Shown here piece after piece: positions 1 to 64,000 of a stretch of 64,000 nucleotides of DNA. Below the pieces are notes generated by a model, which had not been told where the DNA came from, did not search any database, and was given only the letters and a program-made list of their open reading frames with translations. Positions within the stretch are counted from its first letter, which is position 1. Every line of letters begins with the position of its first letter. A program made the translations under genes and the position numbers. The DNA is from a bacterium (GTDB taxonomy: Bacteria > Bacteroidota > Ignavibacteria > UBA10030): NCBI GenBank assembly GCA_043803945.1, contig JAZDJN010000048.1, forward strand, positions 24,124-88,123, written 5' to 3'.

Positions 1-6
1 ATTATT

Positions 7-855
7 GTGATGCTCGCTCTTCAGTTCTCTTCACGCAATTTTTCTTTTGGGGCTGTCCTTCTGATGCTCGGCTATATGCTGCTTGTGGTTCTCCTCTTCC
101 TGATTACCAATACCATTCTCGTGGTTCTGCGCCCTGTCCTTCACATTGCTCTTGCTGCCTTTGGCATTATCGCGTATCGCTACATCAATGAACAGAAAGA
201 AAGGCAGGCCTTACAGCGTACCTTTGAAGCGTACTTTCCACCGGGTGTTGTGAAGAAGATAATGGAGAACCCTGCACTGATCACCGAGAAAGGTCAGAAG
301 AAAGAGCTTACAATTCTCTTCAGCGATATTAAAAAATTCACAACCTATTCGTCCACCATGACTCCCGAACAAATCCAGCGCCTGCTCAATGAATATTTCG
401 ACGCAATGGTCGAGATCGTCTTCAAGTACGAGGGAACGGTTGATAAGTTTATCGGCGATGGGCTGATGGTCTTTTTTGGTGATCCCGAAGATCAACCGGA
501 TCATGCTCTTCGCTGCGTGCAGGCCGCGGTAGAGATGCAAAAGAAATGCCGCGAGTTAAAGGAGAAATATCAGCATGAATATAATTTCCCTTTGAAAATC
601 AGGATCGGCATTAACACAGGAACAGTTGCCGTGGGGAACATGGGATCCGAGAGGCGTCTTTCTTACACTGTCCTCGGATCGGATGTGAATCTCGCCCAGC
701 GCCTTGAATCGAATGCTCCGGTGGAAGGGATTATGGTTTCCCGACGGACCTACGATCTGATCGCGGGGAAGGTTTCCACACGGCCACTTGAACCGATACG
801 GGTAAAAGGGCTGGAGGAAACACCGATTGAGGTTTACGAGGTGATGGTAGAATAA
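7..855 (+). CDS. Class III adenylate/guanylate cyclase, membrane-anchored; 5' end probably lies outside the window
   Basis: TILFSDIKKFT, DKFIGDGLM, RIGINTG, YTVLGSDVNLAQRLE motifs after TM helices; ORF open at the window edge. Confidence 0.93.
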   Translation: MMLALQFSSRNFSFGAVLLMLGYMLLVVLLFLITNTILVVLRPVLHIALAAFGIIAYRYINEQKERQALQRTFEAYFPPGVVKKIMENPALITEKGQKKELTILFSDIKKFTTYSSTMTPEQIQRLLNEYFDAMVEIVFKYEGTVDKFIGDGLMVFFGDPEDQPDHALRCVQAAVEMQKKCRELKEKYQHEYNFPLKIRIGINTGTVAVGNMGSERRLSYTVLGSDVNLAQRLESNAPVEGIMVSRRTYDLIAGKVSTRPLEPIRVKGLEETPIEVYEVMVE

Positions 856-925
856 CTTTCCGTCATTCCTCTTTGAGAAAGAAGAAAGACACCCTTCTTC
901 CATCCGAATGTAGCCGTCCTGCAGT

Positions 926-1123
926 CTACTCCTTTGTAAGATACTCTTTGGCTTCCTCCAACGATTTGCAATGAACGATCTGTTCTTTAGAGAACATGTT
1001 GATGGCATTGAGAAATACCAATTTCATTCCGGTCATCCCGAGCACTGCACGCTTCCTCACATGCTTTTTCGATTCCGCTGCAGTTTTTTGGAGAACTTCC
1101 AGTACCGCCTGATTGATAAAACT
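926..1123 (-). pseudogene. 5'-truncated remnant of a SpoIIAA/STAS-like small protein
   Basis: Manual translation SFINQAVLEVLQKTAAESKKHVRKRAVLGMTGMKLVFLNAINMFSKEQIVHCKSLEEAKEYLTKE*; in-frame TAA directly upstream, no start for the N-half. Confidence 0.6.
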
Positions 1124-1181
1124 TTACCAACAGGATTGAGACTAAAAATCAAACTGAAAGTAGCAAAAAGACAATTCTGTC

Positions 1182-1685
1182 TTATAGATCGATTTCAAGC
1201 GGATCTTGTTCCATTGCGTTAACCCGCCACTCCTGTGCATCAACATCGAAATCCGCTATTTTTTCAATCGGCATCTTCAGATATTTCCCAAATGCTGAAA
1301 CTCCGATGGTGCCATCCTGCAAGGGGATCTCTCCAGTCCCTTCGAAGATCCGGGAGGTATTCTTCGTGATCCGTCCGACCACGCGCAACTCCTGGTCTAA
1401 TGGAATGGGCTTATGGTATTTCAGACTCAATTCGATAGTAACGCCAAAGACCTCATTATCGATGATTCTGATTGCCCGACCCACGGTCTCGTCGAGCAGC
1501 GCTCCCGCAATACCGCCATGCAGTCTGTTGGGATAGCTCTGATGCTGGTTCAACGGTGAGTAGATCGCAACGAGCTCGCCATGGGCCAATTCGTAAAACG
1601 ATGCCTTCAATCCAAACTCATTTTTTAAACCGCATACAAGACAGTGAGCACTGTTTTCCTGCTTCTTAACGACTGCATGTTTCAT
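1182..1685 (-). CDS. PaaI-family (hot-dog fold) thioesterase
   Basis: CLVCG..N..GL, LHGGIAGALLDETVGRA motifs. Confidence 0.9.
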   Translation of the reverse strand: MKHAVVKKQENSAHCLVCGLKNEFGLKASFYELAHGELVAIYSPLNQHQSYPNRLHGGIAGALLDETVGRAIRIIDNEVFGVTIELSLKYHKPIPLDQELRVVGRITKNTSRIFEGTGEIPLQDGTIGVSAFGKYLKMPIEKIADFDVDAQEWRVNAMEQDPLEIDL

Positions 1686-1839
1686 AAGATCCTATCTCCG
1701 GGGTGTCGAACAAGTTGCGTAAAACTATTGATTGTGAAACTGAAAGGCAAGGCAAAATATTATTGGTCAATCTTTTATACTCCGCTGCCTTTGAAGCTCC
1801 ATTCCTTGTGATGAGTATTATTCATTTGAACCAGGCAAC

Positions 1840-1868
1840 TTGATTTTCGATTCCCCATTGTTCATATT
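1840..1868 (+). promoter_or_regulatory. Putative sigma70-type promoter for hpnCDE
   Basis: TTGATT-N17-CATATT upstream of hpnC. Confidence 0.4.
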
Positions 1869-1924
1869 TAAGAAAGAAAACGAGAGTAATCCGATATCGA
1901 GAAAACGACGCAACTAATTGAAAG

Positions 1925-2827
1925 TTGATTCCGTCTAACAAATCAAGAATGCTTACACGAAATCTCCATATGGAGCAGCGGAAATGGTCGCCCGAAATGG
2001 CGTTTCAGTTCTGTGAACAACTGGCAAGCAATCACTACGAAAACTTTCCGGTGGCCTCATTTTTTATTCCTCGTGATAAGCGCCGCTACATCGCCGCCAT
2101 CTATGCCTTTGCACGTATTGCGGATGATTTTGCCGATGAACCAGGCCTGACTCCTGCGGAGCGCATCGACAGCTTGAATGACTGGGAAGAACAATTGATG
2201 GCTTGTGTGCAGGGGGAAGCCACACACCCGGTGTTTATTGCAGTCCGTGAAACGATAGAACGGTTCGAAATTCCATGGCAGTTGCTCAGAAATTTGTTAC
2301 AGGCTTTTCGCACGGACGTCACTATGCATCGCTATGAATCCTTTGAGAGCGTGCTTGAATATTGCCGATTTTCCGCTAATCCGGTGGGACGTCTGTTGTT
2401 ATTGCTCTTTAATTATCGCAGCGAGTCAATGCTGGCACAGTCGGATGCCATTTGCACTGCCCTGCAGCTCACAAATTTCTGGCAGGATATTGCCGTTGAC
2501 CTTGAGAAAGATCGCGTGTACATTCCATTGGAAGATTTGCGGGAGTTTGGCTATACTGAGAGAGATCTCTTTCAACGGCGGTACAATAAGGGCTTTCATG
2601 ATCTCCTCCGGTTTGAAGTAGAACGGACCGAACGCCTGTTTCAACATGGCAAGCCGTTGCTGAACCAGCTTGGAAACGACCTCCGCCTCGAGATCAGAAT
2701 GACCTGGAACGGAGGGATGCAAATTCTCCGGAAGATTCATAAACAGAACTACGATGTTTTTAAGAAACGGCCGACGTTGACGAAGTTTGACAAAGCGAAA
2801 ATTTTGCTGACCTCATTACGGGCATGA
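1925..2827 (+). CDS. hpnC: Squalene synthase HpnC; true start probably a downstream ATG
   Basis: HYENFPVAS, YAFARIADDFADE, ALQLTNFWQD motifs; first gene of the hpnCDE trio. Confidence 0.93.
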   Translation: MIPSNKSRMLTRNLHMEQRKWSPEMAFQFCEQLASNHYENFPVASFFIPRDKRRYIAAIYAFARIADDFADEPGLTPAERIDSLNDWEEQLMACVQGEATHPVFIAVRETIERFEIPWQLLRNLLQAFRTDVTMHRYESFESVLEYCRFSANPVGRLLLLLFNYRSESMLAQSDAICTALQLTNFWQDIAVDLEKDRVYIPLEDLREFGYTERDLFQRRYNKGFHDLLRFEVERTERLFQHGKPLLNQLGNDLRLEIRMTWNGGMQILRKIHKQNYDVFKKRPTLTKFDKAKILLTSLRA

Positions 2828-2831
2828 AACG

Positions 2832-3722
2832 ATGAGCGCTCATACCATTGATACGGTTCTTCCTGATTTCTCGCAAAATCGGCAGAGCAATTTCTTTTTC
2901 TCATTCCTGCTTCTCCCGCCCGTGAAGCGCGATGCCATTGAGACGATCTACGCATTCTGCCGCTATACCGATGATATCGTCGATGAAGAAACGGATGTCA
3001 AGGAGAAATATTCGCGGCTTCACCAGTGGACAGCGGAACTCCAGAAAGCGTTATATGGCGAATCCCGGTTTACACTTCTGAATCGGTTGAATATCATCAT
3101 CAATCGGTTTAATATCCCCGTGAATCATTTCCATGAGTTGCTCAAAGGTATGGAAATGGACTTAACGAAGAATCGCTATGAGACATTCGACGAGTTGGAG
3201 GTGTACTGCTATCGCGCTGCATCGACAGTCGGTCTGATCTGTGCGGAAGTCTTCGGGTATCATCATGCCACAACGAAAGAGTACGCAATCAACCTTGGCA
3301 TTGCACTGCAGTTGACGAATATTTTGCGCGACATCAAATCAGATGCCAAAGGTGGGCGGATTTACATTCCCCGGAAAGATATGGAACTCTTTGGCTATGC
3401 AGAAGAGGAACTGCTGAACTCCGTCTACAACGACCGGTTCCGGGCCCTGATGAAATTTGAATGTGATCGCGCACACCAATATTTCCGGAAAGCGAAACGT
3501 AATTTAGCGGAGGATGACAAGCCTCTCTTCTGTGCTGCCAGGGTCATGGGCAATATCTATTATTTACTGCTTCGACGAATTGAGCGCGCAGACTACGACG
3601 TTTTTTCCAGGCGCATCCGGTTGACCTCATTGGTGAAGCTGCTTGTTGCAATGGTCTTGCGTCTCCGCAACAAGCTCCCCAAAAATTTCCATCGCTACAT
3701 CCGAACTGAACTCCCTGCCTGA
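2832..3722 (+). CDS. hpnD: Presqualene diphosphate synthase HpnD
   Basis: SNFFFSF, YAFCRYTDDIVDE, LGIALQLTNILRD, GRIYIP motifs. Confidence 0.92.
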   Translation: MSAHTIDTVLPDFSQNRQSNFFFSFLLLPPVKRDAIETIYAFCRYTDDIVDEETDVKEKYSRLHQWTAELQKALYGESRFTLLNRLNIIINRFNIPVNHFHELLKGMEMDLTKNRYETFDELEVYCYRAASTVGLICAEVFGYHHATTKEYAINLGIALQLTNILRDIKSDAKGGRIYIPRKDMELFGYAEEELLNSVYNDRFRALMKFECDRAHQYFRKAKRNLAEDDKPLFCAARVMGNIYYLLLRRIERADYDVFSRRIRLTSLVKLLVAMVLRLRNKLPKNFHRYIRTELPA

Positions 3723-5080
3723 TGACCTACGATGCCATCATTATCGGTGGCGGTCTCGCCGGTTTAAGCGCGGCTGTTGATCTTTCTGCGAAAGGATGTT
3801 CTGTTCTCCTCCTGGAGCAGGCGCCGCATCTTGGTGGTCGTGTATACTCCTTTATCGATTCCACAACTGGAGATCGCGTCGATAACGGCCAGCACTTGTT
3901 GATGGGGTGTTATCACGCGACACGCCGATTTCTCCATGAAATCGGTTCGGCACATCTTGCTGTTCTACAACCGCAGCTTCGCATCGACTACCTCGGTCCC
4001 GATGAAGAAACGGCACTATTAAAGTGCACAGCGCTTCCTTCACCGTTCAATCTCTTATCGGGGTTATTGCGGCTTCAATCGCTGAGCATACGGGAGAGAG
4101 GAAACTTGCTCAGGGTTGGTATCGCTCTGCAAAAGCCGCCAGACATCGTTGAACCCTTATTGAGGGAAATGACGGTTGAAGAGTGGCTCATGCAGCTTGG
4201 GCAATCGGAACTTGCACGATCGCGATTCTGGAATATCGTTGCGATCGGTGCATTGAACAACGATCCAGCGACGGCATCGGCGCTCCTGTTTTATCGGGTG
4301 CTACGAGCGGTCTTCTCGGGAGACTCAAGCAATGCCTCACTCATGATTCCTGCGGTTGGACTGAGCGAACTCTTTTCAACTCCAGCACTTCATACGCTTC
4401 GTAACCATAATGCACAAGTGTTGATGGGAACACGAGTATCTCAGTTTCGTACTGAAGGCAGAAAAATAGTTGGAGTACAGTGTGCAGATGGCAGTGTGTT
4501 CCGGGCAAGAACTGTGATTGCTGCAATACCTCCGGCATCGTTGCAGAAACTTCTCCAGACAAGCGGACTCGCCTCATTGCCGCTCTTCAATACTCTACAA
4601 TCATTTCAAGCCTCTTCCATTCTGGGGATCAATCTCTGGTTCGACCGAGAGGTGATGCAGCAGGAATTTGTCGCGCTCCTCGAATCCCCAATCCATTGGA
4701 TCTTCAATAAAACAAGAATCAGTCGCCATGGGTCACTAGTTCCGCAACATCTTGCTCTTGTTATCAGTGCTGCGGATGAATATATGGGAATGGAGAAACA
4801 ACAGATCCTTTCTTTGGTGACCGATGAGCTCAAGCGGTATCTGCCACTCTCGCGGGGGGCGAACCTGGTTCAATCCATTGTAATCAAAGCAAAGCGTGCG
4901 ACATTTTTGCAAACTCCCGCAGTGGAATCGTTGCGCCCTCAGGCGGCAACCCCAATCAGCAACTTGTTCCTGGCAGGCGACTGGATGGATACCGGATATC
5001 CGGCGACAATTGAAGGTGCTGTGCTCAGCGGAGTTACAGCGGCACAGTTGGTGATTAAATCCGTACCTGTGGTTAACTAG
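3722..5080 (+). CDS. hpnE: Hydroxysqualene dehydroxylase HpnE (FAD-dependent)
   Basis: GGGLAGL Rossmann motif, DNGQHLLMGCY, LAGDW..TGYPATIEGAVLSG; coupled to hpnD. Confidence 0.92.
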   Translation: MTYDAIIIGGGLAGLSAAVDLSAKGCSVLLLEQAPHLGGRVYSFIDSTTGDRVDNGQHLLMGCYHATRRFLHEIGSAHLAVLQPQLRIDYLGPDEETALLKCTALPSPFNLLSGLLRLQSLSIRERGNLLRVGIALQKPPDIVEPLLREMTVEEWLMQLGQSELARSRFWNIVAIGALNNDPATASALLFYRVLRAVFSGDSSNASLMIPAVGLSELFSTPALHTLRNHNAQVLMGTRVSQFRTEGRKIVGVQCADGSVFRARTVIAAIPPASLQKLLQTSGLASLPLFNTLQSFQASSILGINLWFDREVMQQEFVALLESPIHWIFNKTRISRHGSLVPQHLALVISAADEYMGMEKQQILSLVTDELKRYLPLSRGANLVQSIVIKAKRATFLQTPAVESLRPQAATPISNLFLAGDWMDTGYPATIEGAVLSGVTAAQLVIKSVPVVN

Positions 5081-5176
5081 CATTGACCGCATCATTCACA
5101 GAGTTGGGTATAATAACTTTTTAAAGATTACTCCCCGACTATCAGTTGATTGGTCAATTCTGTAAATTAGGTCTGG

Positions 5177-6760
5177 ATGAAGAGGATTGATGAAATAGTG
5201 CCATTGAACGATGAACTCCCAAGCTCATTTGCGGATAGGCTTGGCGTTCTCTACTCTTCCCATGTCACAGAAATGCACAAGAAGAAGCACGGTCAGTTTT
5301 TTACTCCTGTTGATATTGCACATTTTATGGCAGGTCTGTCTGATTGTCAAAAATCTATCGTGAGAATCCTGGACCCAGGCGCTGGTACTGCTGTCCTGTG
5401 TTGCTCGTTAGTCGAGAGGCTAGCGAAAGAGAATCGCAACTTGTCTCACGTTGAAGTTATCGCCTATGAAACAGACGAGAACCTTGTTTCACTAGCCCAG
5501 CAATCACTATCCTATTTGAAGAGTTGGGCTGCACTTCAAAAGATTCAACTTTCCTTCATTCTCCTGGTATCTGATTTCGTCCTAGCCAACTCGGACACAC
5601 TAGAAAACCAGGATCGGCAACAAGAATATTTCGATATAATAATTTCCAATCCGCCTTACTTCAAGCTGCCAAAGTCTGATGGCAGAGTGAGAGCAGCATA
5701 CTCCATTGTTCATGGGCAACCAAACATCTATTCAATTTTCCTTTTCACGGCTGCCACACTCTTGGACCAGAACGGACAACTTGTTTTCATTACTCCCCGC
5801 AGTTTTGCATCCGGATCATATTTCAGACTTTTCCGGGACAGGTTCTTCTCACTGGTTCAACTTAATGCAGTCCATCTTTTTGATTCACGGAAAGAAGCGT
5901 TCCAAAGGGATGAAGTTCTCCAAGAGAATATAATCATTTCGGCACATCGTAAAATGTCTCACGGTGACCGTACGAAGCTTAGAGTGTCGTTCTCACACGG
6001 GTTCAAAGATTTGCAGCAGCGACAAACGAGAGAATTCTATCTTGACGAGTTGCTTGACGCAAATTCATACCAGAAGATACTGCATTTGCCAGCCTCCGAC
6101 CTCCAAACAAAGGTTATCCGTCTTTTCAAGTCCTGGCAAGGCAGTCTGAATGATTACAACATTCAGATTTCCACCGGTCCAGTCGTTTCATTCCGAGCCA
6201 AGAGATTCATTCATTTTCATCCCAAAGATAGACTTTCGTTGGCTCCCCTTTTTTGGATGCACAATACTTCGAAGATGCAGTTGAGATGGCCGCTAAACAA
6301 GACTGGCAAAGGAGAGTATATCCAAGTTTGTGAAGAATCCCTTTCTCTTCTTATATTTAACAAGAACTACATTTTTCTTCGGCGCTTTAGTTCTAAGGAC
6401 GATGCAAGTAGGCTCATTGCAACTCCCTATTTTGCTGATACTGTTGAGGCTGACCTGATCGGCGTGGAGAACCATCTGAATTACATTTACCGACCAAAGG
6501 GGCATTTAGAACGAAACGAAATTCTCGGTCTCGCTGCCCTGCTGAACAGCAATCTTTTTGACACCTATTTTAGAACATTCAACGGCAACGTTAACGTGAG
6601 TGCAACAGAATTGCGACAGATGCCTCTACCGCCACTTGAGACTATCAAGCAAATTGGCAACGCCATCATTCTTCAGAACGATTTTTCACAATCAAATGTT
6701 GATGACATTATCGAACAGTTCTTTGAACTAGAAAAGGAACTCTCTCCTGCATATGAGTAA
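5177..6760 (+). CDS. N6-adenine DNA methyltransferase (PstI/BsuBI/Eco57I-like gamma class)
   Basis: GQFFTP, ILDPGAGTA (motif I), ISNPPY (motif IV); overlaps the downstream endonuclease. Confidence 0.92.
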   Translation: MKRIDEIVPLNDELPSSFADRLGVLYSSHVTEMHKKKHGQFFTPVDIAHFMAGLSDCQKSIVRILDPGAGTAVLCCSLVERLAKENRNLSHVEVIAYETDENLVSLAQQSLSYLKSWAALQKIQLSFILLVSDFVLANSDTLENQDRQQEYFDIIISNPPYFKLPKSDGRVRAAYSIVHGQPNIYSIFLFTAATLLDQNGQLVFITPRSFASGSYFRLFRDRFFSLVQLNAVHLFDSRKEAFQRDEVLQENIIISAHRKMSHGDRTKLRVSFSHGFKDLQQRQTREFYLDELLDANSYQKILHLPASDLQTKVIRLFKSWQGSLNDYNIQISTGPVVSFRAKRFIHFHPKDRLSLAPLFWMHNTSKMQLRWPLNKTGKGEYIQVCEESLSLLIFNKNYIFLRRFSSKDDASRLIATPYFADTVEADLIGVENHLNYIYRPKGHLERNEILGLAALLNSNLFDTYFRTFNGNVNVSATELRQMPLPPLETIKQIGNAIILQNDFSQSNVDDIIEQFFELEKELSPAYE

Positions 6761-7700
6761 AATCAAGGAAGCTCAAACAATCCTGAAAGAATTTGGCTTG
6801 CCTGCAGCGCAGCAGAATGATATCTCCGCTTTGACTCTACTTGCACTGTGTGGTGTCACAGAGGCCAATACTTGGAAGGATGCCCAGAGGTCTAGTCTTA
6901 CGGCTACCAAAGGAATAATGGCGTTTATGGCCAAGCGGTACAAACGGCGATATGCCCCTAATACCCGAGAGACTGTCAGACGACAGGTTCTTCATCAATT
7001 TGTCCAAGCGAGGCTCGCTGACTACAATCCGGACAACCCTCAACTGCCAGTTAATAGTCCAAACGCGCATTATGCTGTATCTAAGCCAGCGTTGGAAGTC
7101 ATCAAAACTTTCGGAACGAAGAAATGGCAGTCGGCAGTGACAACATTCAAAGCGGAGGTTGGCGAACTCAAGAAGCGGTATGTTAAAGACAGAGACCTCA
7201 CGTTGATTCCTTTGAAACTATCGGATGGCAGGATTATCCGCCTCTCAGCAGGGAGACACAATCAAGTCCAGGCAGCCGTCGTCAATGAGTTCGCATCTCG
7301 TTTCGCAAAGGGTTCGATACTTCTCTATCTTGGAGATGCAGCAAAGAAAGACCTCCATTTGGATTCCAAGATGCTGAAGAAGCTGGGCATTCCGATCGAT
7401 CAACACAATAAACTTCCAGACGTTGTCATTTATGAGCCTAACAAGAATTGGCTATACCTTATCGAAGCTGTAACGTCCCACGGCCCAATTACTCCAAAGC
7501 GCATTCTTGAACTCGAAGAGTTCCTAAAGAATTGTTTAGCTGGAAGGGTGTACGTCTCGGCTTTCCCTGACTTTGCAGAATTCAAGAGACATACTTCTGA
7601 CTTGGCTTGGGAAACAGAGGTTTGGATTATGGAACATCCGGATCATATGATTCACTTCAACGGCGACAAGTTCATCGGGCCAAGATCGTCCAAGGTATAG
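6753..7700 (+). CDS. BsuBI/PstI-family type II restriction endonuclease
   Basis: YAPNTRETVRRQVLHQF, KLPDVV, LIEAVTSHGP, AWETEVW, HMIHFNG family motifs. Confidence 0.93.
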   Translation: MSKIKEAQTILKEFGLPAAQQNDISALTLLALCGVTEANTWKDAQRSSLTATKGIMAFMAKRYKRRYAPNTRETVRRQVLHQFVQARLADYNPDNPQLPVNSPNAHYAVSKPALEVIKTFGTKKWQSAVTTFKAEVGELKKRYVKDRDLTLIPLKLSDGRIIRLSAGRHNQVQAAVVNEFASRFAKGSILLYLGDAAKKDLHLDSKMLKKLGIPIDQHNKLPDVVIYEPNKNWLYLIEAVTSHGPITPKRILELEEFLKNCLAGRVYVSAFPDFAEFKRHTSDLAWETEVWIMEHPDHMIHFNGDKFIGPRSSKV

Positions 7701-7947
7701 CTTCGATAAGTTACTGGGCATAACACGATCGACAAAGATACCCCCGTTGTTGATAGAGAATAGTGGTGGTCGCTCAGGTTTTTTGCTCGCGAGAAAATGA
7801 ATCCTTCATAGCTCTTACCCCTGCGTTGATGGGCGAACCATTGCATCCGTCCGTTCACTTTAATACATTTGCTCCCACAGTGCCTCGATCCCTGAGACGA
7901 TTCTCTGTTGAACCATTCATCTCAGACAACAGAAAGGATGGTGCGTC

Positions 7948-8241
7948 ATGAAAGCCGGCCTCTTTTTTACAGGCTCAGGACCTATTCTCATTCTCACCTC
8001 ATACGATTCCCTGATCAATCCAAATCTTGTGAAGAAACTGCATGGGAAAGGAATAAAGAAATACCTTGCATTTGAGGTCCCAGAGGAAGTTGTGAAACAG
8101 CAATATGGGACACATTACGATTTGACTCTGAGCGATCTGAAGCAGGAAGATGATTTGCGGGTGCTCGATTACGACGGGCATCATATCTTCAATCATTTTT
8201 CCTTGAAACAACTTCAGAATCCTCTTGTGTTTGAACCATAG
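7948..8241 (+). CDS. Conserved small hypothetical cytosolic protein
   Basis: 97-aa ORF with RBS (AAGGA); FTGSGPILILTS and DLRVLDYDGH look like conserved blocks. Confidence 0.75.
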   Translation: MKAGLFFTGSGPILILTSYDSLINPNLVKKLHGKGIKKYLAFEVPEEVVKQQYGTHYDLTLSDLKQEDDLRVLDYDGHHIFNHFSLKQLQNPLVFEP

Positions 8242-8255
8242 GTCAATGGTTCAGA

Positions 8256-8305
8256 AGAAGTCCGTCTTTTTTCAGAGATCAAACCATGGGAAAAGACGGA
8301 CTTCT
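8256..8305. repeat. REP-like palindrome, copy 1
   Basis: AGAAGTCCGTCTTTT-N20-AAAAGACGGACTTCT between convergent genes; second copy at 40385-40434. Confidence 0.85.
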
Positions 8306-8306
8306 A

Positions 8307-10643
8307 TTACTCAGAGGCGTTGGAGTTTCGTTTGAGGAGTATGATCGTTCGATCATCACTCTGCATGGCTTCACCCGCAAATGTGTCTACACTGGAAAAG
8401 ACTGTTTCGACCAGCCCGGCTGGAGAATTGTCAATTGAGCGCTGGATAATCTCCATCAATTGCTTGACCCCAAATTCCTCCATGCGTTCATTCATCGCTT
8501 CGGATATGCCATCTGAGTAAATCAGCAGCGTCGCTCCTGGAGCAAGTGCAATCTCGCCCTGTTCATAGGTGACTTCCTCCTTCATTCCCAGAGCAATTCC
8601 TCTTGTGGTGAGAATTATCGGATTTTGACCCGGTGAAAAGAGAATGGGAAGATTTTGACCGGCGTTCGCATATTGCAGGAAATGTCGTTGGGTGTCCAGA
8701 ATGCCGTAAAAGAGAGAAATGAATGTTCGTGCATCGGTGCTTCTGAAGAGAAGAGTATTGGCCCGTTCGAGGCACGGTTTCGGATCTACCTGAAAGAGCG
8801 CTTGTCCGCGAATAGTTGCCTGCAGGTTTGCCATCACCAGCGAGGCGGCGAGTCCGTTGCCGCTGACATCACCAAGGCCAAGGACGAGCCGGTGATCGTC
8901 CAGGTGCATGAAGTCGTAATAATCTCCTCCGACGTTCATCGCGGGTACGCTCTTTCCGGCAATTTCATAACCGGCAAGCGCGGGGTTGGACTTGGGAAGG
9001 AAATTCATCTGAATATTGCGCGCCATTCTCGCTTCTTCGCGCATCTGAATCCGAACCTCTTCGGCTCTTTTGTGCTCGCTGATATCGCGATAGATGGCGT
9101 ACACCCCCATCTGTGTTCCTCCATGGAGAATCGGTGCCCCAAGAATCGACACGTCGATGAGTGTACCATCCTTATGTCTCCGTTTTGAGTCCGCCTCGAC
9201 TCTCTTTCCATGAACAACCCAGTTGGAATAGAGAGCTGCTTCTTTTTTGAATTCATCCGGTGCCAAAAGCTCGTTGATTGGTTTTCCGATCGCTTCCTCG
9301 CGTGTGTAGCCGAATAACCTGACAAATTCCTCATTCACATTGATAATGCGGTCGTTCGTATCATGCAGGGCTATTGCTTCAGGGGCATTATCGAACAGCC
9401 GCTCGAAGTACGTCTTCTGAAGGCGAAGTTCCTCCTCGGCCAATTTTCTGGAGCTAATATCCCGGTAGATTGCATAATCACCGATTTGTTTTCCATCATG
9501 AAGAATCGGTGCACCAAGAATCGAGACGTCGATGAGCGTTCCGTCTTTTCGTTTCCGCTTTGAATCAAGTTCGATCCGTTCTCCCTGCAGCACCGAGGCG
9601 GATATCTGTGACGCTTCATCCTGATACTCCTTTGAAGCGACAATCTCGTTTATCGGTTTGCCAATCACTTCCTCGAGTGTATATCCAAACATCCGGACAA
9701 ATTCATCGTTGACGTTGACGATACGGTCTTCATTATCATGGAGAACGATTGCTTCGGGTGCGCTATTAAAGAGTCGCTCCAAGTACGTCTGCTGAATCCT
9801 AAGTTCTTCCTCACCCTTCTTTCGCTGAGAAATATCGCGGTAAATAGCATACACGCCTAATTGCCTGCCGTTATGGACAATGGGCGCTCCGAGAATGGAG
9901 ACCTCAACTAGCGAACCATCCTTTCTCCTTCTCGTCGATTCCGATTCGACTCTTCGGCCGTGAATAACTTCATCGGAGAGATGTTTAGCATGCCGCAAAT
10001 ACTCCGGCGGAGCAACGAGCGTGTTAATCCGTTTCCCGATGGCTTCCCCGCGTGAGTAGCCGAACATTGCGGTAAACTCGGCATTCACATCGATCACCCG
10101 ATCGTTCGTATCGTGCAGGATGATTGCCTCCGGGGCGCTGTTGAAGAGTTGTTCGAAGTAGGATTTCTGAATGAGCAGCTCTTCTTCCGCTTTCTTCCGC
10201 TTGGTGATGTCTTCGATGATCCCTGTAAAATACTCGATCTTCCCTTTGGTGTTCCTGACGGCAATGGCTGACTCAGAGATGATGATCGGTTTTTTATTCT
10301 TTTTCAGCAGTACCAGTTCCTTGCGTTCGACGAATCCTTCACGGGAAATCTGTTTGCTGAATGAAAGCCGATCTTTCGGTGAATGATAGAGGTTGGCAAT
10401 TTTTTTCGAGAAGAGTTCTTTTTTCGAACGGTACCCGAGCATCTTCATCAAGGCCGGATTGAGATCAAGAAATCTTCCATCGCGTCCGGGTGTGCTCCGG
10501 AATATACCCACGGGAATATTCTCTATGAGTATCCGGTACATCGCTTGATACTTACTAAGCGATTGTTGGATTTTTGCCAGTGAGAGCTCGTGAGTCGGTT
10601 GATTCAATTCTTTTTCAGTGAGTTGCTTTTCTTGCTTTTTCAT
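8307..10643 (-). CDS. Multi-PAS (four domains) SpoIIE/PP2C-family phosphatase
   Basis: Repeated YFEQLFNSAPEAI...VNxEF..MFGY PAS units; VGGDYYD, LGDVSG, YSDGISEA, DDRT PP2C motifs. Confidence 0.93.
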   Translation of the reverse strand: MKKQEKQLTEKELNQPTHELSLAKIQQSLSKYQAMYRILIENIPVGIFRSTPGRDGRFLDLNPALMKMLGYRSKKELFSKKIANLYHSPKDRLSFSKQISREGFVERKELVLLKKNKKPIIISESAIAVRNTKGKIEYFTGIIEDITKRKKAEEELLIQKSYFEQLFNSAPEAIILHDTNDRVIDVNAEFTAMFGYSRGEAIGKRINTLVAPPEYLRHAKHLSDEVIHGRRVESESTRRRKDGSLVEVSILGAPIVHNGRQLGVYAIYRDISQRKKGEEELRIQQTYLERLFNSAPEAIVLHDNEDRIVNVNDEFVRMFGYTLEEVIGKPINEIVASKEYQDEASQISASVLQGERIELDSKRKRKDGTLIDVSILGAPILHDGKQIGDYAIYRDISSRKLAEEELRLQKTYFERLFDNAPEAIALHDTNDRIINVNEEFVRLFGYTREEAIGKPINELLAPDEFKKEAALYSNWVVHGKRVEADSKRRHKDGTLIDVSILGAPILHGGTQMGVYAIYRDISEHKRAEEVRIQMREEARMARNIQMNFLPKSNPALAGYEIAGKSVPAMNVGGDYYDFMHLDDHRLVLGLGDVSGNGLAASLVMANLQATIRGQALFQVDPKPCLERANTLLFRSTDARTFISLFYGILDTQRHFLQYANAGQNLPILFSPGQNPIILTTRGIALGMKEEVTYEQGEIALAPGATLLIYSDGISEAMNERMEEFGVKQLMEIIQRSIDNSPAGLVETVFSSVDTFAGEAMQSDDRTIILLKRNSNASE

Positions 10644-10908
10644 TTTTGTATTTGACGAAGTATCTGTATGTCATGTTCCACTGCAAGGGCATGCATCTCG
10701 TGGGCTGAAAGGCGAAGAGCCTTCCACTGAAAGGGAACATAGCTAATCAGAGTAGAAGAATCAAATTCCTGTTAGCAGTATACCTGGAAACGCTCTTAAA
10801 AAGAGATAGCGCCTCTCCAGTGGCGTTCTGAATCAGGGGAATAAACACAGTGACTCTCGCAGAAGATGTCTGTATATTATGCAAGTCCGAGAATGAGTAC
10901 TGCAACCC

Positions 10909-11697
10909 ATGGCACAGAATTTTTCTCTCTCCAAATGGTATCTTGATTGTATTACCCCTTCAGGTGAGACGTGGATTGGCTACGCCGCGCAGTTGCACTG
11001 GCGAGCATTCTCACTCTCCTATTCATCGATGCTGCATTGCACACCCGCGGGTCACATTGCCGAACGGACGTCGATACGGAATATCCAGATGCCTTCATTT
11101 GAAAACGATCTGCTCCTCTGGGCACCAAGGATGTTGAAGATCGAAGGATCCTGGCGTTCCGATGCAAAGCCGGTTGAGCGAGTATTGTACCAGACTGAGG
11201 AAGGCGTACTGCGTTGGTCGTGCTTGATGCCAAGAGCAAATTGCATTCTGCGTTTGCCAGACCATCTGATTCGAGGTTACGGCTATGTTGAACTGCTCCA
11301 TCTCACAATTCCACCCTGGACGCTCCCGATCGAAACTCTGCGCTGGGGACGATTTCTTTCTGAGACCGATGGACTTGTGTGGATCGAATGGCAAGGGGCT
11401 GAACCGAAGAAGATCCTTCTCTACAATGGAGAAGAGGTACACGATGCCAGCATTGGCGACACTGAAATCACCTATGCAGACGGCAGGTCGGTTCTCCATC
11501 TCCTCGATCCACTCGTTCTACGGAAGGGGAGACTCATTTCCACAGCCCTGAAGAAAATTCCTGGGATCAAATCCATAGTCCCCGCTAAAATTCTGGAAAC
11601 CTACGAATGTAAATGGCGAAGCCGTGGAAGACTGCAGCACTTACCGATTACCACTTCGGAGGGATGGGCAATTCATGAGATCGTGAGGTTCAAATGA
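10909..11697 (+). CDS. Hypothetical Trp-rich protein (possible AttH/lipocalin-like fold), coupled to the Lgt fusion
   Basis: 262-aa ORF, KWYLDC..G...IGY start, GYGYVE, LRWGRF; ATGA overlap with next gene; fold is an inference. Confidence 0.7.
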   Translation: MAQNFSLSKWYLDCITPSGETWIGYAAQLHWRAFSLSYSSMLHCTPAGHIAERTSIRNIQMPSFENDLLLWAPRMLKIEGSWRSDAKPVERVLYQTEEGVLRWSCLMPRANCILRLPDHLIRGYGYVELLHLTIPPWTLPIETLRWGRFLSETDGLVWIEWQGAEPKKILLYNGEEVHDASIGDTEITYADGRSVLHLLDPLVLRKGRLISTALKKIPGIKSIVPAKILETYECKWRSRGRLQHLPITTSEGWAIHEIVRFK

Positions 11698-13628
11698 GTG
11701 ATCGGATTTCGCGTGTGCTAGGGAAAATCGTTTATGGACTATCCTTCATAGTACTCTTACCTCTCTTCCTTGTGCGTTGGGCTGACCTTACAGAGTCTCT
11801 CATCAATCTCCCCGTTCCAGGTTCACCCATCGTGGGAATGGAGATATCGATGTTCGGCGCAGTGGTCATGCTTGCAGGCTTGATGACGTTAATGGTGTAC
11901 GGAAATGGCCTTCCCATGAATGCGTATCCGCCAAAGCTCTTTGTGACTCAAGGGATCTATAAATTTCTTGCTCACCCCATCTATTTCGGCTTTTCGTTGT
12001 TATCTCTTGGTGTTTCGATATGGACAGGATCGGCGAGCGGCTTCTGGCTCATCACACCCTGTGTTATTCTCGGATGTGTAACCTTGGTAGCAGGGTATGA
12101 GAAGCATGATTTGCAGGAACGTTTCGGAGTGTCTCTGCAAAAACCGCTGATTGCTCTTCCGGCAGATGAGAACCGGAAACCGACAATCGCAGAGCGTTGC
12201 TCGGTCTATGGAATGATTCTCCTTCCATGGATTCTTCTTGCTGCCGCTCTGGGGCGGACCGGAATTCCCAACGATACACTGTTGACTGATTTTTCTTTTG
12301 AGCAACATCTGCCCGTGATACCATTCACAATGGTCATGTCGGGAAGCACACTTCTCGTTGCACTTCTGATACCCCTCATAGCACGTTCCGCGCGATCGCT
12401 GCGTGAATTTTCCTTTCAAGGGTTAATCACAATTTGTTTCATGATTCTGTCTGTTATTGCAATTCCGCTCGTAAGCGTTGTACGATTCAATTCGATAGAA
12501 ACTGTTAGTCGTTTCCAGTTACCATTCGAGTGGTTACCACAGTCGATCATGATTCGGTTCCCCTCTTTCTGTATTATCTGGATGCTTCTTGGGGCAGCGT
12601 ATGTATCACATGAGTTCCCACGATTCCGTGCAATCTCCTGGTTATGGGGTCTTGTCGTTCTCTTGAGTTGTCTGTTCTCAGGAAGGCACTCGCTGATCAA
12701 CCTTGTTGGAGGCCTGGTAATCGGATTGGCCATACTCCGAATAAAAACAGCCTGGGCTTTTCTCCGCAAGAGCACCGAACGAATCGCTAACTCATGGAGA
12801 GAGTGGCACTTCGGTAGTGTCCGTATTATTAATCATGGTGTATATGCCGGTGTGGGTGTTGTCCAGGGATTATTGATGATTGGACTCTTGCTCGGGCCTG
12901 GCGTCATTCTGCCGATGCTGGTGATCACAAGTTCGTCTCTTGTAATGGCGGCACTCTGGGCACAGGTGATTGAAGGATCTCCAATCCTTCTGCGCCCCTA
13001 CGGATTCTACGGAGGAGTGCTCGGTGTCGTTCTTGGCTCGATCGTCGCTCAATTTTTCGGGATGGACATTGTGCTGCTGCTGGCAGGCTTCAGCGTTGCC
13101 GGGCCATGGGTTCAAGCATGGGGGCGCGTCCGATGCCTGGTGCAGGGCTGTTGTCATGGCAGCGAGGCGCCTGCCGCAGTGGGAATCCGTTATACCCATC
13201 CGCGAACGCGTGTGTGCCGGTTATCAGGATTAAGCAATATCCCCATACATCCAACTCCATTGTACTCGATTCTGTGGAATTGTGTTACGGGAGTAATGCT
13301 GATCCGGCTCTGGTCCCTCAGTCTCCCGCCAACATTTATCTGCGGCACCTATCTTCTCCTGAATGGCCTCGGAAGGTTTGTTGAAGAATCGTACCGGGGC
13401 GAACCACAGACTCCGATCTTCGGCAAACTCCGGCTTTATCAATTGATAGCCCTCCTCAGCATCATTGCCGGTGCGGTTATGACCACAATCCAAACCGAGG
13501 TACAACTACCAAGGCCGCAATTTGATTGGATGATTATTCCGGCAGCCCTGGGATTCGGCTTGATTACCTGGTTTGCCCTTGGAGTTGATTTCCCAAACTC
13601 AAATAAACGTTTCTCCCGCCTCGTCTAA
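11694..13628 (+). CDS. Membrane fusion protein: PEMT/ICMT-like methyltransferase + PAP2-like segment + Lgt-family domain
   Basis: GNGLPMNAYPP..FVTQGIYKFLAHPIYFG; RFPSF..H-like PAP2 segment; YGFYGG, GRVRCLVQGCCHG, HPTPLY, RFVEE.YRGE. Confidence 0.8.
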   Translation: MSDRISRVLGKIVYGLSFIVLLPLFLVRWADLTESLINLPVPGSPIVGMEISMFGAVVMLAGLMTLMVYGNGLPMNAYPPKLFVTQGIYKFLAHPIYFGFSLLSLGVSIWTGSASGFWLITPCVILGCVTLVAGYEKHDLQERFGVSLQKPLIALPADENRKPTIAERCSVYGMILLPWILLAAALGRTGIPNDTLLTDFSFEQHLPVIPFTMVMSGSTLLVALLIPLIARSARSLREFSFQGLITICFMILSVIAIPLVSVVRFNSIETVSRFQLPFEWLPQSIMIRFPSFCIIWMLLGAAYVSHEFPRFRAISWLWGLVVLLSCLFSGRHSLINLVGGLVIGLAILRIKTAWAFLRKSTERIANSWREWHFGSVRIINHGVYAGVGVVQGLLMIGLLLGPGVILPMLVITSSSLVMAALWAQVIEGSPILLRPYGFYGGVLGVVLGSIVAQFFGMDIVLLLAGFSVAGPWVQAWGRVRCLVQGCCHGSEAPAAVGIRYTHPRTRVCRLSGLSNIPIHPTPLYSILWNCVTGVMLIRLWSLSLPPTFICGTYLLLNGLGRFVEESYRGEPQTPIFGKLRLYQLIALLSIIAGAVMTTIQTEVQLPRPQFDWMIIPAALGFGLITWFALGVDFPNSNKRFSRLV

Positions 13629-13684
13629 TTCCAGAGATTCAACGAGTGAAGTTGCTACGCTCCTTATTCTTCTTGGCGAGCTGG

Positions 13685-16234
13685 CTACATCATTCCCTGC
13701 GGATCGACATCAGTGATCATCTGAATTTTTCTATTCGAGGTAAGTGCCGAGTGTGCGTACTGGTCTTGAGCTTTAAGGAGCGCTGCGCGAAAAACTGCCC
13801 CCGTTGGGTCGGCCTGCTTCAGGTTCTTGATGATGATGTGCTTCCGGAATTGATTTTTGACCTTGGAGATTGCGGCATCAGCCGGTCCGAGAATGAGAAA
13901 ATGCTTTCCGGTGCTCTGTTGTGTTAGAAATTCCGCAAACTTTACGGCATGGTGTTGAACCTCGTTCTCTCGCTCTCCCTTGAACTCTATCAGGATGATG
14001 CGGGAGAAGGGAGGATAATCGAGCTCGCGGCGGAATTCCAATTCCTCGCGATAGAATCCCCGAAAATCATGAATAAGGACATGTTTAAGACTATAGTGAT
14101 CCGGTTGGTAGGTTTGGATGACAACTTCACCCTCCAGGGTGCTCCGCCCGGCACGTCCGGCAACTTGCGTGAGCAGTTGAAATGTGCGTTCGGATGATCG
14201 GAAATCGGGAAGCATCATTTGTGTGTCGGCCGATATCACACCGACGAGCGTTACGCGGGGAAAATCCAGTCCTTTAGCGACCATCTGGGTGCCGAGGAGG
14301 ATATCGGCTTTGCCATTGCCAAATTGGCTGAGGAGTTGATCGTGAGCCCCTTTGTGCGTGGTAGTGTCGCGGTCCATTCGCAGAATCACCAATGCGGGAA
14401 AAAGCTCCTGAAGTTCCTCCTGGACCTGTTGAGTACCGAAGGAATGAAATCGCAATTCAACGCTATGACAGATCGGGCATGTCGTCGGCGGTTTTTTTAC
14501 AAAACCGCAATAGTGGCACCGGAGATGCTTCTTCACGGAATGGAAGGTTAGTGTTACTTCGCAGTTATCGCATTTCTCCACATAGCCGCATGCGAAGCAT
14601 TCCATGAAATGCGAGAAGCCGCGACGGTTCTGAAGGAGAATAACACCCTCATGCTTCTCGATCCGTTCGGTAATTTCGGCCCGGAGGACTTTCGAAAGCG
14701 AAGAAACCGGAAATTGTTTCGGGTACGGTTGAGCGCTCTCCTTCAATTCTTTCCGTTTCTCAGCCAGCATCTGCTTACGCTCTTTCACCATGTCGACGAT
14801 TTCGATTTTCGGGAGTTTGGCCTGATCGATACGAACAGGAAGTTCCAGCACCTCATATTTTCCGTTCAGAGCGTTGTAATAACTTTCGGTGGAAGGCGTC
14901 GCCGATCCCAGGATGACAACGGCATTGCTCAGTGTTGCCCGTACAATCGCAACATCGCGGGCGTTGTAACGCGGTTGTGCGTCGAATTGTTTGTACGAAG
15001 CTTCATGCTCCTCGTCAACCACAATCAATCCAATGTTGGCGAGCGGTGCGAAAATTGCCGAGCGGGGCCCGATCACAATTTTTACCCGACCTTCATGCGC
15101 AAGGCGCCATGCGTCAAACCGTTCTCCCGTTGACATCTGGCTATGCATCACCGTTACATCATTGCTGAAATGTGACTTGAATCGACGTACTGTTTGCGGT
15201 GTGAGGGAGATTTCAGGAACCAGCACGATGGCTGTTTTCCCTTTCTCGATAACTTTGCGAATTGCATCAATGTAGACTTGCGTTTTCCCGCTGCCCGTGA
15301 TGCCGTGGAGAAGGAATGTCTTATAATGCATCGAGTCAATTGCAGTGGAAATCTGCTGCAATGCGTTCAACTGGTCACTATTCAATTCAAAAAGAGGTGG
15401 TGGTTCAACGGGTTGGTGCTCACCGGAGCGTACGACCTCCTGTTGGGTGATAACGAGAAGCATCTTCGATTCGAGCACTCGAATTGTCGAGGCCGAGGTG
15501 TGCAGTTTCTTCAGCAAAGGTTCCAACGGCTGGGGAGTCGGTGCGGACAAAAGCTCGGTGAGAATGGCTCGTTGCTTTTCCATCAGCCGGGTGGAGTTGC
15601 CTTCTTCACTATTCTGCGCAGAACTTATCCACTCCTTTCCAAGCTCAGTCAGGCTGATACTTTTTACATGCTTGATCCGTATCGCAGGCCGGGCAAGTGC
15701 TTCTGCTTCTCCGATCCATCCCTGCGATTGCATGGCATGAAGCATCGCCGTGATACTTTTTACACCAATTTTTTTCTGCAATTGCAGTGTCGATAAGGGA
15801 CCCTGGTCTTGCAATGCGAGAAGAATTGCGTGCTGTTTTCGTGCATGCCCTTTGGTTGCCTGGAGTGCTTCCTCTAGTTTATCATCAACAAGACGAATGA
15901 TCCGTTTGCTCTCCCGGCCCACACCCTGCGGTGTAGCTGCCTTCAGTACTTCTCCCCATGATGAGAGATAGTATTCCGCAATCCATTTCGTGAGTTTCAG
16001 CATTTCGCCAGAAAAGGAGGGGGAGGTATCGAGAAGATCGGTGATGGGTTTGAGGGATTTTATGGTGCTCTGCTCGGGAAATCCGACAACAACGCCGGTT
16101 AGTTTTTTATGTTGAAAGGGTACGATAACCCGTGAACCGAGTCGAATCTGATCCTGAAGATCAGGAGGAACAAGATACGTAAAGATCCTATCGAGAGGTA
16201 CTGGAAGTGCGATATCGGCTAATGATGGTGCCAT
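13685..16234 (-). CDS. priA: Primosomal protein N'
   Basis: GITGSGKT, VPEISLTPQ, DEEH, four CxxC pairs, GTQMVAKGLDFP, QVAGRAGR. Confidence 0.97.
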   Translation of the reverse strand: MAPSLADIALPVPLDRIFTYLVPPDLQDQIRLGSRVIVPFQHKKLTGVVVGFPEQSTIKSLKPITDLLDTSPSFSGEMLKLTKWIAEYYLSSWGEVLKAATPQGVGRESKRIIRLVDDKLEEALQATKGHARKQHAILLALQDQGPLSTLQLQKKIGVKSITAMLHAMQSQGWIGEAEALARPAIRIKHVKSISLTELGKEWISSAQNSEEGNSTRLMEKQRAILTELLSAPTPQPLEPLLKKLHTSASTIRVLESKMLLVITQQEVVRSGEHQPVEPPPLFELNSDQLNALQQISTAIDSMHYKTFLLHGITGSGKTQVYIDAIRKVIEKGKTAIVLVPEISLTPQTVRRFKSHFSNDVTVMHSQMSTGERFDAWRLAHEGRVKIVIGPRSAIFAPLANIGLIVVDEEHEASYKQFDAQPRYNARDVAIVRATLSNAVVILGSATPSTESYYNALNGKYEVLELPVRIDQAKLPKIEIVDMVKERKQMLAEKRKELKESAQPYPKQFPVSSLSKVLRAEITERIEKHEGVILLQNRRGFSHFMECFACGYVEKCDNCEVTLTFHSVKKHLRCHYCGFVKKPPTTCPICHSVELRFHSFGTQQVQEELQELFPALVILRMDRDTTTHKGAHDQLLSQFGNGKADILLGTQMVAKGLDFPRVTLVGVISADTQMMLPDFRSSERTFQLLTQVAGRAGRSTLEGEVVIQTYQPDHYSLKHVLIHDFRGFYREELEFRRELDYPPFSRIILIEFKGERENEVQHHAVKFAEFLTQQSTGKHFLILGPADAAISKVKNQFRKHIIIKNLKQADPTGAVFRAALLKAQDQYAHSALTSNRKIQMITDVDPQGMM

Positions 16235-16281
16235 GGCATCCTGCTCTCCAGGTCAGCGAGAGATGGTTGATTCTTCGTAAG

Positions 16282-17445
16282 CTATCCGATTTCCCGTTCA
16301 AGAATTTTGTACACTTCGAGGAGCGGCAATTTCTTTTCCGATGCAATGCGTTTGCATTCTTCAAACTCAGGGACAAGCGATTCCCTTCCGTTTCGAACAA
16401 TCGATTTAACGTTCACGGTGCCGAATGAGGTCGTGACGGTTTTCTCCCCCCGTTTCAGTTTTCGCCGTTCCAGCGTGTGAATCCGAACCCCGAGTGTTGA
16501 TGTCTCATTGAGGATGATCTTCACCACCGGATCGAGTTTTGACCGCTCCACCAGCGTTGTCAGCAGTATACCAGGACGGCTCTTCTTCATGAGAACCTGT
16601 GTCATGAAAACATCCAATGCTCCGGCGGCGAAGAGTTGTTCCGCAATCACTGGCAGAATTTCTGGATTCATGTCGTCGATATTTGTCTCGATGCTGTGAA
16701 CCTCGTCATACTCAGAAGGGAGGTGGAGTTCTCCGATCATTACACGAAGAAGATTGGGAACTTCGGCAATCTCTCTTGTTCCTGCACCATACCCTATCGC
16801 TTCGATACGAAGTTGTTCGGTTGAAAGTGTACCCTTCGATAACGCCTTCACGATCGCTGCACCGGTTGGCGTGGTTAGTTCATGCGGGATCGTGGTTAGT
16901 ATCGTTGGATATCCTTTAAGAATTTCCAGTGTGGCTGGTGTTGGAATCGGCATCGTTCCATGTTGAGTCTGGATAACACCGCCATGGCCGAGTTTCACTG
17001 GAGACGAGTAGACCTGCTCAACACCAAAATACTCGAGGCAGATTGCGGTGCCGATGATGTCGACGATAGAGTCGATGGCACCCACTTCGTGAAAATGTAC
17101 TTTCTCAATAGTTGAGTTATGGACTTTTGCCTCAGCGACTGCCACCTCCGCGAATATCGCTTTTGCATCGCGTTTGACTCTTTCGCTCAGCGTGCTGTTA
17201 TCGATAATCGCGTTAATATCTTTGAGATGGCGGTGATACTTTGACTGTTCGCTGATCACAACATTGAGTGCAGTGGCCGTAATCCCACTCCGCACATGAT
17301 GCCGAGCCTCAACTTCGAATCCGGAGAGCGATAATTTTCTGAGCTCTTCAATAAGCCGGTCGATGCTCAATCCAGCACTCACAAATGCAGCGAGGGTCAT
17401 ATCCCCGCTGATTCCACTGATGGTGTCTAAGTAGGCAATTTTCAT
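16282..17445 (-). CDS. larC: Nickel pincer cofactor biosynthesis protein LarC
   Basis: GISGDM, VHFHEVGAIDSIVD, ELTTPTGAA, ETNIDD, MKKSRPG. Confidence 0.95.
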   Translation of the reverse strand: MKIAYLDTISGISGDMTLAAFVSAGLSIDRLIEELRKLSLSGFEVEARHHVRSGITATALNVVISEQSKYHRHLKDINAIIDNSTLSERVKRDAKAIFAEVAVAEAKVHNSTIEKVHFHEVGAIDSIVDIIGTAICLEYFGVEQVYSSPVKLGHGGVIQTQHGTMPIPTPATLEILKGYPTILTTIPHELTTPTGAAIVKALSKGTLSTEQLRIEAIGYGAGTREIAEVPNLLRVMIGELHLPSEYDEVHSIETNIDDMNPEILPVIAEQLFAAGALDVFMTQVLMKKSRPGILLTTLVERSKLDPVVKIILNETSTLGVRIHTLERRKLKRGEKTVTTSFGTVNVKSIVRNGRESLVPEFEECKRIASEKKLPLLEVYKILEREIG

Positions 17446-17520
17446 CTCAACTCAGTCTTTCGTGTGTTCATCCAACGGTACCGATCATCCTATCGCTGTG
17501 GACGATCTCAGACTTTCAAC

Positions 17521-18807
17521 TCACAGGGTAACATAATGCGCGAGCTTTGCAATAAATTTCTCTGTCGCACCAACACTTTGTTCAACCAGTTGTAAGCATT
17601 CCTGCCCGGCTCGCTTCCTCGATTCGGCATCGCTGAAAAGTCTTTCAAGCTGCCTGGAGCATTCCTCCACTGAGGTCACCAGGCTGGCACCTCCGCGCTG
17701 GAGAAGAATCTTTGCTTCGTGAGAATTTTCATGTTTTGGCCCATACAGCAGCGGGATTCCATACACTGCCGGCTCGAGCACATTATGAATGCCTTGTTTA
17801 AAGCTGCCGCCGACATAGGCTACAATGCCATATTGATAGAGCCCCATTAAGATGCCGATGCTATCTACAAGAATAACATTTTCATTCGAATAATCGTTCA
17901 GGCAGGAGAATCGGATTGACCTCAGTTGGTGCGCTTCAAGCGTTGTCTCAAGCCGTTCAAGTGTGGAGAGCGTCGGTTCATGCGGTACAAGAATCATGAT
18001 CGCATGAGGATCCTTGTTGGCAAGCCTGCTATACGCCGGAATGAGTATTGTTTCGTCCTCCTCCCAGCTGCTCCCGACTATAAAAACTTCTTTTTGGTTC
18101 AGAAGAGATTCGGGGATGAGATGTTTTGTCCGTGCCTCTTCCCGCCGCCGCACAACCTGATCGTAACGGGTCTCCCCGATTGTCTCAACTTCTGTGTTCG
18201 GAAGGTTCAGCTGCTTGTAGGCTGCATAGTCTGAAGCGGAGACAGTGAGAATTGCTTTCACTGGAGCATACAGGTAATGATGGAAATTTCGTATCACGGG
18301 AAGCAGTCGGGAAGAATTTGCCCTCATCGCTCCATTGGCAATAAGAATGGGGATCTTCCGGCGCTCAAGCTCCCAGATATGGTTTGGCCAAAGATCGTAC
18401 CGGATCATAATGGCGACCGAAGGGGAGAGAACATCGAGGAATTGACGGGCATTTGAAACGGAATCGAACGGGAGGTACGTAATAAGTGATACCGTCTTGA
18501 TATTCTTTGAATGTTCATAGCCCGAGGGTGAAAAAAAACTCACGATGATATCGACTTTGGGGTGCCGTTGTTTAAGTGCGGTAATAATCGGTTTTGCCTG
18601 CTCGAATTCTCCGAGCGAGGAGACATGGACCCACACCCTTGCTGCCTTACCCAGATTGGCTGCATTTTTCCTCAAATCCTCAAAGAGCGATTTACGAACC
18701 TCTAACCCCTTCCGGATTTTAGGATTGAAGATGGAAAGGATTCGAAGCAGACTCCAGAAAATTGGGAGAACGATGATATTATAAATGAGAATCCAGATTG
18801 CCTTCAT
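17521..18807 (-). CDS. waaA: Kdo transferase
   Basis: WVHVSSLGEFEQ, FFSPSGY, YLPFD, AYVGGSF, HNVLEPA. Confidence 0.93.
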   Translation of the reverse strand: MKAIWILIYNIIVLPIFWSLLRILSIFNPKIRKGLEVRKSLFEDLRKNAANLGKAARVWVHVSSLGEFEQAKPIITALKQRHPKVDIIVSFFSPSGYEHSKNIKTVSLITYLPFDSVSNARQFLDVLSPSVAIMIRYDLWPNHIWELERRKIPILIANGAMRANSSRLLPVIRNFHHYLYAPVKAILTVSASDYAAYKQLNLPNTEVETIGETRYDQVVRRREEARTKHLIPESLLNQKEVFIVGSSWEEDETILIPAYSRLANKDPHAIMILVPHEPTLSTLERLETTLEAHQLRSIRFSCLNDYSNENVILVDSIGILMGLYQYGIVAYVGGSFKQGIHNVLEPAVYGIPLLYGPKHENSHEAKILLQRGGASLVTSVEECSRQLERLFSDAESRKRAGQECLQLVEQSVGATEKFIAKLAHYVTL

Positions 18808-19055
18808 TAAGCTGTTTCTTTATCGGTTGCCGAATGGCATAGGAAATTGTCCAGTGTCTCTGTCAATTACGATCCAACCTGTGAGATAATTAGGTCATTC
18901 TCGAGAGCCTATTGAGGTTTCTGCTGTTCCATTGATGAGACGTGTCAATCCGTACAATGAAAAAATGGCAGTCTACAGTTTGATTTCGTCATCGTGAGAG
19001 AAAGCGTGAGAATTGTAGAGAGTTTTTCACGGAAAAGCAAGAAAGCGGACATTTC

Positions 19056-19084
19056 TTGACTAAGTGACTGAATCTTACTATTAT
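19056..19084 (+). promoter_or_regulatory. Putative sigma70-type promoter with a long (~180 nt) leader
   Basis: TTGACT-N17-TATTAT. Confidence 0.55.
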
Positions 19085-19266
19085 TCTAAAAGTCAACGGT
19101 GACTCTCGTGCCGTTTCCAGCGAAGAAAGTTCTTTTCAGAGACATCGGACAATCGCAGGAGACGAATCCCGACAGTGTGCGGTGAAGCACGCGTTCTCAG
19201 ATTGCGTCGAAGAACAATCGACAAGTAACTTTGCATATGGTATGAGTATCTTCCCGGAGAAGAGTA

Positions 19267-20892
19267 ATGGCAAATCATCAGGTTGAAGCACTTCGAGCAT
19301 GTAACATCTTCCAGGGGGTGCCCGATCAGGATTTAGAAAACCTGGCAAGCTCCCTCGTTGAAAAAGAATATCCAGCAGACACCCAATTGATGGACATCGA
19401 TGCTGATGCCGATCGGGTGTATTTTATTATTAATGGCGCGGTAAAGATTTCCCGGAAGACCCATTATGGAGATGAAACAATTCTCAGTATTCTCTCCAAA
19501 GGTCAAATTGTGGGCGAGTTAGGTGTCGTTGATGGCAAAGCGCGGTCCGCTCGGGCCACATGCATGACACTGACCAATGTCCTGGAAATGGAGCGAAGTG
19601 CGTTTGAAAAGCTCCTCTTAAGCAATTCGACCATCGGCTGCAATGTGATGCGCGAACTTACCGGCCGGCTGCGCGGAGCCAACGATAATATTGTGCATCA
19701 ACTTGAAGATGAACGGAAAAATTCTGAAGCCCGATTTGCGAAGCTGCATCAGCTCATCGAAGCCAGTAAAATTGTGAACTCCACACTGGACCTTGATAAG
19801 CTTCTTGGTCTGATTCTCAATTCAGCGGTGAAAAGCATTGAAGCCGATCGCGGAACACTCTATCTGGTCGACAGCATCAAGCAGGAACTTTGGTCGAAGG
19901 TCTTACAAGGAGACAACATGGAGGAGATTCGCCTCCCGGTTGGAACGGGGGTCGCCGGGTATGTTGCTCAGACTGGTGAGACTATCAATATCCCGGATGC
20001 CTATAATGATCACCGATTCAATCCGGATTTCGATAAGCGAACGGGATACCGGACGCGGAATATGCTTTGCATGGCGATGAAAAACAAAGACGGTAAAATC
20101 ATCGGAGTGTTTCAGCTGCTCAATAAAAAGGTTGGCTCATTCACAACAGATGACGAGCAATTTATCGATGCTTTTTCAGCACACGCCTCGGTCGCCATTG
20201 AAAATGCGCGGCTTGCCCAGGAGATGGTGAGCAACGAGCGGCTGTCAGCGGTAGGGCGAATGGCAAGCACCATTATCCATGACATTAAGAACCCGATGGG
20301 GACACTTCGCGTGTATGCTCAGGTGATGAAGCGAAAATCGGGGAATGACGAAGCCGCGAAACTTGCCGATGAGATGATCCATCAGGTTGATCGTTTCGTG
20401 AATATGGCACAGGAAATTCTCGATTTCAGCCGCGGTGTCAGTTCGATGAATGTCCAGGAATATGATTTTGAAGAAGTGATGAACGGTGTTCTGGATTTCA
20501 TCGAAAAGGATTTAACGAAGAACAATGTGCAGCTTATCAGGAAAACTGAGTTTTTAGGGAAGGTCAAACTCGATCAGGACAAGCTGGTCCGGGTGTTCTA
20601 TAATATTGCCAGCAACGCCCGCGACGCCATGCCTCAGGGAGGAGCATTGACGGTTCTCACTGTGGAGAACGATGGATTTGTCAAGATCGAATTTACCGAC
20701 TCGGGAACTGGAATGCCCGAAGAAGTAAAACGCAAGATCTTCGAACCGTTTATGACGTACGGCAAGAAGCATGGAACCGGCCTCGGGATGTCGATCGTGA
20801 AAAAAGTGATAGACGATCATAAAGGCAAAATCGAAATCGATAGTGAAATGGGTAAGGGAACGACGATCCGCATCCAATTACCTATTGCGTAA
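19267..20892 (+). CDS. cNMP-binding + GAF histidine kinase
   Basis: GELGVVDGKARSA cNMP cassette; GAF (NIPDAY.D.RF); IHDIKNP H-box; NARDAM, DSGTGM, GTGLGM. Confidence 0.93.
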   Translation: MANHQVEALRACNIFQGVPDQDLENLASSLVEKEYPADTQLMDIDADADRVYFIINGAVKISRKTHYGDETILSILSKGQIVGELGVVDGKARSARATCMTLTNVLEMERSAFEKLLLSNSTIGCNVMRELTGRLRGANDNIVHQLEDERKNSEARFAKLHQLIEASKIVNSTLDLDKLLGLILNSAVKSIEADRGTLYLVDSIKQELWSKVLQGDNMEEIRLPVGTGVAGYVAQTGETINIPDAYNDHRFNPDFDKRTGYRTRNMLCMAMKNKDGKIIGVFQLLNKKVGSFTTDDEQFIDAFSAHASVAIENARLAQEMVSNERLSAVGRMASTIIHDIKNPMGTLRVYAQVMKRKSGNDEAAKLADEMIHQVDRFVNMAQEILDFSRGVSSMNVQEYDFEEVMNGVLDFIEKDLTKNNVQLIRKTEFLGKVKLDQDKLVRVFYNIASNARDAMPQGGALTVLTVENDGFVKIEFTDSGTGMPEEVKRKIFEPFMTYGKKHGTGLGMSIVKKVIDDHKGKIEIDSEMGKGTTIRIQLPIA

Positions 20893-20945
20893 CGTCGCCG
20901 TCAGATTTGTTAAACAGCGAGAACAATCCAACCGAACAAATCTCC

Positions 20946-21488
20946 ATGAACATCCATATCGGCAGTGGAGAAATTTCAATTGTCAAAGGAGATATTTCTG
21001 CACAAGAGACCGATGCCATCGTCAATGCTGCCAACAACCATCTCTGGATGGGATCTGGTGTAGCGGGGGCAATCAAACGCCGGGGCGGAAGTCAAATTGA
21101 GCAGGAAGCGGTCTCCCAGGGACCCATCGATGTGGGACAAGTTATCCTTACAACCGCAGGATCCCTGAAGACGAAAGCAGTCATTCATGCTGCAGTGATG
21201 GGGCAGGATCTTCATACCAGCGCCGAACTCATCAAGCGGTCAACTCATGCAAGTTTTTGTCTCGCCGAACAAAAACAATTTCATTCCATTTCAATTCCTG
21301 CCCTCGGAACTGGTGTCGGAGGATTTTCTCTTCACCATTGTGCCACGCTGATGATCGGTGAGGCGATTGAGTTTTTGCTCGGTGCCCGGAATCTTCATCA
21401 GATTCGTTTTGTACTCTATAATGACGAGGCAAAAACCATTTTTGAGCATGAATTGAAAGACCGGTTCAGCGCCGCTCGGCATCATTAA
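20946..21488 (+). CDS. Macro domain (ADP-ribose binding/hydrolase) protein
   Basis: GDI..QETDAIVNAAN, GSGVAGAI, IHA, PALGTGVGG; start moved to ATG 20946. Confidence 0.92.
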   Translation: MNIHIGSGEISIVKGDISAQETDAIVNAANNHLWMGSGVAGAIKRRGGSQIEQEAVSQGPIDVGQVILTTAGSLKTKAVIHAAVMGQDLHTSAELIKRSTHASFCLAEQKQFHSISIPALGTGVGGFSLHHCATLMIGEAIEFLLGARNLHQIRFVLYNDEAKTIFEHELKDRFSAARHH

Positions 21489-21574
21489 ACCGTCTCGTTC
21501 CAGAAAACTGTTCACCTACAGCCATCCTTCTATCGCTTTTAACAGAATCATCAACTTATTATGGGATTTCAGTT

Positions 21575-21967
21575 ATGTCAACGTCAGAACAACATAGTGA
21601 AGATCGTCTCCCGCATCGGCTTGTACGCTGGCGTGAATTTTTCTTCGCCCAGAAATACCGCTTCGACCTCGGTCAGTCCTTTCTTGTGATTGTCAACTTC
21701 ATGCTGCTCATCATCACCGCCAGCGACAAACTGCAGCTCTTCTTTGGTATTCCCCGCCTTCGATCCCTGCTTGTGATCATTCTGCCGGCCAGTTTCGTGG
21801 GTGTCTGGCTCTTTGGATACTTCATGGATAGAATAGTTCGTGCAGCACAGATGGCGGAGCGCCAGTCCATAAAACGCAGTGAAGTCTGGACAAAGCATAA
21901 CGAGCAGATGGAACAGCTTGAACTGGAGATAAAGGAAATTAAAACACTTCTCCAGCATCGGGAGTAA
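21575..21967 (+). CDS. Hypothetical two-TM membrane protein with coiled-coil tail
   Basis: 130-aa ORF with two hydrophobic segments and a heptad-like C-terminus. Confidence 0.65.
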   Translation: MSTSEQHSEDRLPHRLVRWREFFFAQKYRFDLGQSFLVIVNFMLLIITASDKLQLFFGIPRLRSLLVIILPASFVGVWLFGYFMDRIVRAAQMAERQSIKRSEVWTKHNEQMEQLELEIKEIKTLLQHRE

Positions 21968-21994
21968 TACAATCGAACTTTTGCTCGATCAATC

Positions 21995-22936
21995 TCAGTC
22001 GATAAGAGCTTTGAGATGATGTTCTACGCTAGTCGCCAACGCGTGTGGATTGTAACCACCCTCCAGCACGGAAATGATCCGCTTGTTGGCCGATTTCGCC
22101 GCGGTGTCAGTTAACAGCGTGGTGAATTTTGCGTATGATTGTTCGGTAAGGTTGATGCTCGCCAGGGGATCGTCCCGGTGTGCATCAAACCCAGCAGAAA
22201 TCATGAGGAGTTCAGGTTTGAACTTCTTCAAGGCAGGGAGAATGGTTTCTTTGAAGGCGTCGAGATATTCCTTTTCCGTGCTGCCGGGGTGCATCGGACA
22301 ATTCACTGTAAATCCTTCTCCCTTATCAATCCCCCGTTCGACCGCTGTTCCTGTCCCCGGCCACAGCGGCAATTGATGCAGGCTGATATACAAGACAGAA
22401 TCATCATCATAGAAAATTTCTTGAGTCCCGTTCCCATGATGAACATCCCAATCGACGATCGCGATCCTGATCACACCATACTTCTCCTGGGCATAACGGG
22501 CTCCGATAGCCACGTTATTAAAGAGGCAAAATCCCATTGCCGAAGAGGACCCGGCGTGATGGCCTGGAGGTCGAACGGCACAGAACGCAGTGTGGATATG
22601 GTTGTTCAGGACCTCATCGATAGCTTGAGTGACAGCACCGACAGCAAGCCGGGCGACTTCAAACGATTCTCTGCACACATGAGTATCGCCATCATCGAGA
22701 ATATGGATTCCGGAAGTGCATTGCTGTTCCACCCACCGGATGTACGTGGAGGGGTGCACATGCTCCAGCCAGGCCATTTGCGCCGGTAAAGGCTGATAGT
22801 GCTGCATCTTCGACCATAGTGGAGTTTGCAGTAAATGCTGAAAAACAGCCTCAACACGCTGTGCCCGCTCGGGGTGTCCCTCTCCTGTCTCATGCTTGAG
22901 AAAATCTGGATGGTAGAAAAAACCGAGTGTGTTCAT
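21995..22936 (-). CDS. Histone-deacetylase-family (Zn) deacylase
   Basis: HPE, RPPGHHA, GFCLFNN, DWDVHHGNGTQ, SAGFDAH, LEGGY. Confidence 0.95.
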   Translation of the reverse strand: MNTLGFFYHPDFLKHETGEGHPERAQRVEAVFQHLLQTPLWSKMQHYQPLPAQMAWLEHVHPSTYIRWVEQQCTSGIHILDDGDTHVCRESFEVARLAVGAVTQAIDEVLNNHIHTAFCAVRPPGHHAGSSSAMGFCLFNNVAIGARYAQEKYGVIRIAIVDWDVHHGNGTQEIFYDDDSVLYISLHQLPLWPGTGTAVERGIDKGEGFTVNCPMHPGSTEKEYLDAFKETILPALKKFKPELLMISAGFDAHRDDPLASINLTEQSYAKFTTLLTDTAAKSANKRIISVLEGGYNPHALATSVEHHLKALID

Positions 22937-22979
22937 TGCGTATTCTCCTCTCGATGATTAAACCAATGAGTTCCAATTC

Positions 22980-23408
22980 TCAAAGCGCATGGTCTAATGC
23001 CTTCAACGCAAACCAGAACGAAATCAGGACAAAGATACAAAACAAGCTTACTTCAACAATGATGATGGATTCCCGATCCCAATTTTGAAAATTATTCCAA
23101 ACGGAAAGATACTGCTCAATGGCATCCTCCTGAAGCACAACGCAAATCCGTTTCCGGATCTGAAGCGGATCCATCTCTGCGTTGAAACCAAGAACATGAA
23201 CGGAGCCGGATGTCGAACCAAGGAGTGTGGTGAGAACTTTGATTGTTGTAGATTTTCCGGCGCCATTGGGACCAAGAAGCCCGAAAATTTCGCCCGAACG
23301 AACCTGGAAAGAGATGTCATCCACAGCTCGTACCGGGATAGTCCGTTTGCGGTCGTAAATCTTGACCAGATTCTCAACTCGTATGGCGGCTTGTTCGGAG
23401 CTTTTCAT
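22980..23408 (-). pseudogene. ABC ATPase N-half fused by deletion to a probable ABC-2 permease C-terminal helix
   Basis: Walker A GPNGAGKST and Q-loop present; no LSGG signature or Walker B; ends in a hydrophobic helix. Confidence 0.75.
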
Positions 23409-23537
23409 GGCAGTGTCGATGCTGTTGACGGAATCTACCAACAATTTTTAACACTTGCATACCTTCTTTGTGCTTTGCTTTTCCACTGACGCGTCTCTAT
23501 ATTCAAACCAGGATACCAGAGGAAGAGAGTTGCGAAG

Positions 23538-24443
23538 ATGAACTCAACACAGGTGATTTCAGTTCCAGAAGATTTTAATTTTTGGCGGACAGTGTACAGT
23601 CATGGCTGGTGTTCGCTTCCTCCTTTCAACGTTGACAAAGATCGGGAAAGGTTGAATTGCGTCCTCGACGTCGGGAAGAGGATGATAGTCGATTGCGCTC
23701 TATCACCAAGCCGAGCTTCACTTGTTCTAATGTTGATGAGCAACCGTAAGCTGAACCGGCTTCAGACACTCAGCGCCATTGCTCAAATTAAGGATTGTCT
23801 GCGTCTGAAGGAGGATTTTTCACAATTTTATCGCGATGCCCGAAAGCAGAAAGAATTTCGCTGGGTATCCCGTACCGGTTCAGGGCGACTTCTCAGAGCA
23901 CCAAGTGTTTTCGAAGATGTTGTGAAAATGATCTGCACGACGAATTGCAGCTGGGCGTTCACGGAGAATATGGTAAAAAATCTTCTGGATCGTCTTGGAA
24001 GTGTTTCGCCTGCCGGTGTGCGCTGCTTCCCCGCACCGGAAACAATTGCGGCAATGACCGAAAGAGAAATGAGGACTGAAATCCGGGCAGGCTACCGATC
24101 ACCTTACCTTCTGGAATTCTCTGAAAGGGTCGCTGCCGGAAAACTTGATGTCGAATCATGGCGATTATCTACGTTGCCGACACCGGAACTGTTCAAGCAG
24201 GTGATCTCGATAAAAGGTGTGGGTGAGTATGCAACCGGAAACATTCTTAAACTGCTCGGACGATATGACTATCTCGGCCTCGATTCTTGGGTCCGCGGCC
24301 GTTACTATGAATTGTACACCAATGGCAGAAAAGTGAGTGATGCGAGGATAGAAAAACAGTACGCCAAGTACGGTCAGTGGAGGGGACTTTTATTCTGGCT
24401 CGACATGACGAAGCACTGGTTTGGCAGGAAGTTTCCATTCTAA
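23538..24443 (+). CDS. HhH-GPD DNA glycosylase (AlkA/Ogg-like)
   Basis: GRLLRAPSVFED.VK.I.TTN, FP.P, GYR, IKGVGEY, DSW motifs. Confidence 0.85.
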   Translation: MNSTQVISVPEDFNFWRTVYSHGWCSLPPFNVDKDRERLNCVLDVGKRMIVDCALSPSRASLVLMLMSNRKLNRLQTLSAIAQIKDCLRLKEDFSQFYRDARKQKEFRWVSRTGSGRLLRAPSVFEDVVKMICTTNCSWAFTENMVKNLLDRLGSVSPAGVRCFPAPETIAAMTEREMRTEIRAGYRSPYLLEFSERVAAGKLDVESWRLSTLPTPELFKQVISIKGVGEYATGNILKLLGRYDYLGLDSWVRGRYYELYTNGRKVSDARIEKQYAKYGQWRGLLFWLDMTKHWFGRKFPF

Positions 24444-24469
24444 ACAAGAAGATAGAACATACTCCAGCG

Positions 24470-25297
24470 ATGCTTATCCAATTCCTTCATCGACTCATGC
24501 AGCTTCGCTATCGATTCTATGGGATCGAGAACCGCCGTCTCGTTCTCGAACGGTGTACTCTTCATTATTATTGTAATCGCTGTGCAAATCCAAAAGGGAT
24601 TCTCATTTTCCTGCATGGACTGGGAACATCGTCGAGTACATGGTTTCGTATTCTCCCATCGTTTACAGATCAGTATCAGTGCTATGCCATTGATTTGCCG
24701 GGATTCGGATTGTCCAGTGTGAACGGCAAGGGATGGTTTACCCTTCTGGATCATGTCCAGACTGTTTCTGCTTTTTGTCATGCCCTCGCTCTTGAATCCT
24801 ATACTCTTATCGCCCATTCTCTTGGAGGATGGATCGCTATGCACCATGGAGTGCTTAACGCATCCAGGGTTGACCAGCTTATTCTACTCGATACCGCCGG
24901 ACTATGGTTTGAGGGAATCGACGAACTGCAAACGGTCTTTGATATCAAGTCAACGAGAGATACACAGAGGCTGCTGGATCGTCTCTGGTATAATTACCCA
25001 TGGTATATGAAGCTTTTCACCCCGGCTGTGACCACTCACCTTCAGAAGAAGAATTGTTCAGAATTTATTCACTCGATCTCGTCCTCGGATCTCTTACACC
25101 ATGAAGTGAGCAAACTCGTTTGTCCGGTGACGGTTATCTGGGGAGAGGAAGATCGGTTGATTCCCAAGAGTGTGATGTTGATGCTTCAGCAGTTAGTACC
25201 GCATCTCCGAAGTATCACCATCCCGAAGTGCGGGCATATTCCTCAGCTTGAACGTCCGAAGGAGCTCAATTGCATATTGCACGGAATTTTTCCATGA
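24470..25297 (+). CDS. Alpha/beta hydrolase
   Basis: FLHGLG, DLPGFG, HSLGG nucleophile elbow, WGEED, GHIPQLE. Confidence 0.88.
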   Translation: MLIQFLHRLMQLRYRFYGIENRRLVLERCTLHYYCNRCANPKGILIFLHGLGTSSSTWFRILPSFTDQYQCYAIDLPGFGLSSVNGKGWFTLLDHVQTVSAFCHALALESYTLIAHSLGGWIAMHHGVLNASRVDQLILLDTAGLWFEGIDELQTVFDIKSTRDTQRLLDRLWYNYPWYMKLFTPAVTTHLQKKNCSEFIHSISSSDLLHHEVSKLVCPVTVIWGEEDRLIPKSVMLMLQQLVPHLRSITIPKCGHIPQLERPKELNCILHGIFP

Positions 25298-25313
25298 GGG
25301 ATTGATGGATTAG

Positions 25314-25634
25314 TTGGATGAGATAGAAAAAGAACTTCAGCGTTCGGTGGACGCGCAACGGCTCAGTCAGGAGGGAAAAGTACGGGTCTCAGCCCGACGT
25401 GCTGCCGGATTAGCCATTACTGAGTATCAGAAAAGGGAGGGGGCAGCATGGTATGGGAATGACTTCATTCAACAGCTTCGGGCATTTGCCTTTGATCCAA
25501 CAATACCTCTTCATGTCCGTGAAGCGGCGTATCGTCTTCAGTCGAGGCTCTCCCGTGACTTTCGTTCGATCTCACATGACCCTGTGTCGGATGCCAAATT
25601 GATCATCGAGTACATCCGCCAAGTCTTACGCTAG
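25314..25634 (+). CDS. Hypothetical protein
   Basis: 106-aa ORF in an operon-like run; EGKVRVSARRAAG looks like a conserved block. Confidence 0.65.
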   Translation: MDEIEKELQRSVDAQRLSQEGKVRVSARRAAGLAITEYQKREGAAWYGNDFIQQLRAFAFDPTIPLHVREAAYRLQSRLSRDFRSISHDPVSDAKLIIEYIRQVLR

Positions 25635-25637
25635 CTC

Positions 25638-25778
25638 TTAGAGCCCCTGCTCCGCCGCTGCGTCATTGCTGCCATATTTCAGTCGTTCTGTCTTGAATCG
25701 ATCGTGTTTCCTTTTGAGGATGAAAATCGGGACCGCGACCAGCAAGAACAAACCTGTGTATAATGCAAACCGTTTCAT
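25638..25778 (-). CDS. Small single-TM protein
   Basis: MKRFALYTGLFLLVAVPIFILKRK... with GGGAA RBS-like sequence; internal ATG of the track ORF. Confidence 0.45.
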   Translation of the reverse strand: MKRFALYTGLFLLVAVPIFILKRKHDRFKTERLKYGSNDAAAEQGL

Positions 25779-25946
25779 AAAAGAGTTCCCTGCAAATTGG
25801 TTCCAATAATTAAGAATCGGGGGAGATATTGAGCATTGATCTTCAACTACTCCAGTAAAAGATAACATTTCTGGGGGTACTCCAATGTATTGACGGTCAC
25901 ACAGATGGATCTCCTGCGCATGTCCACACTGCTTCCGGATTTCTCC

Positions 25947-25975
25947 TTGACTTTCATTACAACACGAAATATATT
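25947..25975 (+). promoter_or_regulatory. Putative sigma70-type promoter of the Crp/Fnr gene
   Basis: TTGACT-N17-TATATT. Confidence 0.55.
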
Positions 25976-26060
25976 TCATTCAGTGGGTGAGGATTACGTA
26001 GAGAGGAGACTCTCCAAAACATCCATTCACAATGGTTTATCGCCAAAACAACGATAGTCA

Positions 26061-26744
26061 ATGACCGAAGAAATAAACTTTTTACAAAATGTTCCTCTCT
26101 TTGAGGATTTAGGTGTGGACGAGCTCAACAAGATTGCCAAACTTGGCGTCCGGAAAAAATATAAGAGGGGAAATATTGTCGTTCTTGAACAGGAGATGGG
26201 AGCAGCGCTCTTCATTATTATCTCCGGCAAAGTGAAAATTGTACGGACCGATGAAGAAGGACGAGAGGTCATCCTCTCAATTTTTGGTCCCGGTGAATTT
26301 TTTGGTGAGATGTCATTATTGGATGGTTTAGCGAGATCGGCAAGTGTTGTCGCGTTAGCAAAAGCAGAACTGTTCATGATTCATCGCAGGGATTTCCTCA
26401 AGCTCTTACACGAGCATCCACAAGTGGCTATCTGCCTTCTTGGCGAATTAACCATGCGTCTTCGGAAAGCAGACAGCCAGATTAAAAGCCTCTCTCTCAA
26501 AGATGCAGCAGGCCGCGTAGCAAATGTTATTCTCATGCTCGCGGACGATATCGGTGTTTTCCGTAAAGGAAAAGTGGAGATCGATGAACTGCCGTTACAG
26601 CAGGACATGGCTAATATGGCCGGTACCTCGCGCGAGACAGTTTCCCGGATGATCCATAAATTTATAACCGATGGTCATCTGATTCTCAACGGCAATAAGC
26701 TCATCATCAATGATTACGACGAATTCCGTCGAATGCATCTCTAG
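26061..26744 (+). CDS. Crp/Fnr-family transcriptional regulator
   Basis: FFGEMSLLDGLARSA cNMP pocket; QQDMANMAGTSRETVSR HTH. Confidence 0.95.
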   Translation: MTEEINFLQNVPLFEDLGVDELNKIAKLGVRKKYKRGNIVVLEQEMGAALFIIISGKVKIVRTDEEGREVILSIFGPGEFFGEMSLLDGLARSASVVALAKAELFMIHRRDFLKLLHEHPQVAICLLGELTMRLRKADSQIKSLSLKDAAGRVANVILMLADDIGVFRKGKVEIDELPLQQDMANMAGTSRETVSRMIHKFITDGHLILNGNKLIINDYDEFRRMHL

Positions 26745-26769
26745 TACCTGATCCAGGAACTACGTTTGC

Positions 26770-26919
26770 GTTTGATCCAATAAAGCCGTCACTGGAGACG
26801 AATCCCGCCTCGAGGCAGGGTGCGGGCTTCGCATGGAGGCGGGGATAAAGAATCGCAAGACGGTTTTCAGACGGCACGCGCTGCGTTGACAAGCAGCAAC
26901 CCTTCCGCTCTGGGCAAAC
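26770..26919. ncRNA. Candidate structured RNA or leader, family not recognised
   Basis: Nested complementary segments found by eye, e.g. ATCCCGCCTC/GAGGCGGGGAT, CTGGAGAC/GTTTTCAG, GCCGT/ACGGC. Confidence 0.3.
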
Positions 26920-26975
26920 AAATCGAGCGCTGATAAAAGGAAATTTCACATGTCAAACTTTGAACAACTATACTC

Positions 26976-27869
26976 ATGGCACAATCGGTGGAGTCGGGGA
27001 CTCGTGAAGAAGCCCGCGCAGCGGGCAGGTCCGCTTTTCAGTCCGCATCGGGTCGCGCTGATCTGCATACGCATACCGTGTATTCAGATGGTGCTTTATC
27101 ATCGCAAGAACTGGTGACGAAGGCACACGAAGCGGGATTTGCCGTCATTTCGATTACGGATCATGACAACATTGGAGCGCTTGATGAAGCAATAGGATGT
27201 GGGACGCAGGTTGGGATTGAGGTCATTCCGGGAGTTGAGTTAAGTGTTGCATTCAACGACCGAGATATCCATCTGCTCGCCTACTTCATTGATTTCAAGA
27301 ACAAGGATCTTCTCGACTACCTCACGTTCTTTCAAGTCGAGCGATTCAAGCGTGCGGAGCGCATCGTTGGAAAGTTGAATAAGCTCAACATTCCCATCAC
27401 GATGGACGGCATTCTCAAACAGTCAGGACTGGGTTCCGTGGGAAGGCCGCATATCGCTTATGCCTTGCTGGAGGGAGGATGGACGTCCACTTACCAGGAG
27501 GCGTTCGAACGATTTATCGGTGTGGGCGGGCCTGCGTACGAAAAGAAGTATCAATTAGCACCACATGAAGCATTGCAGCTCATCAGCCAAGCAGGCGGCT
27601 TATCATTTCTTGCTCATCCCGGGAAGTATACGAGTGAATTTGAAATTTCACAGTTCATCAAGCTCGGCCTGGATGGAATCGAGGTTGTTCATCCATCCCA
27701 TGATGAACGGCGTAAGGAATATTATCGCAGCGTGATCAACCAGTATTTTCTTCTGGAAAGCGGTGGTTCGGATTTCCACGGCGGCAAGAAAAACGATGAC
27801 TATGCTTTCGGTACCTTTACCGTCTCCATGCAAGTCGTCGAAGCGATGAAGAAAAGATTGTTTTGTTAA
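26976..27869 (+). CDS. PHP-domain phosphoesterase (TrpH/RNase AM-like)
   Basis: DLHTHT..SDG, ITDHD, GVE, GRPHIA, LAHP, GGSDFHG. Confidence 0.93.
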   Translation: MAQSVESGTREEARAAGRSAFQSASGRADLHTHTVYSDGALSSQELVTKAHEAGFAVISITDHDNIGALDEAIGCGTQVGIEVIPGVELSVAFNDRDIHLLAYFIDFKNKDLLDYLTFFQVERFKRAERIVGKLNKLNIPITMDGILKQSGLGSVGRPHIAYALLEGGWTSTYQEAFERFIGVGGPAYEKKYQLAPHEALQLISQAGGLSFLAHPGKYTSEFEISQFIKLGLDGIEVVHPSHDERRKEYYRSVINQYFLLESGGSDFHGGKKNDDYAFGTFTVSMQVVEAMKKRLFC

Positions 27870-27875
27870 TCATCT

Positions 27876-28379
27876 ATGAATAGAGAACGTTCGAAGGCTG
27901 AGTTGCCAAAGCGAGCCGCTAAAGGTGTCTCGATTGCAATCGTTGTGAGCCGGTTCAATGAGGAGATTACAAGTCAGCTTCTCGAAGACGCCTTGAAGTG
28001 CCTTTCCCACTATGGCTGCCGACGAATTGATAACGATGTATTCTTCTGTCCGGGTGCTTTTGAATTACCTCAGGTTGCGAATCGTTTATGTGCAAAGAAG
28101 CAATGGGACGCGATCATTTGTCTCGGTGCAGTCATTCGGGGTGAGACACCGCACTTTGAATATGTTTCTTCAGAGACTGCCCGCGGATTGCAGCATGTCG
28201 CACTGAAATTCGCGATTCCGATCGTTTTCGGAGTGCTGACAACCAATACGATACAGCAGGCACGTGAACGGGCAGGAGGAAAGCACGGTCATAAAGGCTG
28301 GGATGCAGCCGTTACGGCACTTGAGATGGTCGCGTTGTTTCGGACAATTTCCCGCACTGGAAAAACTCATGCAGGATAA
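27876..28379 (+). CDS. ribH: 6,7-dimethyl-8-ribityllumazine synthase
   Basis: VVSRFN, PGAFELP, LGAVIRGETPHFEYV, FGVLTT. Confidence 0.97.
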   Translation: MNRERSKAELPKRAAKGVSIAIVVSRFNEEITSQLLEDALKCLSHYGCRRIDNDVFFCPGAFELPQVANRLCAKKQWDAIICLGAVIRGETPHFEYVSSETARGLQHVALKFAIPIVFGVLTTNTIQQARERAGGKHGHKGWDAAVTALEMVALFRTISRTGKTHAG

Positions 28380-30717
28380 GAAATCAATTGACCGTCGAAT
28401 GAATCTGACTCTGCCTCTTTCTCTCCTTGCTTCCTTGCTCTGCCTCCACCACGCGTTCGCCCAAAACGGAGCAACTCCACTGCGCCTTGATCTTGGGAAA
28501 TGGAAAAGTTATACGACGATGAGTAACGCACGAGCAGCCTCCTGGAGTAACGATAGTCTCTGGTCGGCAACGGAAGGCGGACTTTTATTGTACATCGCTT
28601 CTTCCAATCGCTATGTGAAGTACACAAATAGCGACGGATTGAGCACAAACGATCTTACCGCACTAACCATCGATCGGCTTGGCAGAATCTGGATCGGTTC
28701 TTCCGATGGATATTTGAATATGCTGAATCCTAAAACGGGAGAATGGAAAGAGTTCACAGGGATCAAAGACTCACCGAAAATCCAGAAAGCTGTCAGAACA
28801 CTTTCAACGTCCGGCGATACCGTGTTTGTGGGGACGGATTTTGGGATTGTCCTGTTTCTCATGAATCGATCTGAATTCGGCGACACCTATTCCAGTTTCG
28901 GTTTTTCAACACAAACCCGTGTTCATGAGATTCTTGTCGTCAGGGATCGGCTCTGGGCTGCTACTGACTTCGGTGTAATCAGTGCAATGCGCCACGAAGG
29001 TAATCTCTCTTCGCCATCATCCTGGAAGCGATACGAATCGGCTGGAATCCAATCCCTCCAGTCGGCAAAAGCGCTCTGTCTTTTCCGCGACACCCTTCTT
29101 GTCGGAACGAACTCCGGAGTCGCATACTTCAACGGCAGTGTTTTTTTACCCTTGACTGCCTTCGATGGCTCAACAATCATTGACCTGGATGCCGGAGCGG
29201 GTGATGTTACTGCATTGCAAACCAGCAGCACGAATTTCATCATCAAGCGAATCCAGAGGGTCTTTGGGCCTATGGTGATTGTCGCCTCGAATGAGACTTC
29301 GGGAGCAGCCGGCTTAGCTCTTCATCGTCCGAAGAATGAGCTTTGGATTTCTACTTCCTCGTTCGGGATGATGCAGTGGTCAGGCACAGGCTGGATCTCA
29401 TTTCTCCCGAACGGTCCACGCTCGAACCTCTTCAGCACTATGGCGATTGATCCTGCAGGCGTTGTATGGACCGCTACGGGATCTAGTACCAGAGGTCAAG
29501 GCTTTTACCGTTTTAATCCTGCGCTTCCGGAAGGTTCGCGGTGGAAAAATTTTTCGGTCGATCAGTATCCACTCATGCACAACAATGACTATTATAGAAT
29601 TTCGATCGCTGGGAATTCGGTTTGGGCCAGCGCTTGGGGGTATGGTGCGGTGGAGTTGAGCGGTGATTCTATTGTCCGAAGGCTCGATGAGACGACCACT
29701 CCGGCTCTTGCCGGTATTACTGGCTATCCTTCCTACGTGGTAGTGGGTGGGGCTGCTCAGGATTCCAAAGGACATACATGGCTTGTTAACCGTGGTGCAG
29801 TCAACGGTAACCATCTATTAGAATTCCTTGATGCCCAAACTGTTATCTATCGATCCGCTATCGGTTCGGGGATTCTTCATGGGGTCGTAATTGATGGGAA
29901 TGGCACAAAGTGGTTTACCAATGCGGAGACCTATGTAAAACATTCTACTGAGGGATTGATTTTTTTTAATGAAGGTAAGATCATATCTGGTACAGAGAAT
30001 ACGAATGGTTGGGGAGTATTGCGGAAAGAGGATGGATTATTGCCAGCAGTGGGAGCGAGCAATGTTATCATTTCGCTGGCAGTTGACCTTGAAGGCGATC
30101 TCTGGGTGGGCACGGATGCCGGGCTGGTTGTGATCCGTGAGCCGCGGGCCCCTCGGGCAACAAACTCAACCACAGCTATTTTCTCTTTTGCCAATCAGGT
30201 CATCCAGGCAATTGCAGTCGATGCAGTGAACAATAAGTGGATCGGAACAAAAGAAGGCATTGTCGTAGTCAATCAGGATGCGACGCAGATTCTTGGACAG
30301 TATACGGTCAGCAACACGCAGGGAAAATTACTCGATAACGATGTCCGCTCGATTGTGATTGATCAAAAACGTGGCATCATTTATTTTGGGACAGAGAAAG
30401 GATTATCTAGTCTGGAGATTGCGCCGGTGGCAACGGAGCGGTCCTTCTCAACGCTTGACCTTGGGCCAAATCCTTTTTTACTTCCAGCACTCCAGCCGCT
30501 CAGCATCCGGAACCTTATGGCAGAAACCTCCATAAAAATTCTAGCGGTGGATGGTACCCTTGTTCGGGAATTCAGGGCACAGGGTGGCGGCAGGGCGTAC
30601 TGGGATGGGAGAGATGTCCGCGGAGAGTATGTCTCTTCGGGTATCTACTATATTGTCGCGTATGCCGAAAATGGGAATGAAGTCACGACAGGGAAGGTTG
30701 CCGTGGTTCGAAAATAA
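28369..30717 (+). CDS. PorZ-like beta-propeller protein with C-terminal sorting/FlgD-like domain
   Basis: Signal peptide, GKWKSY start, repeated W.GT..GL blades, AIAVDAVNNKWIGT, WDGRD..G..VSSGIY tail. Confidence 0.82.
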   Translation: MQDKKSIDRRMNLTLPLSLLASLLCLHHAFAQNGATPLRLDLGKWKSYTTMSNARAASWSNDSLWSATEGGLLLYIASSNRYVKYTNSDGLSTNDLTALTIDRLGRIWIGSSDGYLNMLNPKTGEWKEFTGIKDSPKIQKAVRTLSTSGDTVFVGTDFGIVLFLMNRSEFGDTYSSFGFSTQTRVHEILVVRDRLWAATDFGVISAMRHEGNLSSPSSWKRYESAGIQSLQSAKALCLFRDTLLVGTNSGVAYFNGSVFLPLTAFDGSTIIDLDAGAGDVTALQTSSTNFIIKRIQRVFGPMVIVASNETSGAAGLALHRPKNELWISTSSFGMMQWSGTGWISFLPNGPRSNLFSTMAIDPAGVVWTATGSSTRGQGFYRFNPALPEGSRWKNFSVDQYPLMHNNDYYRISIAGNSVWASAWGYGAVELSGDSIVRRLDETTTPALAGITGYPSYVVVGGAAQDSKGHTWLVNRGAVNGNHLLEFLDAQTVIYRSAIGSGILHGVVIDGNGTKWFTNAETYVKHSTEGLIFFNEGKIISGTENTNGWGVLRKEDGLLPAVGASNVIISLAVDLEGDLWVGTDAGLVVIREPRAPRATNSTTAIFSFANQVIQAIAVDAVNNKWIGTKEGIVVVNQDATQILGQYTVSNTQGKLLDNDVRSIVIDQKRGIIYFGTEKGLSSLEIAPVATERSFSTLDLGPNPFLLPALQPLSIRNLMAETSIKILAVDGTLVREFRAQGGGRAYWDGRDVRGEYVSSGIYYIVAYAENGNEVTTGKVAVVRK

Positions 30718-30848
30718 AATTTGGTGGGGTGTTGGTTGACGGTGCAATCCCAGTTCGCGCACAATTCGGATTGCTGCAATCCAGCGATAAGCGCAGGTGC
30801 ACAGGACTAGTTCAACAATTATCTCATACGAAGGGAGAACGTTCTACC

Positions 30849-31136
30849 TTGGAAACTATCTATAAGGACGAAATCTATACGAAGCGTGTCCGGGCTGGAA
30901 AACGAACATATTTCTTCGACGTCAAATCAACACGTTCTGAAAAGGATTTCTACATCACCATCACGGAAAGTAAACGTGTAAGTGACGAGAAATTTGAAAA
31001 GTATAAAATATTCCTCTACAAAGAAGATTTTGAAAAATTTCGGGATGCATTGGATGAGACAGTAGATTTCGTCCAGGGAAAATTGCAAGCTCGATGTACC
31101 GAGTTGGAAGCAGTCGAAGTAGCTGTTGAAAAGTAA
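30849..31136 (+). CDS. DUF3276 / PUR-family nucleic-acid-binding protein
   Basis: VRAGKRTYFFDV, ITESK, KIFLYKEDF; TTG start after AGGGAG. Confidence 0.9.
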   Translation: METIYKDEIYTKRVRAGKRTYFFDVKSTRSEKDFYITITESKRVSDEKFEKYKIFLYKEDFEKFRDALDETVDFVQGKLQARCTELEAVEVAVEK

Positions 31137-31172
31137 TTTACCAGACGAGAGTATCAGACCTACCTGTGCAAC

Positions 31173-31201
31173 ACCTGCTTGTACCTGAAGTGCATGCAGG
31201 T
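31173..31201. terminator. Hairpin between convergent genes
   Basis: ACCTGCTTGTAC-loop-GTGCATGCAGGT imperfect stem; weak U tract. Confidence 0.4.
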
Positions 31202-31261
31202 TCTGCCGGTTTACCTCCTAAACGTTCCGGAATCTATGGCGTATTGTTGTGAAGCTTCAGG

Positions 31262-32740
31262 TTATCCTGCGTTGTTTTCGAGAGGAATGATAAGGGTAAA
31301 CGTACTTCCCTTCCGCAATTGACTCTTCACTTGAATTGACCCGTGATGGGCTTCGGCAATCCACTGTGCAATAGAGAGGCCCAGGCCGCTTCCTTCCATC
31401 TTGCTGCTGGTCTCTCCCTTGACACGATAAAAGCGATCAAAGATTTTTGGCAGATCTTTCCGCGATATTCCAATTCCCGTATCCTTTATGCTGATCATGG
31501 CCTGTCCATTAGTGCAGGTCAATGAAAGGGTCACGGTGCCCATGGGAGGGGTGTACTTCACGGCGTTCTCAACGAGATTCAGTAGCAACTGCCGCAGCCG
31601 CGGGGCATCGCCCCGAACGATGGCGCTTCCAATCCGATCGACCTGGACCTTGATCTGTTTTTTCTCAGCAAGCACTCGGGTGTCTTCGGTGATCTCGTCA
31701 ACGAGATGATCCAACTGAACATTATCGAACTGGAATACGAGTCTGCCGGTTTCGGATTTCACGAGTGTCATCAGACTCTCAACAATCGATGAAAGCCTCA
31801 CCAGTTCATCATAGATACTCTCGAGCAGTTCACGGGTAGCAGGAGGGATTCGCTTCTTCCGCAATGCCACTTCTATTTCTCCGCGCATAATGGTCAGCGG
31901 GGTGCGAAGTTCGTGGGATGCATCAGCCGAGAATCGCTCGATTTGCGCAAACGATTCACGCAGCCGTCCGATCATATTATTCAATGTTGCTGTGAGTCTT
32001 CCCAATTCATCATCCACTGTGCGGGCGGGCAATCGTTGATTGAGGTTCTGAGCGGTAATCATTTGTGCAGTTCGGGTAATATCATCGACCGGTTTCAGGG
32101 AATTATGAGCCAGGAACCATCCGCCGATCACCGAGATTAAGAGCGCAAGTGGGGAGAGATAGCCGAAGAGGGAAAAGATCTGATCGAGAATTTCGTTCAA
32201 ATCCTGTAACGGATAAGCGACGAAGATTTTCACATAATCGTTCTGCATCACGGCGAGGCGAAGTTCGCTCTTGTTTTCTCCGGGTATCGTCGCGATTGAA
32301 ATCGATTTGTAGGGAATCGCATTGGATTGCAGTACGAGAGAACCCAGATTGGGCGATCCATAAAGCAGATCCCCGTTGCGGTCAAGTATTTGGATAAAAT
32401 GCTTACGGGGACTCATCAGTGTATGCTGATAGATTTGAGACCAGATTTGATCGATCTCAGCCTCCTCCCGCTGCAGGGTATCGGGAGGCTGTGCACTCGC
32501 TATTTTTCGTAATTCCTGCAATTCAAGAATCGCCCGACGTTTCAAGCGGACTTTCTTCGCCTTCGGCTCGATGAATCCGTTGACCCACCATATTTCATTT
32601 TGCAGTGAGAGATCGAGCGAGTTGGAAAGCGAGGAGCGCGTAAAGAGATATGCCGTACTTCCAAATCCGAGCAGGGTGATCGCAACAAGAGCCGTATAGG
32701 CAAGAGTCAGTTTAGTGCGGATCGAGTGTAGAAACTTCAT
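31262..32740 (-). CDS. Membrane HAMP sensor histidine kinase (CusS/CzcS-like)
   Basis: Two TM segments, HAMP, FSADASHELRTPL, NAVKY, DTGIG, GSGLGL. Confidence 0.93.
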   Translation of the reverse strand: MKFLHSIRTKLTLAYTALVAITLLGFGSTAYLFTRSSLSNSLDLSLQNEIWWVNGFIEPKAKKVRLKRRAILELQELRKIASAQPPDTLQREEAEIDQIWSQIYQHTLMSPRKHFIQILDRNGDLLYGSPNLGSLVLQSNAIPYKSISIATIPGENKSELRLAVMQNDYVKIFVAYPLQDLNEILDQIFSLFGYLSPLALLISVIGGWFLAHNSLKPVDDITRTAQMITAQNLNQRLPARTVDDELGRLTATLNNMIGRLRESFAQIERFSADASHELRTPLTIMRGEIEVALRKKRIPPATRELLESIYDELVRLSSIVESLMTLVKSETGRLVFQFDNVQLDHLVDEITEDTRVLAEKKQIKVQVDRIGSAIVRGDAPRLRQLLLNLVENAVKYTPPMGTVTLSLTCTNGQAMISIKDTGIGISRKDLPKIFDRFYRVKGETSSKMEGSGLGLSIAQWIAEAHHGSIQVKSQLRKGSTFTLIIPLENNAG

Positions 32741-33426
32741 CGCTTACTCTGCGGTACTTCTTTCTCCGACAGACAATACCCTTTCCCACGAACTGTCTGG
32801 AGTAATTTTTTCTCCTGTCCTTCATCGATCTTCTTGCGGACATGGTTGATGTACACATCGACGATGTTGGTACCCGGGTCGAAGTTAAAACCCCAGATCT
32901 CCTTCGCAAGCTGCTGGCGTGTAACAAGCTTCGGTGAATTGCGCATGAGGTATTCAAGCAGTGCATATTCCCGAGCAGTCAACTCGATGGGCACTCCGCT
33001 GCGCGTGGCCTTATGGGTAACGGTATTCAGAAGGAGCATGCCGATTTTCAAGACGTTGCTACTCCTGCTTTCGCGACGGAGCAGCGAACGGATGCGGGCA
33101 AGCAGTTCGTTGAATTTAAATGGTTTGGTGAGGTAATCATCGGCTCCGATATCCAAACCCTGAATAATATCTTCAGTCGTTCCGCGAGCTGTCAGCATCA
33201 ACACCGGCAGTTTGCTTCCCTCCTTGCGCAGGGTCTTCAGCACTTCGAAGCCGTCTTTCTTCGGAAGCAGTACATCGAGGAGCATCAAATCGTAATTACC
33301 GCTCAATGCTTTTTTCTCTCCGACGAGACCATCAGGCGCCACATCGACCTGATAGCCTTCTGCTTCAAGCCCTTGCTGGATGAAGCGCGCTACCTTGACT
33401 TCGTCTTCTACTAACAGTATGTGCAT
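32737..33426 (-). CDS. OmpR-family response regulator
   Basis: LLVEDE, LLDVLLP, GADDYLTKPF, NIVDVYI, TVRGKGY. Confidence 0.96.
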   Translation of the reverse strand: MHILLVEDEVKVARFIQQGLEAEGYQVDVAPDGLVGEKKALSGNYDLMLLDVLLPKKDGFEVLKTLRKEGSKLPVLMLTARGTTEDIIQGLDIGADDYLTKPFKFNELLARIRSLLRRESRSSNVLKIGMLLLNTVTHKATRSGVPIELTAREYALLEYLMRNSPKLVTRQQLAKEIWGFNFDPGTNIVDVYINHVRKKIDEGQEKKLLQTVRGKGYCLSEKEVPQSKR

Positions 33427-33623
33427 AGCTCAAGCACTACTTGGTGATCAATATGCGAGGAACTCAAATCGATGAAACGCCATCGCGTCCAACCCGAGAA
33501 AATGGTACAATAAACAGAACTGAAAAACAATAGCTTATCATAGAATTCATCGAATCAAGAGAATCTGCGAGTACTTGTATGGCCTGTGCAGAAATATGGA
33601 CGATCAGCTTAAGAATTCTTCAT

Positions 33624-33651
33624 TTGATAGTCTCTCTTTTTTCCGTATATT
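33624..33651 (+). promoter_or_regulatory. Putative promoter of the TRAP operon
   Basis: TTGATA-N16-TATATT. Confidence 0.4.
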
Positions 33652-33683
33652 TTTCCAGATAAAAAAATAAACTAAGACACGCG

Positions 33684-34541
33684 ATGAAAAAAACGTTATT
33701 CATTCTTCTCGTTGTTCTCCTTCTCCCCGGCTGTGTTGAGACGATCGCAATTCGAACCGTCGGTGGGATAATGGATTACGGCTTCGAAGCCTTCAATGAA
33801 GAAGCGGATCTGCAGCTTGCCCATGAAGCCCTCGGCAGCAATCTCAAGTTGATTGAGGCGCTGATTAAAGGGGATCCCAAGAATCAGAAACTCCTTCTGC
33901 TCGCAGCGCAGGGATACAACGCTTATGCCCTTGCGTTTGCAGAAGATGACAGTGTTGAGCGGGCCCGAATGTTTTACCTCCGTGCGAAAGAGTATAGCCT
34001 GCGAATTCTCAACCGAAACGCCCGTTTTCGCGATGCACATCAGAAATCTCCGGATGAATTTCAAGCAATGCTTCGAACGATGTCAAAGTCTGACGTTCCT
34101 GCGATTTTTTGGACGGCATTCGCAGCAGCAAGCTATGTGAATATCTGCCTTACCGATTTGGAAGCAATGGCCGACGTTCCGAAGATTATCGCGATGATGG
34201 AATTCGTCATCGCCAATGAACCGACCTATTATTACGGGGGAGCGTACCTGGCGCTTGGAAGCATTGAGGCGACAAAGCCGCCGGCACTTGGAGGAAGGCC
34301 AGAAAAAGCCAAAGAATATTTTGAAAAAGCCATCGCTGCTTCCAATGGGAAATTTCTTCTCGCCACTGTGTACTATGCAAAAACATATGCTGTGCAGGTT
34401 CAGGATCAGGAATTATTCCTCTCGTTGTTGAAGAAAGTCGAAGAAGCGTCGCCCGATATACTTCCTGAGGCTCGGTTGCCGAACAGCGTGGCGAAGCACA
34501 AAGCTCGCGTACTCAGTACGAGAGTGAATGAACTGTTTTAA
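33684..34541 (+). CDS. TRAP transporter TatT component (TPR-like lipoprotein)
   Basis: Lipobox LLPGC; PPALGG.PEKAKEYFEKA; immediately precedes dctPQM. Confidence 0.88.
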   Translation: MKKTLFILLVVLLLPGCVETIAIRTVGGIMDYGFEAFNEEADLQLAHEALGSNLKLIEALIKGDPKNQKLLLLAAQGYNAYALAFAEDDSVERARMFYLRAKEYSLRILNRNARFRDAHQKSPDEFQAMLRTMSKSDVPAIFWTAFAAASYVNICLTDLEAMADVPKIIAMMEFVIANEPTYYYGGAYLALGSIEATKPPALGGRPEKAKEYFEKAIAASNGKFLLATVYYAKTYAVQVQDQELFLSLLKKVEEASPDILPEARLPNSVAKHKARVLSTRVNELF

Positions 34542-34572
34542 CCCTACCAACCATCATGAATGTGGAGTTCCT

Positions 34573-35580
34573 GTGAAGCGTATCGTTTCTCTTGCCTTGC
34601 TCAGTTTTATTATGACAGTCGTTGTGTTTGGCCAGCAATACACAATAAAGTTTGCTACTGTCGCTCCTGAAGGGAGTACCTGGATGAATGTTATGAAGGA
34701 GTACGACGCGGCGATCCGCAAGGAAAGCGGCGGTCGGCTCGGATTCCGGATATACGCTGGAGGTGTTCAGGGGGATGAAAAAAACATACTGAGGAAAATC
34801 AAAGTCGGACAATTACATAGCGGCGGATTTACCGGTGTTGGCATGGGCGAAATAGCACCTAATGTCCGAATTCTCGACTCCCCTTTCCTGGTCCGCAATG
34901 AAGAGGAGATTGACCTCCTCTATAAAGAGTTCGGAAAGGAGTTCGAACAATCGTTTGAAGAGGGCGGCTATGTCCTCCTTGGATGGGCAGAAGTTGGTTT
35001 TGTCTATGTCTTCACAAATACACAGGTCAAGACAACTGCAGATTTGAGAGGTATGAAAATGTGGACGTGGGAAGGAGATCCCGTGGCAGAGACCGCATTT
35101 CGTACCCTCGGCATCAATCCCATCCCGCTTTCCATCACCGACGTGATGACCTCGCTGCAGACCGGATTGATTGATGCATTCTACACAACTCCCTATGTTG
35201 CCATTGCACTGCAGTGGTTTGCCCGGGCAAAATACATGGTCGATGTACCACTGGCCAATGCTGCCGGATCAGTTCTGATCTCAAAAAAATATTATGACCA
35301 GATGCCCAAAGATCTTCAGGATATCTTGATGAAGAATGGCCGTCTTTATATCTCGAAGCTTACTCAACTCAGCAGGCGTGATAACAAAGAAGCCATGAAG
35401 GAACTGAAGAAACGGGGACTCATCTTCCTGGCTGTCAGCGAAAAGGATTTGCAGGAATACATTCAGGTTGGCAACAAGTCGCGCAGAGCGTTGGTTGGAA
35501 AACTCTATTCCGAAGAATTCCTAAACCGGATCGAAAAAACCATCTCCGAGGTACGAAAGAATCAACAAGGGTCGAAATGA
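34573..35580 (+). CDS. dctP: TRAP substrate-binding protein DctP
   Basis: IKFATVAPEGS.W, Y.GGVQGDE, SLQTGLID; GTG start after GGAG. Confidence 0.92.
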   Translation: MKRIVSLALLSFIMTVVVFGQQYTIKFATVAPEGSTWMNVMKEYDAAIRKESGGRLGFRIYAGGVQGDEKNILRKIKVGQLHSGGFTGVGMGEIAPNVRILDSPFLVRNEEEIDLLYKEFGKEFEQSFEEGGYVLLGWAEVGFVYVFTNTQVKTTADLRGMKMWTWEGDPVAETAFRTLGINPIPLSITDVMTSLQTGLIDAFYTTPYVAIALQWFARAKYMVDVPLANAAGSVLISKKYYDQMPKDLQDILMKNGRLYISKLTQLSRRDNKEAMKELKKRGLIFLAVSEKDLQEYIQVGNKSRRALVGKLYSEEFLNRIEKTISEVRKNQQGSK

Positions 35581-36074
35581 ATTGGTTAAAGAAGATCGAT
35601 TTCTTCATGAATAAGATCGAGGGATACCTTCTTATTCTCCTCCTTTCGGTCATGGTCGTGCTGGCGTTTGCACAGGTGGTTCTCCGCAATCTCTTTTCGG
35701 CGGGAATTTTCTGGGCCGATATTCTGCTGAGGAATTTGCTGCTCTGGGTAGGGTTCCTCGGTGCCGCCATAGCGACGAGTGAGGAACGGCATATCAATAT
35801 CGATGCCCTAAGGAGGTTTTTTTCCGTCCGAGTACGATCCGCCGTCGATGTCATAACAGATTTATTTGCAGCCTTCATCTGTTTTCTCCTGATGAAAGCT
35901 GCATGGGTGTTTGTGCAATCAGAGATTGCCGACAAGCGAACGGTCTTTGAGGATATTCCATCCTGGTACTTACAGATCATCATTCCGATCGGATTCGGAT
36001 TGCTGGTTGTTCATTTTATTATACGGTCAATTCTGCGCGCGCACACTGCACTCTCGCGAGGTGCCTCCGTATGA
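35577..36074 (+). CDS. dctQ: TRAP small permease DctQ
   Basis: Four TM segments, QVVLRN, GAAIA....HINID. Confidence 0.92.
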   Translation: MNWLKKIDFFMNKIEGYLLILLLSVMVVLAFAQVVLRNLFSAGIFWADILLRNLLLWVGFLGAAIATSEERHINIDALRRFFSVRVRSAVDVITDLFAAFICFLLMKAAWVFVQSEIADKRTVFEDIPSWYLQIIIPIGFGLLVVHFIIRSILRAHTALSRGASV

Positions 36075-37348
36075 ATATCTGGGTGATACTTCTCATTCTC
36101 CTTCTTGCTTTTCTGGGGGCTCCCTTATTCACCATTATTGGTGCCATCGGAGTTTACGCGTTTTTCTCGGCCGATATCGATACCTCAGCGCTCATCATCG
36201 ACCTCTATAGTAAAATTGCCGATCAACCCACATTGATTGCCGTGCCCCTCTTCACGTTCGCCGGATACCTGCTGGCAGAGAGCAAGGCACCGAAGCGCAT
36301 GGTCGATCTTGCACAGGCACTCTTTGGATGGATGCCGGCAGGATTGGCGATTGTTGCACTGCTTACCTGCGCACTCTTCACGGCATTTACCGGAGCGTCG
36401 GGAGTAACCATCGTTGCGCTCGGCGGCCTCTTGTATCCGGTCCTGTTGAAGGAGCATTATCCGGAACAATTCTCTCTGGGCCTGGTTACCGCATCCGGGA
36501 GTATCGGATTATTATTTCCGCCGAGCCTCCCAATTATTCTTTATGGATTCGTGGCAGGGGTCAGCATCGACAAACTCTTCGTCGCCGGCCTTATTCCCGG
36601 ACTCATCCTCATCGGTTTCCTTTGTGTGTACAGTTTGCATGTGAGTATCAAAGCAAAAGTGCCTAAGACTCCGTTCAAATGGCGCAATGTGTGGGTCACC
36701 TTAAAAGCAGCGGGCTGGGAAGTGCCGCTCCCGTTCATTGTGATCGGGGGCATTTACGGCGGTGCGTTTACTGCCTCGGAAGCTGCGGCAATTACGGCCT
36801 TCTATGCCTTCATCGTCGAGGTTGTTATCTATCGTGACCTTCATATCATTCGGGATATCCCACGGGTGATGAAGCGAAGCATGGTGCTGGTCGGTGCCAT
36901 CCTGATGATTCTAGGGTGCGCGCTCGGTTTAATGAACTACCTGATCGATCAACAGGTCCCCCAACGATTGTTTGAATTTGTGCAGGCTCATGTTTCCAGC
37001 AAGTTCATGTTCCTCCTGATCCTGAACGTCTTTCTCATCATCATCGGGATGATGATGGAGATTTTTTCGGCCATCGTCTCCGTGCCGCTTATATTACCGA
37101 TCGCCCAGCAATTTAATATTGATCCGGTGCACCTGGGCATTATCTTCCTGACAAATCTCGAGCTCGGGTATTTAATGCCGCCGATGGGATTAAACCTCTT
37201 TCTCTCGAGCCTGCGTTTTGAAAAATCTATCTTCCACCTCTCGAAAGCTGTTATCATGTTTATTGTTTTTGAGGCGGTTGCGCTGATGGTTATCACGTAC
37301 GTCCCAGAATTCAGCCTGTGGTTGCCGAATCTGTTGGGAACCCAGTAG
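36071..37348 (+). CDS. dctM: TRAP large permease DctM
   Basis: AVPLFTFAG, FTGASG, GLLFPPS, GYLMPPMGLNLF. Confidence 0.94.
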   Translation: MNIWVILLILLLAFLGAPLFTIIGAIGVYAFFSADIDTSALIIDLYSKIADQPTLIAVPLFTFAGYLLAESKAPKRMVDLAQALFGWMPAGLAIVALLTCALFTAFTGASGVTIVALGGLLYPVLLKEHYPEQFSLGLVTASGSIGLLFPPSLPIILYGFVAGVSIDKLFVAGLIPGLILIGFLCVYSLHVSIKAKVPKTPFKWRNVWVTLKAAGWEVPLPFIVIGGIYGGAFTASEAAAITAFYAFIVEVVIYRDLHIIRDIPRVMKRSMVLVGAILMILGCALGLMNYLIDQQVPQRLFEFVQAHVSSKFMFLLILNVFLIIIGMMMEIFSAIVSVPLILPIAQQFNIDPVHLGIIFLTNLELGYLMPPMGLNLFLSSLRFEKSIFHLSKAVIMFIVFEAVALMVITYVPEFSLWLPNLLGTQ

Positions 37349-37397
37349 AGTCAGAATTTGTTTTTCATCAACTCTCATAATGAAAGGAATTACCATT

Positions 37398-37886
37398 ATG
37401 TTATCCAAAAATATGCTCGATGCGTTAAATCTACAAATTAACCATGAGCTGTACTCCTCGTACCTCTATCTTTCGATGTCTGCCCATTTCGAGGCGGAGA
37501 ATCTTTCCGGATTCGCCCAGTGGATGTCGGCTCAAGCGAAAGAAGAGAATGAACACGCAATGAAGTTTTACCGCTATGTATTTGAGCGTGGAAGCAAGGT
37601 GGTGCTTGAAGCGATCGATAAACCGCCGACGGATTTTAAGACTCCTCTTGAAGTCATGAAGATGGTACTCGAACATGAAAAGAAAGTCACCGCTTCAATC
37701 AATGCCCTCTATGAGCTGGCTCTCAAGGAGAATGACTATCCAAGCCAGATCAAGCTTCAATGGTTCATTACTGAGCAGGTTGAGGAAGAGAAGAATGCTG
37801 CCGATATCATCGAGATGCTCAAGATGATCGGGGATGCACCTGCTGGATTAGTCATGGTCGATCGGCAGCTCGGGGCAAGAAAATAA
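37398..37886 (+). CDS. Non-heme ferritin
   Basis: QIN.ELYSSYLYLSM, EE.EHAMK, HEKKVT, WFITEQVEEE. Confidence 0.95.
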   Translation: MLSKNMLDALNLQINHELYSSYLYLSMSAHFEAENLSGFAQWMSAQAKEENEHAMKFYRYVFERGSKVVLEAIDKPPTDFKTPLEVMKMVLEHEKKVTASINALYELALKENDYPSQIKLQWFITEQVEEEKNAADIIEMLKMIGDAPAGLVMVDRQLGARK

Positions 37887-37900
37887 CTTGATCTGATCAT

Positions 37901-39457
37901 TTATGCAATGCTGGCTGTGATGCTCAGGAGTGAGAGGGGCGGCAAGATAAACTGAAGCGATGACTCACTTGTTATGATGGTATACGCTTTTGGAGTAATG
38001 GCATCAGGCTGATGAAATGTGTTTGCTGTATTAAAATCATCATGCGAGAGTATTTGTGCGCTGGCGATCTTGAGGTTTCCTCCGCGAATGGCACAGGTGA
38101 CGCTGATCGGACGTTCAGGAAACGGATTGACAGCGGTGACGATAAGTTCCTTCTGGTCCCGTGAAGCAGAGATGGAGAGATCACATTCTGAAGCGGGCGC
38201 ATGATCGACTTTCAATGAATGTCGTGACTGATGCGCCTTGCACATCATGAACGCCCAGTATGCAGGTGTGCGGATACACTGCTCATTGTGGGTGAGGAGC
38301 AGAGCGTGAAGGACATTGGCGATCTGCGCGACATTGCACATCACAAGCTTGTCGGCATGACGGTGAAAGATATTAAGGGCCAATCCGGTAGCAACAGCCT
38401 GGCGCATCGTACTCCACTGGAATAACATGCCAAACCGTGATTCGTCTTCCGGCGACGATTTATCCCACAATCCCCACTCATCAATCATCAATCCTGTGCG
38501 TCGCTGTGGATCCGCAACTCCAGTGTTAATCTCATCCAGGAACTCACCCTGCTCAACAATGGCCCTCTCCAGGTCAGCAAAGGTGGCGAGCTGTTCCTGA
38601 AGCGTAGAGGTAGTATATGAGCGTGAAGTGCTCTTTCCCCAGGAATAGAAGTGCATTGCATAGCCATTAATCCGTGCGGCATATTTCCGCTTATGTGCTG
38701 CGAAAAACCGGCGTGTCCATTCCATGTCGCTGCTCTCAGGCCCGCATGCGATGAGAAAGGGATTGACACCGCCGTAGGCTCGAAGATAGGCAGAGAAGCG
38801 ATTATACTGGGCTGCATATTCTTCGGGAGTCATCTGACCGCCGCAGCACCAGCTTTCATTGCCAATGCCCCAATAGGAAACACCAAAAGGCGCGACAGAG
38901 CCATTGGCAATTCTCTCATTCGAAAGAGTACTCCCACCTGGAAAATTACAATACTCGATCCAGTCGCGCAGTTCCTGCGGTGATCCGGAACCGACGTTCC
39001 CAGCCAAGTACGGTTGGGCGCCGATGAGGCGGCACAGGTTAATGAATTCATGAGTACCGAAGGCATTATCTTCAATCACCTGGCCCCACCACAGATTGAC
39101 GCGTTTCGGCCGTCGTTCTGAAGGACCGATACCATCGCGCCAATGGTAGTCGTCGGCAAAGCATCCGCCCGGCCAGCGCAGGACAGGGACACCAAGCTCC
39201 CGGAGATATTGGATGGCCATGGAGCGGAATCCATTGATGTTTGGAATTGGCGACGATGGCCCAACCCACAAGCCGCCATAGACACAGCTCCCAAGATGTT
39301 CGGCGAAATGTCCATGGAGTTCCGGTTTGATGATTCCAATTTCCTGGTCCAGGTCGATGATCAGTTCGCGCTTTTCATAGGCAAGCGGATTGAACTGCTG
39401 CGGTTCATTCATTCCGGATGCCGGATTCAGATTCCACTGTGGGGGTGTAGTAGCCAT
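37901..39457 (-). CDS. GH51 alpha-L-arabinofuranosidase
   Basis: GHFAEHLG.CVYGG, RWPGGCFAD.YHW, FGTHEF, GNE, DEWG. Confidence 0.93.
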   Translation of the reverse strand: MATTPPQWNLNPASGMNEPQQFNPLAYEKRELIIDLDQEIGIIKPELHGHFAEHLGSCVYGGLWVGPSSPIPNINGFRSMAIQYLRELGVPVLRWPGGCFADDYHWRDGIGPSERRPKRVNLWWGQVIEDNAFGTHEFINLCRLIGAQPYLAGNVGSGSPQELRDWIEYCNFPGGSTLSNERIANGSVAPFGVSYWGIGNESWCCGGQMTPEEYAAQYNRFSAYLRAYGGVNPFLIACGPESSDMEWTRRFFAAHKRKYAARINGYAMHFYSWGKSTSRSYTTSTLQEQLATFADLERAIVEQGEFLDEINTGVADPQRRTGLMIDEWGLWDKSSPEDESRFGMLFQWSTMRQAVATGLALNIFHRHADKLVMCNVAQIANVLHALLLTHNEQCIRTPAYWAFMMCKAHQSRHSLKVDHAPASECDLSISASRDQKELIVTAVNPFPERPISVTCAIRGGNLKIASAQILSHDDFNTANTFHQPDAITPKAYTIITSESSLQFILPPLSLLSITASIA

Positions 39458-39458
39458 C

Positions 39459-40217
39459 TCAGTGCTTCTTGGACTTTTCTTCAACAAATGGCTGATGCAA
39501 TATTACCGGAGCCGTTTTTGTCCGCCGCATCTTGAGATTCAGCATCTCAACGAATACCGAGAATGCCATAGAGAAATATATATAGCCTTTCGGAATGTGC
39601 TGGTCGAATCCTTCCGCAATCAGAGTTACCCCAATGAGCAACAGGAAGCTGAGTGCCAGAATTTTAATCGTCGGATGCTGATCGACGAAATTGCTAATGG
39701 GTGAGGCGATGAACATCATGCAGGCGACCGCGATGACAATGGCAGCGATCATGATCTGTACATTATCAACCATACCCACAGCAGTGATAACCGAGTCAAG
39801 CGAGAAGACGATATCGAGCAGCAAAATTTGAACGATTGTGCCAGCAAAAGAAATCTTTGCCTTTGTTGAAATTGAGCTTTCATCCCCTTCGAGTTTTTGA
39901 TGGATTTCATGGGTGCTCTTTGCGAGCAGGAATAATCCACCGATGATGAGGATGATATCCCTTCCCGAAATTTCCTGTCCGAGAATGGTGAAGAACGGAG
40001 CGGTGAGATGAATGATCCAGGAGATAGAAAGGAGTAATCCGATTCGAATAAACATCGCAAGCCCGAGTCCGGTCCGTTGGGCTCTCCTCCTTTGCCCGTG
40101 CGGGAGCTTGCCTGCAAGGATGGAGATGAAGATAATATTGTCGATACCCAAGACAAGCTCGAGAGCGATGAGTGTGATTAGGGCAATCCACGATTGCGGT
40201 TCTGCTAACCATTCCAT
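39459..40217 (-). CDS. TerC-family membrane protein
   Basis: LELVLGIDN, DIVFSLDSVITAVG, KGYIYF.MAFS. Confidence 0.95.
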   Translation of the reverse strand: MEWLAEPQSWIALITLIALELVLGIDNIIFISILAGKLPHGQRRRAQRTGLGLAMFIRIGLLLSISWIIHLTAPFFTILGQEISGRDIILIIGGLFLLAKSTHEIHQKLEGDESSISTKAKISFAGTIVQILLLDIVFSLDSVITAVGMVDNVQIMIAAIVIAVACMMFIASPISNFVDQHPTIKILALSFLLLIGVTLIAEGFDQHIPKGYIYFSMAFSVFVEMLNLKMRRTKTAPVILHQPFVEEKSKKH

Positions 40218-40299
40218 AATGGTCCCTTCAGTTATCTGTTCAATGTGTATACAAAATATAAAAGCCCAGCTTCAGATGAAAGTGAGGGCAAAACAAACA

Positions 40300-40348
40300 G
40301 ATGACCGTCACCTTAACATAGAGTAATCGCGTTTAGGTGACGGTCATC
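40300..40348. repeat. REP-like palindrome of a second family
   Basis: GATGACCGTCACCT-N21-AGGTGACGGTCATC, perfect 14-bp arms. Confidence 0.75.
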
Positions 40349-40384
40349 GAGAGATGCATCTAACCGTTCGCTTCGAAGATCTGG

Positions 40385-40434
40385 AGAAGTCCGTCTTTTG
40401 CCTGTGATTGAACTCTGTAAAAAGACGGACTTCT
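40385..40434. repeat. REP-like palindrome, copy 2 (inverted relative to 8256-8305)
   Basis: Identical 15-bp arms, same 20-nt spacer length, spacer similar in reverse complement. Confidence 0.85.
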
Positions 40435-40463
40435 TCTACAAGCAAACAGTTATATCTGGATCT

Positions 40464-43400
40464 TTATCTAATGAAAACCATCTTCTTCGTCTCCACAAAG
40501 CGGCTGTACGAAGGAGAACGCTGATCGACCGCCTCAAGGCGGTAATAGTAGATACCGCTGGAATATTTTTTAGCTTGCCATTGCTCTGAGTAATAGCCGG
40601 AGGGCAGGATTTTATCGGCAAGGGTTTCGATCTTTCTGCCTAGGGCGTCATAAATCGTGAGGGTAACTCTGGATTCAGTTGGAACCGAGAACCGGATAAG
40701 GGTGCTCGGGTTGAACGGGTTAGGATAATTCTGTGATAGAGAGAATGTTGCCGGGTGAAGTTTTTCGTTCTCTACAGCAACGACTGCGTCGGGTTGGATT
40801 TCAAGATTATCGATCACCCAGCCCCAACCGTTATCCGATGCATCGGAATACAATCTAAACCGAATAAAAATTTGATCGCCGGTTTTGAATTTCGTCAGCA
40901 AATTCATTGTGTGTGACTGAAGCAGTTCTTCATCACCCACTCCCGAGGAAGCGTAGGCTTGCTTCCAAATGGCATAGCGATTGGAATCATACCCATCTTC
41001 GATGGGTACCCACGTAACACCATCCTTTGAACCCTCCACGATAACATAGTCGTAAAAAAGGGGGTCGCCGAATTTGGCTCCTGCCGCACCGGGTTGAATT
41101 AGAACGATCTCGCTAAATTTTAGCGTGGCATTTGTCGCTTGAACAATAATCGGAATTGCGAGTGATAATGTCAGGTTCTTGTTGTTGCCGTATGGATGAA
41201 GAGAATGATACGCAGAAGTAGAGAAGCCAGATGGTTTTTGCAGAGAAAATCCATTCGCCACAAAATCCATAGTTGTTGTATCGAAATCATTCTGGTAGGA
41301 AGCCTGAGCTGGACGGGCTGCCAAAGCGTCGATGCCGCGTGGACCAGAATAATAGGCAACTCCATTTTTATAGGAAATGAGGTTGACGATAACGGAATCG
41401 TTCTTCATCACCGGACATTGGACAGTTGTATCTTTTCCTGCTGCATTTTGTTTGAATGAAATTGCCCGCTGGCCATCAATGAAAACGGCTGTTGAATCGT
41501 AGACCGCCCGAAGATTCATCCCGACGCTCAAAAGTCCGACCGCTGTCTGAGTAGGTTTATTCAGACGCGGCGTTGGTATCGCTGCTGCCGGTGGGGTTTC
41601 TAGAATAGTGACACTCCAGATTCCGCGTCCATGAGTAGCCGCGACGACTTGATCGTCTATGGCAATAAGCTTCCAAATTGCCGTCGCCGGCAAGTTGTCA
41701 TTGGAAAACGACCACGACGCTCCATTGTTTGTCGAGATGAAAAGTCCGATATCAGTACCAACCCAGATCTCGTTTGGATTATGGGGCATCACAAGCAGGC
41801 AATACGTAGCAACGTTCGGGAAGCCATTAGAGCTTGTGCTGCCTGTCCCAAAACCTGAAATGTCTTGCCAGGTTTTTCCAAGGTCGGTTGTCCGCAGGAC
41901 CTTGGGTTTGTTTGCAAAAGAGAATAATGCGTAGGCGGTCTTTTCATCCCTGGGATGTGTTGCAAGACCTGAGATTCTCCCCATATCGACGGAGGGATAA
42001 TATCCGGTCGAATCAAATGTCAGTCCGCTGTTTGTTGAAACAAAAAGCTTTCCTGTCGAGAAGAGGTAGCTCCCTGCCCACACCACCTGTGGATTAGCAA
42101 CGGAGATGGCAATCTTCGGAGAGCTATAGCGCCACGTAGCGGTGGGTAGTTTTGTGAGTGTCCAGTTGTCGGCAAAATTATCCGATCGTGAGACTCCGGA
42201 GACTCCTACCGTGAACAGCAATTCCGGATCGCTGTTGGTTTTTGCAATGCGCGTAATGAACGGGCCCTTTCCCGATCCATTATCCGAAAGGTCAGTGACA
42301 GCACGGGTGAACGTACCACCGCCGGTGAGTGATCGGTAAAAATCATTGTAATAAAGCGATCCGATGATCTTATTTCCATCGTTATAATTCCAGGCTACTT
42401 CAAAGCCGTCTCCTCCAAGTGGATTAATCCAGTTTGTTGAACCGGCATTGGGGTTCACACCTGAAACCCACGTGCCATTATCTTGCGTCCCGCCAATATA
42501 AATGCTCGCGCCATGTTTCTTGTCGACTCCATAAAATTGGCTTGTGTTATAAGTGTTGTTTGGGTTCGTCCAGTTCACCCCGCCATCGTCAGAGACCGCT
42601 ACACCTCCATCGCTGCCATTTAATAATCGAAAAGAGTTGGAGCTCATCGGGATAGCAATCAGATTATGCTGATCGGCATGGACGTATGCGTATCCTGCAC
42701 CTCTGTACCAGTGAGTCAGCTTTGTAACCGATCTCCCAATTGAGCCAAGCGTCCCAACTTTAATTCGTAGATAGCCTTCTGGAAGTGTTTGAGGATTCCA
42801 TGTTCCACCGGGTGCCAGCATTGGGCTCAAGCAATAGATGTTCTTATACTTCATGCCGGCTGTTTTGGCTATCGATGGATCGGGAGCGGCAGGATTATAA
42901 AGCACAGAATTGATGAAAAGATATTCTCGCCAATACCCTTCAAACGGATATTGACTTAGGTCGAACGCGCCATCATTCATCTGATCGCGGAATGAAACCA
43001 TCAATTGTCGATTATTTGTGATGTCCCATACCTGAAAAGGGACATCGACATAGTTTGCATAGGAATAAGCAGAACCAGCTTGACCCGAACCGGGTTGAGG
43101 TGTGGTGAATCGATGTGCTTTCTGAGATTTTCCAGGTCCGAATCGAATTTCGACGGAGACAATGTCAGAGGGAAGCACGTTTGTTGCGTTATCGGCAAAG
43201 CTTGTCACCCAATCAGCGATTGGAATTCCATTAATGCTTATCATGCCAGCATATTGATAAAAGCCGATGAATGAACCGGTTCCTACCGTATCGATGGATT
43301 CAATCACCGTAGAACTGCCTGTTATGCTTGAAATCTGAACACGATAAATATCGATACCTCCGACAAAGAGTATATCCTTGTCATAGGGATTGACCACGAG

Positions 43401-44513
43401 GGTGTTATCGTACCATCCCTGGCTTCCGAGCCAGTTGATGGTTGTGCTGGGTGAAGTCTGTGAGGATTTGATCCAGGTGGAACCTCCATTATCAGAGACA
43501 TACAAATCGCAGGCTGTTGAACTGACCTCGACTGTCGCATACAACCTCGAAGTATCCGTTGGTGAAAGAGCAATTTCGATGCGTGAACCTGTCAATGATG
43601 TTGTATGCTCCTTTGCCCAGGTATTTCCACCATCATAAGATTTTAAAACTCCGTAGGCGTTCTGTGCCGCATACAGTGTATTGCCGTTCAGGGGATTATC
43701 AATAACCTGTTGTACGCGGCTGGTGGCTGCCCATACTCTCGTCCAACTCGATCCACCATCGGTCGTACGGAAGAGACCGGTGTTGGTAGCGGCAACAACA
43801 ATATTTTGGTTCGCCGGATTGACGACGAGGCGGTTTACATACCAGAAGTCAGATGTGTTCACCGTGCTTGGTAACTGCGTCCATGTTTCACCGCGGTCGG
43901 TGCTTTTCCAAATTCCATCACCGCGAATCGCATCGGTGTTTCCAAATCCTTCACCGGTTCCTGCATAAATCACCGAGTGATTCGATGCTGCCATCGCAAG
44001 CGACACTGTAGAGAGGTTGGGAATATTTGGAGTTTTATTGACCCAGGCTGGGCCTCCATTAGGAATTGATTGACCTCCTGTAGTCGTCTTCCAAATCCCG
44101 CCGCCTACTGAACCGGCAAACCATGTATTCTTTGTCGGATCATCGGGATCAACGAGTAATCCCCGTGTGCGGCCGCCAACATTTCCCGGACCTCGCTCAG
44201 TCCATTGCAGGGCAGTGCGTTTTCCCAGGAGTGCGGCTCGATTGCCAAGAGCTTTCTCCAATTCGACGATCTTGTAGTTCATGCCATAGCTGGGTTCGCG
44301 CTCATTTTCAGCGGTTCGAATATCGTGATGGTATTTGAAAAATTCATCCGGAGCGTCTCTTTTAGCTTCCTCTCGCTCCTTCCCATCTTCCGATTCGCTC
44401 TCTCGAGCGTAGAACTCTCCATGGTAATCACGATCGCGCGTGGACTCTTTTGGTATCGAGGCAAAGAACATCACAATGATGATGGAAAGTCCTAATTGAT
44501 ATAGTCGTTTCAT
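40464..44513 (-). CDS. Secreted BNR/Asp-box (sortilin/GH74-like) propeller protein with T9SS C-terminal domain
   Basis: GPGNVGGRTR, many S.DGG.TW Asp-boxes, LSQNYPNPFNPST...SGIYYYRL...KKM CTD. Confidence 0.9.
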   Translation of the reverse strand: MKRLYQLGLSIIIVMFFASIPKESTRDRDYHGEFYARESESEDGKEREEAKRDAPDEFFKYHHDIRTAENEREPSYGMNYKIVELEKALGNRAALLGKRTALQWTERGPGNVGGRTRGLLVDPDDPTKNTWFAGSVGGGIWKTTTGGQSIPNGGPAWVNKTPNIPNLSTVSLAMAASNHSVIYAGTGEGFGNTDAIRGDGIWKSTDRGETWTQLPSTVNTSDFWYVNRLVVNPANQNIVVAATNTGLFRTTDGGSSWTRVWAATSRVQQVIDNPLNGNTLYAAQNAYGVLKSYDGGNTWAKEHTTSLTGSRIEIALSPTDTSRLYATVEVSSTACDLYVSDNGGSTWIKSSQTSPSTTINWLGSQGWYDNTLVVNPYDKDILFVGGIDIYRVQISSITGSSTVIESIDTVGTGSFIGFYQYAGMISINGIPIADWVTSFADNATNVLPSDIVSVEIRFGPGKSQKAHRFTTPQPGSGQAGSAYSYANYVDVPFQVWDITNNRQLMVSFRDQMNDGAFDLSQYPFEGYWREYLFINSVLYNPAAPDPSIAKTAGMKYKNIYCLSPMLAPGGTWNPQTLPEGYLRIKVGTLGSIGRSVTKLTHWYRGAGYAYVHADQHNLIAIPMSSNSFRLLNGSDGGVAVSDDGGVNWTNPNNTYNTSQFYGVDKKHGASIYIGGTQDNGTWVSGVNPNAGSTNWINPLGGDGFEVAWNYNDGNKIIGSLYYNDFYRSLTGGGTFTRAVTDLSDNGSGKGPFITRIAKTNSDPELLFTVGVSGVSRSDNFADNWTLTKLPTATWRYSSPKIAISVANPQVVWAGSYLFSTGKLFVSTNSGLTFDSTGYYPSVDMGRISGLATHPRDEKTAYALFSFANKPKVLRTTDLGKTWQDISGFGTGSTSSNGFPNVATYCLLVMPHNPNEIWVGTDIGLFISTNNGASWSFSNDNLPATAIWKLIAIDDQVVAATHGRGIWSVTILETPPAAAIPTPRLNKPTQTAVGLLSVGMNLRAVYDSTAVFIDGQRAISFKQNAAGKDTTVQCPVMKNDSVIVNLISYKNGVAYYSGPRGIDALAARPAQASYQNDFDTTTMDFVANGFSLQKPSGFSTSAYHSLHPYGNNKNLTLSLAIPIIVQATNATLKFSEIVLIQPGAAGAKFGDPLFYDYVIVEGSKDGVTWVPIEDGYDSNRYAIWKQAYASSGVGDEELLQSHTMNLLTKFKTGDQIFIRFRLYSDASDNGWGWVIDNLEIQPDAVVAVENEKLHPATFSLSQNYPNPFNPSTLIRFSVPTESRVTLTIYDALGRKIETLADKILPSGYYSEQWQAKKYSSGIYYYRLEAVDQRSPSYSRFVETKKMVFIR

Positions 44514-44539
44514 TTCCCTGGTACTCCTGTTACTCCGTA

Positions 44540-44962
44540 TTACTGTTCATTCGGATTAATTGGGTTTCTACTTTTCTTCTGCACATCATACTGCCATCCC
44601 TGAGGTTTGTCTTCCTCATCGATTTTGACAGTACCCGGAATGATTATCGCAACAACCAGCCAATTATTCTTCCAAGCGATGCTTCCATTTTGAATTTCAT
44701 CTTCCAGAAGAATAGTATTGGCGGCAATGTCGTAGAGAAAGAAGCGCAGATGCTGTTGCGGCAGTTTTGGTGTTACTTCATTCTTCGTCAGACAAATGAC
44801 ATGGCTTCTACTCTGGTTGTACAAATATTCCACCCGCTCTCCATACCGCTCATAGGCAAGCTGCTGATAGGCCGTTTCATGAACCGCTGCCTTTTTCGAC
44901 GAACATCCGCTGATCACTAGGATCAAGAAGAGTAAGAACGTTTTGACATACCTAAAAAACAT
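44540..44962 (-). CDS. Hypothetical lipoprotein
   Basis: Signal peptide with lipobox ISGC; the upstream 22 codons of the track ORF are repeat-derived. Confidence 0.7.
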   Translation of the reverse strand: MFFRYVKTFLLFLILVISGCSSKKAAVHETAYQQLAYERYGERVEYLYNQSRSHVICLTKNEVTPKLPQQHLRFFLYDIAANTILLEDEIQNGSIAWKNNWLVVAIIIPGTVKIDEEDKPQGWQYDVQKKSRNPINPNEQ

Positions 44963-44970
44963 CTCTTTCA

Positions 44971-45025
44971 CCTTGGTGTTCTTGGCGTCTTGCCTGCCCC
45001 GAACGTTTTTAGTTCGGGGGCGGTT
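44971..45025. repeat. Nested repeat: palindrome within a CTTGG(C/T)G tandem repeat
   Basis: CTTGGTGTT CTTGGCGT CTTG[CCTGCCCCGAAC-N7-GTTCGGGG]GCGGTT. Confidence 0.55.
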
Positions 45026-45133
45026 CATTATTCCAAGCTTTCTTATATGTTTTCCTTCAAGCCAGTATATATCTGCGGGATGGTAGGGAGAGGCTGAAGC
45101 GCTATATCATGGTAAACACATGGCGAATGAAAA

Positions 45134-46294
45134 TCAAGATTGTGGTTGAAAAATGAGTTCAAGATGTATGATTTCCGGTGTATTTCCCAGGCGAACAGGC
45201 GGTCCCCACGTGCCTGTGCCGCTGGATACATAAATATGAGTATTCGATTTCTTTTTATATCCCCAGCTCACTTCGAAAATGCGCTCCGTGATCAGATGAA
45301 AAGGCCACAATTGTGCATGGTGCGTGTGTCCGGAAATCTGCAGATCGATCCCGTGGTCGACGGCATCCTGAAGTTTACCCGGTTGATGATCCATCATGAT
45401 GAGAGGCAGTTGTGTGTCTACTTCAGCAAGCAACTCTTTCAGCGGCATTCTCGATTTCCCGTTGAACTGACGGATGCTCCTGTCTTCCCGTCCGATGATA
45501 TAGAAACTCTCATCGATCTTTATTGCCGCATCCCGCAGCATGGTGATATTGTGGTCAATAAGGTATTGGCATGCCTCCTCTACACCACCGATGTATTCAT
45601 GGTTGCCAGTGATGGCGAATACCCCGAATCGTGAACGAATGCTCCGCAGCACCTCGCCAAGATTATTATTAATAACCGGACCAAGATCCTCATCGACAAT
45701 ATCTCCAGGGAGCAGGACAATGTCGGCCTGCATCGAATTTATCATTTCGACAATCTTGCCTAATCGATTTCTTCCGATGATCGTTCCGAGGTGAATGTCT
45801 GATGCCGCGGCGATTGTCAGACGGGAACGGGATCCTGCCTTTTTATGAATTGTTAGATTCAATCGTTTGATACGGAGAGACTTGGCATTCAGATATCCAA
45901 TAATCAGAGCTATAATCACACCGAGAGTGGCGATCGAAAAAAACCAACTAGCAAAATTATTATAAAGAGTCAACGGTACGATATGGAGCAGATAGTTGAA
46001 CAGCTTGAGTATGTCCATGGTGAGAACGATGAAATACAGATAGATCATCGCCGCAAGCCAGAAGCTGCCGATCCAGACCAACGTTGTGCTTACTGCGGAA
46101 ATTTTCCAGTGTTCAAGGAATCGACCGGCCAGATAGGCAAGTGCGATAGTCCAAAAAATTACCGTGAACAGAATACGAGTCGTTGTGTGCTCTGTAACCA
46201 GATCAAGGCCATGCGAGAAGATATAATAGTTAAGGAATCCATAGAGTGTCAGGATAATAGAGAAGAATGTGATGAAGGTTGTTCGTTTTGTCAT
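45134..46294 (-). CDS. Membrane-anchored metallophosphoesterase (YkuE-like)
   Basis: SDIHLG, GDIVD, GNHE, DHQP, SGHTH..Q, WGPP.R. Confidence 0.93.
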   Translation of the reverse strand: MTKRTTFITFFSIILTLYGFLNYYIFSHGLDLVTEHTTTRILFTVIFWTIALAYLAGRFLEHWKISAVSTTLVWIGSFWLAAMIYLYFIVLTMDILKLFNYLLHIVPLTLYNNFASWFFSIATLGVIIALIIGYLNAKSLRIKRLNLTIHKKAGSRSRLTIAAASDIHLGTIIGRNRLGKIVEMINSMQADIVLLPGDIVDEDLGPVINNNLGEVLRSIRSRFGVFAITGNHEYIGGVEEACQYLIDHNITMLRDAAIKIDESFYIIGREDRSIRQFNGKSRMPLKELLAEVDTQLPLIMMDHQPGKLQDAVDHGIDLQISGHTHHAQLWPFHLITERIFEVSWGYKKKSNTHIYVSSGTGTWGPPVRLGNTPEIIHLELIFQPQS

Positions 46295-46344
46295 AAATTC
46301 ACAATGCCCAATTCAAAAATTCGCTGCTCGCCGTGGATTGATTG

Positions 46345-46764
46345 CTACTGTTGCCGGCTGGTAGGTATAACGAAACACCCGGTCTGAAGGGTTCCTGTTT
46401 GAGAGGGGATGCCGTTCTGACCGAAGTATATCTTTCCATTAAACGTTCGATAGGTGGAGAGAGTTTTGAGAGGTTCGGGCGAGCTGAGGCCGGAATCTTG
46501 ATCAACCGTTACAACGTGACAGTGGCTGCAGGGGAGAAGAAGTGATTCTATCGCGGGAGCGGAAATAGCAAGCTGATCTTCATCAATGTTTACAGAGATC
46601 GAGGCCAGCTTCGGTAGTGCTCGCTGCGTGAGGAAATTGCCATCACTGTCCACAATCATCCATCGCCGGTCATGCTGCAGTCCCCGTTCTTCCAGAAGTG
46701 CACTTGAACAGGAAATACCGCGGCATGACTTTATTGGATAGATCCAAAGTTCACTCAGGAGCAT
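46345..46764 (-). pseudogene. MOSC-domain protein with in-frame internal deletion
   Basis: YPIKSC.G, DRRWM, FLTQR N-barrel joined directly to PCSHC..EPLKTL..FGQN C-terminus; central RFRPN region absent. Confidence 0.72.
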
Positions 46765-46790
46765 AGTCTTTTTGGCGAGGTTGATTGGAA

Positions 46791-47216
46791 TCATTTGGCC
46801 GGCCGCCGCTGCTTCCGATGTTCTGCCTCGACCTTTATAGAAATTCCGCCGCGTACCGAAAATTCAGACGATACCTTACACCAATGAGGATGGAGTTTTG
46901 CCACCAGATCATCGAGAATGATATTGGTGACATGCTCATGGAAGACTCCCTCATTACGAAACGACCAGAGGTATAATTTGAGAGATTTTGATTCCACGAT
47001 CCATTTGTCGGGGATGTACTGAATGGTGATGTTCGCGAAATCAGGCTGACCGGTCATTGGACAGACACAGGTAAATTCGTCTGTGTGCAAGGTGACGATG
47101 TACTCACGCTTCGGATGGCGATTGGGGAATGCTTCAAGTTTTCTTGAAGGCTGAGAGACTTTTTTCCCGAGAAGGGTGAGCGTATCGAGGTTAGTTGTAT
47201 TGGTTCGTTGTGCCAT
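46791..47216 (-). CDS. queF: preQ1 synthase (7-cyano-7-deazaguanine reductase), short type
   Basis: EFTCVCPMTGQPDFA, VESKSLKLYL, FHE, RGGI. Confidence 0.96.
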   Translation of the reverse strand: MAQRTNTTNLDTLTLLGKKVSQPSRKLEAFPNRHPKREYIVTLHTDEFTCVCPMTGQPDFANITIQYIPDKWIVESKSLKLYLWSFRNEGVFHEHVTNIILDDLVAKLHPHWCKVSSEFSVRGGISIKVEAEHRKQRRPAK

Positions 47217-47293
47217 TGAAATCTTATTCCAATCTTCAAATTACAAACTTGGGTGTCCTGCCGGGATTGCTGCAGGAAACGCTGTTCGGGTTA

Positions 47294-47788
47294 TTAGCTA
47301 TTTTCTCTCATCAGGCGTTTCAGAATCTGAATTTGTCCGGCATGATATACATCGTGTGCTGCAATCCCGGAGATGATCATCCGGTTGCTCACGGTAGTTC
47401 CTTTTGGGATTATTGCGAGATCATTGTCGTTGAATTGTGCAATCGCCTCACACATTGAACGATGGCATGATTGCAACAATCCGATGTCTTTTTTCCATGC
47501 CGCGGCAGTCGTCTCTCCAGGTTGTACAATCCAATTGCTGCCCTTCAGCGGGAAAAAACCTTTTTTCTCGCCCAGGATTCTGCGCCGGACGATGTATTTC
47601 CAATAGGCACAGTGGATGACGATCTCCCAGATGTTGTGTCGATCCGCTGCAGGGCGCCAGGAGGCATCGCGAACCGTGAGGCCGCGGATCGAGCCGCGAA
47701 GGTTTGTTCCATGCCACGCTTTTTTATGATAGGCTTCCTCTATCGTTTCTAAGAGGAGCATCACCGCGCGATTGTTCTTCTGGGTCAT
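47294..47788 (-). CDS. DinB/YfiT-family protein
   Basis: AWHG, HNIWEIVIH.AYWK, HDVYHAGQI. Confidence 0.9.
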   Translation of the reverse strand: MTQKNNRAVMLLLETIEEAYHKKAWHGTNLRGSIRGLTVRDASWRPAADRHNIWEIVIHCAYWKYIVRRRILGEKKGFFPLKGSNWIVQPGETTAAAWKKDIGLLQSCHRSMCEAIAQFNDNDLAIIPKGTTVSNRMIISGIAAHDVYHAGQIQILKRLMRENS

Positions 47789-47801
47789 CAGCGACCTTCA
47801 T

Positions 47802-47838
47802 AAAATAAATACGCCCCACATTCCCGGTGTTGTGGGGC
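47802..47838 (-). terminator. Rho-independent terminator downstream of the bTHX gene
   Basis: GCCCCACA/TGTGGGGC stem followed on the minus strand by TATTTATTTT. Confidence 0.7.
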
Positions 47839-47878
47839 ACTGATCATTTGAAAGGAAATCCCGTTGAAAGAATATTCA

Positions 47879-47995
47879 CAGAGACTCAGAGGAAACTCAG
47901 AATAATCTATGGTGGATATATCCCAAGCGTTCCAACGATCCTTCTTCCGTGTCCCGTGCGATTGAATGATACAAGGATTGACGAACGAGTCTCTG
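47879..47995. ncRNA. Candidate structured RNA in the bTHX 3' region
   Basis: CAGAGACTC/GAGTCTCTG closing stem, inner CGTTC/GAACG and ATCCTT/AAGGAT stems, GAG-GAAA-CTC hairpin. Confidence 0.3.
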
Positions 47996-48008
47996 GTACC
48001 TTCGTACG

Positions 48009-48134
48009 CTATTGCTTTGTCTCTACCGCTTTCGGTTTTTGAACTTTGACGTTGGTCTTTCTTTTCTGGCGGTACTTACCATATGAACCGGCGAAAATCT
48101 TACCCCGTTTTGATCGTTTATCACCTTTTCCCAT
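48009..48134 (-). CDS. 30S ribosomal protein bTHX (41 aa; not in the ORF track)
   Basis: Manual translation MGKGDKRSKRGKIFAGSYGKYRQKRKTNVKVQKPKAVETKQ*; RBS AAGGAG. Confidence 0.93.
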   Translation of the reverse strand: MGKGDKRSKRGKIFAGSYGKYRQKRKTNVKVQKPKAVETKQ

Positions 48135-48267
48135 GAACATCTCCTTATGGATTTGAATAATTCGATAATAGTATGGATTTGATCGCTACCTTAAACATAA
48201 AAAGAGGTGTTCGAGGAAGCAAGTGGCAAATAAAAGAATTCAGACTCACTGAAACACAAAGTAAAAA

Positions 48268-51063
48268 CTAAAATGGATTAAAGGTAATTTCTATTTCATC
48301 CTTTAATCCAATATCAGCCAGTGATTGGCGAAGCTCATTTGTCAGGGCGCTTAACTTATCCGTTTGTCCATCCATCGTGATGGAAATATGTATACTCAAA
48401 TTTTCTGCATCTCTCACCTTAGGGAGAATTTTACTTCCAAATCGATTCCATAACTCAGGCGGAATGGAGCCACTCACCTGTAGTTGTACAATTGCTGCCG
48501 GCGTTATGATAGTTGAGATGGAAGTTGGCTCAAGACTCTCCTGTTCACCTCCAATGGGCGTTATCGGAGTTTCTACGATTGAAGATGAAGGAGGTACATT
48601 GCCGCTTTTGAGTTTTTCAGCCTTTTCCTTTTTTAGAAGAAACACATCCTTATCAAAAGCTACTTCTTCATGCGAGAGTGGTTCTTTGTACCATACATTT
48701 TGATATGTGCCATCCGGATTGCTCCCGGAAGCCAAACCAAAATCTCCCTTCTCAACGAATTCCGGAATTCTTATTGTCAGCATTTTATCGGGATCAATGA
48801 GCCGGGTGAGTGAGCCGTTGAGAAAGCTTTGACGCAATCCAAGCAGCGGCCATATTCCACTTTCCTTCAAGGCTGTAGGCCAATTACGTTCGAGGTACCC
48901 AACACCGACAGATTCATTGAGCAAACCCTCAGATCTAAGAGCTGTAATAATTCTTCCGGTGAGAGTTTCCAACCGGCTTCCATGACCGGCACTCAGGTCT
49001 ATTGCTTTCATTCCATCGCGGCTTTGAGGATCGAGAAGGTATGCAAAGCGATAGCTTGCCCAGACTTCATCACGTGCCTGTTCTTCAGCATCCTTCGAGT
49101 TGATTATGACCTTCTTCTTTTCATCCGGATCGAATTCTCCGCCCAATGTGCCTGTTGCGATTTCTTCCTGGACCCGATTCCAGGCAAGCCACATTTCGAC
49201 CTTTTCGCACAGTGCTCTTCCTGGCTTCCTTAGACACCACACAATCGAACCCGGATATATTCTCGGTGAGTTCCCTTTATTTCTGCACCAATCCTGAAGT
49301 TGTTTTCGTATGCCACTCTCTCCTTGTACGGAGCTGACCGAAGCATCGTTCCATTCAATATCTGGATCCATTACGGCAAGTGTAAGGCGTGGAGAATCGG
49401 GAACTGCAGAGCTCTCTTCCGGAAAGAGCTGCAGCGGAACAAGCGCCCCTTTTTCAAATTCCTTTTTGATGAGAGAACGAAGAACTTTCTTGACTTCATC
49501 ATCGCCGAGAGAAGCCTTTCTATCGTTCACAACCTTTTTCAGTGTCGGTTTGAAACCAAATTGGTAACCGTCGGTTCCAAATTTTCTCAGGAAGAACGAT
49601 CTCGATTCGAGTGTTGAGGCTCCTGTATCAATAGATGTCGTATCGATATTTGGTTCACCAAGAGCAAAGCGAAGCTCCGGAAGATGGGCAACTTTCTCAC
49701 GCATTCCTCCGGAAGATTCAAAGAATATTGCCGTTGCTAATCGCTGATGAATATCCTTCAACGGTCCCTTCGTATCGGCATCCAATGCTTTTGCATGAGA
49801 GAACTGACCTACAATATCAGAGTCTATTGCTGGAACAAGCCGTCCTTCACCGAGCTGGCCGATAACGGTCGCTTGAAAATCGGGTACGTGTAACGGGGCA
49901 GAACCGATGGTGATAAGAGCTTCTTTACGTGCTTTCGTAAAATTGTCTTTGTAGACCCACGATATCCATTGAGCAAGCATGGCAAGCGTACCGCGTGTTT
50001 GTTGATATTGTGGTAAAGTTTGCCATTTCCGCTGAAAGACAGAGAGTGTCGATGGATGGAAAGGATAGCACGACTCGAATCGATTTCTCAGGAACTCTTT
50101 TGCTTTCGTTTCTGTGTTTGCCGTATCAACCGTTGTCCATTCGAACGGTAATTCAGCACGACGTTCAAAACACCAATCGGAATATTCCTTCGCAACAGCT
50201 TTACGGATTGACTCCTTACCAATATCCTCGAATAGACGTCTCCGGACAACTTCACTGATTTCGGATTCATCATTTGCGATAAGGTCTTTGGCGACACGCC
50301 TGACCACTTTTGTGATCTTCTCCTGCCACTCCAAATCCTTCGACGTCATTTCGACCTGGCTTCGAGGAAGGCTTATAACTGTAGCACAATTCGTCACACC
50401 GGTCATGGCGACTGTGAGATTTTGGATGAAGGAGTGGAATGATTCTGCCATATCACGATGGCGGTTCATGAAGTTCAATACTTCATCAAAGAGGATAAGA
50501 ACGTTACCTCCGCCAATCTTGAAGAGCTGGGTAAGTGTATCAGTACCCGGGGGTGATGTCAGAGCTTTTAAACCAAGAGCTTCGACACCTTCCTTGCCTG
50601 CGATTTGAAAAGCGATATCTGTCCAAGGGGTTTCTCGTCCTGGTTTAGGATCCCACGCGTTTCCAACAAAGACTGCTACTTTTGCTTTGGGCGGTTCTGT
50701 AACACCAGCATCGGAAAGCAAAGCTTTGACATCTGTATTGCGAAAAGCAATCTCACCGTTTTTTGCTATGTGATAGAGCGCTGTAAGAGTGTGTGTTTTA
50801 CCGCCGCCAAATTGAGTGACGAGAGTGAGCACCGGTGAGGTGTTCTCAGTTTTGCCAGACAACCGACGCTCAACCATTCCGGCGTGTTCACGAAGTGCAC
50901 GTGTGAAGTATGTGCGCGAGAAGAATTTCTCTGCATCCCGATAATCGAGCGGTGCAGTGCCTGCCACTACCTGCTCGAGCGCGATTGCAAATTCATCGGG
51001 ATTGAATGAGCGTCCTTCGCGGACCTCTGCTCGTGGTGTTGCTACTTTATACCAGGGTTCCAT
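48268..51063 (-). CDS. DUF499-family AAA+ ATPase
   Basis: PW..VATPR.EV..G, T.FGGGKTH Walker A, ILFDE Walker B, YPFHP, QQTRGTL. Confidence 0.9.
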   Translation of the reverse strand: MEPWYKVATPRAEVREGRSFNPDEFAIALEQVVAGTAPLDYRDAEKFFSRTYFTRALREHAGMVERRLSGKTENTSPVLTLVTQFGGGKTHTLTALYHIAKNGEIAFRNTDVKALLSDAGVTEPPKAKVAVFVGNAWDPKPGRETPWTDIAFQIAGKEGVEALGLKALTSPPGTDTLTQLFKIGGGNVLILFDEVLNFMNRHRDMAESFHSFIQNLTVAMTGVTNCATVISLPRSQVEMTSKDLEWQEKITKVVRRVAKDLIANDESEISEVVRRRLFEDIGKESIRKAVAKEYSDWCFERRAELPFEWTTVDTANTETKAKEFLRNRFESCYPFHPSTLSVFQRKWQTLPQYQQTRGTLAMLAQWISWVYKDNFTKARKEALITIGSAPLHVPDFQATVIGQLGEGRLVPAIDSDIVGQFSHAKALDADTKGPLKDIHQRLATAIFFESSGGMREKVAHLPELRFALGEPNIDTTSIDTGASTLESRSFFLRKFGTDGYQFGFKPTLKKVVNDRKASLGDDEVKKVLRSLIKKEFEKGALVPLQLFPEESSAVPDSPRLTLAVMDPDIEWNDASVSSVQGESGIRKQLQDWCRNKGNSPRIYPGSIVWCLRKPGRALCEKVEMWLAWNRVQEEIATGTLGGEFDPDEKKKVIINSKDAEEQARDEVWASYRFAYLLDPQSRDGMKAIDLSAGHGSRLETLTGRIITALRSEGLLNESVGVGYLERNWPTALKESGIWPLLGLRQSFLNGSLTRLIDPDKMLTIRIPEFVEKGDFGLASGSNPDGTYQNVWYKEPLSHEEVAFDKDVFLLKKEKAEKLKSGNVPPSSSIVETPITPIGGEQESLEPTSISTIITPAAIVQLQVSGSIPPELWNRFGSKILPKVRDAENLSIHISITMDGQTDKLSALTNELRQSLADIGLKDEIEITFNPF

Positions 51064-51099
51064 TAGTTTTTGCTTTCTTTCTCTTTCGACAGGAAAACA

Positions 51100-51600
51100 C
51101 TAACCAATTCTCACTGCAAGAGCTCGTAGCATATCGAATGTGTTGACTGATTGCACACCAAATTGTCTGCAGATGTTAGGGATTGGTATCTTTTTCTTCA
51201 CCTGTGGATCGAGGGTCTCGTTCGTTGTAACGATATAATCCTTAGCTTTAGCATATGCAACAAGCCAACCATCTGGATCGTTGTCGGCAAACCTTGCTTT
51301 AGCTGCATCCATAAATTGATGGTTATTGAGCGCCCAGTTCACAATATCCCTGTACGCGGCTATCACATCTGCGTCATCCGTCGATAAAAAGGAGTGACTG
51401 AGGTTGCCTTGAGTTATCCATTCTGCCAGTCTATCATTTCCTGCTACGAGTTGTTCCCTGATTCGATCAATGCTTGCGATCTGGTGATCATCAGCTAACC
51501 TTGTAAGATTATCCCAGAAGGATGGAACTAAATCAAAAGCGTAATAATTACGTGCTGCTGTGATGAATACGTCGGCGTCAAGTAGGTAATGGTGAGGCAT
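51100..51600 (-). CDS. DUF4411 family PIN-like protein
   Basis: YLLDADVFI.A...YY.FD..P.FW, D.WLVAYA, KIPIPNIC; TAATG overlap with the IrrE gene. Confidence 0.88.
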   Translation of the reverse strand: MPHHYLLDADVFITAARNYYAFDLVPSFWDNLTRLADDHQIASIDRIREQLVAGNDRLAEWITQGNLSHSFLSTDDADVIAAYRDIVNWALNNHQFMDAAKARFADNDPDGWLVAYAKAKDYIVTTNETLDPQVKKKIPIPNICRQFGVQSVNTFDMLRALAVRIG

Positions 51601-52754
51601 TAACCTGCATACTCCCCAAGAATTCTCGATGCGAATTCATCATATGTCTTTCCTCGCAAACTCGTAAGCTTGAACGCTTCGGTATAAAGCAGTTTTCCTT
51701 CTCTTGTTGCTCGAATGATCCTCTCGGCGAAGGAACGCCCTACGCGCCTTGCTTGTGTTGCATAGAAATCGCCACCATCTTCTGTTTCTTCTCTTTTTCT
51801 ATGCTCATCAGTCAGGTATGCTTCATAAAAGAGGAAGAATTCATTCCGAGTAATAAGACCAAGATCTTTTGCTCGACGTGCAGCAACAAGTGCACTTACT
51901 TTGAAATGCCGCGCGATAGATTGAAACGGTTCTGCGTTTCCACGGACGGAAGTCCAAAGAGCTCGTAACTCGACTTCAGGTACAAGAAGTTCAGCCGCAA
52001 CTCGATTACAGGCCTGTTCAATCTCATTGTCTGCCGGTTCAAGCCTTCGCAGATCGAATGCAGCACTCTGACCAAGCCAAATGTGAGCAATCTCATGGGC
52101 GAGTGTGAACATCTGAGCCGCTTTACCATCTCTCGCGTTGATGAAAACGAGCGGTGCATATTCATCCACTAGAGTAAAACCACGAAACTCCTCGACCTTC
52201 AGTGGCCGACGGTTATTATTTCCGACAACACCATTTGCCATGACAAGAATGCCAGCACTCTCCACAGCACTCTCCAGTGCACGAAGACCTTCCTGCCAGG
52301 TTGCTTTTGAGGCTGCCCACTCTGCGCTCAGTCCTAGTGTTGTGCGAATATCCTGGGCTACTAATTTTGGATCTTTGCCTAAAGCGGCAGAATTCACAAA
52401 CCATAAAGGTGGACTGCCTTCTTCTTGAAGAAATTCTCGTACATACTCCTGGCGTACCTGCATCGTGTGAACAGTGTCCAGCAGTTCAGGGCTTGGCCTT
52501 CGCGGAACCTGCTCGACGACCGTGCGATAATGCGGAATCGGTAAACGCTCCTCAGGGGGCGCAGGAAGGAAGAAATAGCCGAACGGGGCATGAGTCGCAC
52601 GAGCGAAAGATTCAAGTTGATGAAGAGTCGGATCAATACTCCCCTTTAACCATTCGGTATACTTCGGAAAACGAATCTCGATAATCTCTTCGCTTAACTC
52701 AGAGCGTTCCACTGCCCAGAGTAAGATATCTTTATTTACGGCGACTCTTGCCAT
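51600..52754 (-). CDS. HTH-ImmA/IrrE family metallopeptidase
   Basis: N-terminal HTH (PTLHQLE.FA), FRGF, FTLAHEIAH (HExxH), E..CN.VAAE.L.P. Confidence 0.92.
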   Translation of the reverse strand: MARVAVNKDILLWAVERSELSEEIIEIRFPKYTEWLKGSIDPTLHQLESFARATHAPFGYFFLPAPPEERLPIPHYRTVVEQVPRRPSPELLDTVHTMQVRQEYVREFLQEEGSPPLWFVNSAALGKDPKLVAQDIRTTLGLSAEWAASKATWQEGLRALESAVESAGILVMANGVVGNNNRRPLKVEEFRGFTLVDEYAPLVFINARDGKAAQMFTLAHEIAHIWLGQSAAFDLRRLEPADNEIEQACNRVAAELLVPEVELRALWTSVRGNAEPFQSIARHFKVSALVAARRAKDLGLITRNEFFLFYEAYLTDEHRKREETEDGGDFYATQARRVGRSFAERIIRATREGKLLYTEAFKLTSLRGKTYDEFASRILGEYAG

Positions 52755-52836
52755 TTTTTTATGGAGTTTTCTTATTGATATATCTGAATAATAATCTACA
52801 AAACGATTACAGCATTGGCAAAATCATAATCTCACT

Positions 52837-55800
52837 CTATCGCCTTGGTACAGCAAGCAACATCGCATCCAACAACCGTTTCTCTTCAGAGTTTTTAGGA
52901 TACAAGGCTGAGAGCGCATTTGCGAGACGCACAAAATCGGGACTGCGTTTTTGCTCAGCTTCGATGAGGGCTTTGAGGGCTGCGGATTTACCGCTTGCCT
53001 GCAAAAGCATTGCCGCGTGGACACGGTCGAGCGTAGTCGCTTCGCGAGTTGAAGGTTCATCGTTCAAGGTTGAATGTTTCCTTTTTAACTTTGAGCCTTT
53101 AACTTTCAACTTTGGACTTGTAATTTCAAACGGTTCATCCCCCGGAAAGAGTATCATCTGTGATTTATCGGGTGAGCGCTCAAGCTTTGCAGCAATTTCG
53201 GACGATCCTTTCTCTCCAAACAATTGTAGTGCCCTTTCTTTTACAGGAAGAAGACGAACAACTCCTTTTTCTATTTCAATGATACGCCCCTTCCATTGTT
53301 CGAGGTCGATGCCGAGCGGTTGGGCAAAGCGACGTGCAACATCAAACTGCAGAGAGTAGCCGGATTTACGATTGCCGAATGTCGATTGCCGATTATCATC
53401 GTCTTCCTCATCTTCGGCATCGCCTGTATCTGTGTTATCAGTGTAATCAGTGGTCGCTGTGGACATCAGAGTCCATAAGAAAAGCGCTGTAAGACGGGCA
53501 TCTTCCTCCAAAACACCTGATGCGCCATTTATGGTGAGCGAAGTCGAACCTTTCCGGGCGCGAGCTTCGGCTGTGCCAAGGATTTGCTCAAGCGCGGTAC
53601 GTCCAACGACTTCCCACACTTTTTCTAAGTACTCTGCAAGCTCGACCGTTCTTCCTTCAGCGGTCTCAACTCGTTCATAACGACTAAAGAGCTCGAGTGC
53701 TGGACCGATGCAAGAAAAAACAAGGTCTGCTCCGTGGATGCCTTCTTTGTCTAAGCGTTCCATCCAATCGCCAATGCGATCGGGAAGTTCACGAAGAATG
53801 TTTGACCAATCACCGACACCGGCACTCTGAGACCGAGGCCGACAAATGAGATGTACACTAGTACCTAATGCAGCTGAGTCCCTCGCTCTCAATCGATGTG
53901 CTTGCTCGGTCGCAATCGGCCAAGAGCCTGTAACTACCCAACCTCCCACCATCATTCCTGTCAAGAGTGCTTCCCACCCTTCAGTTGTTTTGTGGGCAAA
54001 GACTACACAACCAATACCATTATCAACGAGAATTCTCCTTCCTTCGGAGAACGCTATTGTCATCTGATTTTCAAAAAAAACCTTATCCTTGGGTATTCCA
54101 TTGAATTTCTGTGCCTCATCTTGAATGATCTCATCTGACTTTGGTGTTAGCGGATTTGTCATATCAAACGGATCCCGAAGCAATGAAAATCCTGTGAGGC
54201 TCCTTTTCATCCATACAAGAAAGAAATCAGATAATGAGGAATATGGGATCGCGTCATAATAAGGTGGGTCTGTAAACCAAGTAGTTACTGATTGATCTGC
54301 AAGGGGACTGGCTTGAGCTTTGGCAATTTGAGTGGTAGCACTTGCCATAATACCACGAACCGATTCAGCACCTGCAATCAAGTTACGCAAGCATACCTCG
54401 AAGCTAGCGCTTGAGCTTGATGTTGATACACCTTCTGCAAAATCCCAAGCGGGTTTCAAGCGTCCATTTGATAAAACATTGCGTGGACATTCGGCTATTG
54501 GTTCCCATGGACATATTGTGTTTGAAAGATCTGCAAGTTTACCTACCACCAGAGCCAGAAGTTTGCGTTCAGGCAAATCCTCATCAAGTTTAGAAATGGA
54601 ATTTGAAAGAGTTATTAATGCCAATTTTTGTCTCGCTGTAAACAAGTCGCTCCAATTGATCATTCCATATCTTTGCACCCTAAGACCAAGCGTACCTTGC
54701 GGTGGCAGCGTTTCATCTGGTATCACACTTAATCCATTCTCTAATTTCTCCGTCGAGAGTTGTCCTATTCTCTTCTTCGCCTTATCGATCGCATCAAAAT
54801 CTTGAGTTGTTGGCAATCTGTATTGTCGACCTGTTTCCTGTTCGACTAGCGTAACGACCGCGAGGAGACATGCATCGTCAGCACCACCATGTCGGGGAAA
54901 TAACTGTTGACTTACTCGCTCAACAGGAAGAATCGTGTTACAACAAAGACATTTGGCATTGCCTCGATCAACCGTACCCTTGGGGACATCGATATCTTTC
55001 TTTGGCTCAAATACTTCAAACTCTACTTTCGGAATACTATTTCTTCTTTTCAAAACAGAATATCGTAAAGCTTTTTTACGTTTCCCTTTTTTTGAAAGCC
55101 AAAAAGATCTTATTAATGGAATTTCAGCACCACAATTTGGCGATTCGCAGATTACTGTTCGTGCCCATAGATAAGCAATCGGTTTCGAACCATCTGGATC
55201 AGTGGGATAAAACTCTGCAAGTTCTTTTTCTGCTTCTGCTTTGATCTCTGCTCCAACACGCCGTAGCTCATCGGCAAGTTTCTTACCGTGCCGTGGTATA
55301 TCCTCAAGTAATACTTTCTCAATGAGACACGCCACCGGATTAAGATCACTGGCAAAAGCATCGCAACCAAGGCGGAGCGCTTCAAGGGGAATCGAACCAC
55401 CACCGGCAAATGGATCTACCACCAGCGGTGTCTCTTCCGGATGAGCGGCTTTTACAAGTCCACGTGCAATTTCAAGGTGCAATGGGCTTGCGGAGTGATC
55501 CCAGTTGGAAAACTCGGCGATGAACTTCAAAAGCAAAGAACGTAGGGTTAATGGTTGAAGGTTGAAAGTTTCAGGTTGAGGACTTTGAACATTCAACTTT
55601 GAACTCTCATCTTTATAGACTCCCGTATATCTTTTCGCCAACAACTCCGCCGCTTTTGTGATAAACTCTTCCGGGCAATGCTCATCACAAGGATCAGGCA
55701 GAAGCAATCCTAACAACACAGACCGGCATGCCGCTAACGGCCGCCGTGCCCACCACAGATGCAGCGTAGAGGGATGTCCGTGCCTTATAGACTTTTCTCG

Positions 55801-55872
55801 CGCCGATTGTTTGCTCACTTCTGCAATCGGGAAATCAACTTCTATGAGACGTTTGCACTCTTTTGGAATCAT
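52837..55872 (-). CDS. DUF1156 adenine DNA methyltransferase with Zn ribbon
   Basis: LHLWWARRPLAACR, DPFAGGGSIP, DLNPVA, C...C/C..C Zn ligands, FTDPPYYD. Confidence 0.93.
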   Translation of the reverse strand: MIPKECKRLIEVDFPIAEVSKQSAREKSIRHGHPSTLHLWWARRPLAACRSVLLGLLLPDPCDEHCPEEFITKAAELLAKRYTGVYKDESSKLNVQSPQPETFNLQPLTLRSLLLKFIAEFSNWDHSASPLHLEIARGLVKAAHPEETPLVVDPFAGGGSIPLEALRLGCDAFASDLNPVACLIEKVLLEDIPRHGKKLADELRRVGAEIKAEAEKELAEFYPTDPDGSKPIAYLWARTVICESPNCGAEIPLIRSFWLSKKGKRKKALRYSVLKRRNSIPKVEFEVFEPKKDIDVPKGTVDRGNAKCLCCNTILPVERVSQQLFPRHGGADDACLLAVVTLVEQETGRQYRLPTTQDFDAIDKAKKRIGQLSTEKLENGLSVIPDETLPPQGTLGLRVQRYGMINWSDLFTARQKLALITLSNSISKLDEDLPERKLLALVVGKLADLSNTICPWEPIAECPRNVLSNGRLKPAWDFAEGVSTSSSSASFEVCLRNLIAGAESVRGIMASATTQIAKAQASPLADQSVTTWFTDPPYYDAIPYSSLSDFFLVWMKRSLTGFSLLRDPFDMTNPLTPKSDEIIQDEAQKFNGIPKDKVFFENQMTIAFSEGRRILVDNGIGCVVFAHKTTEGWEALLTGMMVGGWVVTGSWPIATEQAHRLRARDSAALGTSVHLICRPRSQSAGVGDWSNILRELPDRIGDWMERLDKEGIHGADLVFSCIGPALELFSRYERVETAEGRTVELAEYLEKVWEVVGRTALEQILGTAEARARKGSTSLTINGASGVLEEDARLTALFLWTLMSTATTDYTDNTDTGDAEDEEDDDNRQSTFGNRKSGYSLQFDVARRFAQPLGIDLEQWKGRIIEIEKGVVRLLPVKERALQLFGEKGSSEIAAKLERSPDKSQMILFPGDEPFEITSPKLKVKGSKLKRKHSTLNDEPSTREATTLDRVHAAMLLQASGKSAALKALIEAEQKRSPDFVRLANALSALYPKNSEEKRLLDAMLLAVPRR
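53047..53122. repeat. In-frame heptamer inverted array (GGTTGAA...ACTTTGA family)
   Basis: agttgaa ggttcat cgttcaa ggttgaa ... actttga gccttta actttca actttgg. Confidence 0.75.
53363..53397. repeat. In-frame heptamer tandem array (GATTGCC family)
   Basis: gatttac gattgcc gaatgtc gattgcc gattatc. Confidence 0.75.
53428..53454. repeat. In-frame nonamer tandem array (encodes TTDYTDNTD)
   Basis: atctgtgtt atcagtgta atcagtggt. Confidence 0.7.
55546..55609. repeat. In-frame heptamer inverted array, second copy of the GGTTGAA family
   Basis: ggttaat ggttgaa ggttgaa agtttca ggttgag g actttga acattca actttga actctca. Confidence 0.78.
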
Positions 55873-55876
55873 AGGA

Positions 55877-55911
55877 AATTGCCGATTGTCGATTTGGGAT
55901 TTTCGATTGAT
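55877..55911. repeat. Heptamer tandem array (GATTGTC family) just upstream of the methyltransferase start
   Basis: aattgcc gattgtc gatttgg gattttc gattgat. Confidence 0.7.
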
Positions 55912-56166
55912 ATGCTTCTAATCGTTTTTATTATTGAAAGTCCTTTAAGATTGATTGTTTTTGCCACTAATCTACTCATAAGACTTGTTCATGAGCAGAT
56001 TAATTGCATCCTGAGCATATTCAACATTAATTGGCTCACCAAAGTATTTCGTGATCCCATTAATGGCTCAGTGAACCTATTCTTTCCAGTCGGCTGGCAA
56101 CCGCTTCCAGCGAAGTAACCAGCTCGTTAGCATTCAAATAAATAGAGGACCGAAAGTGAGTCAGTT

Positions 56167-56305
56167 TGTCCCTCAACATGTCCATCTCAATGATAATTAG
56201 TCGTTCATTTCCTTTGGAGATGGACATCATGTCCGGCAATGTGTCCATCTCGATAAAAACGTTAGTGTTTTAGGCCAGGGGGATGGACTTACTATTGTCA
56301 TGTCC
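56167..56305. repeat. TGTCC/GGACA motif cluster with two 63-bp-period inverted-repeat units
   Basis: TGTCCATCTC at 56179 and 56242, each followed after 28 nt by G(A/G)GATGGAC. Confidence 0.6.
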
Positions 56306-56366
56306 AATTGGATGTGACAAATACCGATTCTCATCGGTTAATATCTTGCTGTCCGAAAATTGCTGA

Positions 56367-64000: not shown

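Follow-up and report, generated by a model that had tools for sequence, protein, structure and literature searches.

Hma systems, since renamed Type-1 BREX-related systems (PMC12839542), occupy loci at which the insertion of defence genes is said to be frequent, as at a hotspot (PMC11232893), in the accessible text of these two papers. Short repeats within reading frames are known from several reports, each cited here for the accessible part of its text: REPs lie in frame in DNA-repair and replication genes, often several per gene (PMC3733652); GTAG/CGTC REPs and Rickettsia palindromic elements are enriched in replication/repair genes and are suggested to be neutral in loops (PMC3733652, PMC3184786); in-frame REPs are described inside RAYT genes (PMC6006769, PMC5581495), one of these studies having set aside proteins of excessive length, which it took for fusions or for errors of annotation (PMC6006769); and arrays of the heptamer TAACTGA most commonly end 1 nt before a start codon, with a minority inside ORFs (PMC4679880). 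Here we analyse a 64-kb stretch of bacterial DNA (the window) in which one gene, hmaB, carries several short repeats in frame, and find that homologues of its product hold whole modules in frame at other loops.

hmaB lies in a predicted Hma operon

The hmaB gene has hmaA upstream and hmaC downstream, with three accessory genes interspersed:

57878..61345, minus strand: hmaA, Snf2 helicase with a C-terminal NOV_C/DUF3883 nuclease (PADLOC HmaA 2e-174; Pfam)
56367..57881, minus strand: accessory gene between hmaA and hmaB, with a deaminase-like domain and a RecG-C/HATPase_c_4 domain (Pfam)
52837..55872, minus strand: hmaB, DUF1156 amino-methyltransferase, intact, 1011 aa (Pfam DUF1156 1.5e-23; PADLOC HmaB 1.7e-107); from conserved columns, motif I is aa 153-159 and the DPPY motif aa 535-538
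51100..52754, minus strand: accessory pair between hmaB and hmaC, IrrE/ImmA-like peptidase and DUF4411 (Pfam)
48268..51063, minus strand: hmaC, DUF499 ATPase (PADLOC HmaC 1.3e-94)

With a Snf2 helicase bearing a C-terminal nuclease, a DUF1156 methyltransferase and a DUF499 ATPase all co-oriented, the locus is by sequence a predicted Hma, or DUF499 BREX-related (Type-1 BREX-related), system, and hmaB a putative phage-defence methyltransferase by family. HmaB scores 209 bits against the NCBIfam DUF1156_antiphage equivalog model, whose cut-off is 1000, and that model may describe another subtype. An AlphaFold2 model of HmaB has a mean pLDDT of 88.7 (117-row alignment), and Foldseek against the PDB gives no match at E 0.001, with only weak resemblance to class I methyltransferase folds. 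The small frames upstream of hmaB have no credible Pfam match, and Rfam returns nothing on 47500-62000. A secreted protein with an apparent T9SS-type tail hints that the host may belong to the FCB group. hmaC holds an unexplained extra 8 aa near 49324-49347, an indel relative to the related loci L001, L002 and L004, which does not match the nonamer of hmaB described below.

The start codon of hmaB is the ATG at 55872, the equivalent of which begins the homologues. The earlier note had placed the start at 55911; since the homologues align from the ATG at 55872, the 39 nt that it added 5' are untranslated.

Short repeats of several kinds are patched into hmaB

The repeats in and at hmaB are as follows:

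55874..55908, minus strand: start array, five degenerate heptamers (AATC-type), untranslated, ending 1 nt before the start codon
55546..55609, minus strand: patch 1, a head-to-head pair of heptamer arms, about aa 88-109 (hairpin z -2.3)
53530..53553, minus strand: clean 24-nt insert with an 18-mer, aa 774-781
53427..53453, minus strand: nonamer, three copies, where the acidic linker begins (TRF score 38; the weakest patch)
53363..53397, minus strand: five heptamers of the start-array type, in place of the basic end that the acidic linker otherwise has
53047..53122, minus strand: patch 5, a head-to-head pair of heptamer arms of the patch 1 unit type, forming an inverted repeat

A lag-7 scan of the window finds period-7 arrays where they had been noted before, with five of six segments in or at hmaB, at four places, and codon-shuffled controls give a mean of 0.27 segments and a maximum of 1 (30 shuffles). 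The combined lag-7+14 score is 28-31 at the four hmaB places, and 0.025 segments scoring at least 28 are expected from 40 shuffles. There are two heptamer types, one shared by patches 1 and 5 and the other by 53363-53397 and the start array. Both arrays that had been described as inverted are so: patch 1 folds as a hairpin, and patch 5 is an inverted repeat with 28-nt arms that are 75% complementary, although it does not fold as one (z -0.1). The GATTGTC array reported at the start codon is likewise present, but lies upstream of the true ATG rather than in the ORF. The patches within hmaB are all in frame, as would be expected of any sequence that persists in an intact gene. A phase-variable simple-repeat switch was considered and rejected, as the arrays are degenerate, with units 70-88% alike, and are not perfect tandem repeats.

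The remaining two patches of the earlier note are less secure. The nonamer is there in three copies, within the acidic linker and with a period that is a multiple of the codon, but it is weak, as the window holds three lag-9 segments against 0.57 by chance. The 18-mer at 53533-53550 had been labelled a REP-like half site. It does sit within a clean 24-nt insert, which is no copy of neighbouring sequence, at a loop of otherwise nearly constant length, but it occurs once in the window at up to three mismatches and does not fold: the region 53522-53565 does no better than its shuffles (z 0.57).

No patches had been noticed in the housekeeping genes of the window. None rises above chance there and none is in priA, but one chance-level period-7 segment (38464-38496) lies in a housekeeping-type gene. 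A marginal segment in hmaA (61117-61157) is also at chance level and is not an indel relative to L002 or L003.

Patches fall in variable loops and are missing from the nearest relatives

When the 119 best HmaB homologues are aligned, identity in the patched columns is 1-26%, except where the loop-3 block begins, and the patches do not align as conserved protein sequence in these orthologues. None of the four in-gene patches is found in the nearest relatives, P0070, P0095 and P0031, the first two of which are 80-97% identical to HmaB in the conserved N- and C-terminal blocks. Loop 1, which holds patch 1, is 44 aa long in HmaB and 25-26 aa in these three proteins, a net gain of 18-19 aa, and is as long as in HmaB in one of the 119 homologues; loop 3, with the 24-nt insert, is 28 aa as opposed to 20 aa in 113 of the 119 (+8 aa). 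The acidic linker of loop 4, with the heptamers at 53363-53397, is longer by only 3-4 aa as a whole and the basic linker of loop 5, with patch 5, by 3 aa, and both lengths are ordinary, 68 and 29 of the 119 homologues, respectively, being as long or longer. Two patches are therefore insertions and two are overwrites, the latter retaining the charge character of the acidic and basic linkers.

In the AlphaFold2 model all four in-gene patches fall within low-confidence loops, with pLDDT values of 56 at aa 91-100 (patch 1), 51 at the 24-nt insert, and below 50 at aa 808-832 (acidic linker) and aa 914-938 (basic linker). Like intragenic (RPE-like) repeats, the patches are in frame, lineage-specific, situated in variable loops and missing from close orthologues. 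A search of the ESM Atlas with patch 1 returns only DUF1156 clusters, with scores below 0.8.

Other relatives carry repeats of their own at HmaB loops. A genome scan gave only four loci from 233 candidate stretches. At the DNA level, three places in L004 are occupied by repeats: a palindromic one sits at loop 3, a further one within the acidic linker, and an array of heptamers within the basic linker. The acidic linker also contains repeat-like stretches in L001 and L010-L012, and in L003 an array of nine heptamer copies lies near aa 285. Comparable repeat-like stretches are seen by eye, uncounted, in several protein homologues, and short two-armed stretches with no gene lie near aa 332 in P0126, P0191, P0170 and P0195.

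Long homologues of HmaB hold whole modules in frame

A search with the first 620 residues of HmaB among proteins longer than 1085 aa gave 2024 matches in 7999 candidates. Whole internal modules are present in frame in 66 of the best 120 of these 2024 long homologues, a set selected by length, as is that for PriA below, so that neither fraction is a prevalence; in the unselected nearest set 3 of 119 proteins are carriers, and among cluster representatives 8 of 150. The modules are RAYT (46), DUF559 (13, with a trimmed seed; a seed that included host flank gave 14) and GIY-YIG (9), two proteins having both RAYT and GIY-YIG. Near aa 275 (aa 270-309 on the map) lie 13/13 DUF559 and 45/46 RAYT modules, the remaining RAYT being near aa 332, and 8/9 GIY-YIG modules lie near aa 227, the remaining one near aa 198. 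Near aa 275, which falls within the variable central region, a single site is thus taken by one or another of several unrelated modules.

The modules are stop-free and in frame, and five tested RAYT inserts pass the NCBIfam cut-off, P0126 failing it. This evidence is mostly at the protein level; at the DNA level, L005 shows a repeat-DUF559-repeat arrangement inside a DUF1156 gene, in a record with several single-base frame breaks. By eye, the module flanks resemble translated repeats that are specific to each module type. On host-protein trees built without the inserts, the 59 RAYT/DUF559 carriers require 50-51 state changes as against 57 when shuffled, these being FastTree trees of a mosaic gene whose mosaicism inflates the scatter; the near-shuffled number indicates that gain or loss of modules is recurrent. 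Carriers do not cluster on flank trees either, and the identity of module flanks tracks the class of the central region, being slightly raised for DUF559 (0.81 vs 0.76). These data give no clear support for modules that travel together with adjoining host sequence, as an intein-like homing element would.

The expectation that relatives carry whole small genes or domains therefore holds near aa 198, 227, 275 and 332, but not at HmaB's own four patched loops, where no homologue examined has a whole module. No RAYT is seen at the hmaB locus in the window. The heptamer and nonamer repeat types had been put forward as flanks of small four-helix-bundle and GxxExxY genes. Neither domain appears in the Pfam lists of the best 120 long homologues or in the annotation of L013 and L014, and small genes of this sort may bring stop codons with them when they insert, in which case searches of full-length proteins would miss them. 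Plasmid searches for donors of the heptamers and the nonamer gave chance-level matches only.

Modules also enter PriA, and specificity exchange does not track the repeats

As a control, the same kind of long-homologue search was made with the PriA of the window. An in-frame RAYT is present in 104 of the best 120 long PriA homologues, in at least two types by eye and mostly just ahead of the helicase motif, and in several of them (P0243, P0244, P0260 and P0285) a peptide resembling that of patch 1 stands beside the RAYT, again by eye. The named PriA carriers are mostly Verrucomicrobiota, and the events are therefore few in number if counted independently. The earlier note had proposed a process that diversifies defence genes; this one control, a housekeeping gene, speaks against that, and by sequence comparison in-frame module insertion is not limited to defence genes, with no apparent defence-specific trick.

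The specificity region of HmaB is probably about aa 250-620, its exact limits being putative, and going by the architecture in the accessible text of PMC12839542 this central region would contain the target-recognition insert. It is 36-45% identical to that of P0070/P0095. On three Planktothrix agardhii plasmids the central region is 43-73% identical between strains and the flanks 83-100%. Because a divergent centre stands between highly similar flanks, specificity seems to be reshuffled through homologous flanks rather than at repeats. That repeat-mediated exchange diversifies defence genes, as had been suggested, is not supported for the specificity region, as the exchange boundaries are not at repeats and the hmaB patches lie outside the swapped centre.

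Origin of the patches

We favour, as somewhat probable, a reading in which tolerant loops act as a sink, taking up small mobile repeats along with modules that have repeats at their ends; the hmaB patches would be solo copies, or else remnants, with hardly any effect. Foreign sequence would be tolerated in several surface loops and disordered linkers of HmaB; heptamer arrays, the nonamer and REP-like palindromes would enter them repeatedly, as would small nuclease modules flanked by such repeats (RAYT, DUF559, GIY-YIG); and frame-breaking events would be purged, with only frame-keeping ones at tolerant sites surviving. The five hmaB patches would be solo repeats or remnants gained since the split from relatives with 83-97% identity in the conserved blocks. 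We infer that they derive from mobile donors, that the head-to-head arm pairs are emptied modules and, because two patches overwrite linkers while keeping their charge character, that they entered through recombination between short homologous stretches; any consequence for the enzyme is probably small and close to neutral. Against a general sink counts the clustering of the arrays in one defence gene within the window; the plasmid searches that yielded no donor, and the patched loops that hold no whole module in the homologues examined, also weigh against this reading. That the patches instead formed in place, without a mobile donor, as low-complexity linkers slipped and drifted in composition, we judge to be improbable: loops 4 and 5 are indeed hypervariable acidic and basic linkers in all homologues, of ordinary length in HmaB, and the nonamer period suits the codon, but period 7 runs across codons, patches 1 and 5, although 2.5 kb apart, are built of one unit type and both have their arms head to head, the second heptamer type occurs both inside hmaB and upstream of it, and the 24-nt insert was not copied from its neighbours.

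On the earlier reading, a system dedicated to cassette exchange would use the repeats as landing pads and so diversify defence genes under selection by phages. In its favour, four repeat places fall in one defence gene while no other gene of the 64 kb is above chance, unrelated modules alternate near aa 275 within the variable centre, and Hma loci are described as insertion hotspots in the accessible text of PMC11232893. We nonetheless consider this unlikely, since PriA homologues carry modules of the same kind, the swapped centre excludes the patches and in Planktothrix agardhii is bounded by 83-100% identical flanks and not by repeats, and the patched loops are free of modules in all homologues examined. 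Quite unlikely, too, is that the modules are functional plug-in domains, a nuclease fused to a DNA-tracking enzyme being useful and the repeats allowing its gain and loss. Stop-free, in-frame modules, the RAYT inserts that pass the NCBIfam cut-off (five, P0126 failing) and the fact that both hosts examined, HmaB and PriA, are DNA-transaction enzymes would fit such a role, but a module is present in only 3/119 nearest homologues, carriers hardly form clades, which suggests short residence, and HmaB itself has none.

An extension of the sink reading, which we regard as possible but doubtful, is that RAYT, DUF559 and GIY-YIG, and perhaps four-helix-bundle and GxxExxY genes, belong to a single, general system of mobile protein domains that do not splice. 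Such domains would insert in frame at shared loops of DNA-processing enzymes, displace each other and leave behind repeat scars of the kind seen in the five hmaB patches. REPs and orphan heptamer arrays would then share a role as module ends. HmaB bears on the means by which REPs, heptamer arrays and single-copy RAYT genes are spread and maintained. Two loops of its homologues between them receive no fewer than three nuclease families, and empty, remnant-like and fully loaded states occur at fixed positions, which makes the matter testable by comparison. Annotated RAYT, DUF559 and GIY-YIG 'fusions' can accordingly be recurrent insertions, and the weight of the finding rests more on the homologues than on hmaB alone.

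Comparison with known systems

In-frame REPs and start-proximal heptamers are known; in the literature searched, chiefly the main text of non-subscription papers, we find no earlier account of several module families that repeatedly insert whole, and in frame, at loops which homologues have in common. The comparisons that follow hold for the accessible text of the papers cited. The locus resembles the Hma/Type-1 DUF499-centred BREX-related system (PMC11232893, PMC12839542), which likewise has a helicase-nuclease, a DUF1156 methyltransferase and a DUF499 ATPase in one operon with accessory genes interspersed. REPtrons, in which REPs flank a RAYT (PMC6006769, PMC5581495), are alike in that a RAYT between repeat-like sequences is the module that HmaB and PriA homologues contain most often, and differ in that this RAYT is embedded, in frame, in a gene other than its own. 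The GTAG/CGTC REPs and the Rickettsia palindromic elements (PMC3733652, PMC3184786) are also short in-frame repeats, often twice per gene, whereas hmaB has mostly tandem heptamer arms with several unit types in one gene, its 18-mer is not a hairpin and its homologues hold whole modules. TAACTGA repeats (PMC4679880) are degenerate heptamers that end 1 nt ahead of the start, as does the degenerate 7-mer array at 55874-55908 just ahead of the hmaB ATG; the heptamer units here are of other types, and the in-ORF copies of TAACTGA are mainly at protein ends, whereas those of hmaB are in internal loops.

Sequence variation within the hma genes

The central region of hmaB (nt ~1050-2250), the DUF1156 methyltransferase gene of the Hma locus, differs by replacement between strains on three Planktothrix agardhii plasmids (L010-L012), with flanks that are nearly identical, a probable case of Hma methyltransferases swapping their specificity domains. 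At a further related locus, L004, the 5' end of hmaB is duplicated just upstream of the true start (90 nt, 7911-8000), and the duplicate is broken by a palindromic repeat, the same one as at loop 3 of L004 hmaB.

The DUF499 ATPase gene, hmaC, encodes an 8-aa stretch (49324-49347, - strand) that is absent from hmaC of L001, L002 and L004; it is possibly a sixth patch, akin to the short-repeat stretches of the hmaB loops. In the helicase-nuclease gene hmaA, a period-7 signal at 61117-61157 is marginal only, and comparison of this segment with L002 and L003 revealed no indel. The hmaC stretch loosely resembles the 18-mer of hmaB, the REP-like site at loop 3.

Gene neighborhood

Other features of the window are as follows:
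5177-7700, +, methyltransferase and endonuclease-like gene, a second restriction-modification-like pair (by eye)
48009-48134, -, small ORF with a match to Thx, a 30S ribosomal protein (Pfam PF17070, 1.8e-9)
55972-56269, -, a pair of short frames that overlap (69 and 31 aa), on the upstream side of hmaB
56367-57881, -, accessory gene inside the hma operon, with a deaminase-like domain and a RecG-C/HATPase_c_4 domain

Window scans detected no period-7 patch in the restriction-modification-like pair. The defence island has its boundary at the Thx ORF, which directly adjoins hmaC on the downstream side of that gene. The two short frames may represent a single, frameshifted small gene, and a Pfam search of both returned no credible match; the accessory gene is a candidate defence effector.

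Domain insertions and fusions in homologues

Among homologues of the window's PriA, the housekeeping control, a RAYT module lies in-frame within priA (P0241-P0355), commonly in Verrucomicrobiota-labelled records; these inserts, which fall into two or more types, occupy a similar position. N-terminal extensions are found in 50 of the long HmaB homologues (the best 120 of 2024 matches among proteins >1085 aa; e.g., P0003, P0075 and P0192). One long homologue, P0230, contains DprA; most of the extensions contain a NADAR domain, and P0192 scores above the NCBIfam NADAR anti-phage cut-off.
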